DNA of 64,000 nucleotides from a virus. Location of the stretch: the IMG/VR virus record IMGVR_UViG_3300044846_003008; one strand, 5' to 3'. This document shows positions 1 to 64,000 of this stretch, one piece after another (position 1 is the first letter of the stretch; every line of letters starts with the position of its first letter). Under the pieces are notes generated by a model that saw only the letters and a list, made by a program, of their open reading frames with translations, was not told the DNA's origin and searched no databases. A program made the position numbers and the translations under genes.

Positions 1-838
1 ACCTAGTATTATCAAATGGTCTTGGTACGTTATTAATATCTAAAAACTTGTTAATCAATTCCTCAGTGATTGTCTTAGGGTCAGTCCCAATCTCATCAAT
101 AAATTTATCTTTTAAATGTGGTGGTATAATTTTATTATTTAACCTCAACTCAATTTCACCAGGTTTAACAACATTTTGTTCGAAATAGTAAACCGCATAA
201 CCAACATCTTCAGGTTTATTAGCGGTTAAATCAACATCATAATGGTTTATAATAGATTCAGACCCATCATAATTATCAACCACCTCAAATAATCCCCTAA
301 TCAAAACACCTCGAAATCCTTTAGTTTTGTATTCGTCAGGGTTATTCAAAACATCATCCAATAACTTATGAATATCATTTCTTAATGTTGAGTCATAATT
401 AGCTCCTGACACATCTTGAGCCATTTCAGGTGACCAAGTTAATAAAATATGTTTTCTTGGTTCAAATGTTGATGGGTCATAAATTGTCGGTCCCATCGCG
501 GCACCATTCTTAACAGGTCTAAGTAGTTGATTTGGGTCATACATTTCAGGTGTTAACGCCAAGGATAATAAATAACATTTACCTTTAAATTCCGTTAAAT
601 CTGATATTTTAATAGTTTGAGTTGTGTAAACTTTATCATTTTTACCTTTAACTAACGGCATTGTTAAAATATCTAATGAATCACATTTTGCAAATTCATC
701 ACATTCTTTAATGATGTTTTTATATTTATCCAATTCATTACCATAAAGACTAGTTTCATCAACAAAAGTTTCATTAATTAAACTTGGGTTATTCTTTTTA
801 CTTAATAAAGCAACTTCTAAAAATTCTTTTAATTTCAT
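1..838 (-). CDS. Hypothetical protein (3'-truncated by the window edge) carrying major-capsid-like motifs
   Basis: Not in the ORF track because it runs off the window. ATG at 838 gives MKLKEFLEVALL... and the frame stays open to the edge. Contains LTPEMYDP, GPTIYDPSTFEPRK and TWSPEMAQDV. Confidence 0.8.
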   Translation of the reverse strand, partial: MKLKEFLEVALLSKKNNPSLINETFVDETSLYGNELDKYKNIIKECDEFAKCDSLDILTMPLVKGKNDKVYTTQTIKISDLTEFKGKCYLLSLALTPEMYDPNQLLRPVKNGAAMGPTIYDPSTFEPRKHILLTWSPEMAQDVSGANYDSTLRNDIHKLLDDVLNNPDEYKTKGFRGVLIRGLFEVVDNYDGSESIINHYDVDLTANKPEDVGYAVYYFEQNVVKPGEIELRLNNKIIPPHLKDKFIDEIGTDPKTITEELINKFLDINNVPRPFDNTR

Positions 839-839
839 A

Positions 840-1070
840 TTACATTACTATTTTTGGTGGATGACCTAAATCATCCTTATCCCCAAGTGGAATAGTTACC
901 GGATTAAATGGGGATGTCTGTTTATTAGTTCTAAGTGAATTTAAATCAAATTCACCTGTAACCTCTTTCATTTTATCTTTAATTGCCTCAACGTCCGTCT
1001 GTTGGATTACCTCCCAACTTCTATTAGTTAGAAACCCATCCAACCAAATAAAAAATTCTTTATGGTTCAT
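840..1070 (-). CDS. Small hypothetical protein
   Basis: 76-aa ORF with a 1-nt stop/start overlap (TAATG) with the upstream gene. N-terminus reads EFFIWLDGFL. Confidence 0.75.
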   Translation of the reverse strand: MNHKEFFIWLDGFLTNRSWEVIQQTDVEAIKDKMKEVTGEFDLNSLRTNKQTSPFNPVTIPLGDKDDLGHPPKIVM

Positions 1071-1306
1071 TATTGAATGAGATTGGTTTTATTTTCTTCG
1101 TCAAACAACGCGAATTCCGAATTAACGTGACCACAATCATCACATTTATAAGTTGGGAATGGCACTAACGTATCTTCCTTACTTCCCGTCATTAATGCAG
1201 GGACTTTTTTAATTAATACAACTTCCTTGAAGTACATACTATTACACTTTTCACAAACAATTGTTGGTTGTTTTTTCAAGTCAATTCTTGGTTGATTTAA
1301 TTCCAT
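1070..1306 (-). CDS. Small zinc-ribbon protein
   Basis: Two CxxC pairs (CEKC, CDDC); tight operon packing. Confidence 0.75.
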   Translation of the reverse strand: MELNQPRIDLKKQPTIVCEKCNSMYFKEVVLIKKVPALMTGSKEDTLVPFPTYKCDDCGHVNSEFALFDEENKTNLIQ

Positions 1307-1307
1307 A

Positions 1308-1565
1308 TTATTCTTCTTTTAATAAATGTAATGTATATTCCTCTTGTGTGAATTTATCCTTTATAATATCCCTATTAAACTCAAACTCACCACCTAAACT
1401 TTCTTCATCAGCATTATTCAATTGGAAATCCCATTTATTTTCATCCAAATATTGTAAAGCTTCCTCATCAGTTAAACCTTCCAACTCAGGATAATCTTCT
1501 TTGTTAATTTCAATCGTGTCATACAATTCGTAAACCATATAACTTTTACTCATTCTAATCTTCAT
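1308..1565 (-). CDS. Acidic hypothetical protein (start corrected to MKIRMSK at 1565)
   Basis: ATG at 1565 overlaps the TGA of the upstream small ORF (ATGA coupling). Confidence 0.7.
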   Translation of the reverse strand: MKIRMSKSYMVYELYDTIEINKEDYPELEGLTDEEALQYLDENKWDFQLNNADEESLGGEFEFNRDIIKDKFTQEEYTLHLLKEE

Positions 1566-1657
1566 TTTATTATGTATTTTATGTTTATTTTTCCAAATAC
1601 CAAATTGTCCCAAGTTGTGGAATAACACCATATGGGCTCCATTATCATTTCATTCAT
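1562..1657 (-). CDS. Putative 31-aa peptide MNEMIMEPIWCYSTTWDNLVFGKINIKYIIK
   Basis: Lies directly after a sigma70-like promoter and is ATGA-coupled to the next gene. Below the ORF-track length cut-off. Confidence 0.5.
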   Translation of the reverse strand: MNEMIMEPIWCYSTTWDNLVFGKINIKYIIK

Positions 1658-1662
1658 AATTA

Positions 1663-1691
1663 ATAATAATTTATCTAAGTTTATTAGTCAA
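1663..1691 (-). promoter_or_regulatory. Sigma70-like promoter
   Basis: TTGACT-N17-TATTAT on the minus strand. Confidence 0.5.
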
Positions 1692-2540
1692 ATATTTTGA
1701 CATATCCATATTAAAGATTGTCGTCTGAACTTCTTTAGGTACTCGAAATTCCTCATACTCCCCCGTTTCTTTAATTAGAACTATAATACAACCATACAAT
1801 TTAATATTTTCAAATTTAGAACCCTGTAACATTTTCAATAATAATTTACCATAAAATGGTAATTGTGTGAAGTAGTGTCCTAACGCATTATTCGGGTGTT
1901 GTTGGAATGGAAACTTCATTGGTTTAGTAAAATAATTACTTTCAAAGTTTTTTGGTTTGTTCGTTTTCCAATCGGTAATTATAATTCCGAACTCAGTACC
2001 TTCCTTATTCATAATCAACCATACTTTATCGGGTTGTCCTGTGTACCCCAATTCAGGGTCACCAAGAACAATCTCAGTATCTAATAACACCGCACCCCTA
2101 TCAATCATCAATTGTAAGAAATCTTTACCGGCAGTAATCATACTATCACTCGTTAGTATTTGTTGAAAATCACACTCAAAGATTGGTTCCCTAACATCCT
2201 TGTAGTTACCAAATAACTTGATAGTTTCTTTCTCCAACAAGAAGTGAGCTCGTGACCCCATATTTGTTGAGTAATCACCAGCAGCCTTCCATTCCGCCAA
2301 CAAACGTTCTTTTTCTTCAGGGTCACCTTTTGATTTTTTCTCAGCAATTTCATCAGCGGGAAACTCATCATAAAAATATTTCATTACTTTTGACACAGAT
2401 GGGTAATCACTTCTTATTTCCCCATTTAAATCCCTCATATAATAAGTGTGTGTGTCTTCGACGAACGTTAAGTCTAACAACCTACGTCTCTTATCTAAAA
2501 CTTCCCTAATCTCAAGCGCAACCTCATTTAAATCTATCAT
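1671..2540 (-). CDS. PD-(D/E)XK nuclease (RecB/Cas4/YqaJ-like exonuclease)
   Basis: YPSVSKV, GSRAH, GQPD, TDWKTNK (D-x-K) and HYFTQLPFY (QxxxY) motifs. Confidence 0.8.
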   Translation of the reverse strand: MIDLNEVALEIREVLDKRRRLLDLTFVEDTHTYYMRDLNGEIRSDYPSVSKVMKYFYDEFPADEIAEKKSKGDPEEKERLLAEWKAAGDYSTNMGSRAHFLLEKETIKLFGNYKDVREPIFECDFQQILTSDSMITAGKDFLQLMIDRGAVLLDTEIVLGDPELGYTGQPDKVWLIMNKEGTEFGIIITDWKTNKPKNFESNYFTKPMKFPFQQHPNNALGHYFTQLPFYGKLLLKMLQGSKFENIKLYGCIIVLIKETGEYEEFRVPKEVQTTIFNMDMSKYLTNKLR

Positions 2541-3439
2541 CGCATATCATAATAATACTCCTCTTTTATTTCACCCCGTAAATCAGCAATATCTGACTCT
2601 CCCGGTAGTTTAATCACTTTTATTTTCCCATATAACCCACCACCATTCAATTCGTGGAATAATTTTACAGAGTTTGGCCAAGCGTCGGCATCCAAACAAA
2701 TTATAATATTCCCCATCGCTTTTTGATAGATAGTGTCGAATAATAACTCGGACATATGTTTACCTAACATAGGAATACTATTGGGTACGAAGAACCCATC
2801 AAATACCCCCTCAACTAAGTATATGTCCTGATTCCAATTAATCAAACTCTCATTGAATATGATTTTATCTTTCTCAGCTTCAGGGTTTTTATATTTCGCT
2901 TTAGTATTAGGATACCAACTTCTTGCAATATAATAGTTTAATTTACCAAAACTATCATAAGAAGGGACGATAATCCTACCTGCGTGGTCACCTGTTCCAC
3001 AAAAACCAATCTTGTATTTTTCGATAATTTCATCAGTAATACCCCTACTTTGTAGGTAATTATACGCTTGTCTCCTAACAGGGTATGCCGGACTAACATC
3101 CTTGAATAATTTAAAATCATCAGGTAACTTTAATTTGACGTATTTCTTTTCTTTAGGTTTAAACGCCTCAGGTTGAAGAACTTCATATATCTTCTTTTGT
3201 TTTTTATTCCCATATAAATCAAATAGTTTACCCAAAGGTCCGTGAGTTCCGTTTTCGTCAGAACAACTCCAACATTTATATACGTGTGAGAAGTAATTAA
3301 CTTCAAGATTACCTTTATGTCTCCCGTCATCACAAACAGGACAATCAAACGAGATTTGACCTCTTGATTCATAATGTAAGTGTTCATCACCTAAAACATC
3401 ACATAACAACTCTACCAATATTTCTTTATCATCAGACAT
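2537..3439 (-). CDS. DNA primase (zinc-binding plus TOPRIM); probable start MSDDKE at 3439
   Basis: CPVC...CWSC zinc motif, YLQSRGI, RIIVP, KYKNP, EGVFD and DADA TOPRIM acidic motifs. Confidence 0.88.
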   Translation of the reverse strand: MSDDKEILVELLCDVLGDEHLHYESRGQISFDCPVCDDGRHKGNLEVNYFSHVYKCWSCSDENGTHGPLGKLFDLYGNKKQKKIYEVLQPEAFKPKEKKYVKLKLPDDFKLFKDVSPAYPVRRQAYNYLQSRGITDEIIEKYKIGFCGTGDHAGRIIVPSYDSFGKLNYYIARSWYPNTKAKYKNPEAEKDKIIFNESLINWNQDIYLVEGVFDGFFVPNSIPMLGKHMSELLFDTIYQKAMGNIIICLDADAWPNSVKLFHELNGGGLYGKIKVIKLPGESDIADLRGEIKEEYYYDMR

Positions 3440-3501
3440 AACACCAAAAATAATCATAAATATTAAACTAATCAACCTTCACAAGTTTCCATCAGTCTTT
3501 A

Positions 3502-3508
3502 TATTTAT
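3502..3508 (+). promoter_or_regulatory. TATTTAT putative phage late promoter (one of ~11 sites)
   Basis: The same motif lies shortly upstream of starts at 3526, 8309, 15443, 32865, 35235, 40108, 44585, 56653, 58577, 60114 and 61089. Confidence 0.55.
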
Positions 3509-3525
3509 TATAAAACAAAAAAACA

Positions 3526-3741
3526 ATGCCTAAAATAATAACAATTACCGATATTACGGGCTCAACCCCATTTAATGTTTCGTTATGTGACAATCCCGTC
3601 ACAATATGTGTTTATATTGACACTATAACAACATTACCATATTCGTTCGAGGTTCCACAAATTATTCAAAGCCAAGACGACTTCACATTAAAAGTCGAAG
3701 ATGAAAATGGGTGTATTAACTATTCAATTTTAACATTATAA
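3526..3741 (+). CDS. Small beta-rich protein, paralogous to the N-terminal domain of 8309..10918
   Basis: ITITDITGSTPFNVSLCD...C aligns with [19 protein letters not shown]...C. Confidence 0.75.
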   Translation: MPKIITITDITGSTPFNVSLCDNPVTICVYIDTITTLPYSFEVPQIIQSQDDFTLKVEDENGCINYSILTL

Positions 3742-3742
3742 T

Positions 3743-5233
3743 ATGGATTGTCCTACAGAATATTGCATAAGTAACACTAATATCCCAACATATAATGATA
3801 ACTTTTCATTTAATGGTGATTACGACGGATACTATAGTTGGTCAGGTTATACAAATGGCTATTTTATTTATTTTAAAACAGAAACAACACAATGGTGTTT
3901 ATCCGACACTTTAGGTGGTGATTGTTTATTATCGGGTAAATCACCCTGTACTAGCGAATGTCCTGATTTATTTGGGGCTTACTTTTCAACAGGTATTTGT
4001 GTAACCCCAACACCAACACCAACAAATAATTGTTCTGTTTTAGATTTCGAATCCTTTTTTGATTGTTCACCAATTAGTTACTTAACCCCAACACCTACAT
4101 CAACAACAACCACTACCCCAACCCCAACACCAACATCAACTAACTTTTGTAATCTCTTAAATGTTGATGCCGACATAGTTAGTATATCTTCAACACCAAC
4201 ACCAACCCCGACACCAACACCAACATCGTCAAAACCCGTAACTAGAAATTGTTCATTTGGGGGTGATGTAACATTTAACACCGTTAATGTGAATATTAAT
4301 TGCCCAATCAGTAAACAATTCAGTGATTGTAATGAACCTAATATCATCTACACAACAACCGATGTTTTAACAGTTCAAGGTGGTTCCGAACTTTCACAAT
4401 ATATGGTATTTAACGCATATGTCGATGGTAATGTTAAATGTATCTCATATATTGGCGTTACTTATGACACCATAGGTGGTAATTCAATTGAATTGAATAC
4501 CCCACCATTAGGTTATTCTAATTTAGGTGGTTGTACTTTTTGTCAACCAACAAGGACTCCAACACCTACACCAACAGGAACACCAATTCCAACACCAACA
4601 CCTACACCTACAAGGACCCAAACACCAACACCTACACCTACTAATACTCCAACAAGGACCCAAACACCAACACCTACTAACACTCCAACACCTACTAACA
4701 CTCCAACACCTACTAACACACCTACAAGTACAATCCCATCAATTAATTATTGTGCTAGAAGTCCATTTACAGATGGTATAACAACGAGTTCTGTTAGTTC
4801 AACAGGATGGAAATGGTTTATGTGGGAAAGAGGATATAATAACCACTATTCATATCCTGATGGTGAATTCGACCCTAATACTTTAACTTTATTAAATTTC
4901 CCGTGGTCAAACGATTCCCAATATAGTGCAACTTCGGTTAATTTCACAACAGAGTATATGAACCCTTCATTCTATAATTACTTTGGTTATATGGAAGTTA
5001 TTGTTATGAACTGTTCACAAAATCAATTTTATATAGTCGATAAATGGTTAACACAATACGGACAACCAAGAAGATATTGGCCGTCAAAAACATTAACCGC
5101 ATTACCACCAACAACAGGAACTTACGTTTCAGGTTTGTGGGCAACAACTCAACCATATGATGTGAAAAACCCAAAATACAATACTTGGGGTAATTTCCCA
5201 ACTTGGCCACCTAATAATAGTCCAAACCCTTAA
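3743..5233 (+). CDS. Cys-rich putative virion/fibre protein with Thr/Pro linkers
   Basis: Several PTPTPT linkers separate Cys-rich domains; aromatic-rich C-terminal domain. N-terminal domain is paralogous to the split gene 15443/15044. Confidence 0.75.
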   Translation: MDCPTEYCISNTNIPTYNDNFSFNGDYDGYYSWSGYTNGYFIYFKTETTQWCLSDTLGGDCLLSGKSPCTSECPDLFGAYFSTGICVTPTPTPTNNCSVLDFESFFDCSPISYLTPTPTSTTTTTPTPTPTSTNFCNLLNVDADIVSISSTPTPTPTPTPTSSKPVTRNCSFGGDVTFNTVNVNINCPISKQFSDCNEPNIIYTTTDVLTVQGGSELSQYMVFNAYVDGNVKCISYIGVTYDTIGGNSIELNTPPLGYSNLGGCTFCQPTRTPTPTPTGTPIPTPTPTPTRTQTPTPTPTNTPTRTQTPTPTNTPTPTNTPTPTNTPTSTIPSINYCARSPFTDGITTSSVSSTGWKWFMWERGYNNHYSYPDGEFDPNTLTLLNFPWSNDSQYSATSVNFTTEYMNPSFYNYFGYMEVIVMNCSQNQFYIVDKWLTQYGQPRRYWPSKTLTALPPTTGTYVSGLWATTQPYDVKNPKYNTWGNFPTWPPNNSPNP

Positions 5234-5245
5234 TATTTAAAAATT

Positions 5246-6022
5246 ATGAATTTTACTAATCAACATCAACCTTATATTTTTAAGAACATAAATAATGAAA
5301 TTAACATTATTGTTAGTGAATTTAGTCGTGATGGTATCACCTTTAATTTTGGAAATTATCAATCAACTGAAGATAGATGGAAATTACATCTATTAGACGC
5401 TAATTTCGTTAAAACAGTCATTAACACTCCCAATACTATAATATATGACGATATAACCTATGATGTTATTGCGGAATGTAATGGTTATGTTGAAGACAAT
5501 AAAATAAGTTATGTTATTGGTGGTTTTGACAAAATAAACCAATATTATTTCTATTTTTTGGTTTCAGGCGAATTTAATAATAACACAGTGTCTAACTTAA
5601 ATGTTTTGGGAAGACATAGAACTGGGTTCCACAAACAAAACGATATTTACACAATTAATAAAAATAAAATCACAAGAAATAATTTAGAACTAGACATTAA
5701 TCTAAACCCGTACCTGATTTCAATTGTGAGAATTATTCCAATATACGGTCATAATAAAATGTTAATAACCGGTACTGACCATACAACAAATCACATAACA
5801 TTGTTATATGATTTGGGTAACAATACATTACAAAAAATAACTACCCCAACGACTGACCATATTTATAAATCATCAATATATGATTATGATAATACCAAAT
5901 TAATGGCTTATACCGATAAAATATATTCGACAGATAATTATGAAAAATTACAATTATCACAATCAAGTCATAATTATAACCTAAACATTGAATCAGATTT
6001 CATTCTCAGTGAATTAAATTGA
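5246..6022 (+). CDS. Hypothetical beta-strand-rich protein
   Basis: 258-aa ORF, Asn/Ile/Tyr rich, no recognisable family motif. Confidence 0.75.
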   Translation: MNFTNQHQPYIFKNINNEINIIVSEFSRDGITFNFGNYQSTEDRWKLHLLDANFVKTVINTPNTIIYDDITYDVIAECNGYVEDNKISYVIGGFDKINQYYFYFLVSGEFNNNTVSNLNVLGRHRTGFHKQNDIYTINKNKITRNNLELDINLNPYLISIVRIIPIYGHNKMLITGTDHTTNHITLLYDLGNNTLQKITTPTTDHIYKSSIYDYDNTKLMAYTDKIYSTDNYEKLQLSQSSHNYNLNIESDFILSELN

Positions 6023-6052
6023 TTGACCAAAAGTTCTTATAACTATTATAAT
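6023..6052 (+). promoter_or_regulatory. Sigma70-like promoter
   Basis: TTGACC-N18-TATAAT just upstream of ATG 6068. Confidence 0.4.
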
Positions 6053-6067
6053 AATAAATAAAAAAAT

Positions 6068-8272
6068 ATGCCGTTTTCAGTATCAACGTGTTTAACAGGA
6101 TTAGGGACCGTAACATTAGGTCCCACATTAACAATATATAGTAACCCAATTCCGCCTAATAATCAAGGTGTTTTTGTTGGTAATGTCGCAACATCATTAA
6201 TCACAGGAAATGCTTGTCCTTACACTTTCGTTGTACCTGATGGGACCACAACAGTACGTTTATTCGACCCCGTTACTTTTTGTTATGCCGACATACCTGT
6301 AAGTAATAATAATGTCTGTTCAACGTGTAATTTAACTTTTACCTCGATTAGTAACAACCTTTTATCAACAATAAATGTCGGTTCTTTAGCCGGTACTTGT
6401 GACCCAGCAATCACTGATTATAGAATTAATTGGTATGGACCTAATAATTCAACACTATTAGCTTTTACTTCAGGTGCGGGAACTATATGGCCCGTTAGAG
6501 ACGCCACTCAACCAATAACACCAACATCACTTGATGCTCCATTTTTAGAACCCGGAACTTATGTTTCTAAAATCACTGAAGTTGAGCTAAATAATGTTAG
6601 ATTCTCATATATCGGAGGAACCAATAACGTATTATCACCAAGTCTATTAAATTGTTCATACACCGTATCTGTCTCACCTTATACTTGTCTTAATGGTTCT
6701 CCCCAACCAATTGATGGTTATTATGCACATCAAAAAACCTACATAACCGATGGTTCGTCACCACCAAAATCAGGGAATGCGACAATTTCGTTAGGCGCCG
6801 GAACTCAATCCCTTATTTGGGCATTTTCAGGAGTTTCTATTTATGATACCTTAACGTTAACATTTAACGGTAGTAGTTATTCAAACCCCATAGTTCTTGA
6901 AAGTTTTAGATTAGGCGGTGATGTTTCAAACGATACACGACCAACCACTTTTCCAAAAACATATGGTAATTCAGGTGAATTTAAAAAAATAACAATGTTA
7001 ACAGGTTTAATTGTTAATAACAATGATACAATTGTGATTAATGTAACCCCAAACCCTAATCCCGCATATGCAACATCTTGGAATTTAAAATTTGGTTGCC
7101 GTACTAACACACCTGCAAGTAAAATTTGTTTAGATGATTATAAAAATAAACCTTATAAGATTCAAAAAAGTTCAATCCTTGCAACACCAATTTCTTGTGG
7201 TAATGTCAAAATATATTTTGAAATTAGTGGTTGTAGTACTAATGATAATGCGTTATTCTTCAATTCTGATTTGGTTAAACTAACATCATATATTGATAAT
7301 GGGGTTTACAGTTTTGATAATACTACGAAATTAAGGTCATTTGGGTATGACTATTTTAGGCCACAATTATCCTCAATAAACCAAAACAACTCATCTTTAA
7401 CATCAGAATGTACTAGTTCAGGTGCGAACACCGGAACCATAACAATTAGTAAATCAAATGTTAATGAGTTCACTATTTTTTGTAGTAATCAATCCGACAT
7501 ATTAGCGTTCGAATCATCATTTAACACTAGTAGAAACACCGCAATTAATACCGCAGGTCTTCCCGCATATACCCCGAATGACCCAACAAACATTAATTAT
7601 TATCGTTTTTTCCAACTTGAATATTATACAAACTTAGGGAATTATTCTTGTGGTGATGGGGCTATAGTTACATCGGCGTGGTTACACTGTAATTCAACCT
7701 ACACATTAAACCCAACTGTTGGTGGTTATCTTATGACTATACAGACCCCTTTGATATCATACAATCACCCTTGTACTGGTTGTAATCCTGGTTGTTCTAA
7801 TTTGTTATATTACGTAACACAAGCTAACAATCTTAGAAACTCAACTTTTAATTATTCAAACACGTCAGGTCTAAGAAAAACAAACCCTTTTAGGTTTTCT
7901 ATGGCATATTCCGAAGGTTCAACGCCCGCCATTATGGAAAGAGAATTTATTGGTACTGTTAATGTTAGCCCTAAATATTCGACAAATACCTACGCGTCAA
8001 CAAGTGATGGGTTAAACACTTTATTACCTTCGTTATCCGCAACATCTTGGGATTGGGAAAACCATTTTGCCGAGGTTGACGCGACTACAGTAAACCCATT
8101 TTATAGACAACAACTTTTTAAATATAAAATAGTTGTCGTAACATTCACTCCATTAAGATTCCAACTATTTGGAGCACCAATTACTAATTTTTTAGCAGGT
8201 GCTTATGACCCAACACCTATTTATGACTCTTTATTCCCAAACTCATATAATAGTACTTATATATATGTTTAA
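6068..8272 (+). CDS. Putative virion structural/fibre protein
   Basis: 734 aa, Thr/Ser/Asn/Cys-rich beta-sandwich-like composition; within the plus-strand cassette. Confidence 0.7.
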   Translation: MPFSVSTCLTGLGTVTLGPTLTIYSNPIPPNNQGVFVGNVATSLITGNACPYTFVVPDGTTTVRLFDPVTFCYADIPVSNNNVCSTCNLTFTSISNNLLSTINVGSLAGTCDPAITDYRINWYGPNNSTLLAFTSGAGTIWPVRDATQPITPTSLDAPFLEPGTYVSKITEVELNNVRFSYIGGTNNVLSPSLLNCSYTVSVSPYTCLNGSPQPIDGYYAHQKTYITDGSSPPKSGNATISLGAGTQSLIWAFSGVSIYDTLTLTFNGSSYSNPIVLESFRLGGDVSNDTRPTTFPKTYGNSGEFKKITMLTGLIVNNNDTIVINVTPNPNPAYATSWNLKFGCRTNTPASKICLDDYKNKPYKIQKSSILATPISCGNVKIYFEISGCSTNDNALFFNSDLVKLTSYIDNGVYSFDNTTKLRSFGYDYFRPQLSSINQNNSSLTSECTSSGANTGTITISKSNVNEFTIFCSNQSDILAFESSFNTSRNTAINTAGLPAYTPNDPTNINYYRFFQLEYYTNLGNYSCGDGAIVTSAWLHCNSTYTLNPTVGGYLMTIQTPLISYNHPCTGCNPGCSNLLYYVTQANNLRNSTFNYSNTSGLRKTNPFRFSMAYSEGSTPAIMEREFIGTVNVSPKYSTNTYASTSDGLNTLLPSLSATSWDWENHFAEVDATTVNPFYRQQLFKYKIVVVTFTPLRFQLFGAPITNFLAGAYDPTPIYDSLFPNSYNSTYIYV

Positions 8273-8308
8273 TTAAACTCAACTTTGAATATTTATTATT
8301 AAAAGAGT

Positions 8309-10918
8309 ATGACTTCAATTCAAATTACCGAGATAACAGGGTTAGCACTTCCATACAATATATATGTATGTGATGTGTTCGGTAATCAATGTTCTTTAGT
8401 TGCTACAGTTAATACTAATATACCCCCAATCACATCATTATTATTACCCCCACAATTTAACACCGCTCCTGCCGTTGGAGTTAAGGTAGTTTCTCACGAT
8501 TGTACGAGATTTAACATTGTTTATTGTTACTTAGTGTACACAAGAACTCCTACACCAACACCAACAAACACACCTACCCTTACTCCAACACCAACAAACA
8601 CTCCCACACCAACCCCAACTCCAACAGAAACACCAACTCAAACACCTACTGAAACCCCAACTAACACCCCAACGAACACACCTACTCTTACACCTACCCC
8701 AACTGAAACACCAACTAATACACCAACGAACACTCCAACCGAAACCCCAACAAACACACCGACAAACACCCCAACCGAAACCCCAACAAACACACCGACA
8801 AACACCCCAACCGAAACTCCAACTAATACACCAACAAATACGCCAACAAATACGCCGACGAATACCCCAACAAATACACCAACAAGTACTGTTACTCCAA
8901 CTAATACACCAACTAACACCCCAACCGAAACTCCAACTAATACACCAACTAATACCCCAACAAATACCCCAACCGAAACTCCAACAAATACCCCAACAAG
9001 CACCGTAACACCAACAAATACCCCAACTAACACTCCAACTAATACTCCAACTAATACACCAACTAATACACCAACAAATACTCCAACAAACACTCCAACA
9101 AACACACCAACAAGTACTGTTACTCCGACGAATACACCAACTAATACACCAACTAATACACCAACGAACACTCCAACTAACACACCTACTGAAACACCAA
9201 CTAATACACCTACGAACACGCCTACGAATACCCCGACAAGTACTGTTACTCCGACTAACACCCCAACAAATACGCCTACTAATACCCCAACTCAAACACC
9301 AACTAATACCCCAACGAACACTCCAACAAATACCCCAACAAACACACCAACAAGTACTGTTACTCCTACTAACACACCAACTAATACACCGACTAATACT
9401 CCGACAGAAACCCCAACTAATACACCGACTAATACACCTACAAATACACCAACAAATACACCTACAAATACTCCAACAAATACTGTCACACCAACAAATA
9501 CACCAACGAACACACCTACTAACACCCCAACGAACACACCTACGAATACCCCGACAAATACACCAACAAATACACCAACGAACACGCCAACTAATACCCC
9601 AACTAATACGCCAACAAGTACTGTCACTCCGACTAATACGCCAACTAATACCCCAACTAATACGCCAACAAACACTCCAACAAGTACTGTCACACCAACG
9701 AATACTCCGACTAACACACCAACTAACACTCCAACAAGTACTGTCACACCAACTAATACCCCAACTAATACGCCAACAAACACTCCAACAAGTACTGTCA
9801 CACCAACGAATACTCCGACTAACACACCAACTAACACTCCAACAAGTACTGTCACACCAACTAATACCCCAACTAATACGCCAACAAGTACTGTCACACC
9901 AACGAATACTCCGACTAACACACCAACTAACACTCCAACAAGTACTGTCACACCAACTAATACCCCAACTAATACGCCAACAAGTACTGTCACACCAACG
10001 AATACTCCGACTAACACACCAACTAACACTCCAACAAGTACTGTTACCCCAACGAATACTCCGACTAACACACCAACTAACACTCCAACAAGTACTGTTA
10101 CCCCAACGAATACTCCGACTAATACTCCGACTAATACACCCACAAATACTCCAACAAGTACTGTTACCCCAACAAATACTCCGACTAACACACCTACAAA
10201 TACACCAACGAATACACCTACGAACACACCAACAAATACGCCAACGAATACACCTACGAACACACCATCTAACACCCAAACCCCTACGAATACCCCTACG
10301 AACACCCCAACGAATACTCCAACAAATACCCCAACAAGTACAGTTACCCCAACAAGTACAGTTACCCCAACAAATACTCCGACTAACACACCTACAAATA
10401 CACCAACGAACACACCAACAAATACGCCAACGAATACACCTACGAACACACCATCTAACACCCAAACCCCTACGAACACCCCGACTAACACACCAACAAT
10501 TACTCCGACTAATACACCAACTAACACCCCAACAAATTCACAGACCCCAACGAAGACCTCAACACCAACACCAACCATCACCCCAACTAACACGCCAACA
10601 CCAACAATTACTCCGACAATTACACCAACAATTACTCCAACTAATACACCATCACCAACTCAAACACCAACAAATACCCCGACTAATACACCAACCAACA
10701 CACCTAGTCAAACCCCAACAAATAGTGTCACACCAACCCCAACCGTGACACCAACAACATCAGTTACCCCAACTAACACTCCATCATACACTCCAAGTAT
10801 GACACCATCATACACACCATCACCAACCCCAACAACATTAACAGGTAATTTCTTATTATTACAAACAGGTGATTATATCATATTACAAGACGGAACAGGA
10901 TTTATTGAATTACAATAA
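8309..10918 (+). CDS. Mucin-like Thr/Pro-rich stalk protein (putative virion appendage)
   Basis: ~75-aa Cys-containing N-domain, ~760 aa of (TPTN)n/TPTSTV repeats, and a short C-terminal motif [16 protein letters not shown]. Confidence 0.85.
8546..10836 (+). repeat. Coding tandem repeat: 12-nt unit ACN-CCN-ACN-AAY with higher-order 96-108 nt units
   Basis: An exact higher-order unit starts at 9681, 9789, 9885 and 9981 (periods 108, 96, 96). Confidence 0.95.
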
Positions 10919-10973
10919 TTTATCATTATATTTGTTTTGTAAAACATTTCCGTATTACAAAATAAAAGGGCAT

Positions 10974-11005
10974 AAAAAAAGGGAAGTTTTATCTTCCCTT
11001 TTTTT
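10974..11005. terminator. Bidirectional intrinsic terminator between convergent genes
   Basis: A7-GGGAAG-TTTTAT-CTTCCC-T7. Confidence 0.85.
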
Positions 11006-11017
11006 ATTAATAAACTT

Positions 11018-11617
11018 TTACCAAATTTTTTCTTGGTTCATATAACCCAACACACAACAATAGGCATCTGTTTGGTCAAAATTTTCTTTTTTCAAAGTAT
11101 TATTCTTAGTATATAGCCATTGAATTTGTGGTTCTCGTTTCGCAACTTTCTCCCACACTAACATTTTTTTATCAATGTCTTTTGGTAACCCACCAAATAA
11201 AACGTGTTTTCCTTTATCATTCTCTTGTACTAACTCAGGAAATGCGAATTTTCTTGAGTTATAGGTTGATATAAATTCAGGAACTATCCCCAAAGTATCA
11301 TAGATAACTTTACAAACAAAACTATTAAATCGTAGTAAAGTCTGAACTGTTCTAATGTTATTTGAATTAAGTAATGGTTCTTCAATAACAACACTTGTTA
11401 TACCCATATCTTTATATTGAATCAATTTACTTTTGAAGATGTCACTTTTAAGTAAAAGTTCTTTAATTTTACTTTCTTCAACAGGTTTTGGTACAGGTGA
11501 AATATGTGTTAATTCTAAAAGTTCACGACTTTGTATATCAAATAATGCCCAACCAATTGTTTTAGTTGAAACATCGAGTCCTAAAACTTTTGGACTTTCT
11601 TTTAAGGTTTTCTTCAT
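11018..11617 (-). CDS. RuvC-like Holliday junction resolvase
   Basis: VLGLDVSTKTIGWA, VIEEPL and DQTDAY RNase H-fold acidic motifs. Confidence 0.85.
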   Translation of the reverse strand: MKKTLKESPKVLGLDVSTKTIGWALFDIQSRELLELTHISPVPKPVEESKIKELLLKSDIFKSKLIQYKDMGITSVVIEEPLLNSNNIRTVQTLLRFNSFVCKVIYDTLGIVPEFISTYNSRKFAFPELVQENDKGKHVLFGGLPKDIDKKMLVWEKVAKREPQIQWLYTKNNTLKKENFDQTDAYCCVLGYMNQEKIW

Positions 11618-11618
11618 A

Positions 11619-13913
11619 TTAAAAATCGAATTTTATAAAAAATTGCTGAATCCCTTGTCTTAAAACAGGTGATTGTAGCTTAGATATAAGCATAAGGTTT
11701 TTTTCATCATCGTAAAGCCCAATTTCAGTAATATATGGTTTTGTTGTCGTATTCCAAGTTGGATTAGTACTAGTCAAGAATTCAGTATTTGATAAATTAA
11801 CTTTATATCTCATTTCATAGATAGTTGCTTGAATATCTGTTTCTAATGAACCATAAAAATAATATTCATCACCAAAGTTAAGTTGAACCGATGTATCACC
11901 TTCAGGTGTTAATGTAACATAGTCGTTTAAATCATATATAGGGGCGTTATCATACAAATCTTTAGTTATAACAAAGGTATTACCCGTTAACGCATTCTCA
12001 GTAATATAATTATCAATAGTACTACCACTTATTTGGTCCGTCATATCAATTATTCTCCAATCATCAGAATTAGGACGTGAACCTGTTACTACTTTTTGAC
12101 ATAAAATTTCGATTTTTTCAGCAAAAAATCCTTGGTTATACGAATCATTATATAACCCCAAACAAGATAAATTACCCCCGAATCTAACCCCAACATTTTC
12201 CGAATTAGACGGATTACAATCATTTGGTCCCGTAATCTTTGAGTAGTAATTACAATGTAGTGAGTTCGTAAACGCACTTGTATTTGTAAATCTATAAGTC
12301 ACAAACATCGTCTCATTTGAACTTGTTAGAACCCCTTCACTACTACCAATAGTGTTACAAGTGTTAGGTGTTGATAAAAACAATTTAGTTGCCGGTAACG
12401 TCCAATTTCGATTAGATTTATAAGACATTGCTGCGATTATTTCCTCATCATCAATAACAATAATTTTATCATCAGGGAAAACTTTACCAATTCTACTTGG
12501 GTAACCACTAACCGTCGGATTAGTATCCCATAAATTATAGTATCTCAACCCAGGTGAATTCATATCTTCGTTCTTAGTTGATTGTAGATAATGAACTTTA
12601 AATAAATAATCATCATTAGGTAAATCATCAAATCCAGGTGGGTCAACCCAAAATGTTTCACCATTACAACATTCAGGATTTTTATGCCACATTAACCAAG
12701 GAATGTGTAATCTAAAGTTTCTCGCTTGTCCTGTTGTATCATAAGGAGCCAATGGGTCGTATGGCTCGAACGCAAATTTCTCACCATAAAACAAATCAAT
12801 AGTTTGATTAGTATAGTGAATAATCGCAATTGCTTTTTGTTCTTCAGGTTCAACTTTAACCACCTCATCAAATGAGTTATAATAGTAAGTATCTGTTGTC
12901 TCGGCACTTAAAGAATTACTTATAAAAAACGTTTGACCACTATTTGACATATAACCCAAATATTCTTTAGACCCTAAATAATTAACAGAACCAAATTGGG
13001 TGTAATCTTTATACACCGCCGAATCTAACCCCGCTAAATTTTCAGACCAAGGAATATTCATATTCCATATCTTAACATCAAATTCGTCTTGATTACAAAC
13101 CGATTCAAAATTAATCACATCATCACTATAATGATTCAACGGTGTAATACTATCATAAATCTCCGTCATCGTTTTCGGGTAAAAAAGAATACGAGCGTAC
13201 TGATTTGAGAACGTAATGTTTGAAAAATCAGGTGTTGGCCTATCTAAGGTCAATACATCATTACAAAAATCAACAACCCTATACGTTAAAACCGAATAAC
13301 AAGACGACATAGACATAACACACCCACTTAACGCCGCAGTTTCACTAGTAGTACAATTACAATTATCATCACCCAATGCGTCATAATATATCGTAACAAC
13401 ATCACCTGAAATAGGTACTAAAAGTTCATTTTCGTTACATACTGACGAAATCACAGGAACACTATTAGTCCCAACAAATTCACTCATATCAACTTTATAA
13501 TTTGATGAAATCACATAATCATTACCCGTGAAAGCACTCCAAGTTGTTGGTAAAATACTGGTATCACCGCTAAAAAACCCTCTGATTGCCGCAGTATTAT
13601 AAATCGGACTAACAACGGAATCCATATATGGCACGCCATAAGTATTACCACCATTACCATCAACGTAATATGGATATTTCACATTTTGTTTATTCGATTC
13701 AGGAGTTCCACTCGAATTTTGTGCGTTGAATCCCGGTTTTAAAATCATCGTATTTGATTGTGGGTAAGTCGTTGGTAAAGTATTATACAACACCTCACTA
13801 TCACCCACTTGAAAATAACTTACATTAAATTTACCTTGTGATAATTTTTGTCGAGCAGCGTCCGTAAATATTGTATTAACTAAACCTGACGTATTTTTTA
13901 ATATATAACCCAT
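11619..13913 (-). CDS. Baseplate/tail-collar fibre attachment-type structural protein
   Basis: N-terminal FTDAARQKLSQG...FQVGD and C-terminal ITEIGLYDDEKNL resemble the tail-collar fibre (DUF3751-like) signature. Confidence 0.6.
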   Translation of the reverse strand: MGYILKNTSGLVNTIFTDAARQKLSQGKFNVSYFQVGDSEVLYNTLPTTYPQSNTMILKPGFNAQNSSGTPESNKQNVKYPYYVDGNGGNTYGVPYMDSVVSPIYNTAAIRGFFSGDTSILPTTWSAFTGNDYVISSNYKVDMSEFVGTNSVPVISSVCNENELLVPISGDVVTIYYDALGDDNCNCTTSETAALSGCVMSMSSCYSVLTYRVVDFCNDVLTLDRPTPDFSNITFSNQYARILFYPKTMTEIYDSITPLNHYSDDVINFESVCNQDEFDVKIWNMNIPWSENLAGLDSAVYKDYTQFGSVNYLGSKEYLGYMSNSGQTFFISNSLSAETTDTYYYNSFDEVVKVEPEEQKAIAIIHYTNQTIDLFYGEKFAFEPYDPLAPYDTTGQARNFRLHIPWLMWHKNPECCNGETFWVDPPGFDDLPNDDYLFKVHYLQSTKNEDMNSPGLRYYNLWDTNPTVSGYPSRIGKVFPDDKIIVIDDEEIIAAMSYKSNRNWTLPATKLFLSTPNTCNTIGSSEGVLTSSNETMFVTYRFTNTSAFTNSLHCNYYSKITGPNDCNPSNSENVGVRFGGNLSCLGLYNDSYNQGFFAEKIEILCQKVVTGSRPNSDDWRIIDMTDQISGSTIDNYITENALTGNTFVITKDLYDNAPIYDLNDYVTLTPEGDTSVQLNFGDEYYFYGSLETDIQATIYEMRYKVNLSNTEFLTSTNPTWNTTTKPYITEIGLYDDEKNLMLISKLQSPVLRQGIQQFFIKFDF

Positions 13914-13934
13914 TTTATTATTTTTTTATTATTT

Positions 13935-15044
13935 TTATTCATATAAACTTTTTAACCCCATCACAGTACAACAATTACAACCTTTAATAGTACCGTTTGT
14001 AATATATGACGATAAATAATTAAAATACCCATTACAACATCTTGAGTATATTGAAGATGCTGTTTGACCATAAGTCAATGGTCCCAACTCATCACCAATA
14101 TCATTAACTACTAATTGAGCCGGTGGTGTGTTATTACAAGTTAATTGGAATTGTTTTATCGTTTTAACCGAATACACATCATTTTTAGTTATTTTTAACC
14201 CTGAATATGTTGTCGAATAATCGGTAATATAAATAGTAAGACCTTGACATCCAGCACTCTGATTTGGTAAGGTACTATCAAGAGGATTATCAGACCCTGT
14301 TATTGTCTGACTATTCTTAATAACTTGAGGAGTAAATGTTGAACTAGCTGAATTAATGTAAGGTGTTCTAACAAATCTCGATGCTAGTACCAAATCAAAA
14401 GTCAATTCAACACCGGCCGGTAATGGTGGAAGTACTTGAATTTCATAGGTGGTTTCCACAGTGTTCACACCAGTTGTTACTTCAGATATTGTCTCTAAAT
14501 TAATATAATATTCGGTTGATGTTGTTTTTTGAGACATAACAAATGTTTTAGTAACTGTTGTCCCTTCACTATCTTTAACAATTACCGAGTAATTACCCCC
14601 ACATAAATTCGATTTAATAGGGAAATTCTCATAAGTAACACCATTGTTATATGAATATTGATATGGTGGTACACCTCCTGTTGCCGTCACACTTAATGAA
14701 CCGTCACAAATACAACCCGGATTAGTAACATTACCAATCACACTAAGAGAGTTCGAAGGAACACAAAGACCCGAATTCGCGGCAACAGTGTAGGCCTTTC
14801 CTAATACAGTCCAATTGTTATTTATCGGAGGGTATGCAGGATTGGTATTAACCACTTGAATAGTACCTAACGTATCACCCGATAATTTCCAAGCGTTCAA
14901 TGTCGTATCCCAAATTATCTTAACCGTCGAATCGTCAGATAACCAAGAGTTTTTACCATTATAAGTCCCATCAGGATTAAAATGATAACTAAATTTATTC
15001 CCCGTGAAAAAAGTTGCGTAATCTTCTAAATCAAATAAATACAT
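13935..15044 (-). CDS. SprB-repeat fibre-like protein, C-terminal part of a split gene, with MYLFDLEDY leader
   Basis: CDGSLSVTATGGVPPYQYS...NLCGGNYSVIVKDS SprB-type repeat; in frame with 15060..15443. Confidence 0.75.
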   Translation of the reverse strand: MYLFDLEDYATFFTGNKFSYHFNPDGTYNGKNSWLSDDSTVKIIWDTTLNAWKLSGDTLGTIQVVNTNPAYPPINNNWTVLGKAYTVAANSGLCVPSNSLSVIGNVTNPGCICDGSLSVTATGGVPPYQYSYNNGVTYENFPIKSNLCGGNYSVIVKDSEGTTVTKTFVMSQKTTSTEYYINLETISEVTTGVNTVETTYEIQVLPPLPAGVELTFDLVLASRFVRTPYINSASSTFTPQVIKNSQTITGSDNPLDSTLPNQSAGCQGLTIYITDYSTTYSGLKITKNDVYSVKTIKQFQLTCNNTPPAQLVVNDIGDELGPLTYGQTASSIYSRCCNGYFNYLSSYITNGTIKGCNCCTVMGLKSLYE

Positions 15045-15092
15045 AATTTTTAAATGTTATTAACTTCTGTTATAAAAATAATCCCATTGATT
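15003..15092 (-). other. Split cassette A (90 nt, in frame, inserted at CCT^GGG)
   Basis: Encodes NQWDYFYNRS, TAA, TAACATTTAAAAATT, MYLFDLEDYATFFT; flanked by FTP and GNKF. Confidence 0.65.
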
Positions 15093-15443
15093 AGGTGTAA
15101 ATGTTAAACAGAAATCGTATAATGGTAATGGTGTCGGTGTAACCACAGGTGTCGGTGTAACTATAGGTGTCGGACCTAATAAGTTACAAGTACTTGTTAT
15201 CAAGTAATCACCATTAGAATCCGTCACTGTTGCAACATAAGAACCTGTACTCAAATTATTAATACTTTGACCAATACTCCCATTGTTCCATTGTATCAAA
15301 TATGGCGGAGTACCTCCTGATATAAATAAACTAGCAATTCCGTCAGATGCCGTAGAACTTGACGGATTCGTAGAATTACAAGATACGTACATAGGGAATA
15401 TTGTTATCACCCCACACTCATTTCTTTCTGTTGGTATTGGCAT
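15060..15443 (-). CDS. SprB-repeat protein, N-terminal part of a split gene
   Basis: DGIASLFISGGTPPYLIQWNNG...NLSTGSYVATVTDS SprB repeat followed by a PTP linker. Confidence 0.75.
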   Translation of the reverse strand: MPIPTERNECGVITIFPMYVSCNSTNPSSSTASDGIASLFISGGTPPYLIQWNNGSIGQSINNLSTGSYVATVTDSNGDYLITSTCNLLGPTPIVTPTPVVTPTPLPLYDFCLTFTPNQWDYFYNRS

Positions 15444-15452
15444 ATTATGTTT

Positions 15453-16445
15453 TTATAATAAATAATCGTCACTCTCGTTTTTTATCATAGATTCCATAAC
15501 TTCGATGTATTTTTTTGTCGCACTATTGTCATCTATATAATCAAAAATCGTATCGTTTAGTTTTAATAATTCAATTGGGTTTAGGGTAATGAAATCCCCC
15601 TTATAGAATTTATCGTGTTTTAAATTAGCGGTCACTCCAGCCATATGTAAAATCACTTTCTCATTATATCGGTCCATAGTGTCCGTACCCCAAGAAAAAC
15701 TAAGTTTATCAGTCACCCTCGTTTCTTTCCCCAAATACCATAAATTCCATAATACCGCCCACATATCCGATGTCCATATTTGAAGTCCATTCTGAATAGG
15801 GTAAGTTTTATGAAACATAATTAACATTTGATAAAGATTTTCACTATCTTTATATACTTTATCCCAAAACGTATAATCAGTATTTTTAATTAGATATTGA
15901 GCACCACCTGAATTACTTTGATTTTTTTTAACGGTTTCAACATCAATACCGATTACACCACACATTGAAGTTAATAATAGGTCTTTAGGTAATATATTAT
16001 GTTTATCATCATACCTATCACAACACTCTTTAATATAGTCATAACCGATGTATGAGGTCGTATCGGACAAATAACATACATCACCATCAATTAACGAATT
16101 AAAGTCGGGTAAAACCCTAAAAATGATATCGGAATCGTGGTAAAAATAACATTTACCAAATTGGGGATTTTCTTTTAACCATTTTGATAAGATTAATGGT
16201 CTTAAAGTTGGGATATATTCTTTATGTTCTCGATTATCAACATAATGATGGACATTTACTCCATAGTGTTTTAATTCTAAAGATTTCTTCGAAGGTTCGT
16301 CACCATCAACAATCACAAATAATACGTGAATTTGGTTTGGGTTAATACCTTTCTCAATGAAATTGTGGACATAAACTTTAGTTTGCCAATGGAAATACGG
16401 TACATCAGGTTGTGCCGACACAAATATTAAATCATCAAACTCCAT
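15453..16445 (-). CDS. GT-A fold glycosyltransferase, HPAT/SRGT1 (GT95/GT96)-like peptide O-glycosyltransferase; start MEFDDL at 16445
   Basis: Ordered motifs YFHWQT, YIPTLRP..W, FYHDSDIIF (DxD), GGAQYLI, WTSDMW and ILH parallel the SRGT1-type motifs YFDWQT, YxxxNKP..W, LDADMI, WxSEMY and LLH. Confidence 0.65.
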   Translation of the reverse strand: MEFDDLIFVSAQPDVPYFHWQTKVYVHNFIEKGINPNQIHVLFVIVDGDEPSKKSLELKHYGVNVHHYVDNREHKEYIPTLRPLILSKWLKENPQFGKCYFYHDSDIIFRVLPDFNSLIDGDVCYLSDTTSYIGYDYIKECCDRYDDKHNILPKDLLLTSMCGVIGIDVETVKKNQSNSGGAQYLIKNTDYTFWDKVYKDSENLYQMLIMFHKTYPIQNGLQIWTSDMWAVLWNLWYLGKETRVTDKLSFSWGTDTMDRYNEKVILHMAGVTANLKHDKFYKGDFITLNPIELLKLNDTIFDYIDDNSATKKYIEVMESMIKNESDDYLL

Positions 16446-16502
16446 TATCTTTTTAATTAAAAATATTAAAGAAGTCAATATAATAAATGGTAGAAATGAA
16501 TA

Positions 16503-16904
16503 TTACTGAACTAACCCATCAACTAAATAAGTCAACTCCTCAACATCACATAATAATGTTTGTTGAGCGGAAATAAAATCATTATATATGGTAACATCAA
16601 ACACACCATCAGTCGAACATTCATCACCCATCATATACCAAAAATCCGTGGACGCCACATTAAATGCGGTTATATCGTTTTGAACAACGGCCCATTTCGC
16701 CAAAATATCGTCTTTACATTCACCGTCCTCTAAACAAATAGTACCACACACATACCATTCATTTAACTCTTTAAAGTACGCGTCACTCGTTGCTCGTGAG
16801 GTTGACGCCATATCGGACCATCTTGTGTCACAAATAGGTATTTCTTCATATTGATTCCCAATTATCTTGGAAACATAATAGTCAGCCAAATCAAAAAGAT
16901 ACAT
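16503..16904 (-). CDS. Acidic Cys-containing protein with MYLFDLADY leader; probable C-terminal part of a split gene
   Basis: In frame with 16917..19439 across a 12-nt spacer; shares its N-terminal peptide with 15044. Confidence 0.7.
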   Translation of the reverse strand: MYLFDLADYYVSKIIGNQYEEIPICDTRWSDMASTSRATSDAYFKELNEWYVCGTICLEDGECKDDILAKWAVVQNDITAFNVASTDFWYMMGDECSTDGVFDVTIYNDFISAQQTLLCDVEELTYLVDGLVQ

Positions 16905-16943
16905 AATGTTTAAATATTAAAAGAATTTATTTATTTGGAATGA
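16860..16943 (-). other. Split cassette B (84 nt, in frame, inserted at CCT^GGG)
   Basis: Encodes SFQINKFF, TAA, TATTTAAACATT, MYLFDLADYYVSKII; flanked by FIP and GNQY. Confidence 0.6.
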
Positions 16944-19439
16944 AGGTATGAAATTATTAGCCCAAGTAAATGGTGCCGTTGCATACTCCAACGCAAGTTT
17001 AGCGGTATAACAATCATCCCTAATATCCCTATTATCCGCAGCAATATCTTCAGGGTCAGTTACAGGAGGGTCTTGATTTTCCCAATAAGAGTCCAAACAA
17101 CCTTTAGTTACGTTCACAATAACCGGAACGACTCTCCAAGTTTGTTCCAAATTACTACCAGGCCCATACCCACCATCGTATAATTCTAATATTTGAACAC
17201 TTGGGTCTAATACTGATTGAACCTCAAGAGTTTCAGTTAATTTATAATCATCACAAACACCCGTTTGTGGGTAATCGCAAGATAACGAACAAGAAACACA
17301 AGAAATGTCATAATGTATAATTAAATTAACCAAAATGTCAGAATCAAGTAATGTTACTTCCGAATTACAATCAGTACTAATAGTTATCTTATTTGTTGAG
17401 TTATTAATTACTACATTACCAATCCCATCATAAGATAACAATAAATTTCGTATTGTTGTTGCCCATAATGTGTCACTTGGGACTTCAAATAACGTATTCC
17501 CCGTATAAAATGAATTTGAAGATATCACCCCGTCAACACTTACAGACGCCTCAAATACCGCCTCATTTAATATACAATTATTATCACCGAGGGTTAAGTC
17601 ACTAAACCCTTCATTTAACATTTGTAATTGACCCTTTTTAATTAAATCGCCGGTATTATTAAACGTATCCTCAGTAAAGTTATAAATTTCATATGACACC
17701 GAACAATTAGTACCTTCAAGTATTATTGTTTTCTCATTAACACAATCATTATCGTCGGTAACTTTAATAGTATAAGTACCTACCGATAAATTTGTCACTA
17801 ATTGACCTGTTTGTTCCCCAACATTTTCACTCCATTCATAAGTGAATGGTGGTTGACCACTAGTAATGAATATTTGAATCTGTCCATTGTTTGTTCCCGT
17901 AGGGTTTTGTGGTGTAACAATAAAATCAACACCTACCGAATCATCAACAAATAACGTTGTTGTTTGTTTACAAGGAACACTTGTATCTGTCACACTTAAA
18001 GTATAACTACCATTATCAACACCTTGATATATTTTAGTTCGTGAATTAGATTGTTCCGGACCCCCATTAAATTCATATAAGAAAGGTCCCGTACCACCAA
18101 CCACAGTTACTTCAACAACACCATTTGCAATACCACAAGTAGTTCCTGTAACATCAACATCAAATGTGAATAAAACCTCATTTAATATTTCATAATCTTT
18201 AGAATAACTACAACCACTATCATCAGTAATTGTTAAATTATAAATCCCTGAGGCTAAATTAGTAAATGGGTAACTAGTTGATGTTGTACTAATCTCTATC
18301 GGATTACCATTTGGTGGTGTTAAAACATACACATATGGTAATGACCCGTTCGAAATAGACGGAATAATTTCACCTAAATTATTACCACATTTTGAATTTA
18401 TAGTATTAACGGATATTAAATTAAATGATGATGGTGTTAATAACGTCACCCCACCCGTAAAACTACATAAACCAGAATCCTGAACGTAATAATTAAATAC
18501 CCCCGCAGATAATCCTGTAAATTCATAAAAATTATCAAATGTGACGTTAAACGTTCCGTTAGACCCTGAAAAATAATAAGGTGCAGTACCACCTGATATA
18601 ATCAAATACACAGTTCCGTTACTTCCAAAACAAGCCGGCGGTGTAACCAATACACCCGATTGCCCAACAGTTGGAACTTTAACAACATTCGCCGATTTAT
18701 TCACAACACATCCCGTTCTATCACTCACCGTGACACTATACGTACCCGCAATCAAATCCGTGATTGAGTCAGTTGTACTACCATTACTCCATAAATAAGT
18801 GTAAGGTGGATTTCCCGTCAATCCTGTAACAAACAATTTACCTGAACTAACACTACATCCTGCATCATTAACAACATACACCCCAAAATCTAATTGGGTT
18901 GAATCCTGAACGATTACACTAGTTGTTACACCCGTACAACCCCCACCATCTGTCGCCTCAACATAATACGTACCAGCACTTAAACTATTAAATACAACAC
19001 CCGATGGTGTTATCGAATTCATAGTATTCGCCGAAGTAATATAACCTAACGTATTATGGTATAAAAAATAAGTATTACGACCATAATCATATTCAGTTCT
19101 AGCCGTTATTGAACCATTATCTAAATTACATAACGTATTCTCAACACTATCAACCGAAACACACACACCACTCGATATGTATATTGAGACAGGCTGAACA
19201 TTATTTGTCGGGTCAGTACAACTATCAATTATATTAAACGTATAAGTACCAGCACTTAGACCCATTTCTTCATATGAAGTCACACCAGCACCTAAAGGAA
19301 TTACATCCGTAAAGGGGGTTAACCATTGAATGGTATAATCAGGAGCTGACCCATTAATTAATATTTCAAACGCTCCCTCGTCAAGATTCATACAGTCACC
19401 TGTCAACCCCGCAATTGTATATGTTAAAACACAAGCCAT
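16917..19439 (-). CDS. Multi-SprB-repeat fibre/adhesin-like virion protein
   Basis: About 7 repeats of the G.I.....GG..PY.Y.W.NG....L.AG.Y...V.D..GC pattern. Confidence 0.8.
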   Translation of the reverse strand: MACVLTYTIAGLTGDCMNLDEGAFEILINGSAPDYTIQWLTPFTDVIPLGAGVTSYEEMGLSAGTYTFNIIDSCTDPTNNVQPVSIYISSGVCVSVDSVENTLCNLDNGSITARTEYDYGRNTYFLYHNTLGYITSANTMNSITPSGVVFNSLSAGTYYVEATDGGGCTGVTTSVIVQDSTQLDFGVYVVNDAGCSVSSGKLFVTGLTGNPPYTYLWSNGSTTDSITDLIAGTYSVTVSDRTGCVVNKSANVVKVPTVGQSGVLVTPPACFGSNGTVYLIISGGTAPYYFSGSNGTFNVTFDNFYEFTGLSAGVFNYYVQDSGLCSFTGGVTLLTPSSFNLISVNTINSKCGNNLGEIIPSISNGSLPYVYVLTPPNGNPIEISTTSTSYPFTNLASGIYNLTITDDSGCSYSKDYEILNEVLFTFDVDVTGTTCGIANGVVEVTVVGGTGPFLYEFNGGPEQSNSRTKIYQGVDNGSYTLSVTDTSVPCKQTTTLFVDDSVGVDFIVTPQNPTGTNNGQIQIFITSGQPPFTYEWSENVGEQTGQLVTNLSVGTYTIKVTDDNDCVNEKTIILEGTNCSVSYEIYNFTEDTFNNTGDLIKKGQLQMLNEGFSDLTLGDNNCILNEAVFEASVSVDGVISSNSFYTGNTLFEVPSDTLWATTIRNLLLSYDGIGNVVINNSTNKITISTDCNSEVTLLDSDILVNLIIHYDISCVSCSLSCDYPQTGVCDDYKLTETLEVQSVLDPSVQILELYDGGYGPGSNLEQTWRVVPVIVNVTKGCLDSYWENQDPPVTDPEDIAADNRDIRDDCYTAKLALEYATAPFTWANNFIPSFQINKFF

Positions 19440-22400
19440 TAATTACAACATAAATTTAAATTTATTCCAACATTTATAGTAAATGTTAAACCTTGATTAG
19501 ATTCATCACAAATTGAATTATAAATAACCACAGTCCCACTATTTGTTAAATAGTAGTCATACCCATAATCAGTTAATTCATCTAACGAGCTCACCAAGGC
19601 ATTATACCATTGAGCATTTGACGGTGAACTCAAACTAGGAACTGTGTACCCTACACCGTTAAAGAACCCCTTTTTAACTAAAACCCCATTATTTAATCGT
19701 AAATCAACAAACCATTGAGTTGATAAACCATTTAAATTACAATCATTAGATGTCTTATCATTAGCCGTTAAATAATCAGTCACTAAAACCCCCAATATTG
19801 CGGAAAATGACTGAACATTTGGACTTTTATCCCAAGGATACACTGAACATTCGGCACTTTGGATAGGACAATCAATTGGGTATAGATTTGATGTTGTAGA
19901 ACAAGGTTTGCAAGGTATAGGTATAAGCTGACAACCACGTTGTCTTCTCCAAGCATATTTTTGTCTATGGAATATTGAGTTCTCATATTTAACACCCGTA
20001 TTCCAAATAGTGGTTGCGGGTATCATTTGTTCAACTAATCTAATCCAATAGTCACCCAACCCATTCACATAATCTATCATTGTTTGATACGTGAAATTAT
20101 CATTTGGTTGACCAATTGCGTCCTCAGATAACAAATACCTCCAATATATTGATTCTAATGTCGGATAACCTGTAGTCCCATTATTAGAAATATATTGTCT
20201 ATTCCTAACATTAATCATATTCTGCCAAAACGATTGAGCAAACTCAAAGAAAGTTTGTCGTTTTGGTTTCGGGTCAATTTGTGTCCAATCCACACCACCT
20301 CTACTTGGGTAAGGTACATTCGGAAACGATGCCGCAAATTGATTATAACTCATTTTCATCGAAGTGACAGGTATCGGATTACATTCATCAGGAGCAACAT
20401 AGAATAAACCCTCGTTCGGAATTGGGTAATTATAAGTCCTTGACATATGCCAAACATCGTAAGCCAACCCTTGGCCTGGATTTAAAAATAAATCAATGTT
20501 TTTAACATTTAAAACTAACCTATCATCATTAACATAATACTTCGCATTATAACCACCATCAAGATTACTACGTAACCCAACTTCAGTATTAACCCAACTT
20601 TTATTATTATCAATTGTTTGAGTTAAATTATATCCCAAATCCATAAATGGGAATTGTCTAAATCTGTCTAAATAATCCTGACCATAAGTATATGGTTTCA
20701 AATACGTTTGAAAATTAGGATTTTCCCCAACAAAAGTACTATTAGTAATATTAACCTTTTCAGGTCCTCTATGACTTGGCGTTTGTTCAAACCAACCACT
20801 ACCTAATTGGAAGAAGTAGTTTTCACTATCTTCAGGGGCCATTGGATACCCATAGTCATCCATCGGGAACTCACTTCGACCAATATTAACATCTTTGATT
20901 GTTATATCACTAGTAAACCCCGTATATTGAACACCTTGGAACGTGTAAACATCGTTGGGGTCTAAAGCCGGTGTTTGTCTAATATAGGTTCCACCTGATA
21001 TTGACGCAAATTGGGAATTAAATTGTCGTAAATTAATTACTTGGTCAGCCAAATATACGTGTTCATTAAATTCAACTAAAGCATCAGGAGCACCGATTAA
21101 TCTCATTAAAATTTCAACTGATTTTCGAGTTCCTTTTGATTTAAATAAATAAGCCGAATTTAATATTAAATTTCTAAAATATTGGTAATTTAACTCATCA
21201 GGTGTTGTTGCAACACCAACACCACTAAATTGTGATTTATCGTTATTTTTCTCACCAAACACCGAACTTAAAAAATCATCATTAGTGATAGGTGACATAT
21301 TTGTGGTCCAACCTAATGTTTGTGCCAAATTTTTAAGTAATTGTGATGGTATATCATTACCAACATTATAATTAACAGAATTCATATAAGCTAATGCGTC
21401 GATGAACTTTTTAGTTTCATCAAAACTTCTACCATAAATTTGTAATGTTTTCTCAGTTTTTTGTCCAATAGTATCAAACTCCTTAAACGCACCTGTCGTT
21501 AAAAACCTTGAAATAATATCAGTCTTGTAAGAATCCAATGACTCAGCAATTTCATTTAACGATTCAAGATATTTTGTAAACGATGCAGTTAAAATGTCAA
21601 GATTCCATTGACCATTTAAAGGCCAAGTAATTTTTTGAGTAAACGTATAATAAGTCCCGTCATCAGCATCTTTAGGAACTTGGAATACACAAGTATAGAT
21701 AGGTGCCGAAGACCTATTTAAAAGGAATTTTTCAACCTCATCAAATTCTTCATTAAATACTTTACTAACCTCATAGTCGTTAGGTCTAATATAAAGATTT
21801 TGGGAAACCTCCGTTTGACCTGGAAATGGATTACCATAAACTGAAATTGTTAATGTCCCCGAAACTAACGATGTCGTCGATTTAACAAATGCAACATCAT
21901 AAACATCACCATTATAATATAACGCATATTTACTATATTCAACCGTTAAATTTCTCAATGGTGAAACTTGAATTTCTCTTAATTCCAAATTTCTTGTTGA
22001 GTTATCGGTAAAATCAATATCAAACTGATTACGAATTCTCCCAACATTTAAATCAAAAGTAGTGATGTTACTAGCAGCATTATAACTAATATTATTCGCA
22101 GTTGACCCCGTTTCGTAATTCACCCCCACAAATGTTGACTCAATCGCCGCAGGGAAATAACTAATAATGTTTTGAACTGAAACCGATAATCTCTTTGTTA
22201 ATGAACCATATAATGTAAAGTTAGTGACCTGACTTAAATCAAAATTGGGGTAAACTTTAAAATTATTTTCAAAAATCGCCTTTGATTGTGATACATCACC
22301 AATACCTAGATTTTCTAAGTTAATTGGTTCAGAAAATGTACCTGTATTAAATGTACGGTTGGATTTTTCAGTAACAGACTCTATGAAATTGAAATTTCCT

Positions 22401-22507
22401 TGCGTTAACCCACCACCCTGTACTAATTGGAAACCAACTAAGTCGTCAGAGAATGAACCAGCTCCTGTTGCCGGTGTTGGGGGACAAGTATATTTTTTAA
22501 TCGCCAT
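19439..22507 (-). CDS. Baseplate wedge protein (P2 gpI / T4 gp7-like)
   Basis: LLKNLAQTLGW and YLFKSKGTRKSVEILMRLIG motifs. Confidence 0.65.
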   Translation of the reverse strand: MAIKKYTCPPTPATGAGSFSDDLVGFQLVQGGGLTQGNFNFIESVTEKSNRTFNTGTFSEPINLENLGIGDVSQSKAIFENNFKVYPNFDLSQVTNFTLYGSLTKRLSVSVQNIISYFPAAIESTFVGVNYETGSTANNISYNAASNITTFDLNVGRIRNQFDIDFTDNSTRNLELREIQVSPLRNLTVEYSKYALYYNGDVYDVAFVKSTTSLVSGTLTISVYGNPFPGQTEVSQNLYIRPNDYEVSKVFNEEFDEVEKFLLNRSSAPIYTCVFQVPKDADDGTYYTFTQKITWPLNGQWNLDILTASFTKYLESLNEIAESLDSYKTDIISRFLTTGAFKEFDTIGQKTEKTLQIYGRSFDETKKFIDALAYMNSVNYNVGNDIPSQLLKNLAQTLGWTTNMSPITNDDFLSSVFGEKNNDKSQFSGVGVATTPDELNYQYFRNLILNSAYLFKSKGTRKSVEILMRLIGAPDALVEFNEHVYLADQVINLRQFNSQFASISGGTYIRQTPALDPNDVYTFQGVQYTGFTSDITIKDVNIGRSEFPMDDYGYPMAPEDSENYFFQLGSGWFEQTPSHRGPEKVNITNSTFVGENPNFQTYLKPYTYGQDYLDRFRQFPFMDLGYNLTQTIDNNKSWVNTEVGLRSNLDGGYNAKYYVNDDRLVLNVKNIDLFLNPGQGLAYDVWHMSRTYNYPIPNEGLFYVAPDECNPIPVTSMKMSYNQFAASFPNVPYPSRGGVDWTQIDPKPKRQTFFEFAQSFWQNMINVRNRQYISNNGTTGYPTLESIYWRYLLSEDAIGQPNDNFTYQTMIDYVNGLGDYWIRLVEQMIPATTIWNTGVKYENSIFHRQKYAWRRQRGCQLIPIPCKPCSTTSNLYPIDCPIQSAECSVYPWDKSPNVQSFSAILGVLVTDYLTANDKTSNDCNLNGLSTQWFVDLRLNNGVLVKKGFFNGVGYTVPSLSSPSNAQWYNALVSSLDELTDYGYDYYLTNSGTVVIYNSICDESNQGLTFTINVGINLNLCCN

Positions 22508-23427
22508 TATTGTGTTATGTTTGTAAAGTTTTTACTAAAATCAATATTATCACCTCTATCTTGTCTAACTTCGTATAACAAGTGGTTGAATTGGTCTCTA
22601 ATTTCGTATAAGTTGTATTGTCTATAAATGTTATTATCAGTGTCGTACATTGTGTAAACACCATCATCCATAGATTTAGTTTGATTACCGAATAGAGCAA
22701 TTGCTAATGTTGAGAAATCGTGTTCCGCAATCTCGATATCCAAAGTCATCGGATTGAAGAATGTATTCGTAATGATAACATTTTGATTTGGCTGACCAAT
22801 GTATGGTGTTGCGTTGGGTTTGTTCGTTGGTGATGACGATGGTGACACTGTACAATACATTAAGTTTGTATTATTTTCAGTATACCTATATCTAATCGCC
22901 TTTTGAGAACTATTAGTTAAATTTTGAACAACAGGTTCACAGAAAAATGATGAGGTTATTAATCTGAAAAAATTAGGTACTTTTGTTCCGTCAGAATTTA
23001 AATACTCAATTCTAAATCCTGTTAATCCTTGACTAACAAATTTATTTCGATACTCAGAAGGAACATCGGATAAATCAAACACCAACCCCTTAACATTAGG
23101 TAATGACGATAAAACACCACAATCCAATATTTTAGTTCTAATTTGTGCGGGTCTAATAAATAAAGTATAGATACCTATCTTATTAAATTGGTCCGCAGGT
23201 AATTTTAAGTTATATAACCCACCCAAAATCTCAACATTAGCAACACCACCTGTTGCTGCCGCGATTTGGGGACTATTATAATACGGTTTAAGGACCGCCT
23301 TCGCATCTAAAGTAGTTAATAAAAAATTATCAGTATCATCCCTCGATGGTGTATAATTTAAAATTATCTCAACATCTGCCGGTGATACGTCCGCCGGCCT
23401 TACCGTTCCATATGTTCCTGTTGCCAT
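22507..23427 (-). CDS. Putative baseplate structural protein
   Basis: 306 aa, coupled within the baseplate operon. Confidence 0.65.
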   Translation of the reverse strand: MATGTYGTVRPADVSPADVEIILNYTPSRDDTDNFLLTTLDAKAVLKPYYNSPQIAAATGGVANVEILGGLYNLKLPADQFNKIGIYTLFIRPAQIRTKILDCGVLSSLPNVKGLVFDLSDVPSEYRNKFVSQGLTGFRIEYLNSDGTKVPNFFRLITSSFFCEPVVQNLTNSSQKAIRYRYTENNTNLMYCTVSPSSSPTNKPNATPYIGQPNQNVIITNTFFNPMTLDIEIAEHDFSTLAIALFGNQTKSMDDGVYTMYDTDNNIYRQYNLYEIRDQFNHLLYEVRQDRGDNIDFSKNFTNITQ

Positions 23428-23428
23428 A

Positions 23429-24616
23429 TTATATTTCTATTACATTAAAAAATCCGTAACCATATTTTAAAAGGTCACCGACATTATCCACTTCACCAAG
23501 TCTTATTATTGATTCCAAACCTGATTGTTTTCCTCTCTCTATAAATACATCGGACTGCACTTCTGCTTCGTCAATTACATTTAATAATACCTCATTTTTT
23601 GTAATCGCCGTACAAACAATCATATCCGAAGTATATCCTGATGATTTCACTGAAAAAATTGTTGTCCCATCAAAATAATCGAAGTAATCAATATTATTTA
23701 TTGTGTACGCAGTATATAACCCGTCATTTGATGGTCCCCAAAATACACCGACACTATCGGAATTACCCGTAACTTGAATACCTATCTTAAATCTACCATC
23801 ATACAATGCCGGATTAAATTTACTACCATATTGTTCCAAATCATTAATACTTGAATTAGTATACCCTGTAACAATTATCGGTATAGTTGTGTAATTGTCA
23901 CTAGTTTGTACATCAACATCACATATTGAATCCCCACTAAATATATAATCGTAACTTAACGGTGTTGCCGACCAACTACCGCCCGCAGGTATAAAATACG
24001 CAGTTCCTTTTGGATTTGTGATTACAATATTAGTATAAGGAACTGTAACATCTTTTTTCACTAAATTCACACCCCAAGGACTCATACCTGACATTGTAAT
24101 GGTAAATGTCCCTTGTTGAGTGTAAGTGTGATTATAGTTATTTGGACTAGTTGTTGTTATAGTAATAGGCGGAGAACCATCCCCCCAATCTACCTTATAA
24201 TCACTAAACGACAGAAATTTTTTAAATTCAGTATCGGAAGTATTATAAAAATAGTATGTGTTGGGGTTTAATGTTGTTGCGGAAAATAAAAAGTTCGATA
24301 TCGTTTCTTTTTGGGTTACCATACCATCAAACGCTGAATAGTATCCAATATCTGTAGTATTTTCAGTTATGAATATAGGGATAGTTAAACCTGTTAACAA
24401 TGACGTTCCATTAGTCCCTCCCGAAACTATTTGAGTCATTGATGAATACACATATGTTTGACCGGTAAAATACTTAGTCACCGCACTCGTATATATGTCA
24501 CAACAATACACATATTCTGCATTTGTTGTGTCACTATCACCTGTAAAATTTACTTTAAAAATATCACCTTTAATTACTTCAGGTGAGATTTTATAATAAA
24601 ATATCCTATCTTCCAT
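23429..24616 (-). CDS. PKD-domain structural protein
   Basis: YKVDWGDGS...NHTYTQQGTFTITM PKD signature. Confidence 0.75.
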   Translation of the reverse strand: MEDRIFYYKISPEVIKGDIFKVNFTGDSDTTNAEYVYCCDIYTSAVTKYFTGQTYVYSSMTQIVSGGTNGTSLLTGLTIPIFITENTTDIGYYSAFDGMVTQKETISNFLFSATTLNPNTYYFYNTSDTEFKKFLSFSDYKVDWGDGSPPITITTTSPNNYNHTYTQQGTFTITMSGMSPWGVNLVKKDVTVPYTNIVITNPKGTAYFIPAGGSWSATPLSYDYIFSGDSICDVDVQTSDNYTTIPIIVTGYTNSSINDLEQYGSKFNPALYDGRFKIGIQVTGNSDSVGVFWGPSNDGLYTAYTINNIDYFDYFDGTTIFSVKSSGYTSDMIVCTAITKNEVLLNVIDEAEVQSDVFIERGKQSGLESIIRLGEVDNVGDLLKYGYGFFNVIEI

Positions 24617-25419
24617 TATGGGTTAACATATTCATACCATTTTATGGAACTTGTTGTTCCTGTTCTATTTCCCGTTATATCATAAATAGAGTAAGTAAAC
24701 TTATTATAATCCAATTTCACTTTATAGTAGAAGTATTTTCTAGCATCGAAGATAAACTTATCAGGTAGATTAGATTGGGGAGTTGTCATCATTGTCATAA
24801 AACCACCAAGTCTAGCATTAAAAAACTTGGCCGACATATAGAACGTATCCAAATTTATAACATCTTTTTTTCTCAACCAATAAATGAAAAACCCTTCCTT
24901 ATCGCCAACAAAATCAAGTTTAAATGACGGTATACGGATATTAACGTCAGGTATTATTGGTGATATTGACGCAAGTTCTGACGCTCCCTGTTGAACAGGT
25001 ATTATTATTGTGAAATAAATTGTTTGGGTGTTAACATCGTCAGTATCGTAGAAGTCCAATTTAAAAAATGATTTACTAAATGGATTCTCATAATAATAAA
25101 TTTGTTCTGAATTAAACCCCTCATTCAAATATGTCGGAGCCCAATCAGAAATTGTTGAGGTTAAAACGTTGGTGTTTGACGCTGGCGTAGTATCGAAAAA
25201 ATTGAACTCATAATTAACATCAGTTCTTTCACCATTACTGAATGGTTCGTGAGAGAATTGTAAAATCTCATAGTCTTTAGGACTTCCAATAATGTCTTCA
25301 ATAACATCTTCTTCGTATAATTCAATACTATCATCACGACCATATAAATCCCATTTAATTTCTAACGGGATATTAATGTAAGTATCTTTTGTTGGTATGG
25401 TAAATTTAAAATTATTCAC
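24616..25419 (-). CDS. Putative structural protein (likely GTG start at 25419)
   Basis: GTG overlaps the end of the upstream gene; operon context. Confidence 0.65.
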   Translation of the reverse strand: MNNFKFTIPTKDTYINIPLEIKWDLYGRDDSIELYEEDVIEDIIGSPKDYEILQFSHEPFSNGERTDVNYEFNFFDTTPASNTNVLTSTISDWAPTYLNEGFNSEQIYYYENPFSKSFFKLDFYDTDDVNTQTIYFTIIIPVQQGASELASISPIIPDVNIRIPSFKLDFVGDKEGFFIYWLRKKDVINLDTFYMSAKFFNARLGGFMTMMTTPQSNLPDKFIFDARKYFYYKVKLDYNKFTYSIYDITGNRTGTTSSIKWYEYVNP

Positions 25420-27184
25420 AATTATCAAATGTTGGGTCTTGGATTATGTCATCACTAACAAAATTACTACCTTCAGGTATTATTCTAAATATGTAATCTT
25501 TAAACGGATAATGTTTACCATTTAAGAATGGGTAATCAACTCCTATTTTATCATTATCAATATAACCATAAGAATATATGTCTCTCCATATAAAAGAATT
25601 TTCTGTTGTAGAAAAATGGGAATAATCAGGAATATCAATAACATTTGATGGGTCACCATTTTCAATATAATCCGAATATTCTCTAATAGTTATCTTGTGA
25701 TTTGGCTGATAATAGTACCCAAATATATTAAGAGCGTTCTGAACACTACTTGTTCTAGTATCAAACACCGATGAGTTATATTTGAATTTGTGGTATAGTG
25801 TTGAGGCAACTCGTTCTTTTTGTTCGTAGTCATTCCATTCACAATAATCACCATCAATGACATCACCTTTTTTAAGTGATTTGACATAATAAAATGGATA
25901 ACCCTGATTAAGGGATACTTTATTATAAGTCCCCATAGGAAATCCTGTTTTAGAATTATTATTAGAATTTGACCACCAAGTATCAGGAACTAACGCACCT
26001 GAAGAATTTGTTAGTAATGGTAGATTAAATTCATAACCTTGTTGTAAACCCGAAGTATTACTAAACATCCACCCAAAATACCCTTTATAAATCACATTAA
26101 AGAATAGTTCAGTTATTGGTCGTTTTTGATTATCACGTAATGGGGCAATGTCAATATCAACATTGAACGACAATGTATATGATTGAGCACCCTCCTTAAC
26201 CGATATTCTTTCAACTTTGTTAGGTGTAAAACCACTAGTTTCAAACTTCTTAGTTTTACCGAAAACATTTTGTTCGAATCCTGTTTTAACCAAAACCGAA
26301 TCTTCAGGATTTGTTAATAATTTAAGTTCTTTAACATAATATTCTGAAGTGGTATCATCAGGAAATTCAATATTTAATACACGTTTAAATGTTCCTTTAA
26401 CCCCATCATTGAATGTTGAGGTAAACCCATAATCAAACACATTAAATACGTAAGATTCACTATTTGAAGTACCATCCCCCAAAGAATAAACTTCAAAATA
26501 CGATTCATTATTATATGTTAAACTTAATTTAACATATTCTCCTGCCGATAATCCGTGTTTAACCGGACATCTAAAACTCACAAGTTTATTACCACCTTCT
26601 GTCATATTGGTAATTATAAATGGTAACCCATCACCCGACTTCCAATTAATTACACTTGAACCGTCCGAATTTGAGAATGTTAAATTCTTAGAGTAATTGT
26701 TATTATATGGGTAACTAATAAAATGGTTCCAATTATATGTTGACGCACTTTTACTAACAAATGTTAGGTGATTATTGGGGGGTATGGTATACCCTGGTAT
26801 GTTATAATCATTACGGATAAAATCAAATTCATTATATTGTGGAAATCCACCCCAATCAACTTTGGTAGCTCCTTGTTCACATTGCAATTTTGCTAAGTTT
26901 GCGGTGTTGACATAGTATAAATTATTTTCAAATGGTTCATATTTTGATGTCCCCGTATAAGAATTTTTAAATAACATTGAGAATTTTGCCGTTGGTCTAA
27001 AAACCGACGACGCTTGTCTTTCATCATCAAACACCTGAGCTAAACTAATATTGATGTTCCTATCAAATTCAACATTTTCTTTAGCCGTTTGCACAAACGG
27101 TATCTGAAAACTCAATGTAGTTTCAGGGGCCGATTTATAACGCAACGTCCCCAATATAACTCTAGTATCTTTTCTATTACCCAT
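25412..27184 (-). CDS. Putative baseplate/tail structural protein
   Basis: 590 aa; contains a KHGLSAGEYVKL beta-barrel-like insert; operon context. Confidence 0.65.
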   Translation of the reverse strand: MGNRKDTRVILGTLRYKSAPETTLSFQIPFVQTAKENVEFDRNINISLAQVFDDERQASSVFRPTAKFSMLFKNSYTGTSKYEPFENNLYYVNTANLAKLQCEQGATKVDWGGFPQYNEFDFIRNDYNIPGYTIPPNNHLTFVSKSASTYNWNHFISYPYNNNYSKNLTFSNSDGSSVINWKSGDGLPFIITNMTEGGNKLVSFRCPVKHGLSAGEYVKLSLTYNNESYFEVYSLGDGTSNSESYVFNVFDYGFTSTFNDGVKGTFKRVLNIEFPDDTTSEYYVKELKLLTNPEDSVLVKTGFEQNVFGKTKKFETSGFTPNKVERISVKEGAQSYTLSFNVDIDIAPLRDNQKRPITELFFNVIYKGYFGWMFSNTSGLQQGYEFNLPLLTNSSGALVPDTWWSNSNNNSKTGFPMGTYNKVSLNQGYPFYYVKSLKKGDVIDGDYCEWNDYEQKERVASTLYHKFKYNSSVFDTRTSSVQNALNIFGYYYQPNHKITIREYSDYIENGDPSNVIDIPDYSHFSTTENSFIWRDIYSYGYIDNDKIGVDYPFLNGKHYPFKDYIFRIIPEGSNFVSDDIIQDPTFDNCE

Positions 27185-27186
27185 AA

Positions 27187-30100
27187 TTAATCTGTTATTA
27201 CCTCAGTGTCTATCCATTTTTTAGTGAATCTGTCAAACGCCGATTTACCCTTATTTAACCCAAAATAAAAATAAAATGGTGCTCCTGTATTCACAACCCT
27301 CTCAAATTGAGGTTCACCAAATTGTGAATTTTTATCCCAATATTGTGTCTTAGCTCTAGCATCATCTGTCATATTTAAAGTAGGGTCAACTGAATAAATA
27401 TTACTTCTATAATATTTTGTCAATAAACTACCACTAGTCCTAAAATATCTTGAATTCCTTAATAATCTATCAAGATTTTGATACCCATAAGTAAAGAAAG
27501 TACCTTTAGATGTTGTTGAAGTTCCTGAGTACGGGTTTGTTGACCAATCATTTAATTGACTACCAAAAATACTATCAACAGGTGCGTTAGACGGAAATAA
27601 CGGGTCACCATTCTTATAGTCATCGTCATTATTTTGATTTGGTTTTATAAACCATTGATAATAAGGAACTTTTTGTGTTTTAACTTTAAAGTACTCAAAT
27701 GCACAATCAATCTCATTTAATGGTTTTTCTTCACTAATAATTGTTCGTTTAGGTGTCACAAAATCCCTAACTTGAGTGTCCGATGAAAAATAAACACCGA
27801 AAACTCCATTAGTTGAGTTACCCCCATTATAAAAAATATCACAAGTACCATAATTCTCATCACTAAACCCAACAGTCCCTAACTCAGAATTAATTGATAA
27901 CATCTGAGCGTAATCACCATCAATTTTTAAGTTTTTACGACTAAAGTATTTAGTAACTGCACTAACGCCAACCGCACTTAATATCTTATCCATAACCGTT
28001 TTATTAATAAAACGGGAAATAATAAACGTGTTTAATAAATCAGAAATATCTTTAAATGTTGTCGTATTTAAATTTTTCATCACATACCCATCGTAATCGT
28101 TTGAAAACGCAATTTCCTGAGTATAAACGTCTCTTGGACCTAAATCCATAATTGTAGTTGGGAACATTAAATTATTAGTATTCCCACCGAAAGGATTACC
28201 TGTTAACCAATTTATTGGATTTTTTCTACCAACATAAGAATCTTCAGTTGAATTATATGGGGTACTTCTATAGTAGAAATTATTACTATCCGTATTGAAG
28301 TAGATATTATTCTTACAAAAACAATTATATGGTTTATTTCTTTTATTTGGATTCGGGTCTGTGGGACTAGTAAATCTTCTTGAATTAACGAATGAGAATG
28401 CGTATAACGTACCATTAACCCAATTATTTGTAAAATAATGGGAGAATACATTTCGACAAGCGGCGAATGAGACTACCATTCTCGCTCTCCATTCTTTTAA
28501 TAACTTATAATCTAATTCAAGAGTTTCAAAAGGAACCGTACACAAGTTATAACAACCCGTCGTCATTATTGATTCAGGTTGTTGACCATATTCTGAATTA
28601 GACCCTGCGGTTAATCTATTACCATAACAATCGCCGGGATTTCCAGGATTTGGTATTGGATTTAATTTTGGCCATACTTTAATATGACCTGACGCTTGGT
28701 CATAATGATAACAATCTAACGGAACTAAACCTTCACAAGTAAACGTACTCAAAATATCACCGCCACATTCCGCTTCAGCGTTTGATGCCGCACTATCAAT
28801 TGAACCACCAACACCCGAAGTTGACGATGAACCTTCTAATGAACTAACCGACCCATCATCACCTATCTGATAATAACTAAAATTATTATTCGCCATTAAC
28901 GAATAACTAAAATGACTAAGAGTACCTTTATTTCTTTCTTCAAATGATGATGAAGGTAACCTATCACTTCTCATCACTATTTCTCTACCTTCATCACCAC
29001 TATCAACCGTCATAACGGGAAATGCGTAACTAGCGTACGTTAACCCAATATATTGAGATGCCCTCAAAATATTGTCAGTATAATAGAATTTATACCAATC
29101 AGCTGTCGGATTCCAATAGTCATAATTTGTTTGTTGTAATAAAGCAATGTTACCACCCTCAACACTTTCATTATGAAAATAACCTCTATTTTTCTTGTCC
29201 TGATTATTTTGTGAAGTATTGTCACTACCATCATCAGAATCAGGGCGATTACGATAAGCGTACACCGCCAAAGAATATTCGGTAAATGGTGATATCGAAT
29301 CACCATATCCTGGTTGTTTGTTATACCAAGCAGCGTAAGCATTTGCCCTACCTCGTCGAATATCATCAATATCACCATATATTCTCAGACCACCTTGACT
29401 AACAGGTCTATGAATATATGTGTAGTTAGCCCCAAACGGAGACCCTTGTTGAGTTGTCTCATCAATTAATGAATAATATTTATGATTAATTGTGGTAAAT
29501 GATTTAAAATCACAATAACCTGCAGGTCTATAGAACGGGTCTTTTGAAGCCGGGTTATATACTGTACCATTAAGAGGTTCATTATTAGCGTTATAGTCAG
29601 TCACAGTTGCCGGGTCAATTTCAGGACCAACTTGTAGAGTACCTGATGATGGTTTCCACATAAACGTTTTATAAAACAATTTAATGTTACTATAAGAAGT
29701 GTCTTTGTTTGTACTATTCGTCAATTTGTGGTCAACACATCTAAAAGTACCTTGTACAGGAATATTCATCTTAACATTATCTAATGTTACTATTTTTTTA
29801 CCATATTTTTTTTGACCATATAAACGAATAATATCATAAGATATTCTAGTTTTTGGTGAATTAGGGTCAACACCTCTAACCATAAACACCACTTGTAAAT
29901 TATCCGAATCAGGAAAATATTTTCTAATTTCACCAATACAAGCATTACCTCCTGGTGTTTGACAAGCAACCCCTGAAGCCGACGAACCTGTTCCTCTAAG
30001 AGTATTATAATACCTAACACCTGCAACGGCCGGATTATTTGGGTCACAAGATGTTGTTACCATTCTATAACCCCCATTCAAAACTCTTGAAAAGAAAGAA

Positions 30101-32865
30101 TTAGGTAGATTTGGTGAACCAATTGTTGTTGTAACATCCTTAATGTATGTGCTAACAGGTACGCTATGAATTACTTGAAAATATTCAAGGTCTATCGGAA
30201 ATTTGTGATAACTAGTTGCTGAGTCTCCGGTTACACTATAGATTACGGATAAATTACTTCCACCTGTACCATTAGGGTTCGCATATTTAACCTCAACATC
30301 TGTTTGATTAATTTTATCATTACTATTGTAAGGTAATCCGATAGTACTACCTGTAATACTATTTGTTCCCAAATCATTAATTGGTGATACATTAGATAAA
30401 TTAGTGTCAGTACTTTTCTGAGGGTCGACCGTTGTAAATAACGACCCATCACTAAATGTTGACGCCATATCAGCATCAATTAACACGGCGATAACATTAT
30501 CTAAGTGATACTTACCTGTTGGTACATCATAACTCCCATTAGGTAAATCACCACCATTAAGACCCGTATTAAATCTAACCGCAATTCGATTAACACCACC
30601 ACCCGGATTTGTCGTATCATCAGGTTCAAAATATTTTGCCTTAGTGTTAAATAAATTAAATCTTTCGTGCCAAGGTAAGTCAGTTGAGAAGGTTCTCTCA
30701 CAATCACCTTCAGCTAAACTAGCCACATCAGTTGGTGCCCCTTTAACCGAACTATCCGCCGACGGACCCATTTGAACCCCACTAATAAAAACGTTATCAT
30801 TACCTTTACTTGGCATAAAATTACCATCCTCACCATCGGTTTTATTAAATGGTCCGTTATACTCACCACTAATAATGATATTCGCATTTGCCGAATTTGG
30901 TACTTGGATAGGCCCTGTTGGACTTGGAGGAGTGTCTTTAGGTGGTTGTGGGTCACAAGCACAAAGTTCACAATCAGGATAAGTTATGTTAGGTAAATTT
31001 AACGACGCCTCTTTACATTTCTTTTCTAACGCATTGTATAAGTTAGTCAATTCCGTACATCTTTGACCTGCAAAACCTTTAAATGGATACCAAGTAATTG
31101 CAACAATAGAGAAACCAATTCCTTTTAACCAACAAAAAAAGTCTTTTAACAAACCAATAATCGGTTTTATAACCTTACATAAAACCCAAATAAATAAATG
31201 GAATAAAAATATTACAATGAATAATAACGCATACGATATTAACATTAATATTTGGAATAATATGAATATTATATCAAATCTATACATCCCGTCATTTGCG
31301 GGAAATTTGTTGTTAGTCGATTCACAAGAATCATCAAGTATATTTTTAATTGAAATTATCCTATTGTTTGAGGCTCCTCGTCGATATTCACTAATTAATT
31401 GAGATACCGTATAAACTTTGTTATATTGCATCTCAAAAAATCTATCCTGACAATTAATCGCCTCAAGAATCATATTTTGACCTGTTTGTGTTAACACCCC
31501 TACAGAATTTCTTTGACCATAATCTTCCCAATCAAGACTGAAAGCATATGACGATTTAGCAGCTCGACCTCTATCCGTCGTGGGGACCGTACTATCGTAA
31601 TCACAAGGATTATCAATATTACCAAAACTTTGTCTCGAAGCAACCGACTTACCCGTTAATGGGTCAGTCCCATTAGACGTTACCCAACCATATTCTTTAA
31701 TATTTGGAACTAAGAAATTTGCACGTTTAACTCTTTCCCCTAAATCATCAGGTTGATTCCAAGATATCTTAAATCGGTATTTACCTTTAGTCGGGATACC
31801 CTTTTTAGGGTCATTTGAGATTACTTGTTCACCAAACTCGTTAGTTACCACATAATCTAAGTTCATTGGTACGTCAAATAACCAAGTACCATTATCATCA
31901 ATCACTTGACCACCCTCTTCTAAATCCGCAACCTCTAACGCAGGTCTACCATTAATATCTGTTCTAATCGTTTGTCGAATGGCTTGAATTTTACCAGGCC
32001 CCGAAACCAAACTACATAAAGAACCACTCTTTAATGCCGGTTTACATTTAAGTTTTAAAGATTCATCATCATTCGATGAAATTAATGACCCCATAAAAAT
32101 CGAGGTCGGTTGTATATTGATATTCTTTTCGGCTGATAAATCAAAGTCAGTTCTTGTAATACCTAAATTACATAATGTCTCATCACCCCATAAAGGTTCA
32201 ACTTCCAATGTTCGATTAATCGTAATAATTTGTGGTAATTCATTAATATTTGTTGATGACTTAAATTTTGTTCCATCAACTTGTGCGGGTGTTGCAACCC
32301 CCATTCTTATTAAATCTTGAGGTGATAATGAAAAATCACCAATATCTGATAAATCAACATTAACTACGATTGTCTGCGAACCAACAGGAACACCAAAAAT
32401 CATATAATCACCACTTTCGTTAGTTATCGCATTGTATTTATAATATTTGTCATAAATCTCAATTTTGGTTTGATTAGTTAAAACATCTTTTCGAGTGAAA
32501 AATGAACCCGTCGGAACGTGGTTACTATAAGATTGTTCTGAAGGTAATAGATTGTATCTATAACCAATATCATTAACTTGACTTAAAGTCTTATACGGAT
32601 ATAAGTCCGCGATAATCGGATTGTTCGCTTCATCATCACTTGATAGTGGGATGAAGATAGATACTTTAGCGTTAGGGACTCCAAAACCATTGTTAATACT
32701 AACACGACCAACTATGACACCATAATCAGAACATTTTCTTGTATAAACCTCGCTTTGTAGTAATTTTAACGATAAAATCTCAAGGTATTCGAAATCTTGG
32801 TCAATTCTAACTTTAATTGATTTGTCAACACCAGGGGTTGTTCTTATTCTATATGAATTCGACAT
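27187..32865 (-). CDS. Very large putative tail/baseplate protein with an internal hydrophobic segment
   Basis: 1892 aa; N-terminal carboxypeptidase-regulatory-like motif (GVIVGRV...PNAKVSI...TNESGDYMIFGVPVG); TM-like stretch around aa 530-595. Confidence 0.7.
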   Translation of the reverse strand: MSNSYRIRTTPGVDKSIKVRIDQDFEYLEILSLKLLQSEVYTRKCSDYGVIVGRVSINNGFGVPNAKVSIFIPLSSDDEANNPIIADLYPYKTLSQVNDIGYRYNLLPSEQSYSNHVPTGSFFTRKDVLTNQTKIEIYDKYYKYNAITNESGDYMIFGVPVGSQTIVVNVDLSDIGDFSLSPQDLIRMGVATPAQVDGTKFKSSTNINELPQIITINRTLEVEPLWGDETLCNLGITRTDFDLSAEKNINIQPTSIFMGSLISSNDDESLKLKCKPALKSGSLCSLVSGPGKIQAIRQTIRTDINGRPALEVADLEEGGQVIDDNGTWLFDVPMNLDYVVTNEFGEQVISNDPKKGIPTKGKYRFKISWNQPDDLGERVKRANFLVPNIKEYGWVTSNGTDPLTGKSVASRQSFGNIDNPCDYDSTVPTTDRGRAAKSSYAFSLDWEDYGQRNSVGVLTQTGQNMILEAINCQDRFFEMQYNKVYTVSQLISEYRRGASNNRIISIKNILDDSCESTNNKFPANDGMYRFDIIFILFQILMLISYALLFIVIFLFHLFIWVLCKVIKPIIGLLKDFFCWLKGIGFSIVAITWYPFKGFAGQRCTELTNLYNALEKKCKEASLNLPNITYPDCELCACDPQPPKDTPPSPTGPIQVPNSANANIIISGEYNGPFNKTDGEDGNFMPSKGNDNVFISGVQMGPSADSSVKGAPTDVASLAEGDCERTFSTDLPWHERFNLFNTKAKYFEPDDTTNPGGGVNRIAVRFNTGLNGGDLPNGSYDVPTGKYHLDNVIAVLIDADMASTFSDGSLFTTVDPQKSTDTNLSNVSPINDLGTNSITGSTIGLPYNSNDKINQTDVEVKYANPNGTGGSNLSVIYSVTGDSATSYHKFPIDLEYFQVIHSVPVSTYIKDVTTTIGSPNLPNSFFSRVLNGGYRMVTTSCDPNNPAVAGVRYYNTLRGTGSSASGVACQTPGGNACIGEIRKYFPDSDNLQVVFMVRGVDPNSPKTRISYDIIRLYGQKKYGKKIVTLDNVKMNIPVQGTFRCVDHKLTNSTNKDTSYSNIKLFYKTFMWKPSSGTLQVGPEIDPATVTDYNANNEPLNGTVYNPASKDPFYRPAGYCDFKSFTTINHKYYSLIDETTQQGSPFGANYTYIHRPVSQGGLRIYGDIDDIRRGRANAYAAWYNKQPGYGDSISPFTEYSLAVYAYRNRPDSDDGSDNTSQNNQDKKNRGYFHNESVEGGNIALLQQTNYDYWNPTADWYKFYYTDNILRASQYIGLTYASYAFPVMTVDSGDEGREIVMRSDRLPSSSFEERNKGTLSHFSYSLMANNNFSYYQIGDDGSVSSLEGSSSTSGVGGSIDSAASNAEAECGGDILSTFTCEGLVPLDCYHYDQASGHIKVWPKLNPIPNPGNPGDCYGNRLTAGSNSEYGQQPESIMTTGCYNLCTVPFETLELDYKLLKEWRARMVVSFAACRNVFSHYFTNNWVNGTLYAFSFVNSRRFTSPTDPNPNKRNKPYNCFCKNNIYFNTDSNNFYYRSTPYNSTEDSYVGRKNPINWLTGNPFGGNTNNLMFPTTIMDLGPRDVYTQEIAFSNDYDGYVMKNLNTTTFKDISDLLNTFIISRFINKTVMDKILSAVGVSAVTKYFSRKNLKIDGDYAQMLSINSELGTVGFSDENYGTCDIFYNGGNSTNGVFGVYFSSDTQVRDFVTPKRTIISEEKPLNEIDCAFEYFKVKTQKVPYYQWFIKPNQNNDDDYKNGDPLFPSNAPVDSIFGSQLNDWSTNPYSGTSTTSKGTFFTYGYQNLDRLLRNSRYFRTSGSLLTKYYRSNIYSVDPTLNMTDDARAKTQYWDKNSQFGEPQFERVVNTGAPFYFYFGLNKGKSAFDRFTKKWIDTEVITD

Positions 32866-32936
32866 TTAATTCTTTTATAATAAATAGTTTATCTGCTATT
32901 TTTAAAAGATAAATGATTAAAATTCAAAATAAATCA

Positions 32937-34775
32937 TCAACTAAAATTAGTTACCGCTAGATTCTTAACACGAATATTAATATCTTTACTTGGATATCTA
33001 ATTTGGTAGGTTTGACTTGGTTGTGCAAATATAGTGTCATCAATCAATTCAATCTCTCTTGTCTCACTATCAGCGTATCTTTGTGACGTTTGTGATGACG
33101 AATATTGACCCCCAACTTTATTGAAGACCTTAATATCTGAAATTGATAACACCCCATTTTGTGATTGTAGAATTCTTCTAATTTCCGAAACGTTTACGTT
33201 CTGCCCCATTTGTCTATTACCCGGCTCAAAATAATCGGACACACTATTAATGATTTGTGAAATCACAGAACCTTGATTCTGACTACTATCTAGTACAACA
33301 TCAATAGTCACACCCAAATCAATAACATTTGCGGTTTGGATTGAGATATAGTCATTCATCATTCGATAATTAGATAAGTAATTCGCCACATTATTTTTTA
33401 ATGTGTCAGAAACAATTTCAGTTAATTTTCCTGACTCATCATATGATAACATTTTAATTACAACTTTGTTGTTTTCTTCCGTAATAGCAACTTTAGCGGG
33501 AGCCCCAAACAATGAAGGCATTGTTCTAATTAAAGAATCGTAATCACTAACTGTAACCGCTCTATTTTGAGCTGAGAAGTTAAACGCCACTAAGTTTCTA
33601 ACTTCTTCCACAGTTGGGAAATCAGCCCCACCAATTGCCGCGGTAACGTTGTTACATCTTAATGAATTAACTACTGTTGTATTAACTGACTCCGATGGAC
33701 CATTCACAAAGAAAGAAACCGTTCCAATTTGTGTTATAACATTAACACCAAGGTTAGTTGATGTTCCCCCACCGATTCTATACTGAACAAATAATGTTGA
33801 ATTAGATTTTAATGTACTACCTAACGCTAAGTTATTAGAATATTTATATAAATTCAAATTATAACCATTTCTCGCAAACTCTCTAAGTTGTTCATCAGCC
33901 GATTGACTACCACCACCGAACGTCATTTTAAAGAAACCTTCAGGTGTGTATTCTGTGATAAACTTATCACTCGTCGCCATATACTTACCAACTTTAATTC
34001 CAGGACTATCCGATACTTTAGTTGGGTCCTCAACAAAGACTCTATCTTCCGCCAAGGCTTTAACCTCATACCATCTGTTATCTAAACCAAGGAATTCACT
34101 ATTTGATGGGACATTACCATATTGTGTTCCGTCTTTTAACAACACACTAGTTACCCCCAATACATTTTTCTCAGGTAAAAATAATTCATAAAATGGTTTA
34201 ACATCGTTAGGTGTAATCACTTTTTTGAATACCTTTGTTGTGCCATTTACAATAGTCTCACGTTTAGTGATAGTATAATTAATTAATTTGTTGTTTGAAT
34301 CGAAATTCGGTATTTTAACCCTATTTGGAAATCCATCACCATTAATTGGGGATGCAAAATCAATATCATAAACCGTTTCAAAGATTTGTCCCGCACCATT
34401 CACTTGAGAACCTCTTCTCAAGATACCACAATAACGTAAATCTTCTTTATCTCCGTAGGCAGGAACCGTAATTGAGAAATCAATTAAAGCAACCGATGGT
34501 CTTTGACCCGGAACTTTTAAACCATATGTTCTCGCAATATTATAAATTGAAGACCTTTGTTGTGCGTATTGTAACACTGTCTCTTGGATACTTCTATCTA
34601 TGTTAAATTGTAAGTTATCTGTTACCGCAGCATTTAAATCCAATAATACGGAGAATACTGACGCGTCATTAACATTATCAATTAAGTCAGGGTAATAAGT
34701 CCTTGTGAAGTTAATTAACTCAGTTCTTATTGATTGGTAATCCCTTGTAGTGTACGAAATTTTCTTATTAGCCAT
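32937..34775 (-). CDS. Baseplate wedge subunit (T4 gp6 / baseplate J-like)
   Basis: YTTRDYQSIR, AQQRSSIYNIARTYG, AAIGGAD and QNRAVTVSDY motifs. Confidence 0.9.
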   Translation of the reverse strand: MANKKISYTTRDYQSIRTELINFTRTYYPDLIDNVNDASVFSVLLDLNAAVTDNLQFNIDRSIQETVLQYAQQRSSIYNIARTYGLKVPGQRPSVALIDFSITVPAYGDKEDLRYCGILRRGSQVNGAGQIFETVYDIDFASPINGDGFPNRVKIPNFDSNNKLINYTITKRETIVNGTTKVFKKVITPNDVKPFYELFLPEKNVLGVTSVLLKDGTQYGNVPSNSEFLGLDNRWYEVKALAEDRVFVEDPTKVSDSPGIKVGKYMATSDKFITEYTPEGFFKMTFGGGSQSADEQLREFARNGYNLNLYKYSNNLALGSTLKSNSTLFVQYRIGGGTSTNLGVNVITQIGTVSFFVNGPSESVNTTVVNSLRCNNVTAAIGGADFPTVEEVRNLVAFNFSAQNRAVTVSDYDSLIRTMPSLFGAPAKVAITEENNKVVIKMLSYDESGKLTEIVSDTLKNNVANYLSNYRMMNDYISIQTANVIDLGVTIDVVLDSSQNQGSVISQIINSVSDYFEPGNRQMGQNVNVSEIRRILQSQNGVLSISDIKVFNKVGGQYSSSQTSQRYADSETREIELIDDTIFAQPSQTYQIRYPSKDINIRVKNLAVTNFS

Positions 34776-34776
34776 A

Positions 34777-35235
34777 TTATAAATTTATAATCACAAAATC
34801 ACTTGAACTAAACGCATCGTCGTTTAACAAGTAATCAATTTTAATTTTTGCGGTATGTTCTTTAGTTCCAATACCAGGAACTCTAAAAACTCTCTCATCA
34901 TTACCATTAACAAATGTCCCCATATCCTCTTCAGCATCAGATGCTGCCGTTACTGAAATATTCGTAATAGTTATCCCCGGTATATACTCTTTTACCGAAT
35001 CTCTAATTTCCGATTCAATCTCAGAAAACGTCGGACCATCCATTGGTTCAAAAATATACTCATATAATCTTGTTCCAAAATCAGGTAAATAATATCGTGT
35101 ACCCTTTCGTGTTAATAAAAGGTGTATCAAATTTGTTCGTATCTCTTCCTGATTACTTTCTGATAAATCTAAAAATTTACCATCATAAGAATCTCTAAAC
35201 GGAAAATTAATACCATATGTTAATCCATTTGCCAT
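34777..35235 (-). CDS. Baseplate wedge subunit gp25-like (start MANGLTYG at 35235)
   Basis: LLLTRKGTRYYLPDFGTRLYEYIFEP GPW/gp25 signature. The ORF-track extension overlaps the nrdA end and its terminator. Confidence 0.9.
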   Translation of the reverse strand: MANGLTYGINFPFRDSYDGKFLDLSESNQEEIRTNLIHLLLTRKGTRYYLPDFGTRLYEYIFEPMDGPTFSEIESEIRDSVKEYIPGITITNISVTAASDAEEDMGTFVNGNDERVFRVPGIGTKEHTAKIKIDYLLNDDAFSSSDFVIINL

Positions 35236-35280
35236 ATACCATAAATATAATGTGGTAATAATTTTTTTGTATACAGATAT

Positions 35281-35314
35281 AAAATAAAAAACTCCCGACA
35301 ATGCCGAGAGTTTT
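35281..35314 (-). terminator. Intrinsic terminator after nrdA
   Basis: Minus strand AAAACTCTCGGC-ATT-GTCGGGAGTTTTTT. Confidence 0.7.
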
Positions 35315-35330
35315 AAAGTATTTTGTTTTC

Positions 35331-37745
35331 TTATGAAGAACAACCAAAACATTCGAATTCAGAATCCGCGGGTTTTGCTGGAACAACATCAACTATTGGT
35401 TTTTCATTTTTAGGTTTTTCTCTTTTTGAGACATCAACCGCCAAATGTTTCGCTCCTGTTGAAATAGCCTTTGTTCTAATATAGTAACTTAACGTTTTCA
35501 AACCTTTTTCCCATCCGTGGAAGTGTGATGAGGTGATTTTTGATAATGTAGGGTTACCCATATAGATGTTCATTGATTGTGATTGGTCAATAAATGGTGC
35601 TCTGTCAGCCGCCATATCAATCAATTCTCTTTGAGATATCTCCCAAATTGTTTTGTATTTCAACATTAAATGTTCAATACGTGTTACTTTTTTATTGTAG
35701 TTTTTATCTTCAACATCTAAGTAATTATTGAAATTAATGTTTTGAATTGACCCCTCATTTATAATGATATCATTTTTTAAATCTTCACACCAAATTCCGA
35801 TTTTTTCGAAATCTTGAATTAAGTATTTGTTTACGATTAAAATTTCACCACCAACAACACGTCTGTTAAATAACGCTGAGTGTGCAGGTTCTGTCATTTC
35901 AAATGACCCCGTTATCTTCGCTGAAGACGCTACCGGCATCTGAGCTGAGAATAGTGAGTTACAAATACCATATTTTTTAACACTATCTTTTAATGAAGAC
36001 CAATCCCACATTCCTGATAAATCATCTTCAGTTAATCCCCACATATCAAATTGGAACACTCCTTGAGACATTGGTGAACCTTCGAAGAACTTATATGGTT
36101 CGTATTTTTCCTCAATACATAATTGGTTACTTTCTGTAATCGCCGCGAAGTAAATTGTTTCGAAAATTTGTTTGTTTAATTTTCTCGCATCCTCAGATGT
36201 AAATACATAATCCAATAAGTAGAATACATCAGCTAACCCTTGAGTTCCAATTGCAATAGCTCTTTGTTCTAAACCACCTTTAAGTCCTTTTTCAGTTGAG
36301 TAACTATTAATGTTAATAACTTTGTTCAAAGTTCTTGTTACTTTTCTAACCTCATCAAACAATAATTTGAAATTGAATTTACCATCAACGATGAAGTTTT
36401 TCAATACCATAGAAGATAACGTACAAATCGCAGTTGTTTCCTCATCAGTGTATTGGAATATCTCAGCACATAAGTTAGATTGGTGAATAACCCCAATGTT
36501 TTGGTGGTTAGTTTTCTTATTAGCATTATCTTTAGAACATAAATAAGGAACACCTGTTTCAATTTGTGACTCAATAATTTTAGTCCAAACTTCAGTTGCA
36601 CTTACTTTTTTACCAAGACCTAACTCAATCGCTTTTGCATAGTTTTGTTCGTATTCATCACCATAAGATTCCTGCAATGGTTTGATACCCGCTTTCTTAA
36701 TATCGTTAGGACAGAACAAATACCAATCGGAATTATTCTTAACCGCTCTCATAAAGTTATCAGGAACCCATAATGCAGTAAACAAGTCTCTCGCTCTTAA
36801 CTCATCTTTACCTGTATTCTTTTTGATATCCAATAAATCAAAAATATCTTTATGCCAAGGTTCGATATAGATAGCTGCACTACCAGGTCTTCTACCTTGT
36901 TGATTAAAGAATCTTAATGATTCGTTAACTATTTTAAGATACTTTAATAATCCACCCGCAAAACCACCTGAAGTTGTTATACGACTTTCTTTACTTCTTT
37001 GATTTGACATACATAACCCAATACCTGCGGCATCAGAAGAATACGTTGAAATGTCATTTAATGTCCCTAACAACCCTTGTCTTGAATCTGAATTGTTGTA
37101 ATGTAATACACAAGACGCTAACTGAGGAATCAATGTCCCTGAGTTAATCATAATAGGTGTCGCTTTAGATATTCTTTGTTCCGACAATGATTTGTAATAA
37201 TCAATTGCTTCATCATAAGAATCTGTTACCCACAACGCAATTCTCATATACATATGTTGTGGTCTTTCAATAACTTTACCATTTGGTAATTTCAACAGAT
37301 ACATTTCTTGTAATGCTTTCCAAGCGAAGAAATCGAAGTTATAATCATTTTCGTGATTAATTATCGAATCAATATTACTTGGTCCGTATTTCTCAATTAC
37401 ACTCATTAGATTATCGTGAACAACACCTTCAGTATGTAATATGTGCATAGTTTCACTAAAACTATCAAGAGTGTCTTTATGATATGCTGAGATAGCAACT
37501 GACGACGCCAATCTTGAGTAGTCGTGATGACTACCAGTGTATGAGGACGCAATCTCATACACTAATTTATCTAATTCTTTTGTTGTAATATACCCTTCAG
37601 TAGGTAATGACGTTGTTACTTTAATGAAAATCTCATCAAAGTTAACATTAAGACCTTTCGCCGCCTTCTTAACTCGGTTGTAAATTTTTTGAGGATTAAA
37701 TGATTGTTTCTCCCCGTTTCTTTTTTTAATTTTTAATGACATCAT
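35331..37745 (-). CDS. nrdA: Ribonucleotide reductase class Ia alpha subunit with ATP cone
   Basis: KRNG ATP cone, ERPQHMYMR, QLASC, QSNLCAEI, AICTL, SYY and C-terminal CFGC. Confidence 0.97.
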   Translation of the reverse strand: MMSLKIKKRNGEKQSFNPQKIYNRVKKAAKGLNVNFDEIFIKVTTSLPTEGYITTKELDKLVYEIASSYTGSHHDYSRLASSVAISAYHKDTLDSFSETMHILHTEGVVHDNLMSVIEKYGPSNIDSIINHENDYNFDFFAWKALQEMYLLKLPNGKVIERPQHMYMRIALWVTDSYDEAIDYYKSLSEQRISKATPIMINSGTLIPQLASCVLHYNNSDSRQGLLGTLNDISTYSSDAAGIGLCMSNQRSKESRITTSGGFAGGLLKYLKIVNESLRFFNQQGRRPGSAAIYIEPWHKDIFDLLDIKKNTGKDELRARDLFTALWVPDNFMRAVKNNSDWYLFCPNDIKKAGIKPLQESYGDEYEQNYAKAIELGLGKKVSATEVWTKIIESQIETGVPYLCSKDNANKKTNHQNIGVIHQSNLCAEIFQYTDEETTAICTLSSMVLKNFIVDGKFNFKLLFDEVRKVTRTLNKVININSYSTEKGLKGGLEQRAIAIGTQGLADVFYLLDYVFTSEDARKLNKQIFETIYFAAITESNQLCIEEKYEPYKFFEGSPMSQGVFQFDMWGLTEDDLSGMWDWSSLKDSVKKYGICNSLFSAQMPVASSAKITGSFEMTEPAHSALFNRRVVGGEILIVNKYLIQDFEKIGIWCEDLKNDIIINEGSIQNINFNNYLDVEDKNYNKKVTRIEHLMLKYKTIWEISQRELIDMAADRAPFIDQSQSMNIYMGNPTLSKITSSHFHGWEKGLKTLSYYIRTKAISTGAKHLAVDVSKREKPKNEKPIVDVVPAKPADSEFECFGCSS

Positions 37746-37763
37746 AATGATTAAAATAATTTA

Positions 37764-38711
37764 TTAAAACTCGTCAGTGAACGTAATTGACTCATTCAAT
37801 TTCGCCTTTTGGTATTCAAGGGTTCTATTTTCAAAGAAGTTACCTTTAGTTTCAACCGCAATCTGTTCCATAAATTTGAAAGGTTGTTCGACATTAAATT
37901 CTTTACTACAACCTAACTTATATAATAGACCATCCACTACAAATTCTAAATATTGTTTCATTAGATTTTGATTCATACCAATTAAAGAAACAGGTAGTGA
38001 TTCGGTTATAAATTCTTTCTCAATTTCTAACGCTGAAAGTAAGATTTCTTTGATACGTTTTTCACTTGGTCTGTCAACAATATGGTGGTTTAATAAGTGA
38101 ATAGCGAAGTCACAGTGAAGATTTTCGTCCTTGAAAATCAATGCGTTAGCGTCACATAAACCTTGCATAATCCCTCTTGATTTCAACCAAAATATTGAAC
38201 AAAATGAACCTGAAAAAAATATTCCTTCTACCGCTGCAAAAGCAATTAAACGTTCTTGGAATGATGCGTTTTCAATCCAATCTAAAGCCCACTTAGACTT
38301 CTTTTGGACTGCAGGTAATCTATCAATTGCGTGAAAACAATCATCTTTTTCCTTAGAGTCTGTGATATAAGTATCAATCAATAAAGAATAAGTTAATGAG
38401 TGTTCATTCTCCATCGCAATTTGAAATCCATAGAAGAATTTCGCCTCAGCATATTGAACCTCTCTTGAGAAGTTCTCAGCGATATTTTCATTCACAATAC
38501 CATCTGACGCTGCGAAAAATGCCAAGATATTTTTAATGAAATATTTTTCATTATCTGACAAATTTTCCCAATCTCGAATATCATCACTTAAATCAAATTC
38601 TTCAGCCGTCCAAAACGCTGCTTTATGGTCTTTGTAAAATTGCCATATATCGTGGTGTTGTATTGGGAACACCACGAATCTATCAGGGTTTGGTTTTAAT
38701 ATGTTTTCCAT
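37764..38711 (-). CDS. nrdB: Ribonucleotide reductase class Ia beta subunit
   Basis: [41 protein letters not shown] and NFFENR..EYQKA. Confidence 0.97.
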
Positions 38712-38713
38712 AA

Positions 38714-40108
38714 TTAATTATTGTTTTTCTTTTTTTGTTCTTCTCTCTCTTTTCGTTTATCCAACAACTCACGAACTTTATCACGTTGTTTTTGCTCGTT
38801 TTGTTCTTCAAGACCTAAGAATGTTACTGACGTTTCAGTATCAATGTCTAACATTCCGTTATCAAATTTACAATTCTCAAAAACAACACCATCGTCACCG
38901 ATACGTGATTTTGTAATTGCAATAGTCGCCAATTTCATTTCTTTCTGTTGTAATGACTTAGCAACAGAAATAATAACGTGACCAACTTGAGCCTTTTTAA
39001 TTGAACCCCCCATTTGGTCAGTTGTTACAACTTCAGACGAAATTGAACTTCTATTACCTTGAGTTGCGGTCCAACCAACTAAATTTAATTCGTGACACAT
39101 CGCTTCGAATGCTCTCATTACAGAACCTTCAGACTTCCATTCGTCACCCAAATTCTTATCAGGTAATACACAATCAATATAATCTAATGAAATCATATCA
39201 ACCTTAATACCATCAGCAATCATTTTTCTGACTTGGTTCTTGATTTGTAACATTGTTATCGTATCAGACGGAAGTTTCTTTAAAATTAACTGATTCGGCA
39301 TTGTTGTCTTAATCTCGTTAACTTTAAGTAAAACCTCATCTTTACGAGTTGTTAACTCATCAGGATGTATCTTAGTCCACAAAGTTATGTGTTTTCTTTG
39401 AATAATCTTAGGATTATCTTCAAAAAATAATTGTAATACGTTATACCCAAGGTTAAACGCGTGATTTGTGATTTTAGTCATCAATGTAGTTTTACCCACA
39501 CCTGTTGGTGCTAATACAACTCCGATTTCACCTTTAGCTAAACCCCCTTTTAAGAGCTTATCTATTCCTGAAATACCCATTGGTATAGGATGTCTATAAT
39601 CCTCATCTAAGACCTCTTCTAAATTAGAGAAAACGTTGGTCATACCATCTTCTCTTTCTCCAACTTGTAATGCCGTTCTAACTAATTGTTCGACTTTATC
39701 GTAGTTTTCAAATTCCCCACCATCAATGATTTTTTGAGCTTTGTTCATCACTTTCTGTAACTCTTGTTGTTTACAGAATTTCATCGCTTTTTCTTGAACG
39801 AAGTCACCTCCTTCGATTGGTGCGTCTTTTATTTTACTAATAGTATCTATAACAATTTTAGACGCAGTTTCTTGTTGTAATTCCGATTTTGTAATTTGTT
39901 CCAACGTATCGAAAGTTGGAACGTGTTCGTATTTTGAATAATATTCTCTAATCATTTGGATGATTAGTTTGAAATATTTATTCTCAAAATAATTGACTTC
40001 AATCACGTCGATAATAGACCTTGCGAAATCTTTATCGACGATGATTTGGTTTAATAATTGTAGCTGAAAACCACTACCTAAGTACTCGAAATTTTTATTT
40101 GAACTCAT
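38714..40108 (-). CDS. DnaB-family replicative helicase (T4 gp41-like)
   Basis: Walker [14 protein letters not shown] and WTATQGNR. Confidence 0.92.
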
Positions 40109-40135
40109 ATTTTAAAATTGATTTATAAATAAATA

Positions 40136-40591
40136 TTACGCGTCTAGACTAACATTAAAATATTCGTAAGATAAATTTTCTGATGAAAAAATGTCAGTTA
40201 ATGACATAAGTAAGTTTTTTAGGTGTGGACGTACATCCACAGTGTATCTTATTTTTGGAGGGTAGATTTTAGCGTCGATTTGACGATTAAAAATAATTGA
40301 ATCTCCTTGTTTAATGTACACATTGAAGTATTCAGGTCCATCAGTATATGATGTATCTAAAACTGTTGGGTTGTTAGAAATCTCGTACATATTGTCCATC
40401 ATATATGTTACGGTTTTCATTTTTAACTGATGTTCTAAATCAGATTTAAAATCCTTAATTAAATCATATAGGTCACTTGAATTTTTAGCTTTAGGATTGA
40501 AATCCTTAACATTAAAAAAACGTTGTACGATAATGTTATCATTTACCGTCATTAAAAATTCTAACTTTGTTGATTCGTGTTGTTCTCTCAT
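40136..40591 (-). CDS. Hypothetical protein in the replication operon
   Basis: 151-aa ORF tightly packed between exonuclease and helicase. Confidence 0.75.
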   Translation of the reverse strand: MREQHESTKLEFLMTVNDNIIVQRFFNVKDFNPKAKNSSDLYDLIKDFKSDLEHQLKMKTVTYMMDNMYEISNNPTVLDTSYTDGPEYFNVYIKQGDSIIFNRQIDAKIYPPKIRYTVDVRPHLKNLLMSLTDIFSSENLSYEYFNVSLDA

Positions 40592-40595
40592 AATT

Positions 40596-41597
40596 TTATT
40601 TATTAAACTTTCTTTTTTCTTTTCTTGTTAATTTTAAAAAGGGTGTTAAAAAATTCACCCAAGCATTGTCACCTTTCGGTAGGAACTTGAAGAATCCATC
40701 TTCCATCATCAATTTGATAACATTCCTATGACCTCGACCATCAGGGTCTAAGGTTTCTGAGTAATATTCGTTTACTATGTTTTTCCCATCTTCAGTTATT
40801 AAAGGGTTTGACAAATCTACAATTTTTTCGTTAATCACAAAAAATTCATCACCATAAATCCCACTCTTAGTTTTACCCGTTAAAAGATTCTGTAACACCT
40901 TGTTATCTTTATCTTCTTTGTGTAGGATTTCTGCCTTCTCTAAAATATCGGTGAATTTTACTTCTCGGTCAAGTAGCTCAGGAAATAATTTCGCCAAGGT
41001 CTTATCCCCAAGGTAATAGATACCATCAATATTATCCGATTTATCACCGGCTATAATCTTGTAAGTCTTAACGTTATAGTGAGGAATTTCAATATCCTTA
41101 AACTTAATAGTGTCACCAAGTTTGTAATATTGTTTTAAATCAGGTAAATAAACTCTTACCTTATCCGAAATCAATTGAGTTAAATCACGGTCACCTGAGA
41201 ATATTGTTTTATCTTCATCAGGTGAGATTTGACAATAGTAAGCAATCAAATCATCAGCTTCGTTATTATCGACCAACACCTGTCTTATAAACAACTCTTC
41301 CAAGTATTGTTTAACACGTTCCTTTTGTTCGGTAATAGAATCTTCTTTGGTTAAATCAAAAGGGGTCTTTCGATTCGCTTTGTATTGGGGGTATAATATT
41401 TTTCGTGATAATGAATTTTCATCACCATCCCAAAATACAACAACTTTATCGAAGTTTTCAGTATCAATAAATCGTCGTAGTGTGTTTATAAAGTGCCACA
41501 CTCCACCTATGTGTTTTCCGGAGTGAAAGAAATCTTTCACCCCGTGAACACCAATTTTAATTAGGTTGTTTCCATCAACCAATAAGGTTTTAGTCAT
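40596..41597 (-). CDS. 5'-3' exonuclease / flap endonuclease (PolA N-domain, T4 RNase H-like)
   Basis: LLVDGNN, YKANR, EADDLIA, SGDRDLTQL and GDKSDNIDG..LG.KT. Confidence 0.93.
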   Translation of the reverse strand: MTKTLLVDGNNLIKIGVHGVKDFFHSGKHIGGVWHFINTLRRFIDTENFDKVVVFWDGDENSLSRKILYPQYKANRKTPFDLTKEDSITEQKERVKQYLEELFIRQVLVDNNEADDLIAYYCQISPDEDKTIFSGDRDLTQLISDKVRVYLPDLKQYYKLGDTIKFKDIEIPHYNVKTYKIIAGDKSDNIDGIYYLGDKTLAKLFPELLDREVKFTDILEKAEILHKEDKDNKVLQNLLTGKTKSGIYGDEFFVINEKIVDLSNPLITEDGKNIVNEYYSETLDPDGRGHRNVIKLMMEDGFFKFLPKGDNAWVNFLTPFLKLTRKEKRKFNK

Positions 41598-41622
41598 TTT
41601 TTACCATTAAATGGTTCTACAA

Positions 41623-42624
41623 TCATTCTTCGAATTCTTCTTCCTCTGTTGGGACAAATACTTCACTAAGTTTAAAGTCACCCTCACCACCTAATTTCTT
41701 ATTCCAATAATCAGAAAATTCTTTTTTGTATTTCTCAATCGCCGATTTATCATCTTTGATGTAACCTTGAGGAACCGCTAATATTTTACCATCTTTATAT
41801 GATAATCCATTTACGTGATTCTTCAATATTGAGATTTTTGTTCTTGTCGCATAAACAACAGTTCTACCATTTTTAGTTGCGGTAATGTGATTAATACCGG
41901 CTTTCTTCTGATTACCAAATAAGAACACCAATGAAGATGCTAACCATATCGCCTCACCACCTTTTGCTTTAATCTCAGGTTGTCCAAATGGATTGTCAGG
42001 TAATTCAACCCAAGGTTGATTAATAACCACCATACTCGCCCAATATGGAACATCCTCTTTTTTGGTTTTAGATATTCTTGCAGAGATACCCATACCAATT
42101 TTATCTGCAAATGTTGCCGCGTTATGTTGTTTACCACCTTTACCGTCAAATGTCATTTTACAAGGAATTGACCCAACAGAATCCCATAAGAATACAATGT
42201 TGTAAGGTATTTCTCCTTTGTCTTGAGCATCCAAAATTTGATTAATGAAGTCAGTTGCTTGTTCAATATAGTCGAAACTATCATTGAAAATAAAATTACC
42301 ATCCCATTCACCATCAGAGTTTTGTTCCGCTTGAAGTCCCAATTCAACTGCGTGTTCCCAATTCCATTTTCTTTCCGTAATAACGAAAACAGGTAAATCA
42401 CCTTGTTTTTGTGCGTTTGCCGCCGCCAAAATCATCGCCGTTGTTTTTGACGAGTTTGAGTGACCTAAGAACATATTAATGTGTCCTTTACTTGGCCCAG
42501 GTAGACCACAAGCCTCAGCGAACTCTTCACCACAATCGTAAAAACTATCAGGTTTATATTTTGTTTTGGTTGAAAACTTACCTTTGATTGATTCTAATGA
42601 AAAATCTTTTTTCTTTACTGCCAT
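41623..42624 (-). CDS. RecA/UvsX-like recombinase
   Basis: GHSNSSKTT (variant Walker A), VFVITE, FLWDSVG, VVINQ, KGGEA and ILKNH. Confidence 0.85.
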   Translation of the reverse strand: MAVKKKDFSLESIKGKFSTKTKYKPDSFYDCGEEFAEACGLPGPSKGHINMFLGHSNSSKTTAMILAAANAQKQGDLPVFVITERKWNWEHAVELGLQAEQNSDGEWDGNFIFNDSFDYIEQATDFINQILDAQDKGEIPYNIVFLWDSVGSIPCKMTFDGKGGKQHNAATFADKIGMGISARISKTKKEDVPYWASMVVINQPWVELPDNPFGQPEIKAKGGEAIWLASSLVFLFGNQKKAGINHITATKNGRTVVYATRTKISILKNHVNGLSYKDGKILAVPQGYIKDDKSAIEKYKKEFSDYWNKKLGGEGDFKLSEVFVPTEEEEFEE

Positions 42625-42648
42625 ATATTGTGTTTTTAAATAAAAGAT

Positions 42649-42681
42649 AAAAAAAGGTAGTGACTTTGTAAATCACTACCT
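42649..42681 (-). terminator. Intrinsic terminator after the SSB gene
   Basis: AGGTAGTGA/TCACTACCT stem followed by a U-tract on the minus strand. Confidence 0.75.
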
Positions 42682-42696
42682 ATCTATAGGTTCGTT

Positions 42697-43560
42697 TTAG
42701 AATGGTAAATCTTCGTCTACCTCAGCATTAACCTGTGGGTCAACAATTACAGGTTTAGACTCATTCTTTGGTTTTGAACCACCAAATGATTCTTCTGCCG
42801 ATGTTGCGTCACCGTAAACGTATTTACCTTGGTCATTATCCCATTTAGGAGTTTCACCACGAGCAATCGCTTCTAAGTATTCAACAGGTTTTTTAGAATA
42901 AACATCTTTCCAAGTTAACTCATCATTAGCCCAAGAGTTTTTAGTATCAACATCTTCGTGTAATGTAGTTGGGTCATCATACATAACTGTTTGAATAACC
43001 GTATATTCTTTACCTTGGTTAGTTTTTGCCTTAGTCATTTCAAGGATAAGGTCTCTACCTTTTTCAGCATCGGTGATATCACCTTTGTTTCTCCAAATTG
43101 GAATGATTTTGTCCAAGATACCCTCATTTTTGTAGTTGTGTTTAAATCTCCAAAATTTAGGACCATCCTCTTCTTTATCACGGTCAATAACTTTTACAAT
43201 GTAAAATTTACGTGATTTGTAGTTTTTTGCAAGTTCCTTGTCGCCATCAATTAACAACTCTTCGTGAACTTCGTTCAAAGGTGAACGTTCATTGTCGTTC
43301 ATACCAGGGTCATACAATTTAATCCATTTCCCGTCGATAAACATTTCGTGGAACCACACTTCCACAAATGGTGAAGAACCATCAGGTGTTGGGAGAATTC
43401 TTAATCTCTTAGAACCTTGTTTCTCATTATCTTTCAAGATAGCCGCGAAATATTTTTTCATTCGCTCGTCTTGACTCATTTTGTTACTGTTAGAAGGGTA
43501 ACCACCTTGTTGTGCTTTCTCGTATTGAGCTAACACTGAATCTAATGTACTTGTCGCCAT
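42697..43560 (-). CDS. Single-stranded DNA-binding protein (T4 gp32-like)
   Basis: LRILP, PFVEVWFH, KVIDRD, GRDLIL and an acidic C-terminus DEDLPF. Confidence 0.85.
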   Translation of the reverse strand: MATSTLDSVLAQYEKAQQGGYPSNSNKMSQDERMKKYFAAILKDNEKQGSKRLRILPTPDGSSPFVEVWFHEMFIDGKWIKLYDPGMNDNERSPLNEVHEELLIDGDKELAKNYKSRKFYIVKVIDRDKEEDGPKFWRFKHNYKNEGILDKIIPIWRNKGDITDAEKGRDLILEMTKAKTNQGKEYTVIQTVMYDDPTTLHEDVDTKNSWANDELTWKDVYSKKPVEYLEAIARGETPKWDNDQGKYVYGDATSAEESFGGSKPKNESKPVIVDPQVNAEVDEDLPF

Positions 43561-43585
43561 AAAATTTAGTTTATTTGTTTATTAA

Positions 43586-43614
43586 AGTATAAGTCCGCCT
43601 TGTTGTATTGTCAA
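43586..43614 (-). promoter_or_regulatory. Near-consensus sigma70-type promoter driving the replication block
   Basis: TTGACA-N17-TATACT upstream of the SSB gene. Confidence 0.75.
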
Positions 43615-43624
43615 ATTTTTTAGG

Positions 43625-43655
43625 AAAAAAAACTTGTCTTTTTTTAAGACAAGTT
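43625..43655 (-). terminator. Intrinsic terminator
   Basis: AACTTGTCTT/AAGACAAGTT 10-bp stem with a U-tract on the minus strand. Confidence 0.75.
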
Positions 43656-43675
43656 CATTTCCAATGTATTATCTA

Positions 43676-44368
43676 TTAAAAATTATTCTTGTAACCTTCC
43701 TCATCATCAAAGTCTCTAAAAGTCTTTTGAATTTCGTTAGGTGAAAAATCTTTAACCTCATCCGTAGTTAAAATATATTCGTTTTTACCTGATTTTTCCA
43801 TATCTTCTTGTTTATCAATAAAGAAATCGGAAAGTTTTTGATTATAAGGTCCTGAATCTAAACTTCTTAACTCTAATTTTTCTTGTGGTGTTTTTTCACG
43901 ATATTTATCGACTTTAGCCTCAAGACTATTTAGTTGGTTCACAATATTATCCATTTCACCTAATTTACTTTCCAAATTTTCTAAGTGAGAAAATAATTGT
44001 TGGAAGTATTCTTCTTGTTTCTCCTCAACATTCTTTTGAGATTTAACCAAATCAGTAATGTCAAGTTCTTCTTTACCTGACTCATCACCAACTTTTTCAA
44101 CATCAGGGTCAGCTTCCACATCAACAGGTGCTGGTTCAGTACCAGGTGCCGGTGGTGGAGTCGCTCCCGCAGCCGCAGGGTCAACAGGAGGTGCTCCCGC
44201 TAAAGGGTCCGCAGGTGCTCCCGCCAATGGGTCAGCAGGGGCACCCGCTAATGGGTCTTCTGCCGGTGGTGGTGGTAACTCTTGTTCATTAATGTATTTA
44301 TTAATAGAGTTAAATCGAGACAATTCTTCTAAAATTTTTTTATCAATATTCATAGTTTTGTTATCCAT
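43676..44368 (-). CDS. Acidic Pro-rich coiled-coil protein (possible head scaffold/internal protein); alternative start at 44353
   Basis: Three DPLAGAP repeats, coiled-coil segment, very acidic. Confidence 0.75.
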   Translation of the reverse strand: MDNKTMNIDKKILEELSRFNSINKYINEQELPPPPAEDPLAGAPADPLAGAPADPLAGAPPVDPAAAGATPPPAPGTEPAPVDVEADPDVEKVGDESGKEELDITDLVKSQKNVEEKQEEYFQQLFSHLENLESKLGEMDNIVNQLNSLEAKVDKYREKTPQEKLELRSLDSGPYNQKLSDFFIDKQEDMEKSGKNEYILTTDEVKDFSPNEIQKTFRDFDDEEGYKNNF

Positions 44369-44585
44369 TTAATAATTGTTTAACACCTGAACGTGTCTCA
44401 ACTTGTATTTTTTTATTTGTACTCATTGTGTTGTCAACTCTTTCAATTAGACCATCTTTCATTCTAATTGTATAACAATCACCTGTATCTAAATCACAAA
44501 CTTCTTTAAATCCGTTACCGGCATCTTTTTCAGTGTGACGGGTACTTTTACCCAAATAGTTATCTAAGATTAATTTAGTGTTCAT
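44361..44585 (-). CDS. Small hypothetical protein
   Basis: 74 aa, EVCDLDTGDCY; preceded by the TATTTAT motif. Confidence 0.75.
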   Translation of the reverse strand: MNTKLILDNYLGKSTRHTEKDAGNGFKEVCDLDTGDCYTIRMKDGLIERVDNTMSTNKKIQVETRSGVKQLLNG

Positions 44586-44635
44586 AATAATATGTTTATA
44601 TATAAATATCTTTAATTGTGAAAAAAATGTTTATA

Positions 44636-47600
44636 TCAAATATTAACCGAATTAAATAATTTAATATTATCGGTAACTTTACTAACAATATTATCTCTAT
44701 CAGTCTGACTCATTGACATCCAATTCGCCATTTCAACATCTGATGAGTTTGGTAAACGATTCACAAACCAAAACTCAGCAATTGACGGAGCAATTTTACC
44801 ATCACTATTTGGTTTAACGGTTGACATTCTAGTTTTAAATCTATTAATTAACATATCAATATTTTTATCAACCGAACTAAACGACGCATAAGGTAATAAT
44901 GTTGACCCACCACTTTTCATACAATAAAAAACAGGTTCAAAAGATTTAATAATTCCCCAATCCCTTGATAAATCAACACCGGATAAATTATTTAAAAACC
45001 CCCTTCCAATATTATTTAACATAATAGATGAGAATACCACAAATTTCAATTTACCATCATCAGGTACATTTGCGTTTGCCATTCTTGACATTATTTTAGT
45101 TACTAAATCTTTTGTGGTAATTAAAGTCTCTTCAGGTTCATCAACAGGTGTGTATTTTTTATATTTTTCAAATAATAAATCAGAACAACTATTTGATGGT
45201 TCTATCGTTTTATCTTTACTTGTTGATGCGACCGCATTTGACGTTTGATTCTGTGTTGTTCCTCCTGTTGAATTCGCCAACGTTTTAGTTGCGTCAGTAT
45301 CTGACTTCTGTTTGTTTTTCTCAACAATTGATGCTAATAGATTAGCTTTCAATGATTGGATATAATTATCAATTTTAGGTAACGAAGCCGTCGGTTGTCT
45401 AATACCCTCAACAATTGTTTCAAAAGTACCTGGTCCAATTGTATGGTTAACCGATGTTATCATATACGGACCATAGAACATTGGAACGTGTCTTAAATTG
45501 AAATACATTGTTGGTTGTATCAACGCATTCCCCATCATTGATATTGTACAAGTATAACTTCTATTCTTATATAGATTATAAAGTGAAATATTCTGACTTG
45601 CGGCTGCTTTACCTGAAGATTGATTCGCCATTTGATTCTCCACCTCTAACGATTCCGCAGTTGCTTTACCATTTTGTTGGGAAACATTAAACCCATAAAA
45701 TATAGATTGGTTTTGTGGTCCAATATCAACATTAAACCCAACAACTTTGTTTGATTTATCCCAATCTTTTTTACCTATCTGATTTTCCAATAATGGATTA
45801 TCACTAGATTTTCTAATATCAAAGGCATCATCCCTAAACTTAAAATCAACATTTTTAATAGCAACAGTCTCACTCGGTTTACCCGCGTAAGTACAAACCA
45901 TTTTTGCTGAAGAATCACGAGTATCCACATTCATAAATGTACCAAATAATGTATTGGCAAATTCTGTAGTTCCTTCAGGTCTTGGATTTGCGTTTTTAAC
46001 GGCATCTTGTACGTTATAAAAGTTCACATACGCCGGTAAATTCATTACCACAAAATTGTTCTCCATTAATATGGATTCAACAAATGATAACATATCAACT
46101 TTAGTTCCTTCGTGAAATAATGTATCTAACCTACTTTTTAATTTATAGATATCAACTAATATTTTATCACCAATATTTCTACTAGCCCTATCAAGTAATA
46201 ATACATCCTCAAAATATGTCTTAGTCTTTAAATCCGCACCCGCAATCCATTTGTCATTTAAGGATTTAAAACTATCCCAATAATCAAGTTTACCCTGAGA
46301 ACCATTAAGTACTGAATCAACAATCGGTTGTGGTGTATTATTAACATCAGGTAAAATTACTTGTAATCGTAACATTAAATTATTCAACACCCTGTCTTGA
46401 AATTTACTTGATGATTGTATGTAATCATCCATTAATTTTTTGAAATTAACTTCATTAAAGTTTGATTTAGATACCGGTGTTGTTATTAATTTTTTAGACC
46501 TAATTTTTTTAGAGACTATCGGGTTTTCTTGAATCCCTAAAGGACCGTAATGTACGACAATTAATTCGTCGAACAATTTTAAATCATCAGGCTCTAACGA
46601 AGAAGGTAATGAATCCACAACATTTTTGTCAGGTGCAAATAAGATAGCCGTTTTCTTAGGTCCTGGTCCTAAAAATATCTCAATTTTATTACCATCCTGT
46701 AATATCGCATATGAATTTTTATTTTCTGTTGTTGGGGGTAACGCAGTGTTATCCAACGATTCACTTAATTTTTGAGACGCATAAATTTTAATAATTGGTG
46801 CGAATGTTTTTATATTAGTATCGGTAAACGCAACATTAAAGTCCAAAAAGAAATCAGTGATAAACGAACCGTTATTTGAATACATTAATTGATTAATATC
46901 GGAATACCCAACATAAGTTTCCAAAACCTTCCATTCGTTAGGGTAGTTGGCCTTTGACGCCGCTAATGTCACCGACCCACCATTAGAAGGTAAAGCATTC
47001 GGTGTTGTTGAAACATACTTATCCCAAGTATAAGAATCAGTTAAACTATAGTTAGAAAACGTATAGAATAACCTTTTATCAAAATTTGATGGGTTACCAT
47101 ATTTCACATACATATTAGTATCCAAGAATTTTTTGATAGTATTATTAATATTGTCAAATTGTTGTAATTGGATGTTCTCAACCAACTCAGTTGGTGTTGT
47201 ACCTGTTTGTGTTGGGGTACTCATCATACTAATCATTAGTTTCTGAAAATTCATTCCATAATCAACATTCTCATCAATGTCGTATTGTGATTTACAAAAA
47301 TCTAAAAACTTAGTTTCAAACATATCCAATATATCGGTTTCAAAAACTGAAAAGATTTCACTGATTTCCGAATAACTATTTAATCCACCTTTGATTGAGA
47401 AATTTTCTTGATTTGTACTACCCGTTAAAATTTGTTTTAAATAATTTGTCGGACTTGGTTTCATTACTCGACCACTATCAAAATACCCGTAAGTTGGTGC
47501 CGCCCAAAATGTTCTAACAGAACCGTTATACATCGCAGTATTACCTGTCACCTCAACTCTTAAATCACCGTATTGGAAACACTCTTCTTGAGTTTGATTT

Positions 47601-50600
47601 TTAATCACCCCCATAGATGGCATTGGGAATATATTTGCCCCATCATCTGATTCAACAAATACTGTCCAAGGATTAATCCTTAAATCCCTATTAATATTAT
47701 TAGCATCAAACGTTTTAACACCCGTAATTGACGCACTATCAACATATTGTAATGAAACACCGTAATCATTCACACCATTCTGAATGTCACCATTAGTATA
47801 TCCTGAAAAAACATTATATCCTTGATAAAACACATTGAAGTCGTTAATAACTTTAGGATAAAATCCTGTGTTAATTAATGTTGTCGTGTCAGTACCAAAT
47901 GTACTAGTTTTTTCTAAAACAATATCTATAGTTCCTCCATTAACTGAGAAAGTATAGTTTTTAGTTTTTGCTGATGTTACAGGGTCGAAATTGGTAACAT
48001 AATCAAAATTTTTCCAAGCATTATCTAAAATATCAACACCATCATTTACGTATCGTTTATAACGATGCCAAACTGAACCTAACTTAACAATCCAAGCATA
48101 AGGTAACTTATGTAGTGCTCCGAATTTTTTCAATCCCGCAAAAATATAATCAAGGTCTAAGGTTGTTCCCGCATCATATTTACGATTTCGTTCTCTTAAT
48201 GTCGCTAATGGTAAACTATTCAAAAATAGATACGCCGCAGAGACATAAGGTGTCTTATCATAATTTCTAAAATTTAACACCCCCTCTTGGATTGAGTTCA
48301 CAAAATAAGGTGTGTTTAACATAGATATTGTTTGTTTTGAATCAACATATCCACTATAATTGGCATAATATAAATCACCCTCAGTTATGATTTGATTTTC
48401 AGGTTTTCTGTTACTATAAAAATCTTTAAATGTCGCACTATCTTCAGGTGCCGGTGTCGTAATCGTCCCCATATGAACAAAGTTCGTGATTGGGTAAGAC
48501 GAATCATTTATTGTAAAACTTGTGATTGTTTTATATTGTTTATCAAACGATAAAGTTTTTGTTGTATTAAATGCGTCACGACTTAACGATATTGAACCAC
48601 CATTCGATAAATTATTCTTACACCAAGTAGTATCAATAAATGGGTAAGTATCTAAAACATCAAACGAATTACTTGTTGTTGACCCGGTTAAATAATCAAT
48701 GAATGAATCCTCTTTACTTAAACTTATCATAGGTTTAGATAATGGATTCTCCATAACTTCCTCATCAATAAATAAAAAGTTATCAGATTGTGATAGTTGT
48801 TTAATATAAGGTGTATTGTAGATACCTCGGATATAATTTTGCCAGCTAACACCAACACCCTGATTAGACATATGTTCTAACACTTGGATAAAGTTTTGAG
48901 AATTTAATGAGTATTCTTTTAATTTTTTGATTAAAAATGGATTATCATTTGACAAACTTTCTTTAATATTAATAACCTCACTTTCAGCAATTAAATTTGC
49001 AGTACTATCCGCGGCTGATACAAAACTATTGGTTCTGTTTAACCTTGAATAGTTTGTTAAGAAAATAATTCTTTCCAATAATTCGTAGAAAAATTTAACC
49101 TCCTCTTTATTTTGGAACACCGTGTTAGAGATTGGGAATTCAATTGCGTTTAAAGTAATTCTATTAACATCGGTTACTTCATTAAACTTTGGTGACGCTA
49201 ATTGAGGTTCTGACGCTCTCGCAGTATACCCTTTCATAAACTCCTCAACAAACTCAATTTCAGGCCACACATTTAATAAATGACCATTTGTTACTCCGAC
49301 AACATCATTGTCACCAGGATATCTATGTTCAAATTTTTCGTGACCATCTTCACCACTTGTAGTTATCATATAAGTCGGCCAAGGATATACAGGTAGTAAA
49401 TTATTAACACCCGAACTAAGATTATCAGGGTTAGCATTCGAAACAGTATTCTCAAATATTGGTTTTTTTCTCAAAGGATTTAATCGTTCTTCCCAAGCAG
49501 TTGAGTGAACATCATCCATTAAACGTAGAAACGCTTCACCATTGGCAAAAATCACCGCAAGAACATTTCTAATATTAGGAACAAACCCAATACCATTATC
49601 ACTACTTTGTAATAATTTAGCCAACGCATTAGTTAAATCATCTTGTATTTTTTCTCTCCATTTACTTACATCCGCAGCAATTTGTTCAATCTTGTCATTA
49701 AAACTATTTTTACCCTGAAAATAAAACCAATCAAATTTTGGTACAGGATTACCATCTTTAAGAACTATGGTTTGGTCATTTAAATATTTTTTAGCAACTA
49801 ATTCCGCTTGGAATTTAGTCAACTCTTCATTACTCGGCTCTGTTTTAGACCCTTTAACTTGTCGATAGGTCTCTTTTAAGTTTAATTGTTTTTCAGTAAA
49901 TGATATTTCAAAAATACTTTCTTTAATGTTTACAGGTATACTAGAATTGGTTGTCTTACCATCAATAGTGTATTTACCTTCAACACCTAATGTTTCATTT
50001 AAAGATAATATTTTATTACATTCCGTAACAATCTTTTTTAATTCGGTTATTGCGTTATTTCTTTCATTTGGTGTAAATTCAGGTTTAAAGGTGTAAATTT
50101 TAAGAGTATTTGATTGACCTGTAGCCGTTTTAACTATTGTTGTTGATGTACCATTAGTTAACGAATTTAAATTACCCGACACCGGATTATCAATTATTAA
50201 AAAATTGACTTTATCCATATACTTGTCAACCCAACACACTTTATCATATAGAAAAATTTGGCTTTTATAATCATTCAGTTTCTTTTGATATTCCTCAACT
50301 TTAGTTAATGGGTCCATATTTTGTTTAGTAAATGAATCCAAAATATTTTTGATAAAATTCTCAAGATTGTTTCTCATTCTAGCAATGGTCAACTCAGGAA
50401 AATCATCAGGAATCATTCCTTTTGTTTTATACTCAGTATAGACTTCCTTAATTTTCCCATAACCTTTCGTCGCAATAACATCATTAACTTCTGTTAAATT
50501 ACCAGGTCCACCTGTTGTTGGTTTCACCGAGTATCTTGAGGTATACATATGTGGAACTGCCAATAAATAACCCATTGACACTTCAGCTATCGCACTAAAT

Positions 50601-51301
50601 TTATATGTGTAAAACACCAAATCTATTACGAAATTACTACTATACGAATCATATCGAGCATTGAATGATTTTAACATCAATTTATATTTGATTGCCTTAC
50701 CATAGTACCCTTTAACCGTTAATTCAAACATTGGATATGGCATATTGAAAAATGCCGCGTAAGGTGAACTATTTCCCGCCTCAAATAACGCACGTCCTTT
50801 AACGTCAATTAATTCAATATTAAACGTCGGCATAAAATCTAAACCTTGACGAATATTAATACGTGAAATACCTAATAAACCATTATCAGTCGCTTTTTCC
50901 GCACCATCTGAATGTATTGTTTGTCTAAGATAAAAGTCGTTATCCATATTTGGATTTTTAACTGACTTTTGATTTGGCTGATTAACCCCTTTACCCTGTA
51001 AAGTATTTTTACCCGTAATTTCGTCGGTATAACTATTATCCAAAAATTCTTTATCACCAGGTTTTAAGAAATTGATTGATGCGATTGATAAATTTTGTAT
51101 TCTATCATTTGCCGCAACACCCGCAGCCAATTTAGTTCGAGGTAAAACTTTACACTCCAAATTGGCATACATCACCAAATTCTCTTGGTTAACATATCGT
51201 TCTTTACCTTTACCATCTTCACCTAATACCTTATTAGGGTCAACTATGATTAAGTTATTGTAATCGAAATCTACTAATATATTTTCTGTTTTATCTACCA
51301 T
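44636..51301 (-). CDS. Giant baseplate hub protein (gp27/GpD-like domains)
   Basis: 2221 aa; SYTCTISMMGNALIQP..YFNL...GPYMITSVNHTI...FETIVEG is typical of hub C-terminal regions; follows the gp53-like gene. Confidence 0.65.
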   Translation of the reverse strand: MVDKTENILVDFDYNNLIIVDPNKVLGEDGKGKERYVNQENLVMYANLECKVLPRTKLAAGVAANDRIQNLSIASINFLKPGDKEFLDNSYTDEITGKNTLQGKGVNQPNQKSVKNPNMDNDFYLRQTIHSDGAEKATDNGLLGISRINIRQGLDFMPTFNIELIDVKGRALFEAGNSSPYAAFFNMPYPMFELTVKGYYGKAIKYKLMLKSFNARYDSYSSNFVIDLVFYTYKFSAIAEVSMGYLLAVPHMYTSRYSVKPTTGGPGNLTEVNDVIATKGYGKIKEVYTEYKTKGMIPDDFPELTIARMRNNLENFIKNILDSFTKQNMDPLTKVEEYQKKLNDYKSQIFLYDKVCWVDKYMDKVNFLIIDNPVSGNLNSLTNGTSTTIVKTATGQSNTLKIYTFKPEFTPNERNNAITELKKIVTECNKILSLNETLGVEGKYTIDGKTTNSSIPVNIKESIFEISFTEKQLNLKETYRQVKGSKTEPSNEELTKFQAELVAKKYLNDQTIVLKDGNPVPKFDWFYFQGKNSFNDKIEQIAADVSKWREKIQDDLTNALAKLLQSSDNGIGFVPNIRNVLAVIFANGEAFLRLMDDVHSTAWEERLNPLRKKPIFENTVSNANPDNLSSGVNNLLPVYPWPTYMITTSGEDGHEKFEHRYPGDNDVVGVTNGHLLNVWPEIEFVEEFMKGYTARASEPQLASPKFNEVTDVNRITLNAIEFPISNTVFQNKEEVKFFYELLERIIFLTNYSRLNRTNSFVSAADSTANLIAESEVINIKESLSNDNPFLIKKLKEYSLNSQNFIQVLEHMSNQGVGVSWQNYIRGIYNTPYIKQLSQSDNFLFIDEEVMENPLSKPMISLSKEDSFIDYLTGSTTSNSFDVLDTYPFIDTTWCKNNLSNGGSISLSRDAFNTTKTLSFDKQYKTITSFTINDSSYPITNFVHMGTITTPAPEDSATFKDFYSNRKPENQIITEGDLYYANYSGYVDSKQTISMLNTPYFVNSIQEGVLNFRNYDKTPYVSAAYLFLNSLPLATLRERNRKYDAGTTLDLDYIFAGLKKFGALHKLPYAWIVKLGSVWHRYKRYVNDGVDILDNAWKNFDYVTNFDPVTSAKTKNYTFSVNGGTIDIVLEKTSTFGTDTTTLINTGFYPKVINDFNVFYQGYNVFSGYTNGDIQNGVNDYGVSLQYVDSASITGVKTFDANNINRDLRINPWTVFVESDDGANIFPMPSMGVIKNQTQEECFQYGDLRVEVTGNTAMYNGSVRTFWAAPTYGYFDSGRVMKPSPTNYLKQILTGSTNQENFSIKGGLNSYSEISEIFSVFETDILDMFETKFLDFCKSQYDIDENVDYGMNFQKLMISMMSTPTQTGTTPTELVENIQLQQFDNINNTIKKFLDTNMYVKYGNPSNFDKRLFYTFSNYSLTDSYTWDKYVSTTPNALPSNGGSVTLAASKANYPNEWKVLETYVGYSDINQLMYSNNGSFITDFFLDFNVAFTDTNIKTFAPIIKIYASQKLSESLDNTALPPTTENKNSYAILQDGNKIEIFLGPGPKKTAILFAPDKNVVDSLPSSLEPDDLKLFDELIVVHYGPLGIQENPIVSKKIRSKKLITTPVSKSNFNEVNFKKLMDDYIQSSSKFQDRVLNNLMLRLQVILPDVNNTPQPIVDSVLNGSQGKLDYWDSFKSLNDKWIAGADLKTKTYFEDVLLLDRASRNIGDKILVDIYKLKSRLDTLFHEGTKVDMLSFVESILMENNFVVMNLPAYVNFYNVQDAVKNANPRPEGTTEFANTLFGTFMNVDTRDSSAKMVCTYAGKPSETVAIKNVDFKFRDDAFDIRKSSDNPLLENQIGKKDWDKSNKVVGFNVDIGPQNQSIFYGFNVSQQNGKATAESLEVENQMANQSSGKAAASQNISLYNLYKNRSYTCTISMMGNALIQPTMYFNLRHVPMFYGPYMITSVNHTIGPGTFETIVEGIRQPTASLPKIDNYIQSLKANLLASIVEKNKQKSDTDATKTLANSTGGTTQNQTSNAVASTSKDKTIEPSNSCSDLLFEKYKKYTPVDEPEETLITTKDLVTKIMSRMANANVPDDGKLKFVVFSSIMLNNIGRGFLNNLSGVDLSRDWGIIKSFEPVFYCMKSGGSTLLPYASFSSVDKNIDMLINRFKTRMSTVKPNSDGKIAPSIAEFWFVNRLPNSSDVEMANWMSMSQTDRDNIVSKVTDNIKLFNSVNI

Positions 51302-51614
51302 AATAAAAGAAATGTGTCTCTAATTGATTGTTATAATCCTGTAATGAAGCTACTAAAGGAAATGGAATTGTCAATATAGAACCATCACTTATGTTCCATT
51401 CTTGACCACCAAAATTAGGATTAGCGGACATAATTAACCAACCAAAATATGGAGTACCATAATATTGTTGTGACATTTTATCTAATCTTGATTGTCCAAC
51501 TTTGTAAATATACCTCTTGTCGGTACTTTTACTCGGTATATTAACATAAGGAACCACAGTTTGTTCCCCATCTATTATGAAGTTGTTATATCGGTTATAA
51601 TATTGTCTACCCAT
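51291..51614 (-). CDS. Baseplate wedge gp53 / LysM-like (gpX-like) protein
   Basis: RLDKMSQQYYG.PYFGWLIMSANP...LTIP. Confidence 0.8.
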   Translation of the reverse strand: MGRQYYNRYNNFIIDGEQTVVPYVNIPSKSTDKRYIYKVGQSRLDKMSQQYYGTPYFGWLIMSANPNFGGQEWNISDGSILTIPFPLVASLQDYNNQLETHFFYYGR

Positions 51615-51616
51615 AA

Positions 51617-54600
51617 TTAATTAAATTTAATTTTACCATCAAAGGTTTCTAATTTATTGGTTAAAGACGGGTCCCCTTTATATAAATTCGTTAAATCTGT
51701 TTTTTGTTGAGCCTCTTTAGCGGCATCAGGAACTGTAGTGAAATTAACAATCCTTGACTTACCTTTCGTATATAGTATCTCATCAATACCTTTAGTGTAT
51801 TTTTTAAACTCAGATGTGTTCTTAAACTTATCTAAAACTTTATCCTCAGCTTTTATTTCCTCTTTATATAAATCAACTAAATAATCCATAACATCATCAA
51901 ACACTTTAGCTAATTTTTTAGGTTTTTTAATCGTTGCGATATTTGGTGTGATAATTCTTTTTGTAAAGTCTTCGACTTTATTTTTATCAGTAAAAATTCT
52001 ACCAACTAAAATAAAGAAACGTGCGAATTCGGTAGGTTCACCTTTAAATGCGGTTTCTGAAAAGAAATCACCATCAGCAGGGTATGGTGGTGGTATTATC
52101 GCGTTTGTATCAGCTAATAAAGTATAATACTCATTCAACGCTAATTTAAGTTTACCATAATCATTGGCCATATCAGCAAATTCACCCCCACTAAGATTGT
52201 AAATTTTTAATTCACCATTATCTAATATTTTACCATCAGTTTTATTATTAACAAAATTCATTTTTCTGATGTCTTGAACATAGTCTTGTTGAGCGGTCCC
52301 AATTTTAGTATTAGTAATAGTACTAATGTCACTTGATATTGAACTTTTTAAACTATTAACGTATTTGATTAAATTATCTTTAATCACACTTAAAGTGGTA
52401 TTATCATTAAATCCTTCATCAACCAATAAAGTAATTATTGGATGAGTTCCCGATAGTATATCATTTAAAACCAATTCAAATAAACCATTTAAATCATCTT
52501 GGAAATCAGGTTTACCAAAGATTTTAACATCACCACCATTACCATCTTCAATAACCGTCCCACCTGAGAAATTTCGTTTGTTACTCACTAATTGTAACAT
52601 ACCATAGTTAGTTTGTTTTTGAATTTCTTCAATTGAATTAAAGATATTGGTAAAATACGTTTTACTATCTTCCAACACTTTATCCATAATTTTCATATAA
52701 CTCATTTCACCTGTTTCACCACTCGGTGTTAAAGGGATTGTGTTTTTAATTTCACCAATCGTATTTCCAGCGTCATTACTTTGTTGTGCCGCCGCAGTAT
52801 TGTTAACTGTTACAGGTGGTTGTTGGGCAATAATCGCATCTACAACCATTTTATCTAACGCTGAAGTATCTTCAGTCCAAGTCGCTCTTTCATCATATAT
52901 CTCAGTATTACCATAGTAATTAAATGATAACGCATTTTGTAATTGTTCAACAGGTTTTGCTAACCCCATACCACCAATCATCTTAAATGATAAACTAACT
53001 TTAGCAATCATAGGTTGAACACCAATACCTTCAGGGTTCATATCATAGATTAACGGGTCATAAGTTATAGATAATGTCTCAGGGATAATTTTAGTGTGGT
53101 AGAAGTCACCAATACGTAATACCAATACGGGTGGTGCACCAAACGAAGTATTAACCGCGTCTGAAACTTTAGGTTTACCGTCACTACCGATAATAGGAAT
53201 AGTTTCCCCCGGTCTAACACATTGATTTAAGAAAGTTAATCGAGAATTTAAACCTTCAGGTGTTGTTGAGTGAAAAGCCGGATTAAAATATTTAATCTTT
53301 TCCTTAATCGAATCATATAACATCGGAACATTCTCTTTGATAACATCAAAATAATCACATTCTGATAATAAGTTTCTTAATATTTTTTTAGATATACCTT
53401 CTTTAATTTTTTGCTCAATTGATTTTTGAGGTTCAGGTCTTTTAATTGGTAATGTTTCGGTATTTCCATTTGTGTTAGTAACCACAACATCAGGTTTAAG
53501 TGTTGTTGTCGTCGTAACAGGAGCCGGTGTCACCGTTATACTTTTTACTTTAACTCTACGACAAGCCATTGCGTTAGTCGCAAAAACTTGTGAAATTGCA
53601 GTCACTTTACCATTTTTATCTTTAATATCAACAGTACAATTAACATCAGTTCCATTACCTGAATCAACAGTCGTTCCTGTAGTTCCATTAGCACCTGTTT
53701 CCACACTTGTTTTTGGAATTACGGTTTGTTCACCCGAACCTTTAGATAATTCAATCTTAATAGTTCCTTTAGTGAAAAACTCATCCAATTTTTTATCACC
53801 AATGTTTTTACTCTTCAAAAATTTAGTAACAATATCAAGTCGTCTTTCAGATAACGCTTTGTTATACGGAACCGTTGCCGTAGCCGACGCAGAACCTTCC
53901 ATTACTATTTTAATAGTTCCAAGTCCTTTAGATAATATGTCGTAAGCGTCTGTAATGAAGTTCTTATCCCCACCAGCAAATAAGTTATAATTACTTTTTA
54001 TAACCGTATCAAAAAATGGTTTAACATTTCGGTTCACATCACCGGCATTAAACGCCGATTCCGAATTTTTAACATATTTTTCAATATTAGTATCAGAAGT
54101 ATATGAATCATAAGTTGACTGATACTCTTCAGTAGTTGTTGTATTTGGGTTTTTACCCGGAATGTCATTTTCAAAATAAAACGCAAAATCCAAGTATTTG
54201 TTTTCAAAATCTTGTATTGATGAATCAGGAACAACTGTTTGGTCGGTATTTGATGCCGCAACATCAGCACTTCCTGTTCCTGCGTTATTTGAATTGTCTT
54301 TAGGGATTTGTTTATTAATCTCACCAATAATTTCTTTATCCGTTAATTGCGGATTACTTAAAATTTCTTGATAAGTATACAAATCCTTAGTTGGGATAGT
54401 ATTGAATTTAATAGCTAATTTGTAGATATCGAATTTAACACATCCCGCGAAAAATGAATCAATAATTGAATCAATACGTTCTTTTGCTTGTCCTTTCAAT
54501 TGTTTCTCAACCACCGTATTCATAACTGACGGGTGGTCAACAATAATTTTCCAAGACAACGAACCCGTTCTACTTGTTTCTTTATATGTATAAATTGGTT

Positions 54601-56653
54601 CAGGACGACCCAAGAAACTTTGTGAGTTCCAAGACGCACTACTTGAATCCGAAAATTGTAAATCATAAGGTGGGAACCACATAACTCTACCCCCATTTGG
54701 ACCTTTCTCACAAACAGGTAGTTCATCATAAGTGTAACCCGGTCTACTTGATGTTCTCCAAGCCAAGTTCTCAATCGAGAACATATATTTTTTAGCGTAA
54801 CCACCACGACCATTAGCATCGTCTGCAATAATATTAGTTGACCCAGGATTTCTAAGTGGAGCGATATTTAAATTGAACGTGTTATCTAACACTGAGTTTG
54901 TAAATCTTCTACCTGACGTTGTAATACCATCAGTCTTTTGTAAATCAGCATAAGTGTAATATGGAGTATCCTTTGTAAATACACGACAATACTCAATACC
55001 TTTTTCCCCACCTGTAGTATCATCTTTATACGATACCACTTGTGAACCTTTTGTCATTTCTTTATAACCATCGTGAAAAACTTTACTCACTTGGTTCATT
55101 GCATTACCGACGTGTTTTAATCGACTAATACCCGTAACATTATCCGCAGAATCAATAATTCTTTGAGTGTTATCTAATATAGAGTTTTCTTTAAAATCAA
55201 CATTAGTTGATTCTGATTTATTATATTGACTACTTATTTGATTAAATTCTTCATCTTTACTACCTGAACCACCACCCGGTGTTGCTTTAAAACCAGCGTT
55301 AGGTTTGTATTTTGGTGAAGTCCAAACTAAACCACCATCAATACCACCACCATTACTTAATGATTTACCCGCTAAACCAAAGTTTAATCGACCATCATTA
55401 CCTTCAAATAAAATACCCATTTCAGACGGACCATAAACAGGTGTTTGAACTTGTTCTCCGTAAGGATTTACAGGTATCTGATTTGGGGGTGAAGTAATCG
55501 AACTTGGCTCCGCATTCACACTACCAACGTAGTAACCACCGGCTAAAGTCCCATTTGGATTTATCAAACTAAGAGCTAAATTAGCAATCGCTTGACCAAT
55601 CCCCAATATACCACCAAAATCTTTTTTATAACCCGGTTGATATCTATTATAATCTAAGTTGTTGAATAACGCAGACCTTTGACCATTACCCGTGTTCGCT
55701 AAAAATATTTGTGACGGATTTCTTTTAATATTTAATATTGGACCTAAGAAACCTCCCGTTAATTGATTAACAACATTTAACGCATTTGACGTTTGTTGTG
55801 TTTGTAGACCACCCTTAGTATTTTCATCGAAATAATCTCCAGGGATAAATGATACAGGCCAATAAGCACCCGATATTCTTGTTGCGAAATCAAACGCCGC
55901 AGTTACAGGTGATTCGGGAACCGTAATCCTCCAATTACGATAAATAAGAGGTTCTTTTCCCGCTGCCAATAAACTAGCTTCAAACGGGTCAGATAGTGAC
56001 TCTAAATTAACCTTACCAACCGTATTTTGTAATATCTCTAAATTAATCCTTTCTTGAAATAAAAAGTTCAATTGTTTCGCACCTAATTTAGCTATGAATG
56101 AATCTTGAGATAATGACCCATCACTACCTGTCGGGTTATTCGATAATAAGATTTCATAAGGTGAATATATCGAAGGAACAAATGTGGTTAACCCATAAGG
56201 TAGAAAATAATTAGGAGTACTAATCGGATTTTCAATTACGTTATAAACATAGTTATAACCCCCACTTGGTATGAATAGGTTTTTTACCCCCGGTGACGTT
56301 GGAGATAAATTTAGGTATAAATTATTACTTAGTAGTAATACACTTTGATTTGGGGAATAAGGTCCCTGATTAGGTATTACAGGTAATAACGGACCATTGT
56401 AAGTTATATTAAGATTAAAACCCCCATCTGGCCCATAGGCATTTAAAGGATATAATTGTTGTACGAACGGTCCATTAGATATCAAACCATCAGGTGAATC
56501 TACCACGGGGGATTGACTTAAAACTACCTCATAGTTTAATGGACCTGACGGTGGGGTATAAACACCTGTAACCGTATACGTTGATAAGTTTTTGGCCATC
56601 AACGCGTCTCTAAACGATGAGGTTGACGCAAATGATAAAGTACTATTCGGCAT
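51617..56653 (-). CDS. Tail tube initiator/baseplate protein with an inserted OmpA-like domain
   Basis: WFPPYDLQFSDS...FLGRPEPIYTY...R..SLSW and PPVLVLRIGDFY (tube-initiator-like); FYFEND...GSAS...YNKALSERR (OmpA C-like). Confidence 0.65.
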   Translation of the reverse strand: MPNSTLSFASTSSFRDALMAKNLSTYTVTGVYTPPSGPLNYEVVLSQSPVVDSPDGLISNGPFVQQLYPLNAYGPDGGFNLNITYNGPLLPVIPNQGPYSPNQSVLLLSNNLYLNLSPTSPGVKNLFIPSGGYNYVYNVIENPISTPNYFLPYGLTTFVPSIYSPYEILLSNNPTGSDGSLSQDSFIAKLGAKQLNFLFQERINLEILQNTVGKVNLESLSDPFEASLLAAGKEPLIYRNWRITVPESPVTAAFDFATRISGAYWPVSFIPGDYFDENTKGGLQTQQTSNALNVVNQLTGGFLGPILNIKRNPSQIFLANTGNGQRSALFNNLDYNRYQPGYKKDFGGILGIGQAIANLALSLINPNGTLAGGYYVGSVNAEPSSITSPPNQIPVNPYGEQVQTPVYGPSEMGILFEGNDGRLNFGLAGKSLSNGGGIDGGLVWTSPKYKPNAGFKATPGGGSGSKDEEFNQISSQYNKSESTNVDFKENSILDNTQRIIDSADNVTGISRLKHVGNAMNQVSKVFHDGYKEMTKGSQVVSYKDDTTGGEKGIEYCRVFTKDTPYYTYADLQKTDGITTSGRRFTNSVLDNTFNLNIAPLRNPGSTNIIADDANGRGGYAKKYMFSIENLAWRTSSRPGYTYDELPVCEKGPNGGRVMWFPPYDLQFSDSSSASWNSQSFLGRPEPIYTYKETSRTGSLSWKIIVDHPSVMNTVVEKQLKGQAKERIDSIIDSFFAGCVKFDIYKLAIKFNTIPTKDLYTYQEILSNPQLTDKEIIGEINKQIPKDNSNNAGTGSADVAASNTDQTVVPDSSIQDFENKYLDFAFYFENDIPGKNPNTTTTEEYQSTYDSYTSDTNIEKYVKNSESAFNAGDVNRNVKPFFDTVIKSNYNLFAGGDKNFITDAYDILSKGLGTIKIVMEGSASATATVPYNKALSERRLDIVTKFLKSKNIGDKKLDEFFTKGTIKIELSKGSGEQTVIPKTSVETGANGTTGTTVDSGNGTDVNCTVDIKDKNGKVTAISQVFATNAMACRRVKVKSITVTPAPVTTTTTLKPDVVVTNTNGNTETLPIKRPEPQKSIEQKIKEGISKKILRNLLSECDYFDVIKENVPMLYDSIKEKIKYFNPAFHSTTPEGLNSRLTFLNQCVRPGETIPIIGSDGKPKVSDAVNTSFGAPPVLVLRIGDFYHTKIIPETLSITYDPLIYDMNPEGIGVQPMIAKVSLSFKMIGGMGLAKPVEQLQNALSFNYYGNTEIYDERATWTEDTSALDKMVVDAIIAQQPPVTVNNTAAAQQSNDAGNTIGEIKNTIPLTPSGETGEMSYMKIMDKVLEDSKTYFTNIFNSIEEIQKQTNYGMLQLVSNKRNFSGGTVIEDGNGGDVKIFGKPDFQDDLNGLFELVLNDILSGTHPIITLLVDEGFNDNTTLSVIKDNLIKYVNSLKSSISSDISTITNTKIGTAQQDYVQDIRKMNFVNNKTDGKILDNGELKIYNLSGGEFADMANDYGKLKLALNEYYTLLADTNAIIPPPYPADGDFFSETAFKGEPTEFARFFILVGRIFTDKNKVEDFTKRIITPNIATIKKPKKLAKVFDDVMDYLVDLYKEEIKAEDKVLDKFKNTSEFKKYTKGIDEILYTKGKSRIVNFTTVPDAAKEAQQKTDLTNLYKGDPSLTNKLETFDGKIKFN

Positions 56654-56693
56654 TGTTTGTTATTTTATATATAAATAGAATACTACTCAATTT

Positions 56694-58577
56694 TTATGCT
56701 TTAGAAGGAACTTTAGTTTGGTTATTTAATGACGGAGTATCTTTAATCATTTTTAAAAGAGATTCTTTAAATTCAGGACTTCTCATTAAATCATCAAACG
56801 CCCTTTGGTCCATACCGGTAGGTATTTTAACATTAATATCCATATCCAATTTCCCTGAGTGGAACGTTTCTCCTTTAGCGTTAGCATTTTCAGGTTTTTG
56901 ATAATCAATAATTTCTTTATATTTTCCCGAATAATTTTTTAATTCAGTATTGATTGGTGCGGCCATTGGTTTGGTATCAACACTTTTAGGTTTACTATCG
57001 GTTCCTATATGTTCAGCTTTAGCTACCGTCCCTATAAGTCCTTCAGTTGCATAAGCCCCTATTTGGTCATATTTATTTTCACTTTCTTTTAACTTAATAC
57101 CTTCGGCATTTAAATTAGCCGTCACGGCTTTAATTGTCTTTTCAAATGTAATTGCACTATCACTAAGTATTTTACCCGCAACACCGGCAACTTCAGTAAA
57201 TGAACCTTCACCTTTAGCGAATTTTAATAAGGAATCACCAACCGCGGTTAAATCTTCATCAAGACCTTTCCTCATTTTACCAATATCCATTTCTTTATTA
57301 AATGAATCAGTAATGGCTTTAACATAGTTCCCACTCGAAACTAACATTTGTTCACCTTGTTTAGTTCCCGCAAATGCTCGACCCGTTTTACCTTTTAACG
57401 ACTCAGTATTTGCCGCAATTTTTTCAGAAACTGTTAATTGTTCTTGTAATAATTCCTCATTAGATTTCGGAGTATTATCTTTAATGATTTTATTTAATTT
57501 TTCAGGGTCATTTGCATATTTCGCTAACGCCTCATTCATATCAACCATTTGTCCATCAACGTTAATTTTGATTTCACCATCTTTCATTGATGAAACATTC
57601 GCTAATAATTTTTTCTGGTCTTCATTAATAAAATCAGGGAATTTGATTTTACTCATTTTAATATCCATTTCAGCTGCTGCCTTAGACATTTTAGCGAATT
57701 CCGCTTGAGGCATACCCGCGGCATCAGCCAATTCTTTCATCCTACGAATACTTCCAGGTGCTATTTTAACGTTACCTTTCTCATCTAATTCAGTTAAACT
57801 CGCACCCATTTTTGCGATAGACTGTTGGAAAGCTTCAGGGTCATTTTGTGACATATTCATCAACCTCATCGGGTCTAATAATTCACTTTGAGAAACACCT
57901 AATCTTTGGAACGCCGCCGCCATTTCAATAGCACCTTCAGGATTAAATGCCTTATCAACCGACGCTAAAATAGTACTCATATTAACACGTAATCCCGCCG
58001 ACGTTGCGGCCATTCTCGCTAAACCTTCAACACCACCCGAAAAATTGTGAGTGTCTAACGCCTCCATATTACCTAAAACCGCCGACGAAACCGCTTGAGC
58101 ACTAACACCCAAAGACCTCGCGGTGTCCATTACTTTTTTAGTTTCTTCACCGATATTGTGCATATTATAACCGGCATCAATAAACTTTTTAGTTAAAACA
58201 TCAGCTTCTTGTCCTGATACTTTAGCCGCCGCATAAATGTCGGTAAACACTTCCTTAGTTGCAATAACATTAGTACCTAAAGCACCAATTAAACCTTTTT
58301 GTATTGTTTCAATGTCAGACATTTTACCCCCTAACTTTGCAACGTCAGAATACGCATCCCCTAACGACGCTTTAATCGCCACCGCCGATTCACGGCCAAG
58401 ACCCATATTTTTGGAAAGATTCGAATAAACCTGGTCCATTTCATCAACGACTTTAGCAATCTCAGAAGCACTTGTATTACTTTTAATAATACTTTTGATT
58501 TCCGCTAAAATAGCATCAACACCACTAACCGCACTTTTTGATTTTTCTTCGTCATCACCAGCAAATAAATAACCCAT
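56694..58577 (-). CDS. Tape measure protein
   Basis: Ala/Lys/Met-rich helical composition; located after tube and chaperone genes. Confidence 0.75.
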   Translation of the reverse strand: MGYLFAGDDEEKSKSAVSGVDAILAEIKSIIKSNTSASEIAKVVDEMDQVYSNLSKNMGLGRESAVAIKASLGDAYSDVAKLGGKMSDIETIQKGLIGALGTNVIATKEVFTDIYAAAKVSGQEADVLTKKFIDAGYNMHNIGEETKKVMDTARSLGVSAQAVSSAVLGNMEALDTHNFSGGVEGLARMAATSAGLRVNMSTILASVDKAFNPEGAIEMAAAFQRLGVSQSELLDPMRLMNMSQNDPEAFQQSIAKMGASLTELDEKGNVKIAPGSIRRMKELADAAGMPQAEFAKMSKAAAEMDIKMSKIKFPDFINEDQKKLLANVSSMKDGEIKINVDGQMVDMNEALAKYANDPEKLNKIIKDNTPKSNEELLQEQLTVSEKIAANTESLKGKTGRAFAGTKQGEQMLVSSGNYVKAITDSFNKEMDIGKMRKGLDEDLTAVGDSLLKFAKGEGSFTEVAGVAGKILSDSAITFEKTIKAVTANLNAEGIKLKESENKYDQIGAYATEGLIGTVAKAEHIGTDSKPKSVDTKPMAAPINTELKNYSGKYKEIIDYQKPENANAKGETFHSGKLDMDINVKIPTGMDQRAFDDLMRSPEFKESLLKMIKDTPSLNNQTKVPSKA

Positions 58578-58602
58578 ATTTTTGTGTATTTCTTATAATA
58601 TA

Positions 58603-58636
58603 AATACACCAAAGGTTAATTTTCCTTTGGTGTATT
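58603..58636 (-). terminator. Perfect 13-bp hairpin at the end of the chaperone extension
   Basis: AATACACCAAAGG-N8-CCTTTGGTGTATT. Confidence 0.55.
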
Positions 58637-58777
58637 ATCTTCAATAATTTTATCAATTAAATATTTTCGTATATATGTGGGTATTTTTAAATACTCACTA
58701 TATTGGGTTCTCAAAAATCGACTTAAAACATAAAACTCATCAATTAATTGTTTGCTATATTCAGAAGAAAGGACGAA
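58616..58777 (-). CDS. Frameshift-accessed C-terminal extension of the tail chaperone (gp51/gpGT-like)
   Basis: ATG-less 53-codon ORF FVLSSEYSKQLIDEFYVLSRFLRTQYSEYLKIPTYIRKYLIDKIIEDNTPKEN in the +1 frame, overlapping the chaperone end at TTT TTT CGT. Confidence 0.65.
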   Translation of the reverse strand, partial: FVLSSEYSKQLIDEFYVLSRFLRTQYSEYLKIPTYIRKYLIDKIIEDNTPKEN

Positions 58778-59513
58778 AAAACTCCACCCCAAAGGATACG
58801 TTAAACGTAACCAATTCTCCTGACGGGGCGTAAACTTGTCTATTTAAATCTAGTGAAGGTTGGTTATCTCTCAAATATTTTCTAATGTATTTAGAATCCA
58901 TTATAGGTAACGTACTAACAAATTGAGCAATAGCTGCAGGGTCATTACTACCATCAACTTCAACAATTTGTTTATTTAATCTCCAAGTTACTGTTGGTGC
59001 GGTCCTCCCTTTAGGATATTGTTCCGACATAACATCAATTTCAATCCCTTCATAAAAAGTCAATGGTTTTAATTTGACAGTTGAACCTGTTTTAGGTAAT
59101 TTTGTCGTAAAGATACCGTTTTCATTAGGTTCTTCTTGAGTTACTTTAATACTTAACGAGTCCAAAATTTCGGTATGTTCAAAAATTTTACCCGATTTAG
59201 GGTCAGTTAAATTAAGTGTATATTCAGGACCAAATGATGTATTTCTCAAAAAGATTAAAATCGCTTCAACATCACCATCAGTCATTTCTTCCGGTCTTAA
59301 ATCGTGTTCATAAACTTTATTTCTTAATAAAGTCATCACAATATGTTCTTTTGAATCATTATTTAATAAATAATTCTCATCTTCAGCAGTTAAATAACCT
59401 ACTTTAACCGAAGTTTTTTTTGATTTGTAGAAAATCCCCTTTGAAGGTAATTTTACCACGTCGTGAGGTAGATTAAAACCCTCCGTCGCAGCTTTTAATA
59501 AGTCAGCATCCAT
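58761..59513 (-). CDS. Tail assembly chaperone / T4 gp26-like hub assembly protein (start MDADLL at 59513)
   Basis: VKLPSKG.FY, YLTAEDE, GDVEAILIFLRNTSFG and C-terminal GVEFFRP; lies between tube and tape measure. Confidence 0.8.
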   Translation of the reverse strand: MDADLLKAATEGFNLPHDVVKLPSKGIFYKSKKTSVKVGYLTAEDENYLLNNDSKEHIVMTLLRNKVYEHDLRPEEMTDGDVEAILIFLRNTSFGPEYTLNLTDPKSGKIFEHTEILDSLSIKVTQEEPNENGIFTTKLPKTGSTVKLKPLTFYEGIEIDVMSEQYPKGRTAPTVTWRLNKQIVEVDGSNDPAAIAQFVSTLPIMDSKYIRKYLRDNQPSLDLNRQVYAPSGELVTFNVSFGVEFFRPFF

Positions 59514-59571
59514 ATTTACTTGTTTTTTAAAAAAATATAGTTTACATTTGTTTTTACTAAATATATAAAAC

Positions 59572-59600
59572 AAAAAAATCCACATACGTTAATATGTGGA
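59572..59600 (-). terminator. Intrinsic terminator after the tail tube gene
   Basis: TCCACATA/TATGTGGA stem plus U-tract. Confidence 0.7.
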
Positions 59601-59625
59601 CTATAAAAATTATATTTAAAATTTT

Positions 59626-60114
59626 TTAGTAAACTAATACACAACGGTCAGGTCTAAGTGTTGCCGTGATAGACGCGATTGCATCAGAGTTATACGCTAA
59701 TGAATCGAAGTTAACGTCAGATAACCAAGCACCTTCTAATATCCATTTTTCAACAACAACCCCTGTTGGGTCTAACATTTCCAAGTCAACATTTTTCTTG
59801 TAACCTGCAGCATAACCCATACGTCCTGTAACAGATTCCGCACATAGACGAACCCATTCCATTAATGCTTGTGAAGCTGAAGGTCCGATAGGGTCACGGA
59901 ACTTAACGTTAATTGTTCCCCAAGTAAAACGTCCCGCAACATAAGTTGACGTATTTAAAAATTGTACCTCAACCGGGTTAATAGTGATGTGTGGTCTTGA
60001 TGCCGTTTCAACGAACCATTCATTAATTCCCAAACTTGAAGGGAATCTCATTATAAACCTGTTTTGTCTTTTAGGTTCGTATGGTATCGGCATTTTCATT
60101 AATAAATCAGCCAT
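59626..60114 (-). CDS. Tail tube protein (T4 gp19-like)
   Basis: EPKRQNRF, YVAGRFTW and LDPTGVVVEKWILEGAW. Confidence 0.92.
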   Translation of the reverse strand: MADLLMKMPIPYEPKRQNRFIMRFPSSLGINEWFVETASRPHITINPVEVQFLNTSTYVAGRFTWGTINVKFRDPIGPSASQALMEWVRLCAESVTGRMGYAAGYKKNVDLEMLDPTGVVVEKWILEGAWLSDVNFDSLAYNSDAIASITATLRPDRCVLVY

Positions 60115-60270
60115 CTTATTCTTTTTTTATTATTTTAGTGTTTATTTTTATTTATAAATATCGTTTGAAAGATTTTTCTATTTACTTCTAATTATTTTTA
60201 AAATATCTTTCTAGTAATAAATATCTAGTTTAATTAATTTTTATATTAATATTAATTTATTCTTTATTTA

Positions 60271-61089
60271 TTAATATCTTTTCTTTATTCCTCCTGCAGT
60301 TGAATAGGTCTTTATGATATTATCTGGTTCATTTTCGAAATGTCCTTTAACTTTTTCCACGTTTCTTAAATCATCATCTGAAAATCCAATTTGCGGTTCG
60401 TGATTTGCTAATTTTTTCTTTAAGAATGCTTTTTTTCTGATAAAACTTGATAGGTGTTTTACGTGGTCTACAAACTCTTTTAACGCCTTAATCTTACCTT
60501 CTTCCGGATTTGTAGCTGAACCTTCACCATACGTCACCGGATAGAATTTACAAAGGTCTAAATACTCTTGGATTAATTCTTTTTTAGATAATTCACCTTC
60601 GTCAGCCAAATCTCTATATTTTTCTAAATTTCTAACTAATTGTTCAGAATCAATTCCATTATGATTTGAAACTATTAAATTGTATACTGCGTCTCTCATA
60701 ACAGAAGGTGTGTGACCTCTAGCCGTTACAATTGAAAATATTGACCCGTTATTGATTGCCTCAACAAAATCAGGCCAAGCCGGTCCATCACTCGCGGTCA
60801 TAGAATCGACTATGAAATTTTTATCACCTGTTGTTGAAAAATATCTAAAAGGTAAATCTGCGAATCCAACAATTTGATGTCCTTCATATTCGAAAGGTTC
60901 TTTACCGATATCCATTCTATATTCCGCAAAATCTTCGGTTGACATTGGAACTTCGTTACCTTCATCATCCTGTAATATAATTTTGGTTGGCATATACATA
61001 ATATTATCATCCCAATCGAATGCGTAATATTTCATATCGGGGGTTCCGGTCTCATCAAGACCTTCTCTTAAATTTTTATATTTTTTCAT
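60271..61089 (-). CDS. HAD-superfamily phosphatase-like protein
   Basis: FDWDDN (motif I DxD), IVTARG (motif II), K, and IGFSDDD (motif IV). Confidence 0.75.
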   Translation of the reverse strand: MKKYKNLREGLDETGTPDMKYYAFDWDDNIMYMPTKIILQDDEGNEVPMSTEDFAEYRMDIGKEPFEYEGHQIVGFADLPFRYFSTTGDKNFIVDSMTASDGPAWPDFVEAINNGSIFSIVTARGHTPSVMRDAVYNLIVSNHNGIDSEQLVRNLEKYRDLADEGELSKKELIQEYLDLCKFYPVTYGEGSATNPEEGKIKALKEFVDHVKHLSSFIRKKAFLKKKLANHEPQIGFSDDDLRNVEKVKGHFENEPDNIIKTYSTAGGIKKRY

Positions 61090-61107
61090 ATGTTATTTTA
61101 AAAGGCT

Positions 61108-61144
61108 AAAAAACAAGCCGATATTATAAATACCGACTTGTTTT
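61108..61144 (-). terminator. Intrinsic terminator after the sheath gene, with TATTTAT in its stem/loop
   Basis: Minus strand AAAACAAGTCGGTATTTATAATATCGGCTTGTTTTT. Confidence 0.7.
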
Positions 61145-61150
61145 GTTTTT

Positions 61151-64000
61151 TTAGATATTTTCGAAAGAAGCTCCTGTTGGAGTAATATAGAATGTGATAT
61201 CTATAAATTCTAACGCTTTAGTTGGTTTGATATAAATCTTACCTGTCATTTGATTTCTGTCTAAGTCAGCAGCATCTGAAGAAACTGTTACTCGGAAATC
61301 ATATAGACCTCTATCTCTTCTGATTGAGTCTAAGATTGGGTTAACCGCATCTAAGAAATCTTGTCTTACTTTTTGGTCGTTTTGTTCGAACAACAATCTC
61401 ACTGAAACCGCTGAAATCAATTTACGAGCTTGTAATAACAATCTTCTAACGTTGATTCTATCTAATGCCGACTCTCTAACTTGAAGAGTTTTATTACCCC
61501 AAATAACTGTTCCCACATCTGAGAAAGTCGCGATAGGGTTAATTCTACCTTTGTATAGAACGTCTCTATCTTCTTGAGTTAATTTTTTACGTGCTTTGAT
61601 AGCGTTTACGATACCTCTTGTGTAACCTGCCGCCGCGAACCAAGGGAATGCGATATTGTCTGTCAATGCCAAGTTTCTCGTCACCTCCGCAGTTGGTGGT
61701 AAATAGATTTGTGTATTGTTAACACTATCTCTTGTTAATACCCAAGGGTAGTAAGTAGCGGTGTAGTTAGAGTCGATACCTGTAGTTTCTAAATTATCAA
61801 TAGCCTCTTGTGGGTAAATTAAATCTTCAGTCACAAATGAAGGTGTGAACATTTGAGTATCAGGTGTTGTACAGATATAAACTGAATCCGCTCTATCGTT
61901 TTCAATCATATCAATAGCACTTTCAACGATATCTGAATGGTTTACATAATCAACACCCGGAGTTGCGAATACGTTGATGTTTACCGCTTCAGGATTTGCG
62001 AATGTTCTTTGTCCTAATAGGTAAGCGTAGTAGTCAGTATTACCCCAATCTTGAGTATTGTCACCAACCGTGATTTGTTTAAACGCTCCCCATCCTGTAG
62101 CCGTTGGGTATTTAACTGAAGGACAAGCCCCTTTCAAATAACCAGGTCTACCTAATACGAATCTATCTGTATTTGTTCTTGATTCTCTATAGATATCCCA
62201 TCCATCAAAACCACCTTGTACTATTAATGAGAATTTACGTGCGTAAAGTCTGTAGTATGGGTTTGATTCAACTGTTGGGTCAGAACTAAAGTTAGCATCA
62301 CCTGTAAAGAATGCGGTTGTTGCACTTGTAATTGCAGATAAAACATATTTGTTTTCTTCAGTATTCCACACTTTTTGGTAGAAAGTATTGTTAATTGTGA
62401 TACCTGACGCTCTGTTATCCATATGGAAACCTTTAGTTTTAGTATCCCACAACGCTCCCGTTGATTGAGTACAAACATCTAATGGTAATTGTTTACCTTT
62501 GTATGCCGTGAAATCAACATCATAACCAACTGTATCTGAAACACCTAAATAAGTTCTACGAACATTATCACCGTTACTTCTAATTGCGTCATCCGCACCT
62601 GAAGATAAACCAAATGGTGGGTTGTAAATTACTTCACCTGGATAATCATATTTAGTTTTATAAATAGGGAATGGTGAACGAACACCTGTATAAGTTCTTG
62701 TATCGTAACCTTCAAAACCACAAGGTAATGCGTCTATCGGAGCGTTTTCGTTAACTTCAACCATTACATATTTTGAATTCAATTGGTATTCACCGTCAGA
62801 TGTACCAATTTTTTTCGCGATGAAGTTATTTTGATTGATGTCCATAGAACAATTAGTGAATTTCTCGATAACAACCGGAGCTGAATCTGAATCATAATAA
62901 TCTCTAACTAACACATCAAAAGTACCATTTCCAAATGAAATATTTGCAATTGATATTTTAACATCCGTATTTGCCGCGTCACCATCAGCAATTGTTGTAA
63001 ATTTGAATAAACGATAAACTTCCGTTCCTCTTAATTCAGACACAACCCAAGGTGATGCTGGTGATTGGTATTTTTCTAAATAGAAACCTAATGATGTTGG
63101 GTCAGCACCTTGTCTAGCGTCAGGATATGCCTCAACTCTCGAACTTAAACCTCTAATGAAACCTTTTCTCCAAGCGTAATTTAATAATGATTGATATTTT
63201 TCTTCCACAAATAAAGGAACTGAGCTTCTATCTTTTGAGAAGTTAGTTGAACCCAATACTTTACTAATGTATTTTGAGTCAGAATTTGATAATGATGTTT
63301 CAAATGAAAACTGAGTCCCTGTTCTACCTGTTGCATTAATAACGAAAGTTGAGTATGGGTTTTTAGTTACACCTGAATAAACACCTGAAGTATTTAGACT
63401 AACTTGTGTTAAACCTGAAACTTCATAAACGGGCCCATTTTGACTTGAATAATCTGAAATACCTCTTGAACGTAAAGTTGCAACAACTAAATCATCATAT
63501 TCTAAGAATGGTTCACCTGATAATACAAAGAATGTACCGGTTAACACACCATCATAACAAGTTGTTGTCGAACCAACGTTCATTGTACCTGTATCACCTG
63601 TAGTTGTAGGGTCACAAGGGTTAAGGTTACTAACACATACTGTCCAATTTGTTGTAACAGTGTTATCGTCAGAAATTAATTTATAACTTAAACAAGTTGT
63701 GAAATCATTATCAGTTGAGTCACTTACTTGTATAACGTTATTTATTGTTACATCTGTAGTACAAGCACTGAATGTTGATATTACTTGTGTTATGTCAACG
63801 TTTGTTGGAACATAAACATAAATTGTGTTAGTATTATAGTTAATATTACCATCACAACTTCCGATACTCAATACGTTAATAGTTGCGTTTAATGCGGAAC
63901 CACCTTGAGAGATAGTTACTACATCACCAACTTGATAACCTGTACCTGCTTTGTTAATTGTTACACCTGTAACAACATTACTTCCATTTACCGCAATATT
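61151..64000 (-). CDS. Tail sheath protein (T4 gp18-like), 5'-truncated by the window edge
   Basis: PWFAAAGYTRG, INPIATF, IWGNKTL, DRINVRRL, FEQND and PTKALEFI. The frame is open to 64000, so the TTG at 63871 is not the true start. Confidence 0.95.
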   Translation of the reverse strand, partial: NIAVNGSNVVTGVTINKAGTGYQVGDVVTISQGGSALNATINVLSIGSCDGNINYNTNTIYVYVPTNVDITQVISTFSACTTDVTINNVIQVSDSTDNDFTTCLSYKLISDDNTVTTNWTVCVSNLNPCDPTTTGDTGTMNVGSTTTCYDGVLTGTFFVLSGEPFLEYDDLVVATLRSRGISDYSSQNGPVYEVSGLTQVSLNTSGVYSGVTKNPYSTFVINATGRTGTQFSFETSLSNSDSKYISKVLGSTNFSKDRSSVPLFVEEKYQSLLNYAWRKGFIRGLSSRVEAYPDARQGADPTSLGFYLEKYQSPASPWVVSELRGTEVYRLFKFTTIADGDAANTDVKISIANISFGNGTFDVLVRDYYDSDSAPVVIEKFTNCSMDINQNNFIAKKIGTSDGEYQLNSKYVMVEVNENAPIDALPCGFEGYDTRTYTGVRSPFPIYKTKYDYPGEVIYNPPFGLSSGADDAIRSNGDNVRRTYLGVSDTVGYDVDFTAYKGKQLPLDVCTQSTGALWDTKTKGFHMDNRASGITINNTFYQKVWNTEENKYVLSAITSATTAFFTGDANFSSDPTVESNPYYRLYARKFSLIVQGGFDGWDIYRESRTNTDRFVLGRPGYLKGACPSVKYPTATGWGAFKQITVGDNTQDWGNTDYYAYLLGQRTFANPEAVNINVFATPGVDYVNHSDIVESAIDMIENDRADSVYICTTPDTQMFTPSFVTEDLIYPQEAIDNLETTGIDSNYTATYYPWVLTRDSVNNTQIYLPPTAEVTRNLALTDNIAFPWFAAAGYTRGIVNAIKARKKLTQEDRDVLYKGRINPIATFSDVGTVIWGNKTLQVRESALDRINVRRLLLQARKLISAVSVRLLFEQNDQKVRQDFLDAVNPILDSIRRDRGLYDFRVTVSSDAADLDRNQMTGKIYIKPTKALEFIDITFYITPTGASFENI

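Follow-up and report, generated by a model that had tools for sequence, protein, structure and literature searches.

In chaperone-usher pili, donor-strand complementation supplies the missing last strand of an Ig fold from an N-terminal extension, by way of a chaperone intermediate. The phage T4 fibre proteins gp34-gp37, as well as the adaptor/receptor-binding-protein pairs, are encoded by adjacent genes whose products form proximal and distal pieces joined non-covalently. In T4 gene 60, a short untranslated gap within one coding sequence is bypassed. Split inteins and fractured genes have one gene in two ORFs with the products reunited after translation (Dassa et al. 2009, PMC2677866). The closest precedent for the locus described below is the NrdA-a/NrdA-b pair of Aeromonas phage Aeh1, the "genes in pieces" of Crona et al. 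2011 (PMC3045599): a phage gene lies in two adjacent ORFs and the products reassemble without RNA or protein splicing. The break in Aeh1 created new C- and N-terminal tails that are essential for assembly, and its gap holds a homing endonuclease gene, mobE (PMC3045599). The pair of ORFs studied here, ORF1 and ORF2, differs from the Aeh1 pair in having no endonuclease gene and, as predicted by structure modelling, in being held together by a native strand of the split domain (see below).

ORF1 and ORF2 lie in a 64,000-nt stretch of viral DNA (the window, i.e., the whole stretch analysed), which comes from an uncultivated contractile-tailed phage (myovirus). Genes for a tail sheath, a baseplate hub and wedge, NrdA/B and a DnaB-like helicase are present in it. 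The locus had no match in a deposited phage collection, whether searched by nucleotide or by protein sequence. All genes at the junction locus are on the minus strand (Table 1). ORF1 ends with PLYDFCLTFTP followed by NQWDYFYNRS and a stop, with a second in-frame TAA directly after it; ORF2 begins with MYLFDLEDYATFFT followed by GNKFSYHFNPDG and ends in KSLYE. The Pfam family SprB (PF13573) scored 22.9 bits in ORF1 and 25.2 bits in ORF2, both under the 28-bit gathering cut-off; the neighbour at 19439..16917 scored 63.4 bits, and a precomputed PF13573 match is present in many homologues. The AF2 model of ORF2 had a mean pLDDT of 80.4, and its best Foldseek matches were Ig-like surface, adhesin and capsid-decoration proteins (GhpA, phage N4 capsid, SiiE and Hoc). 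We infer that the ORF1-ORF2 protein is a fibre-like or decoration-like protein located in the virion.

Table 1 Positions in the 64,000-nt window of the two ORFs, their junction and related features
Feature	Position	Strand	Description
ORF1	15443..15060	minus	127 aa; N-terminal RNEC motif, SprB/Ig-like repeat, Pro/Thr linker, plug strand, 10-aa tail
Plug, ORF1 Y109-P117 (YDFCLTFTP)	15119..15093	minus	Predicted barrel strand 1; Cys112 codon at 15110..15108
90-nt stretch	15092..15003	minus	Exactly 90 nt, in frame; its removal joins ORF1 to ORF2
ORF1 tail codons N118-S127	15092..15063	minus	First part of the 90-nt stretch
ORF1 stop TAA	15062..15060	minus	Inside the 90-nt stretch
Spacer	15059..15045	minus	15 nt; opens with the second in-frame TAA (15059..15057)
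ORF2 head codons M1-T14	15044..15003	minus	Last part of the 90-nt stretch
ORF2	15044..13935	minus	369 aa; incomplete barrel, SprB/Ig-like repeat, long-stranded beta-sandwich, Cys-rich C-terminal domain
Socket, ORF2 residues 15-95	15002..14760	minus	Predicted barrel strands 2-8; Cys94 codon at 14765..14763
Neighbour gene	16904..16503	minus	133 aa; same head (MYLFDLADYY) after a similar spacer; likely source of the ORF2 gene-start module
Intact paralogous barrel	3761..4000	plus	Residues 7-86 of 3743..5233, then a Pro/Thr linker; residues 57-86 assigned by eye

A preliminary description of the locus had proposed that ORF1 and ORF2, joined by removal of 90 nt, align without gaps to the N-terminus of the protein encoded at 3743..5233 of the same window, and this was borne out. 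The proposed join, anchored on the Cys, gave a gapless BLOSUM62 score of 50 against residues 8-59 of that protein (14/52 identical residues), which none of 20,000 shuffles reached, and the reported continuation of the similarity (WKLSGDTLG in one sequence, WCLSDTLG in the other) was also present. Other joins removing 90 nt scored 45-52, every join scoring at least 45 removed 90 nt, and the best score for any other removal length was at most 18. The join point itself is not fixable, cuts after ORF1 residues 114-121 all scoring at least 45. A domain HMM built from 16 fused homologues only, without window sequence, was run on the 82 ORFs of the window and matched just two, ORF2 and 3743..5233. 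ORF2 scored 82.6 bits over HMM positions 16-92 of 93, the strand-1 positions being absent, and residues 7-56 of 3743..5233 scored 21.2 bits (E 3e-4, Z=1e5), with Cys8 on the Cys of the HMM. When a 44-sequence alignment of intact domains was compared by hhalign with residues 1-100 of 3743..5233, the probability was 92.5% and E was 5e-7 over 41 columns. The two profile tests, independent of each other, agree with the gapless score, and the similarity, which the preliminary description had exposed to just such a comparison, is significant by both.

Eight strands are present in the AF2 model of an intact domain (pLDDT 85.1); strand 1 (E9-13) surrounds the Cys, and the piece left on ORF1 (YDFCLTF) corresponds in this model to strand 1 of an eight-stranded barrel. 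The earlier proposal that the break lies within a domain and severs strand 1 from the rest is upheld by the position of that strand and by the fused homologues, which carry the motif Y[DN][FL]C in cis. In shape the modelled domain is nearest to small closed up-and-down barrels, with the best VIA-align Z (5.8) to designed barrels, and we assign it a barrel fold on the model. Foldseek gave no match to the domain at E of 0.001 or better, Pfam none at E up to 1, and a sequence search of the PDB nothing better than E 0.19. The domain was found in 292 cluster representatives among 1.84 billion, mostly complete and internal. By these searches it is an unannotated domain, without Pfam or PDB relatives at the level of sequence.

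The homologues of ORF2 (n=65) comprised about 45 split-form proteins of 362-408 aa (39-95% identity) and about a dozen more distant fused proteins of 444-499 aa, in which a single chain contains an ORF1-like N-terminus, a linker, strand 1 and the ORF2 body. Homologues of ORF1 numbered 19 (102-131 aa). In 80 viral contigs, the intact copies all start at HMM positions 2-5 and the split ORF2s all at positions 15-22; the split relatives are all broken in the same loop, and forms that start at the domain have their own strand 1. An ORF bearing the strand-1 segment at its C-terminus (the plug; the rest of the barrel in ORF2 is the socket) was located 4-46 nt upstream in all 22 of the split loci with upstream sequence. 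As judged from this distribution, the split inside the domain between ORF1 and ORF2 is a natural gene fission. That it reflects an error of assembly or sequencing, or the decay of a pseudogene, is hardly credible: such an origin has the in-frame stop in its favour and nothing more, and against it are the conservation of both ORFs and the recurrence of the same split, at 42-95% identity, in dozens of contigs obtained independently from metagenomes and viruses.

Conservation of the plug was inspected in 21 ORF1s with 60-98% identity to that of the window. It is the last conserved stretch of the protein: C112 is invariant, conservation reaches at least 90% at D110, F111, L113 and F115, and the motif that is kept reads D-F-C-L-x-F. 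Plug codons change synonymously while the residues remain constant (16 distinct DNA versions), and the 0-14 residues past the last conserved Phe of the plug are hypervariable. By this codon pattern, the plug is kept under purifying selection after the split. On the socket side, C94 of ORF2 is invariant in 43 split forms, the heads of which have no Cys. Both Cys are invariant in the 44 intact domains, whose domain-ending Cys (C91 of the first sequence) coincides with ORF2 C94 on the HMM. As a separate observation, D or E at plug position 114 accompanies K at socket position 19 in four loci (L005, L110, L112 and L113); this covariation seems to go back to a single event in evolution and is therefore given no weight.

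ORF2 was also modelled alone with AF2. Residues 1-17 had pLDDT below 50 and formed no strand, which speaks against the possibility, raised in the preliminary description, that the ORF2 leader replaces the missing strand. The last barrel strand was weakened (block pLDDT 64 and 59), and residues 21-80, even with strand 1 missing, still had block pLDDT values of about 78-90. Two candidate copies of barrel strands were rejected. The head sequence DLEDYATFFTG had been considered a copy of PLYDFCLTFTPG able to act as strand 1; the HMM leaves the head unaligned, AF2 models it as disordered, and proteins opening with this head in other loci are absent among the domain HMM matches. The resemblance of the ORF1 tail (WDYFYN) to strand 2 (FSYHFN) was considered a likeness and no more, and the same tail ends unrelated proteins.

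A complex of ORF2 residues 1-100 with ORF1 residues 88-127 was modelled in three runs, together with 3 controls. The ipSAE was 0.61 in all three runs and 0.00 in the best control; among 80 solved complexes 58 attain this score mark, as do 2 of 110 mismatched pairs, a rough calibration since our own alignments were used. The runs agreed in at least 94% of contacts, with a partner pLDDT of at least 58. The modelled interface involves ORF1 residues 106 and 108-118 and ORF2 residues 12-13, 15-24, 32, 34, 64, 71-72, 74, 78, 80 and 84-95, and the plug is placed between ORF2 strand 2 and the last strand, i.e., in the position of strand 1. The ORF1 tail (119-127) and the ORF2 head (1-11) lie outside the confident interface, and among the confident contacts listed, C112 touches ORF2 residues 20-22 and 89-90 and not residue 94. 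As the halves of a split domain tend to pass, the model recognising the whole fold, the score speaks for compatibility rather than for binding itself; to that extent the complex model supports an ORF1-ORF2 interaction, and we infer that the two proteins bind in vivo. The preliminary description had stated that the halves must be either rejoined or reassociated. Reassociation is favoured by the complex model and by the fact that the plug is conserved, and the other course, rejoining at the level of nucleic acid or translation, is disfavoured by the Rfam search, the RNA fold and the variety of junctions (see below).

The best explanation, and in our judgement a probable one, is that fission in a barrel loop was followed by reassembly of the two proteins through strand donation. 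A myovirus gene for a putative fibre-like or decoration-like protein was broken in the loop after barrel strand 1. ORF1 kept the N-terminal module and the Pro/Thr linker, with strand 1 now forming a plug at its C-terminus, and ORF2 kept strands 2-8 and the remainder of the protein. The two ORFs would be translated separately, and the plug would insert between strand 2 and the last strand of ORF2 and close the barrel, as in donor-strand complementation. ORF1 C112 and ORF2 C94, to judge from their joint invariance, may then form an extracellular disulfide that holds the two proteins together. It is unlikely, by comparison, that ORF2 is self-sufficient and that the terminal strand of ORF1 is a leftover or serves another partner, with no joint barrel formed. 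The good modelling of residues 21-80 on their own would suit such an arrangement, and so would the recurrence of head and tail motifs on unrelated proteins, which could tag other partners. A leftover would decay, however, and the plug is among the best-kept stretches of ORF1 although the adjoining tail is hypervariable; moreover, C94 is invariant without a partner in cis, plug ORFs always adjoin split ORF2s, the model of ORF2 on its own is less confident at the last barrel strand, and the complex model has the plug at the strand-1 position.

The 90 nt removed by the join had been regarded as a discrete element, named "cassette A", a status that we could not confirm. Its 51-nt core is single-copy in the 64-kb window and belongs to no repeat family, and the tail DNA motif has 1 real copy in the 64 kb; a repeated promoter or a mobile repeat at the junction was ruled out on these grounds. 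A promoter/terminator consensus scan at the junction found sites no more numerous than in shuffles. Nor does the register of the paralogue independently support the length of the insert, as had been claimed. The Cys-to-Trp spacing is 23-34 residues in the 44 intact domains, 9 of which have the value of 25 produced by the join, so that the equal register with 3743..5233 is partly coincidence and the insert length is not fixed by it. With a loop that varies by 11 residues in intact domains, the exact length of 90 is weakly supported, and removals of about 63-96 nt would all appear natural. Read in the light of the relatives, the 90 nt are a stop, a spacer, a start and short terminal extensions, neither a discrete nor a removable element.

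These relatives differ widely at the junction. The spacers of split forms measure 4, 8, 11, 17, 20, 21, 23, 28, 38-40 or 46 nt and are mostly out of frame; the tails include SRDSWDYFYNRS, IIN, ITNNGGYQIREQ, IDTGGYY, RK and MQVKSLYE, and among the heads are some that begin with MYLFDLE, MENNQP, MFFEGQ or MAQSNS. No ORF, a homing endonuclease gene included, was found in the 4-46-nt gaps of the window and of all the split loci examined. The peptides encoded by the 90-nt stretch vary by synonymous codons, and the window-type tail keeps the same residues despite codon changes (e.g., AGA AGT vs AGG TCT).

Rejoining of the ORFs before or during translation into a 472-aa protein, whether by a small intron, by a bypass of the T4 gene 60 type or by stop-codon readthrough, is highly improbable against this background. 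It would fit the common frame of the ORFs in the window, the natural spacing obtained by removing 90 nt and the AAT present at both edges (15092..15090 and 14999..14997), which can be read as a take-off/landing pair. However, an Rfam search of 13800..17200 found no family at E up to 1, and the RNA fold of the 131-nt junction was not better than shuffles (z -0.49); the 90 nt thus present neither a group I/II or other Rfam match nor the fold signal of a self-splicing intron. Of the features expected of a gene 60-type bypass, the junction lacks both the hairpin and a stop directly behind the take-off codon, the candidate for which is followed by CAA, and readthrough is blocked by two in-frame TAA codons. 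Tail residues are kept through codon changes, the head is a genuine N-terminus of other proteins, and the tails and heads of the relatives are unrelated to one another; with junctions so varied and mostly out of frame, conserved readthrough, bypass or splicing is ruled out.

The terminal peptides have a distribution of their own. In related phages, many proteins with no relation to one another terminate in the tail YFYNRS and a stop, with 11-23 nt left to the following start codon. The window-type head is found at the N-terminus of proteins of 133-357 aa, and each of the two peptides also occurs without the other. We also observed that two partners never carry the same one of the C-terminal tags YFYNRS and KSLYE. 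The spacer and first nine codons of ORF2 resemble those of the neighbouring 133-aa gene, with roughly 70% identity over about 45 nt by our own count on the alignment. In locus L010, where ORF1 and ORF2 are fused, the 133-aa gene has a homologue (E 1e-12) that is a separate gene with the same head and in the same gene order. The head therefore predates the split, and the boundary at 16917/16904 looks like an ordinary gene boundary. Most simply, on these sequence comparisons, the ORF2 head is a copied gene-start module. The resemblance to the 133-aa gene and the wide occurrence of the tail and head could also be read as traces of a mobile or portable gene-splitting cassette of 90 nt that inserts into fibre genes and has a second copy at 16917/16904. 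We consider such a cassette very unlikely, since a DNA repeat search of the window found no repeated element, tail and head do not travel together, the 133-aa gene is separate under the same head where ORF1 and ORF2 are fused, the junctions of split relatives are quite different, and a one-off copy of the neighbouring gene-start module accounts for the likeness.

Fission is the derived state, given that the domain at large is intact in cis. The ORF2 tree requires 2-3 changes between split and fused forms, so that one has to assume recombination, a re-fusion or several fissions; a single split clade was not rejected by the AU test (p 0.41). The homologue P0043 has an N-domain nearly identical by eye to that of the window, yet it groups with the fused forms on the tree, a conflict that would fit a mosaic origin. 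Heads differ between ORF2 bodies that are nearly identical (P0009/P0010 vs P0012), and in P0087 the linker, plug and tail are unchanged but the N-module before them is another one; these swapped heads and N-modules point to the junction as a recombination point. The exchanged heads, the plug shared by different N-modules (as in P0087) and the non-matching tags would fit a broader, rather doubtful proposal, namely that a plug-and-socket joint is a general way of building and reshuffling virion appendages in these phages. One beta strand on a flexible Pro/Thr tether would then close the barrel of another protein, perhaps locked by a disulfide, and the recurring head and tail peptides would be further docking strands, not scars.

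For annotation, ORF1 and ORF2 would best be treated as separate genes forming one functional unit, and neither as a pseudogene nor as an intron-containing gene. The locus offers a natural, well-populated case in which a domain severed behind strand 1 persists as two genes and related phages still have the gene intact. It would make a clean system for studying the tolerance of gene fission and its possible benefit to phages in exchanging the outer, host-facing part of a fibre. It also brings a newly defined small barrel domain, for which about 290 cluster representatives are available and the searches returned neither a Pfam nor a PDB relative.

Compared with the known systems, the locus would share with T4 gene 60 a short untranslated gap within one phage coding sequence if the proposed rejoining were right; here the gap is translated as two protein ends. 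As in split inteins and fractured genes, one gene lies in two ORFs; unlike intein halves, the junction peptides have 10 and 14 aa, far too short for such halves, and are variable, and Pfam found no intein family. With multi-protein fibres the pair has in common adjacent genes for a virion-proximal and a distal piece, predicted to be joined non-covalently, and a boundary that is an exchange point, heads and ORF1 modules differing between near-identical ORF2 bodies; in contrast to T4 gp34-gp37, the joint between ORF1 and ORF2 crosses a single small domain, of which intact single-gene versions still exist. The likeness to chaperone-usher pili, predicted here from the model, is that an incomplete beta fold would be completed by the terminal strand of another polypeptide: ORF2, as the acceptor, matches the HMM at positions 16-92 only and lacks the strand E9-13 of the intact model. 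The donated strand differs from that of pili in being the first strand of a small barrel and in coming from a C-terminal extension, and no sequence or fold relation between the two was found. Aeh1 NrdA-a/NrdA-b remains the nearest case, its break having likewise produced new terminal tails. In Aeh1 the gap is occupied by mobE and the tails serve assembly; here the gap is 15 nt long and holds no gene, the tails differ from one relative to the next and take no part in the modelled interface, and it is the native first strand of the split domain that is predicted to act as glue.

ORF1 (127 aa), which carries strand 1 of the small beta-barrel (the plug), and ORF2 (369 aa), which carries strands 2-8 (the socket), belong to a family with two alternative C-terminal tags directly before the stop codon: (W.)YFYNRS, here Y, and (T)KSLYE, here K. 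Comparison of ORF1/ORF2 pairs from the window and from the related loci L001-L005 and L102-L120 showed the same tag on both partners in none of 16 pairs. ORF1 with Y was paired with ORF2 with K nine times (window, L001, L004/L108/L109, L102, L103 and L111/L125), a count that includes several close relatives, and the reverse arrangement was found once (L120). In five cases an ORF1 with some other ending accompanied an ORF2 with Y, and in three cases an ORF2 with K. Where both ORFs make up one chain, as in the fused forms, there was one tag (Y or K) or none.

The YFYNRS ending was also present in unrelated proteins of 145, 173, 213, 338, 449, 754 and 1155 aa in viral contigs L081-L101, in every case 11-23 nt ahead of the next start codon. 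In L014 a 425-aa upstream ORF ends in SGCP and a TGA codon, followed in frame by DYFYNRS and a stop. Homologues in L081 and L090 end in SGCSWDYFYNRS before the stop, and therefore a Trp codon, TGG, was turned into TGA in L014; the in-frame DYFYNRS is a fossil tail.

The start of ORF2, or head, recurred as well: at least six different fibre-cluster proteins (133-357 aa) begin with MYFFD[LFI][ED]DY, often with Cys coming next, and their upstream spacers are alike and A/T-rich. This head could act as a portable module for gene starts or initiation, or else as a peptide for docking at the N-terminus.

Coordinates of features in the window and in related viral contigs (for diverged barrels, those of the proteins that contain them)
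Feature	Contig	Position	Strand	Remark
C-terminal tag YFYNRS	window	15063-15086		ORF1
C-terminal tag KSLYE	window	13938-13952		ORF2
Fossil tail	L014	5903-5935		
Head	window	16878-16904 (133-aa gene)		
Head	L001	4145		
Head	L004	2806; 3515		
Head	L005	3889		
Head	L010	4182		
Head	L012	2760; 3491		
Tandem-barrel ORFs	L063, L069, L070	4249/4288..6723		
Diverged barrel	L010	11192-10353	minus	
Diverged barrel	L015	12438-10456	minus	
Diverged barrel	L037	12608-10155	minus	
Diverged barrel	L036	12940-10325	minus	
Diverged barrel	L013	8566-6323	minus	
341-aa gene	window	15453-16478		between 133-aa gene and ORF1
869-aa ORF	window	8309-10918		

A 129-aa protein (P0087) from a 647-nt metagenome contig had an N-terminal module unrelated to that of ORF1, but its Pro/Thr linker, plug and tail were those of the window's ORF1 (90% identity across that part), apparently a case of module swapping ahead of the plug. 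Among the split loci, those with D or E at plug position 114 were precisely the ones with K at socket position 19 (L005, L110, L112 and L113, with CLDF/CLEF paired with DK[FI]HF), and the two positions are in contact in the complex model. Because this covariation probably reflects one evolutionary event, we treat it only as a lead.

Barrels also occurred in other proteins. A tandem pair (residues about 223-315 and 320-418) was found in single proteins of 811-824 aa, and a diverged sub-family resembling the barrel of window ORF 3743..5233 (YC[IL][ST]NT...YDDNY) recurred, often preceded by a Pro/Thr linker, in other proteins of related phages.

Elsewhere in the window, the 869-aa ORF consists mostly of Thr/Pro-rich repeats of 12-nt period, with more than 100 overlapping copies in a repeat search. 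The 341-aa gene, which matched phrog_4417 (E 4.7e-67), a phrog of unknown function, was syntenic in most loci, where the gene immediately downstream of it is the fused or split one.
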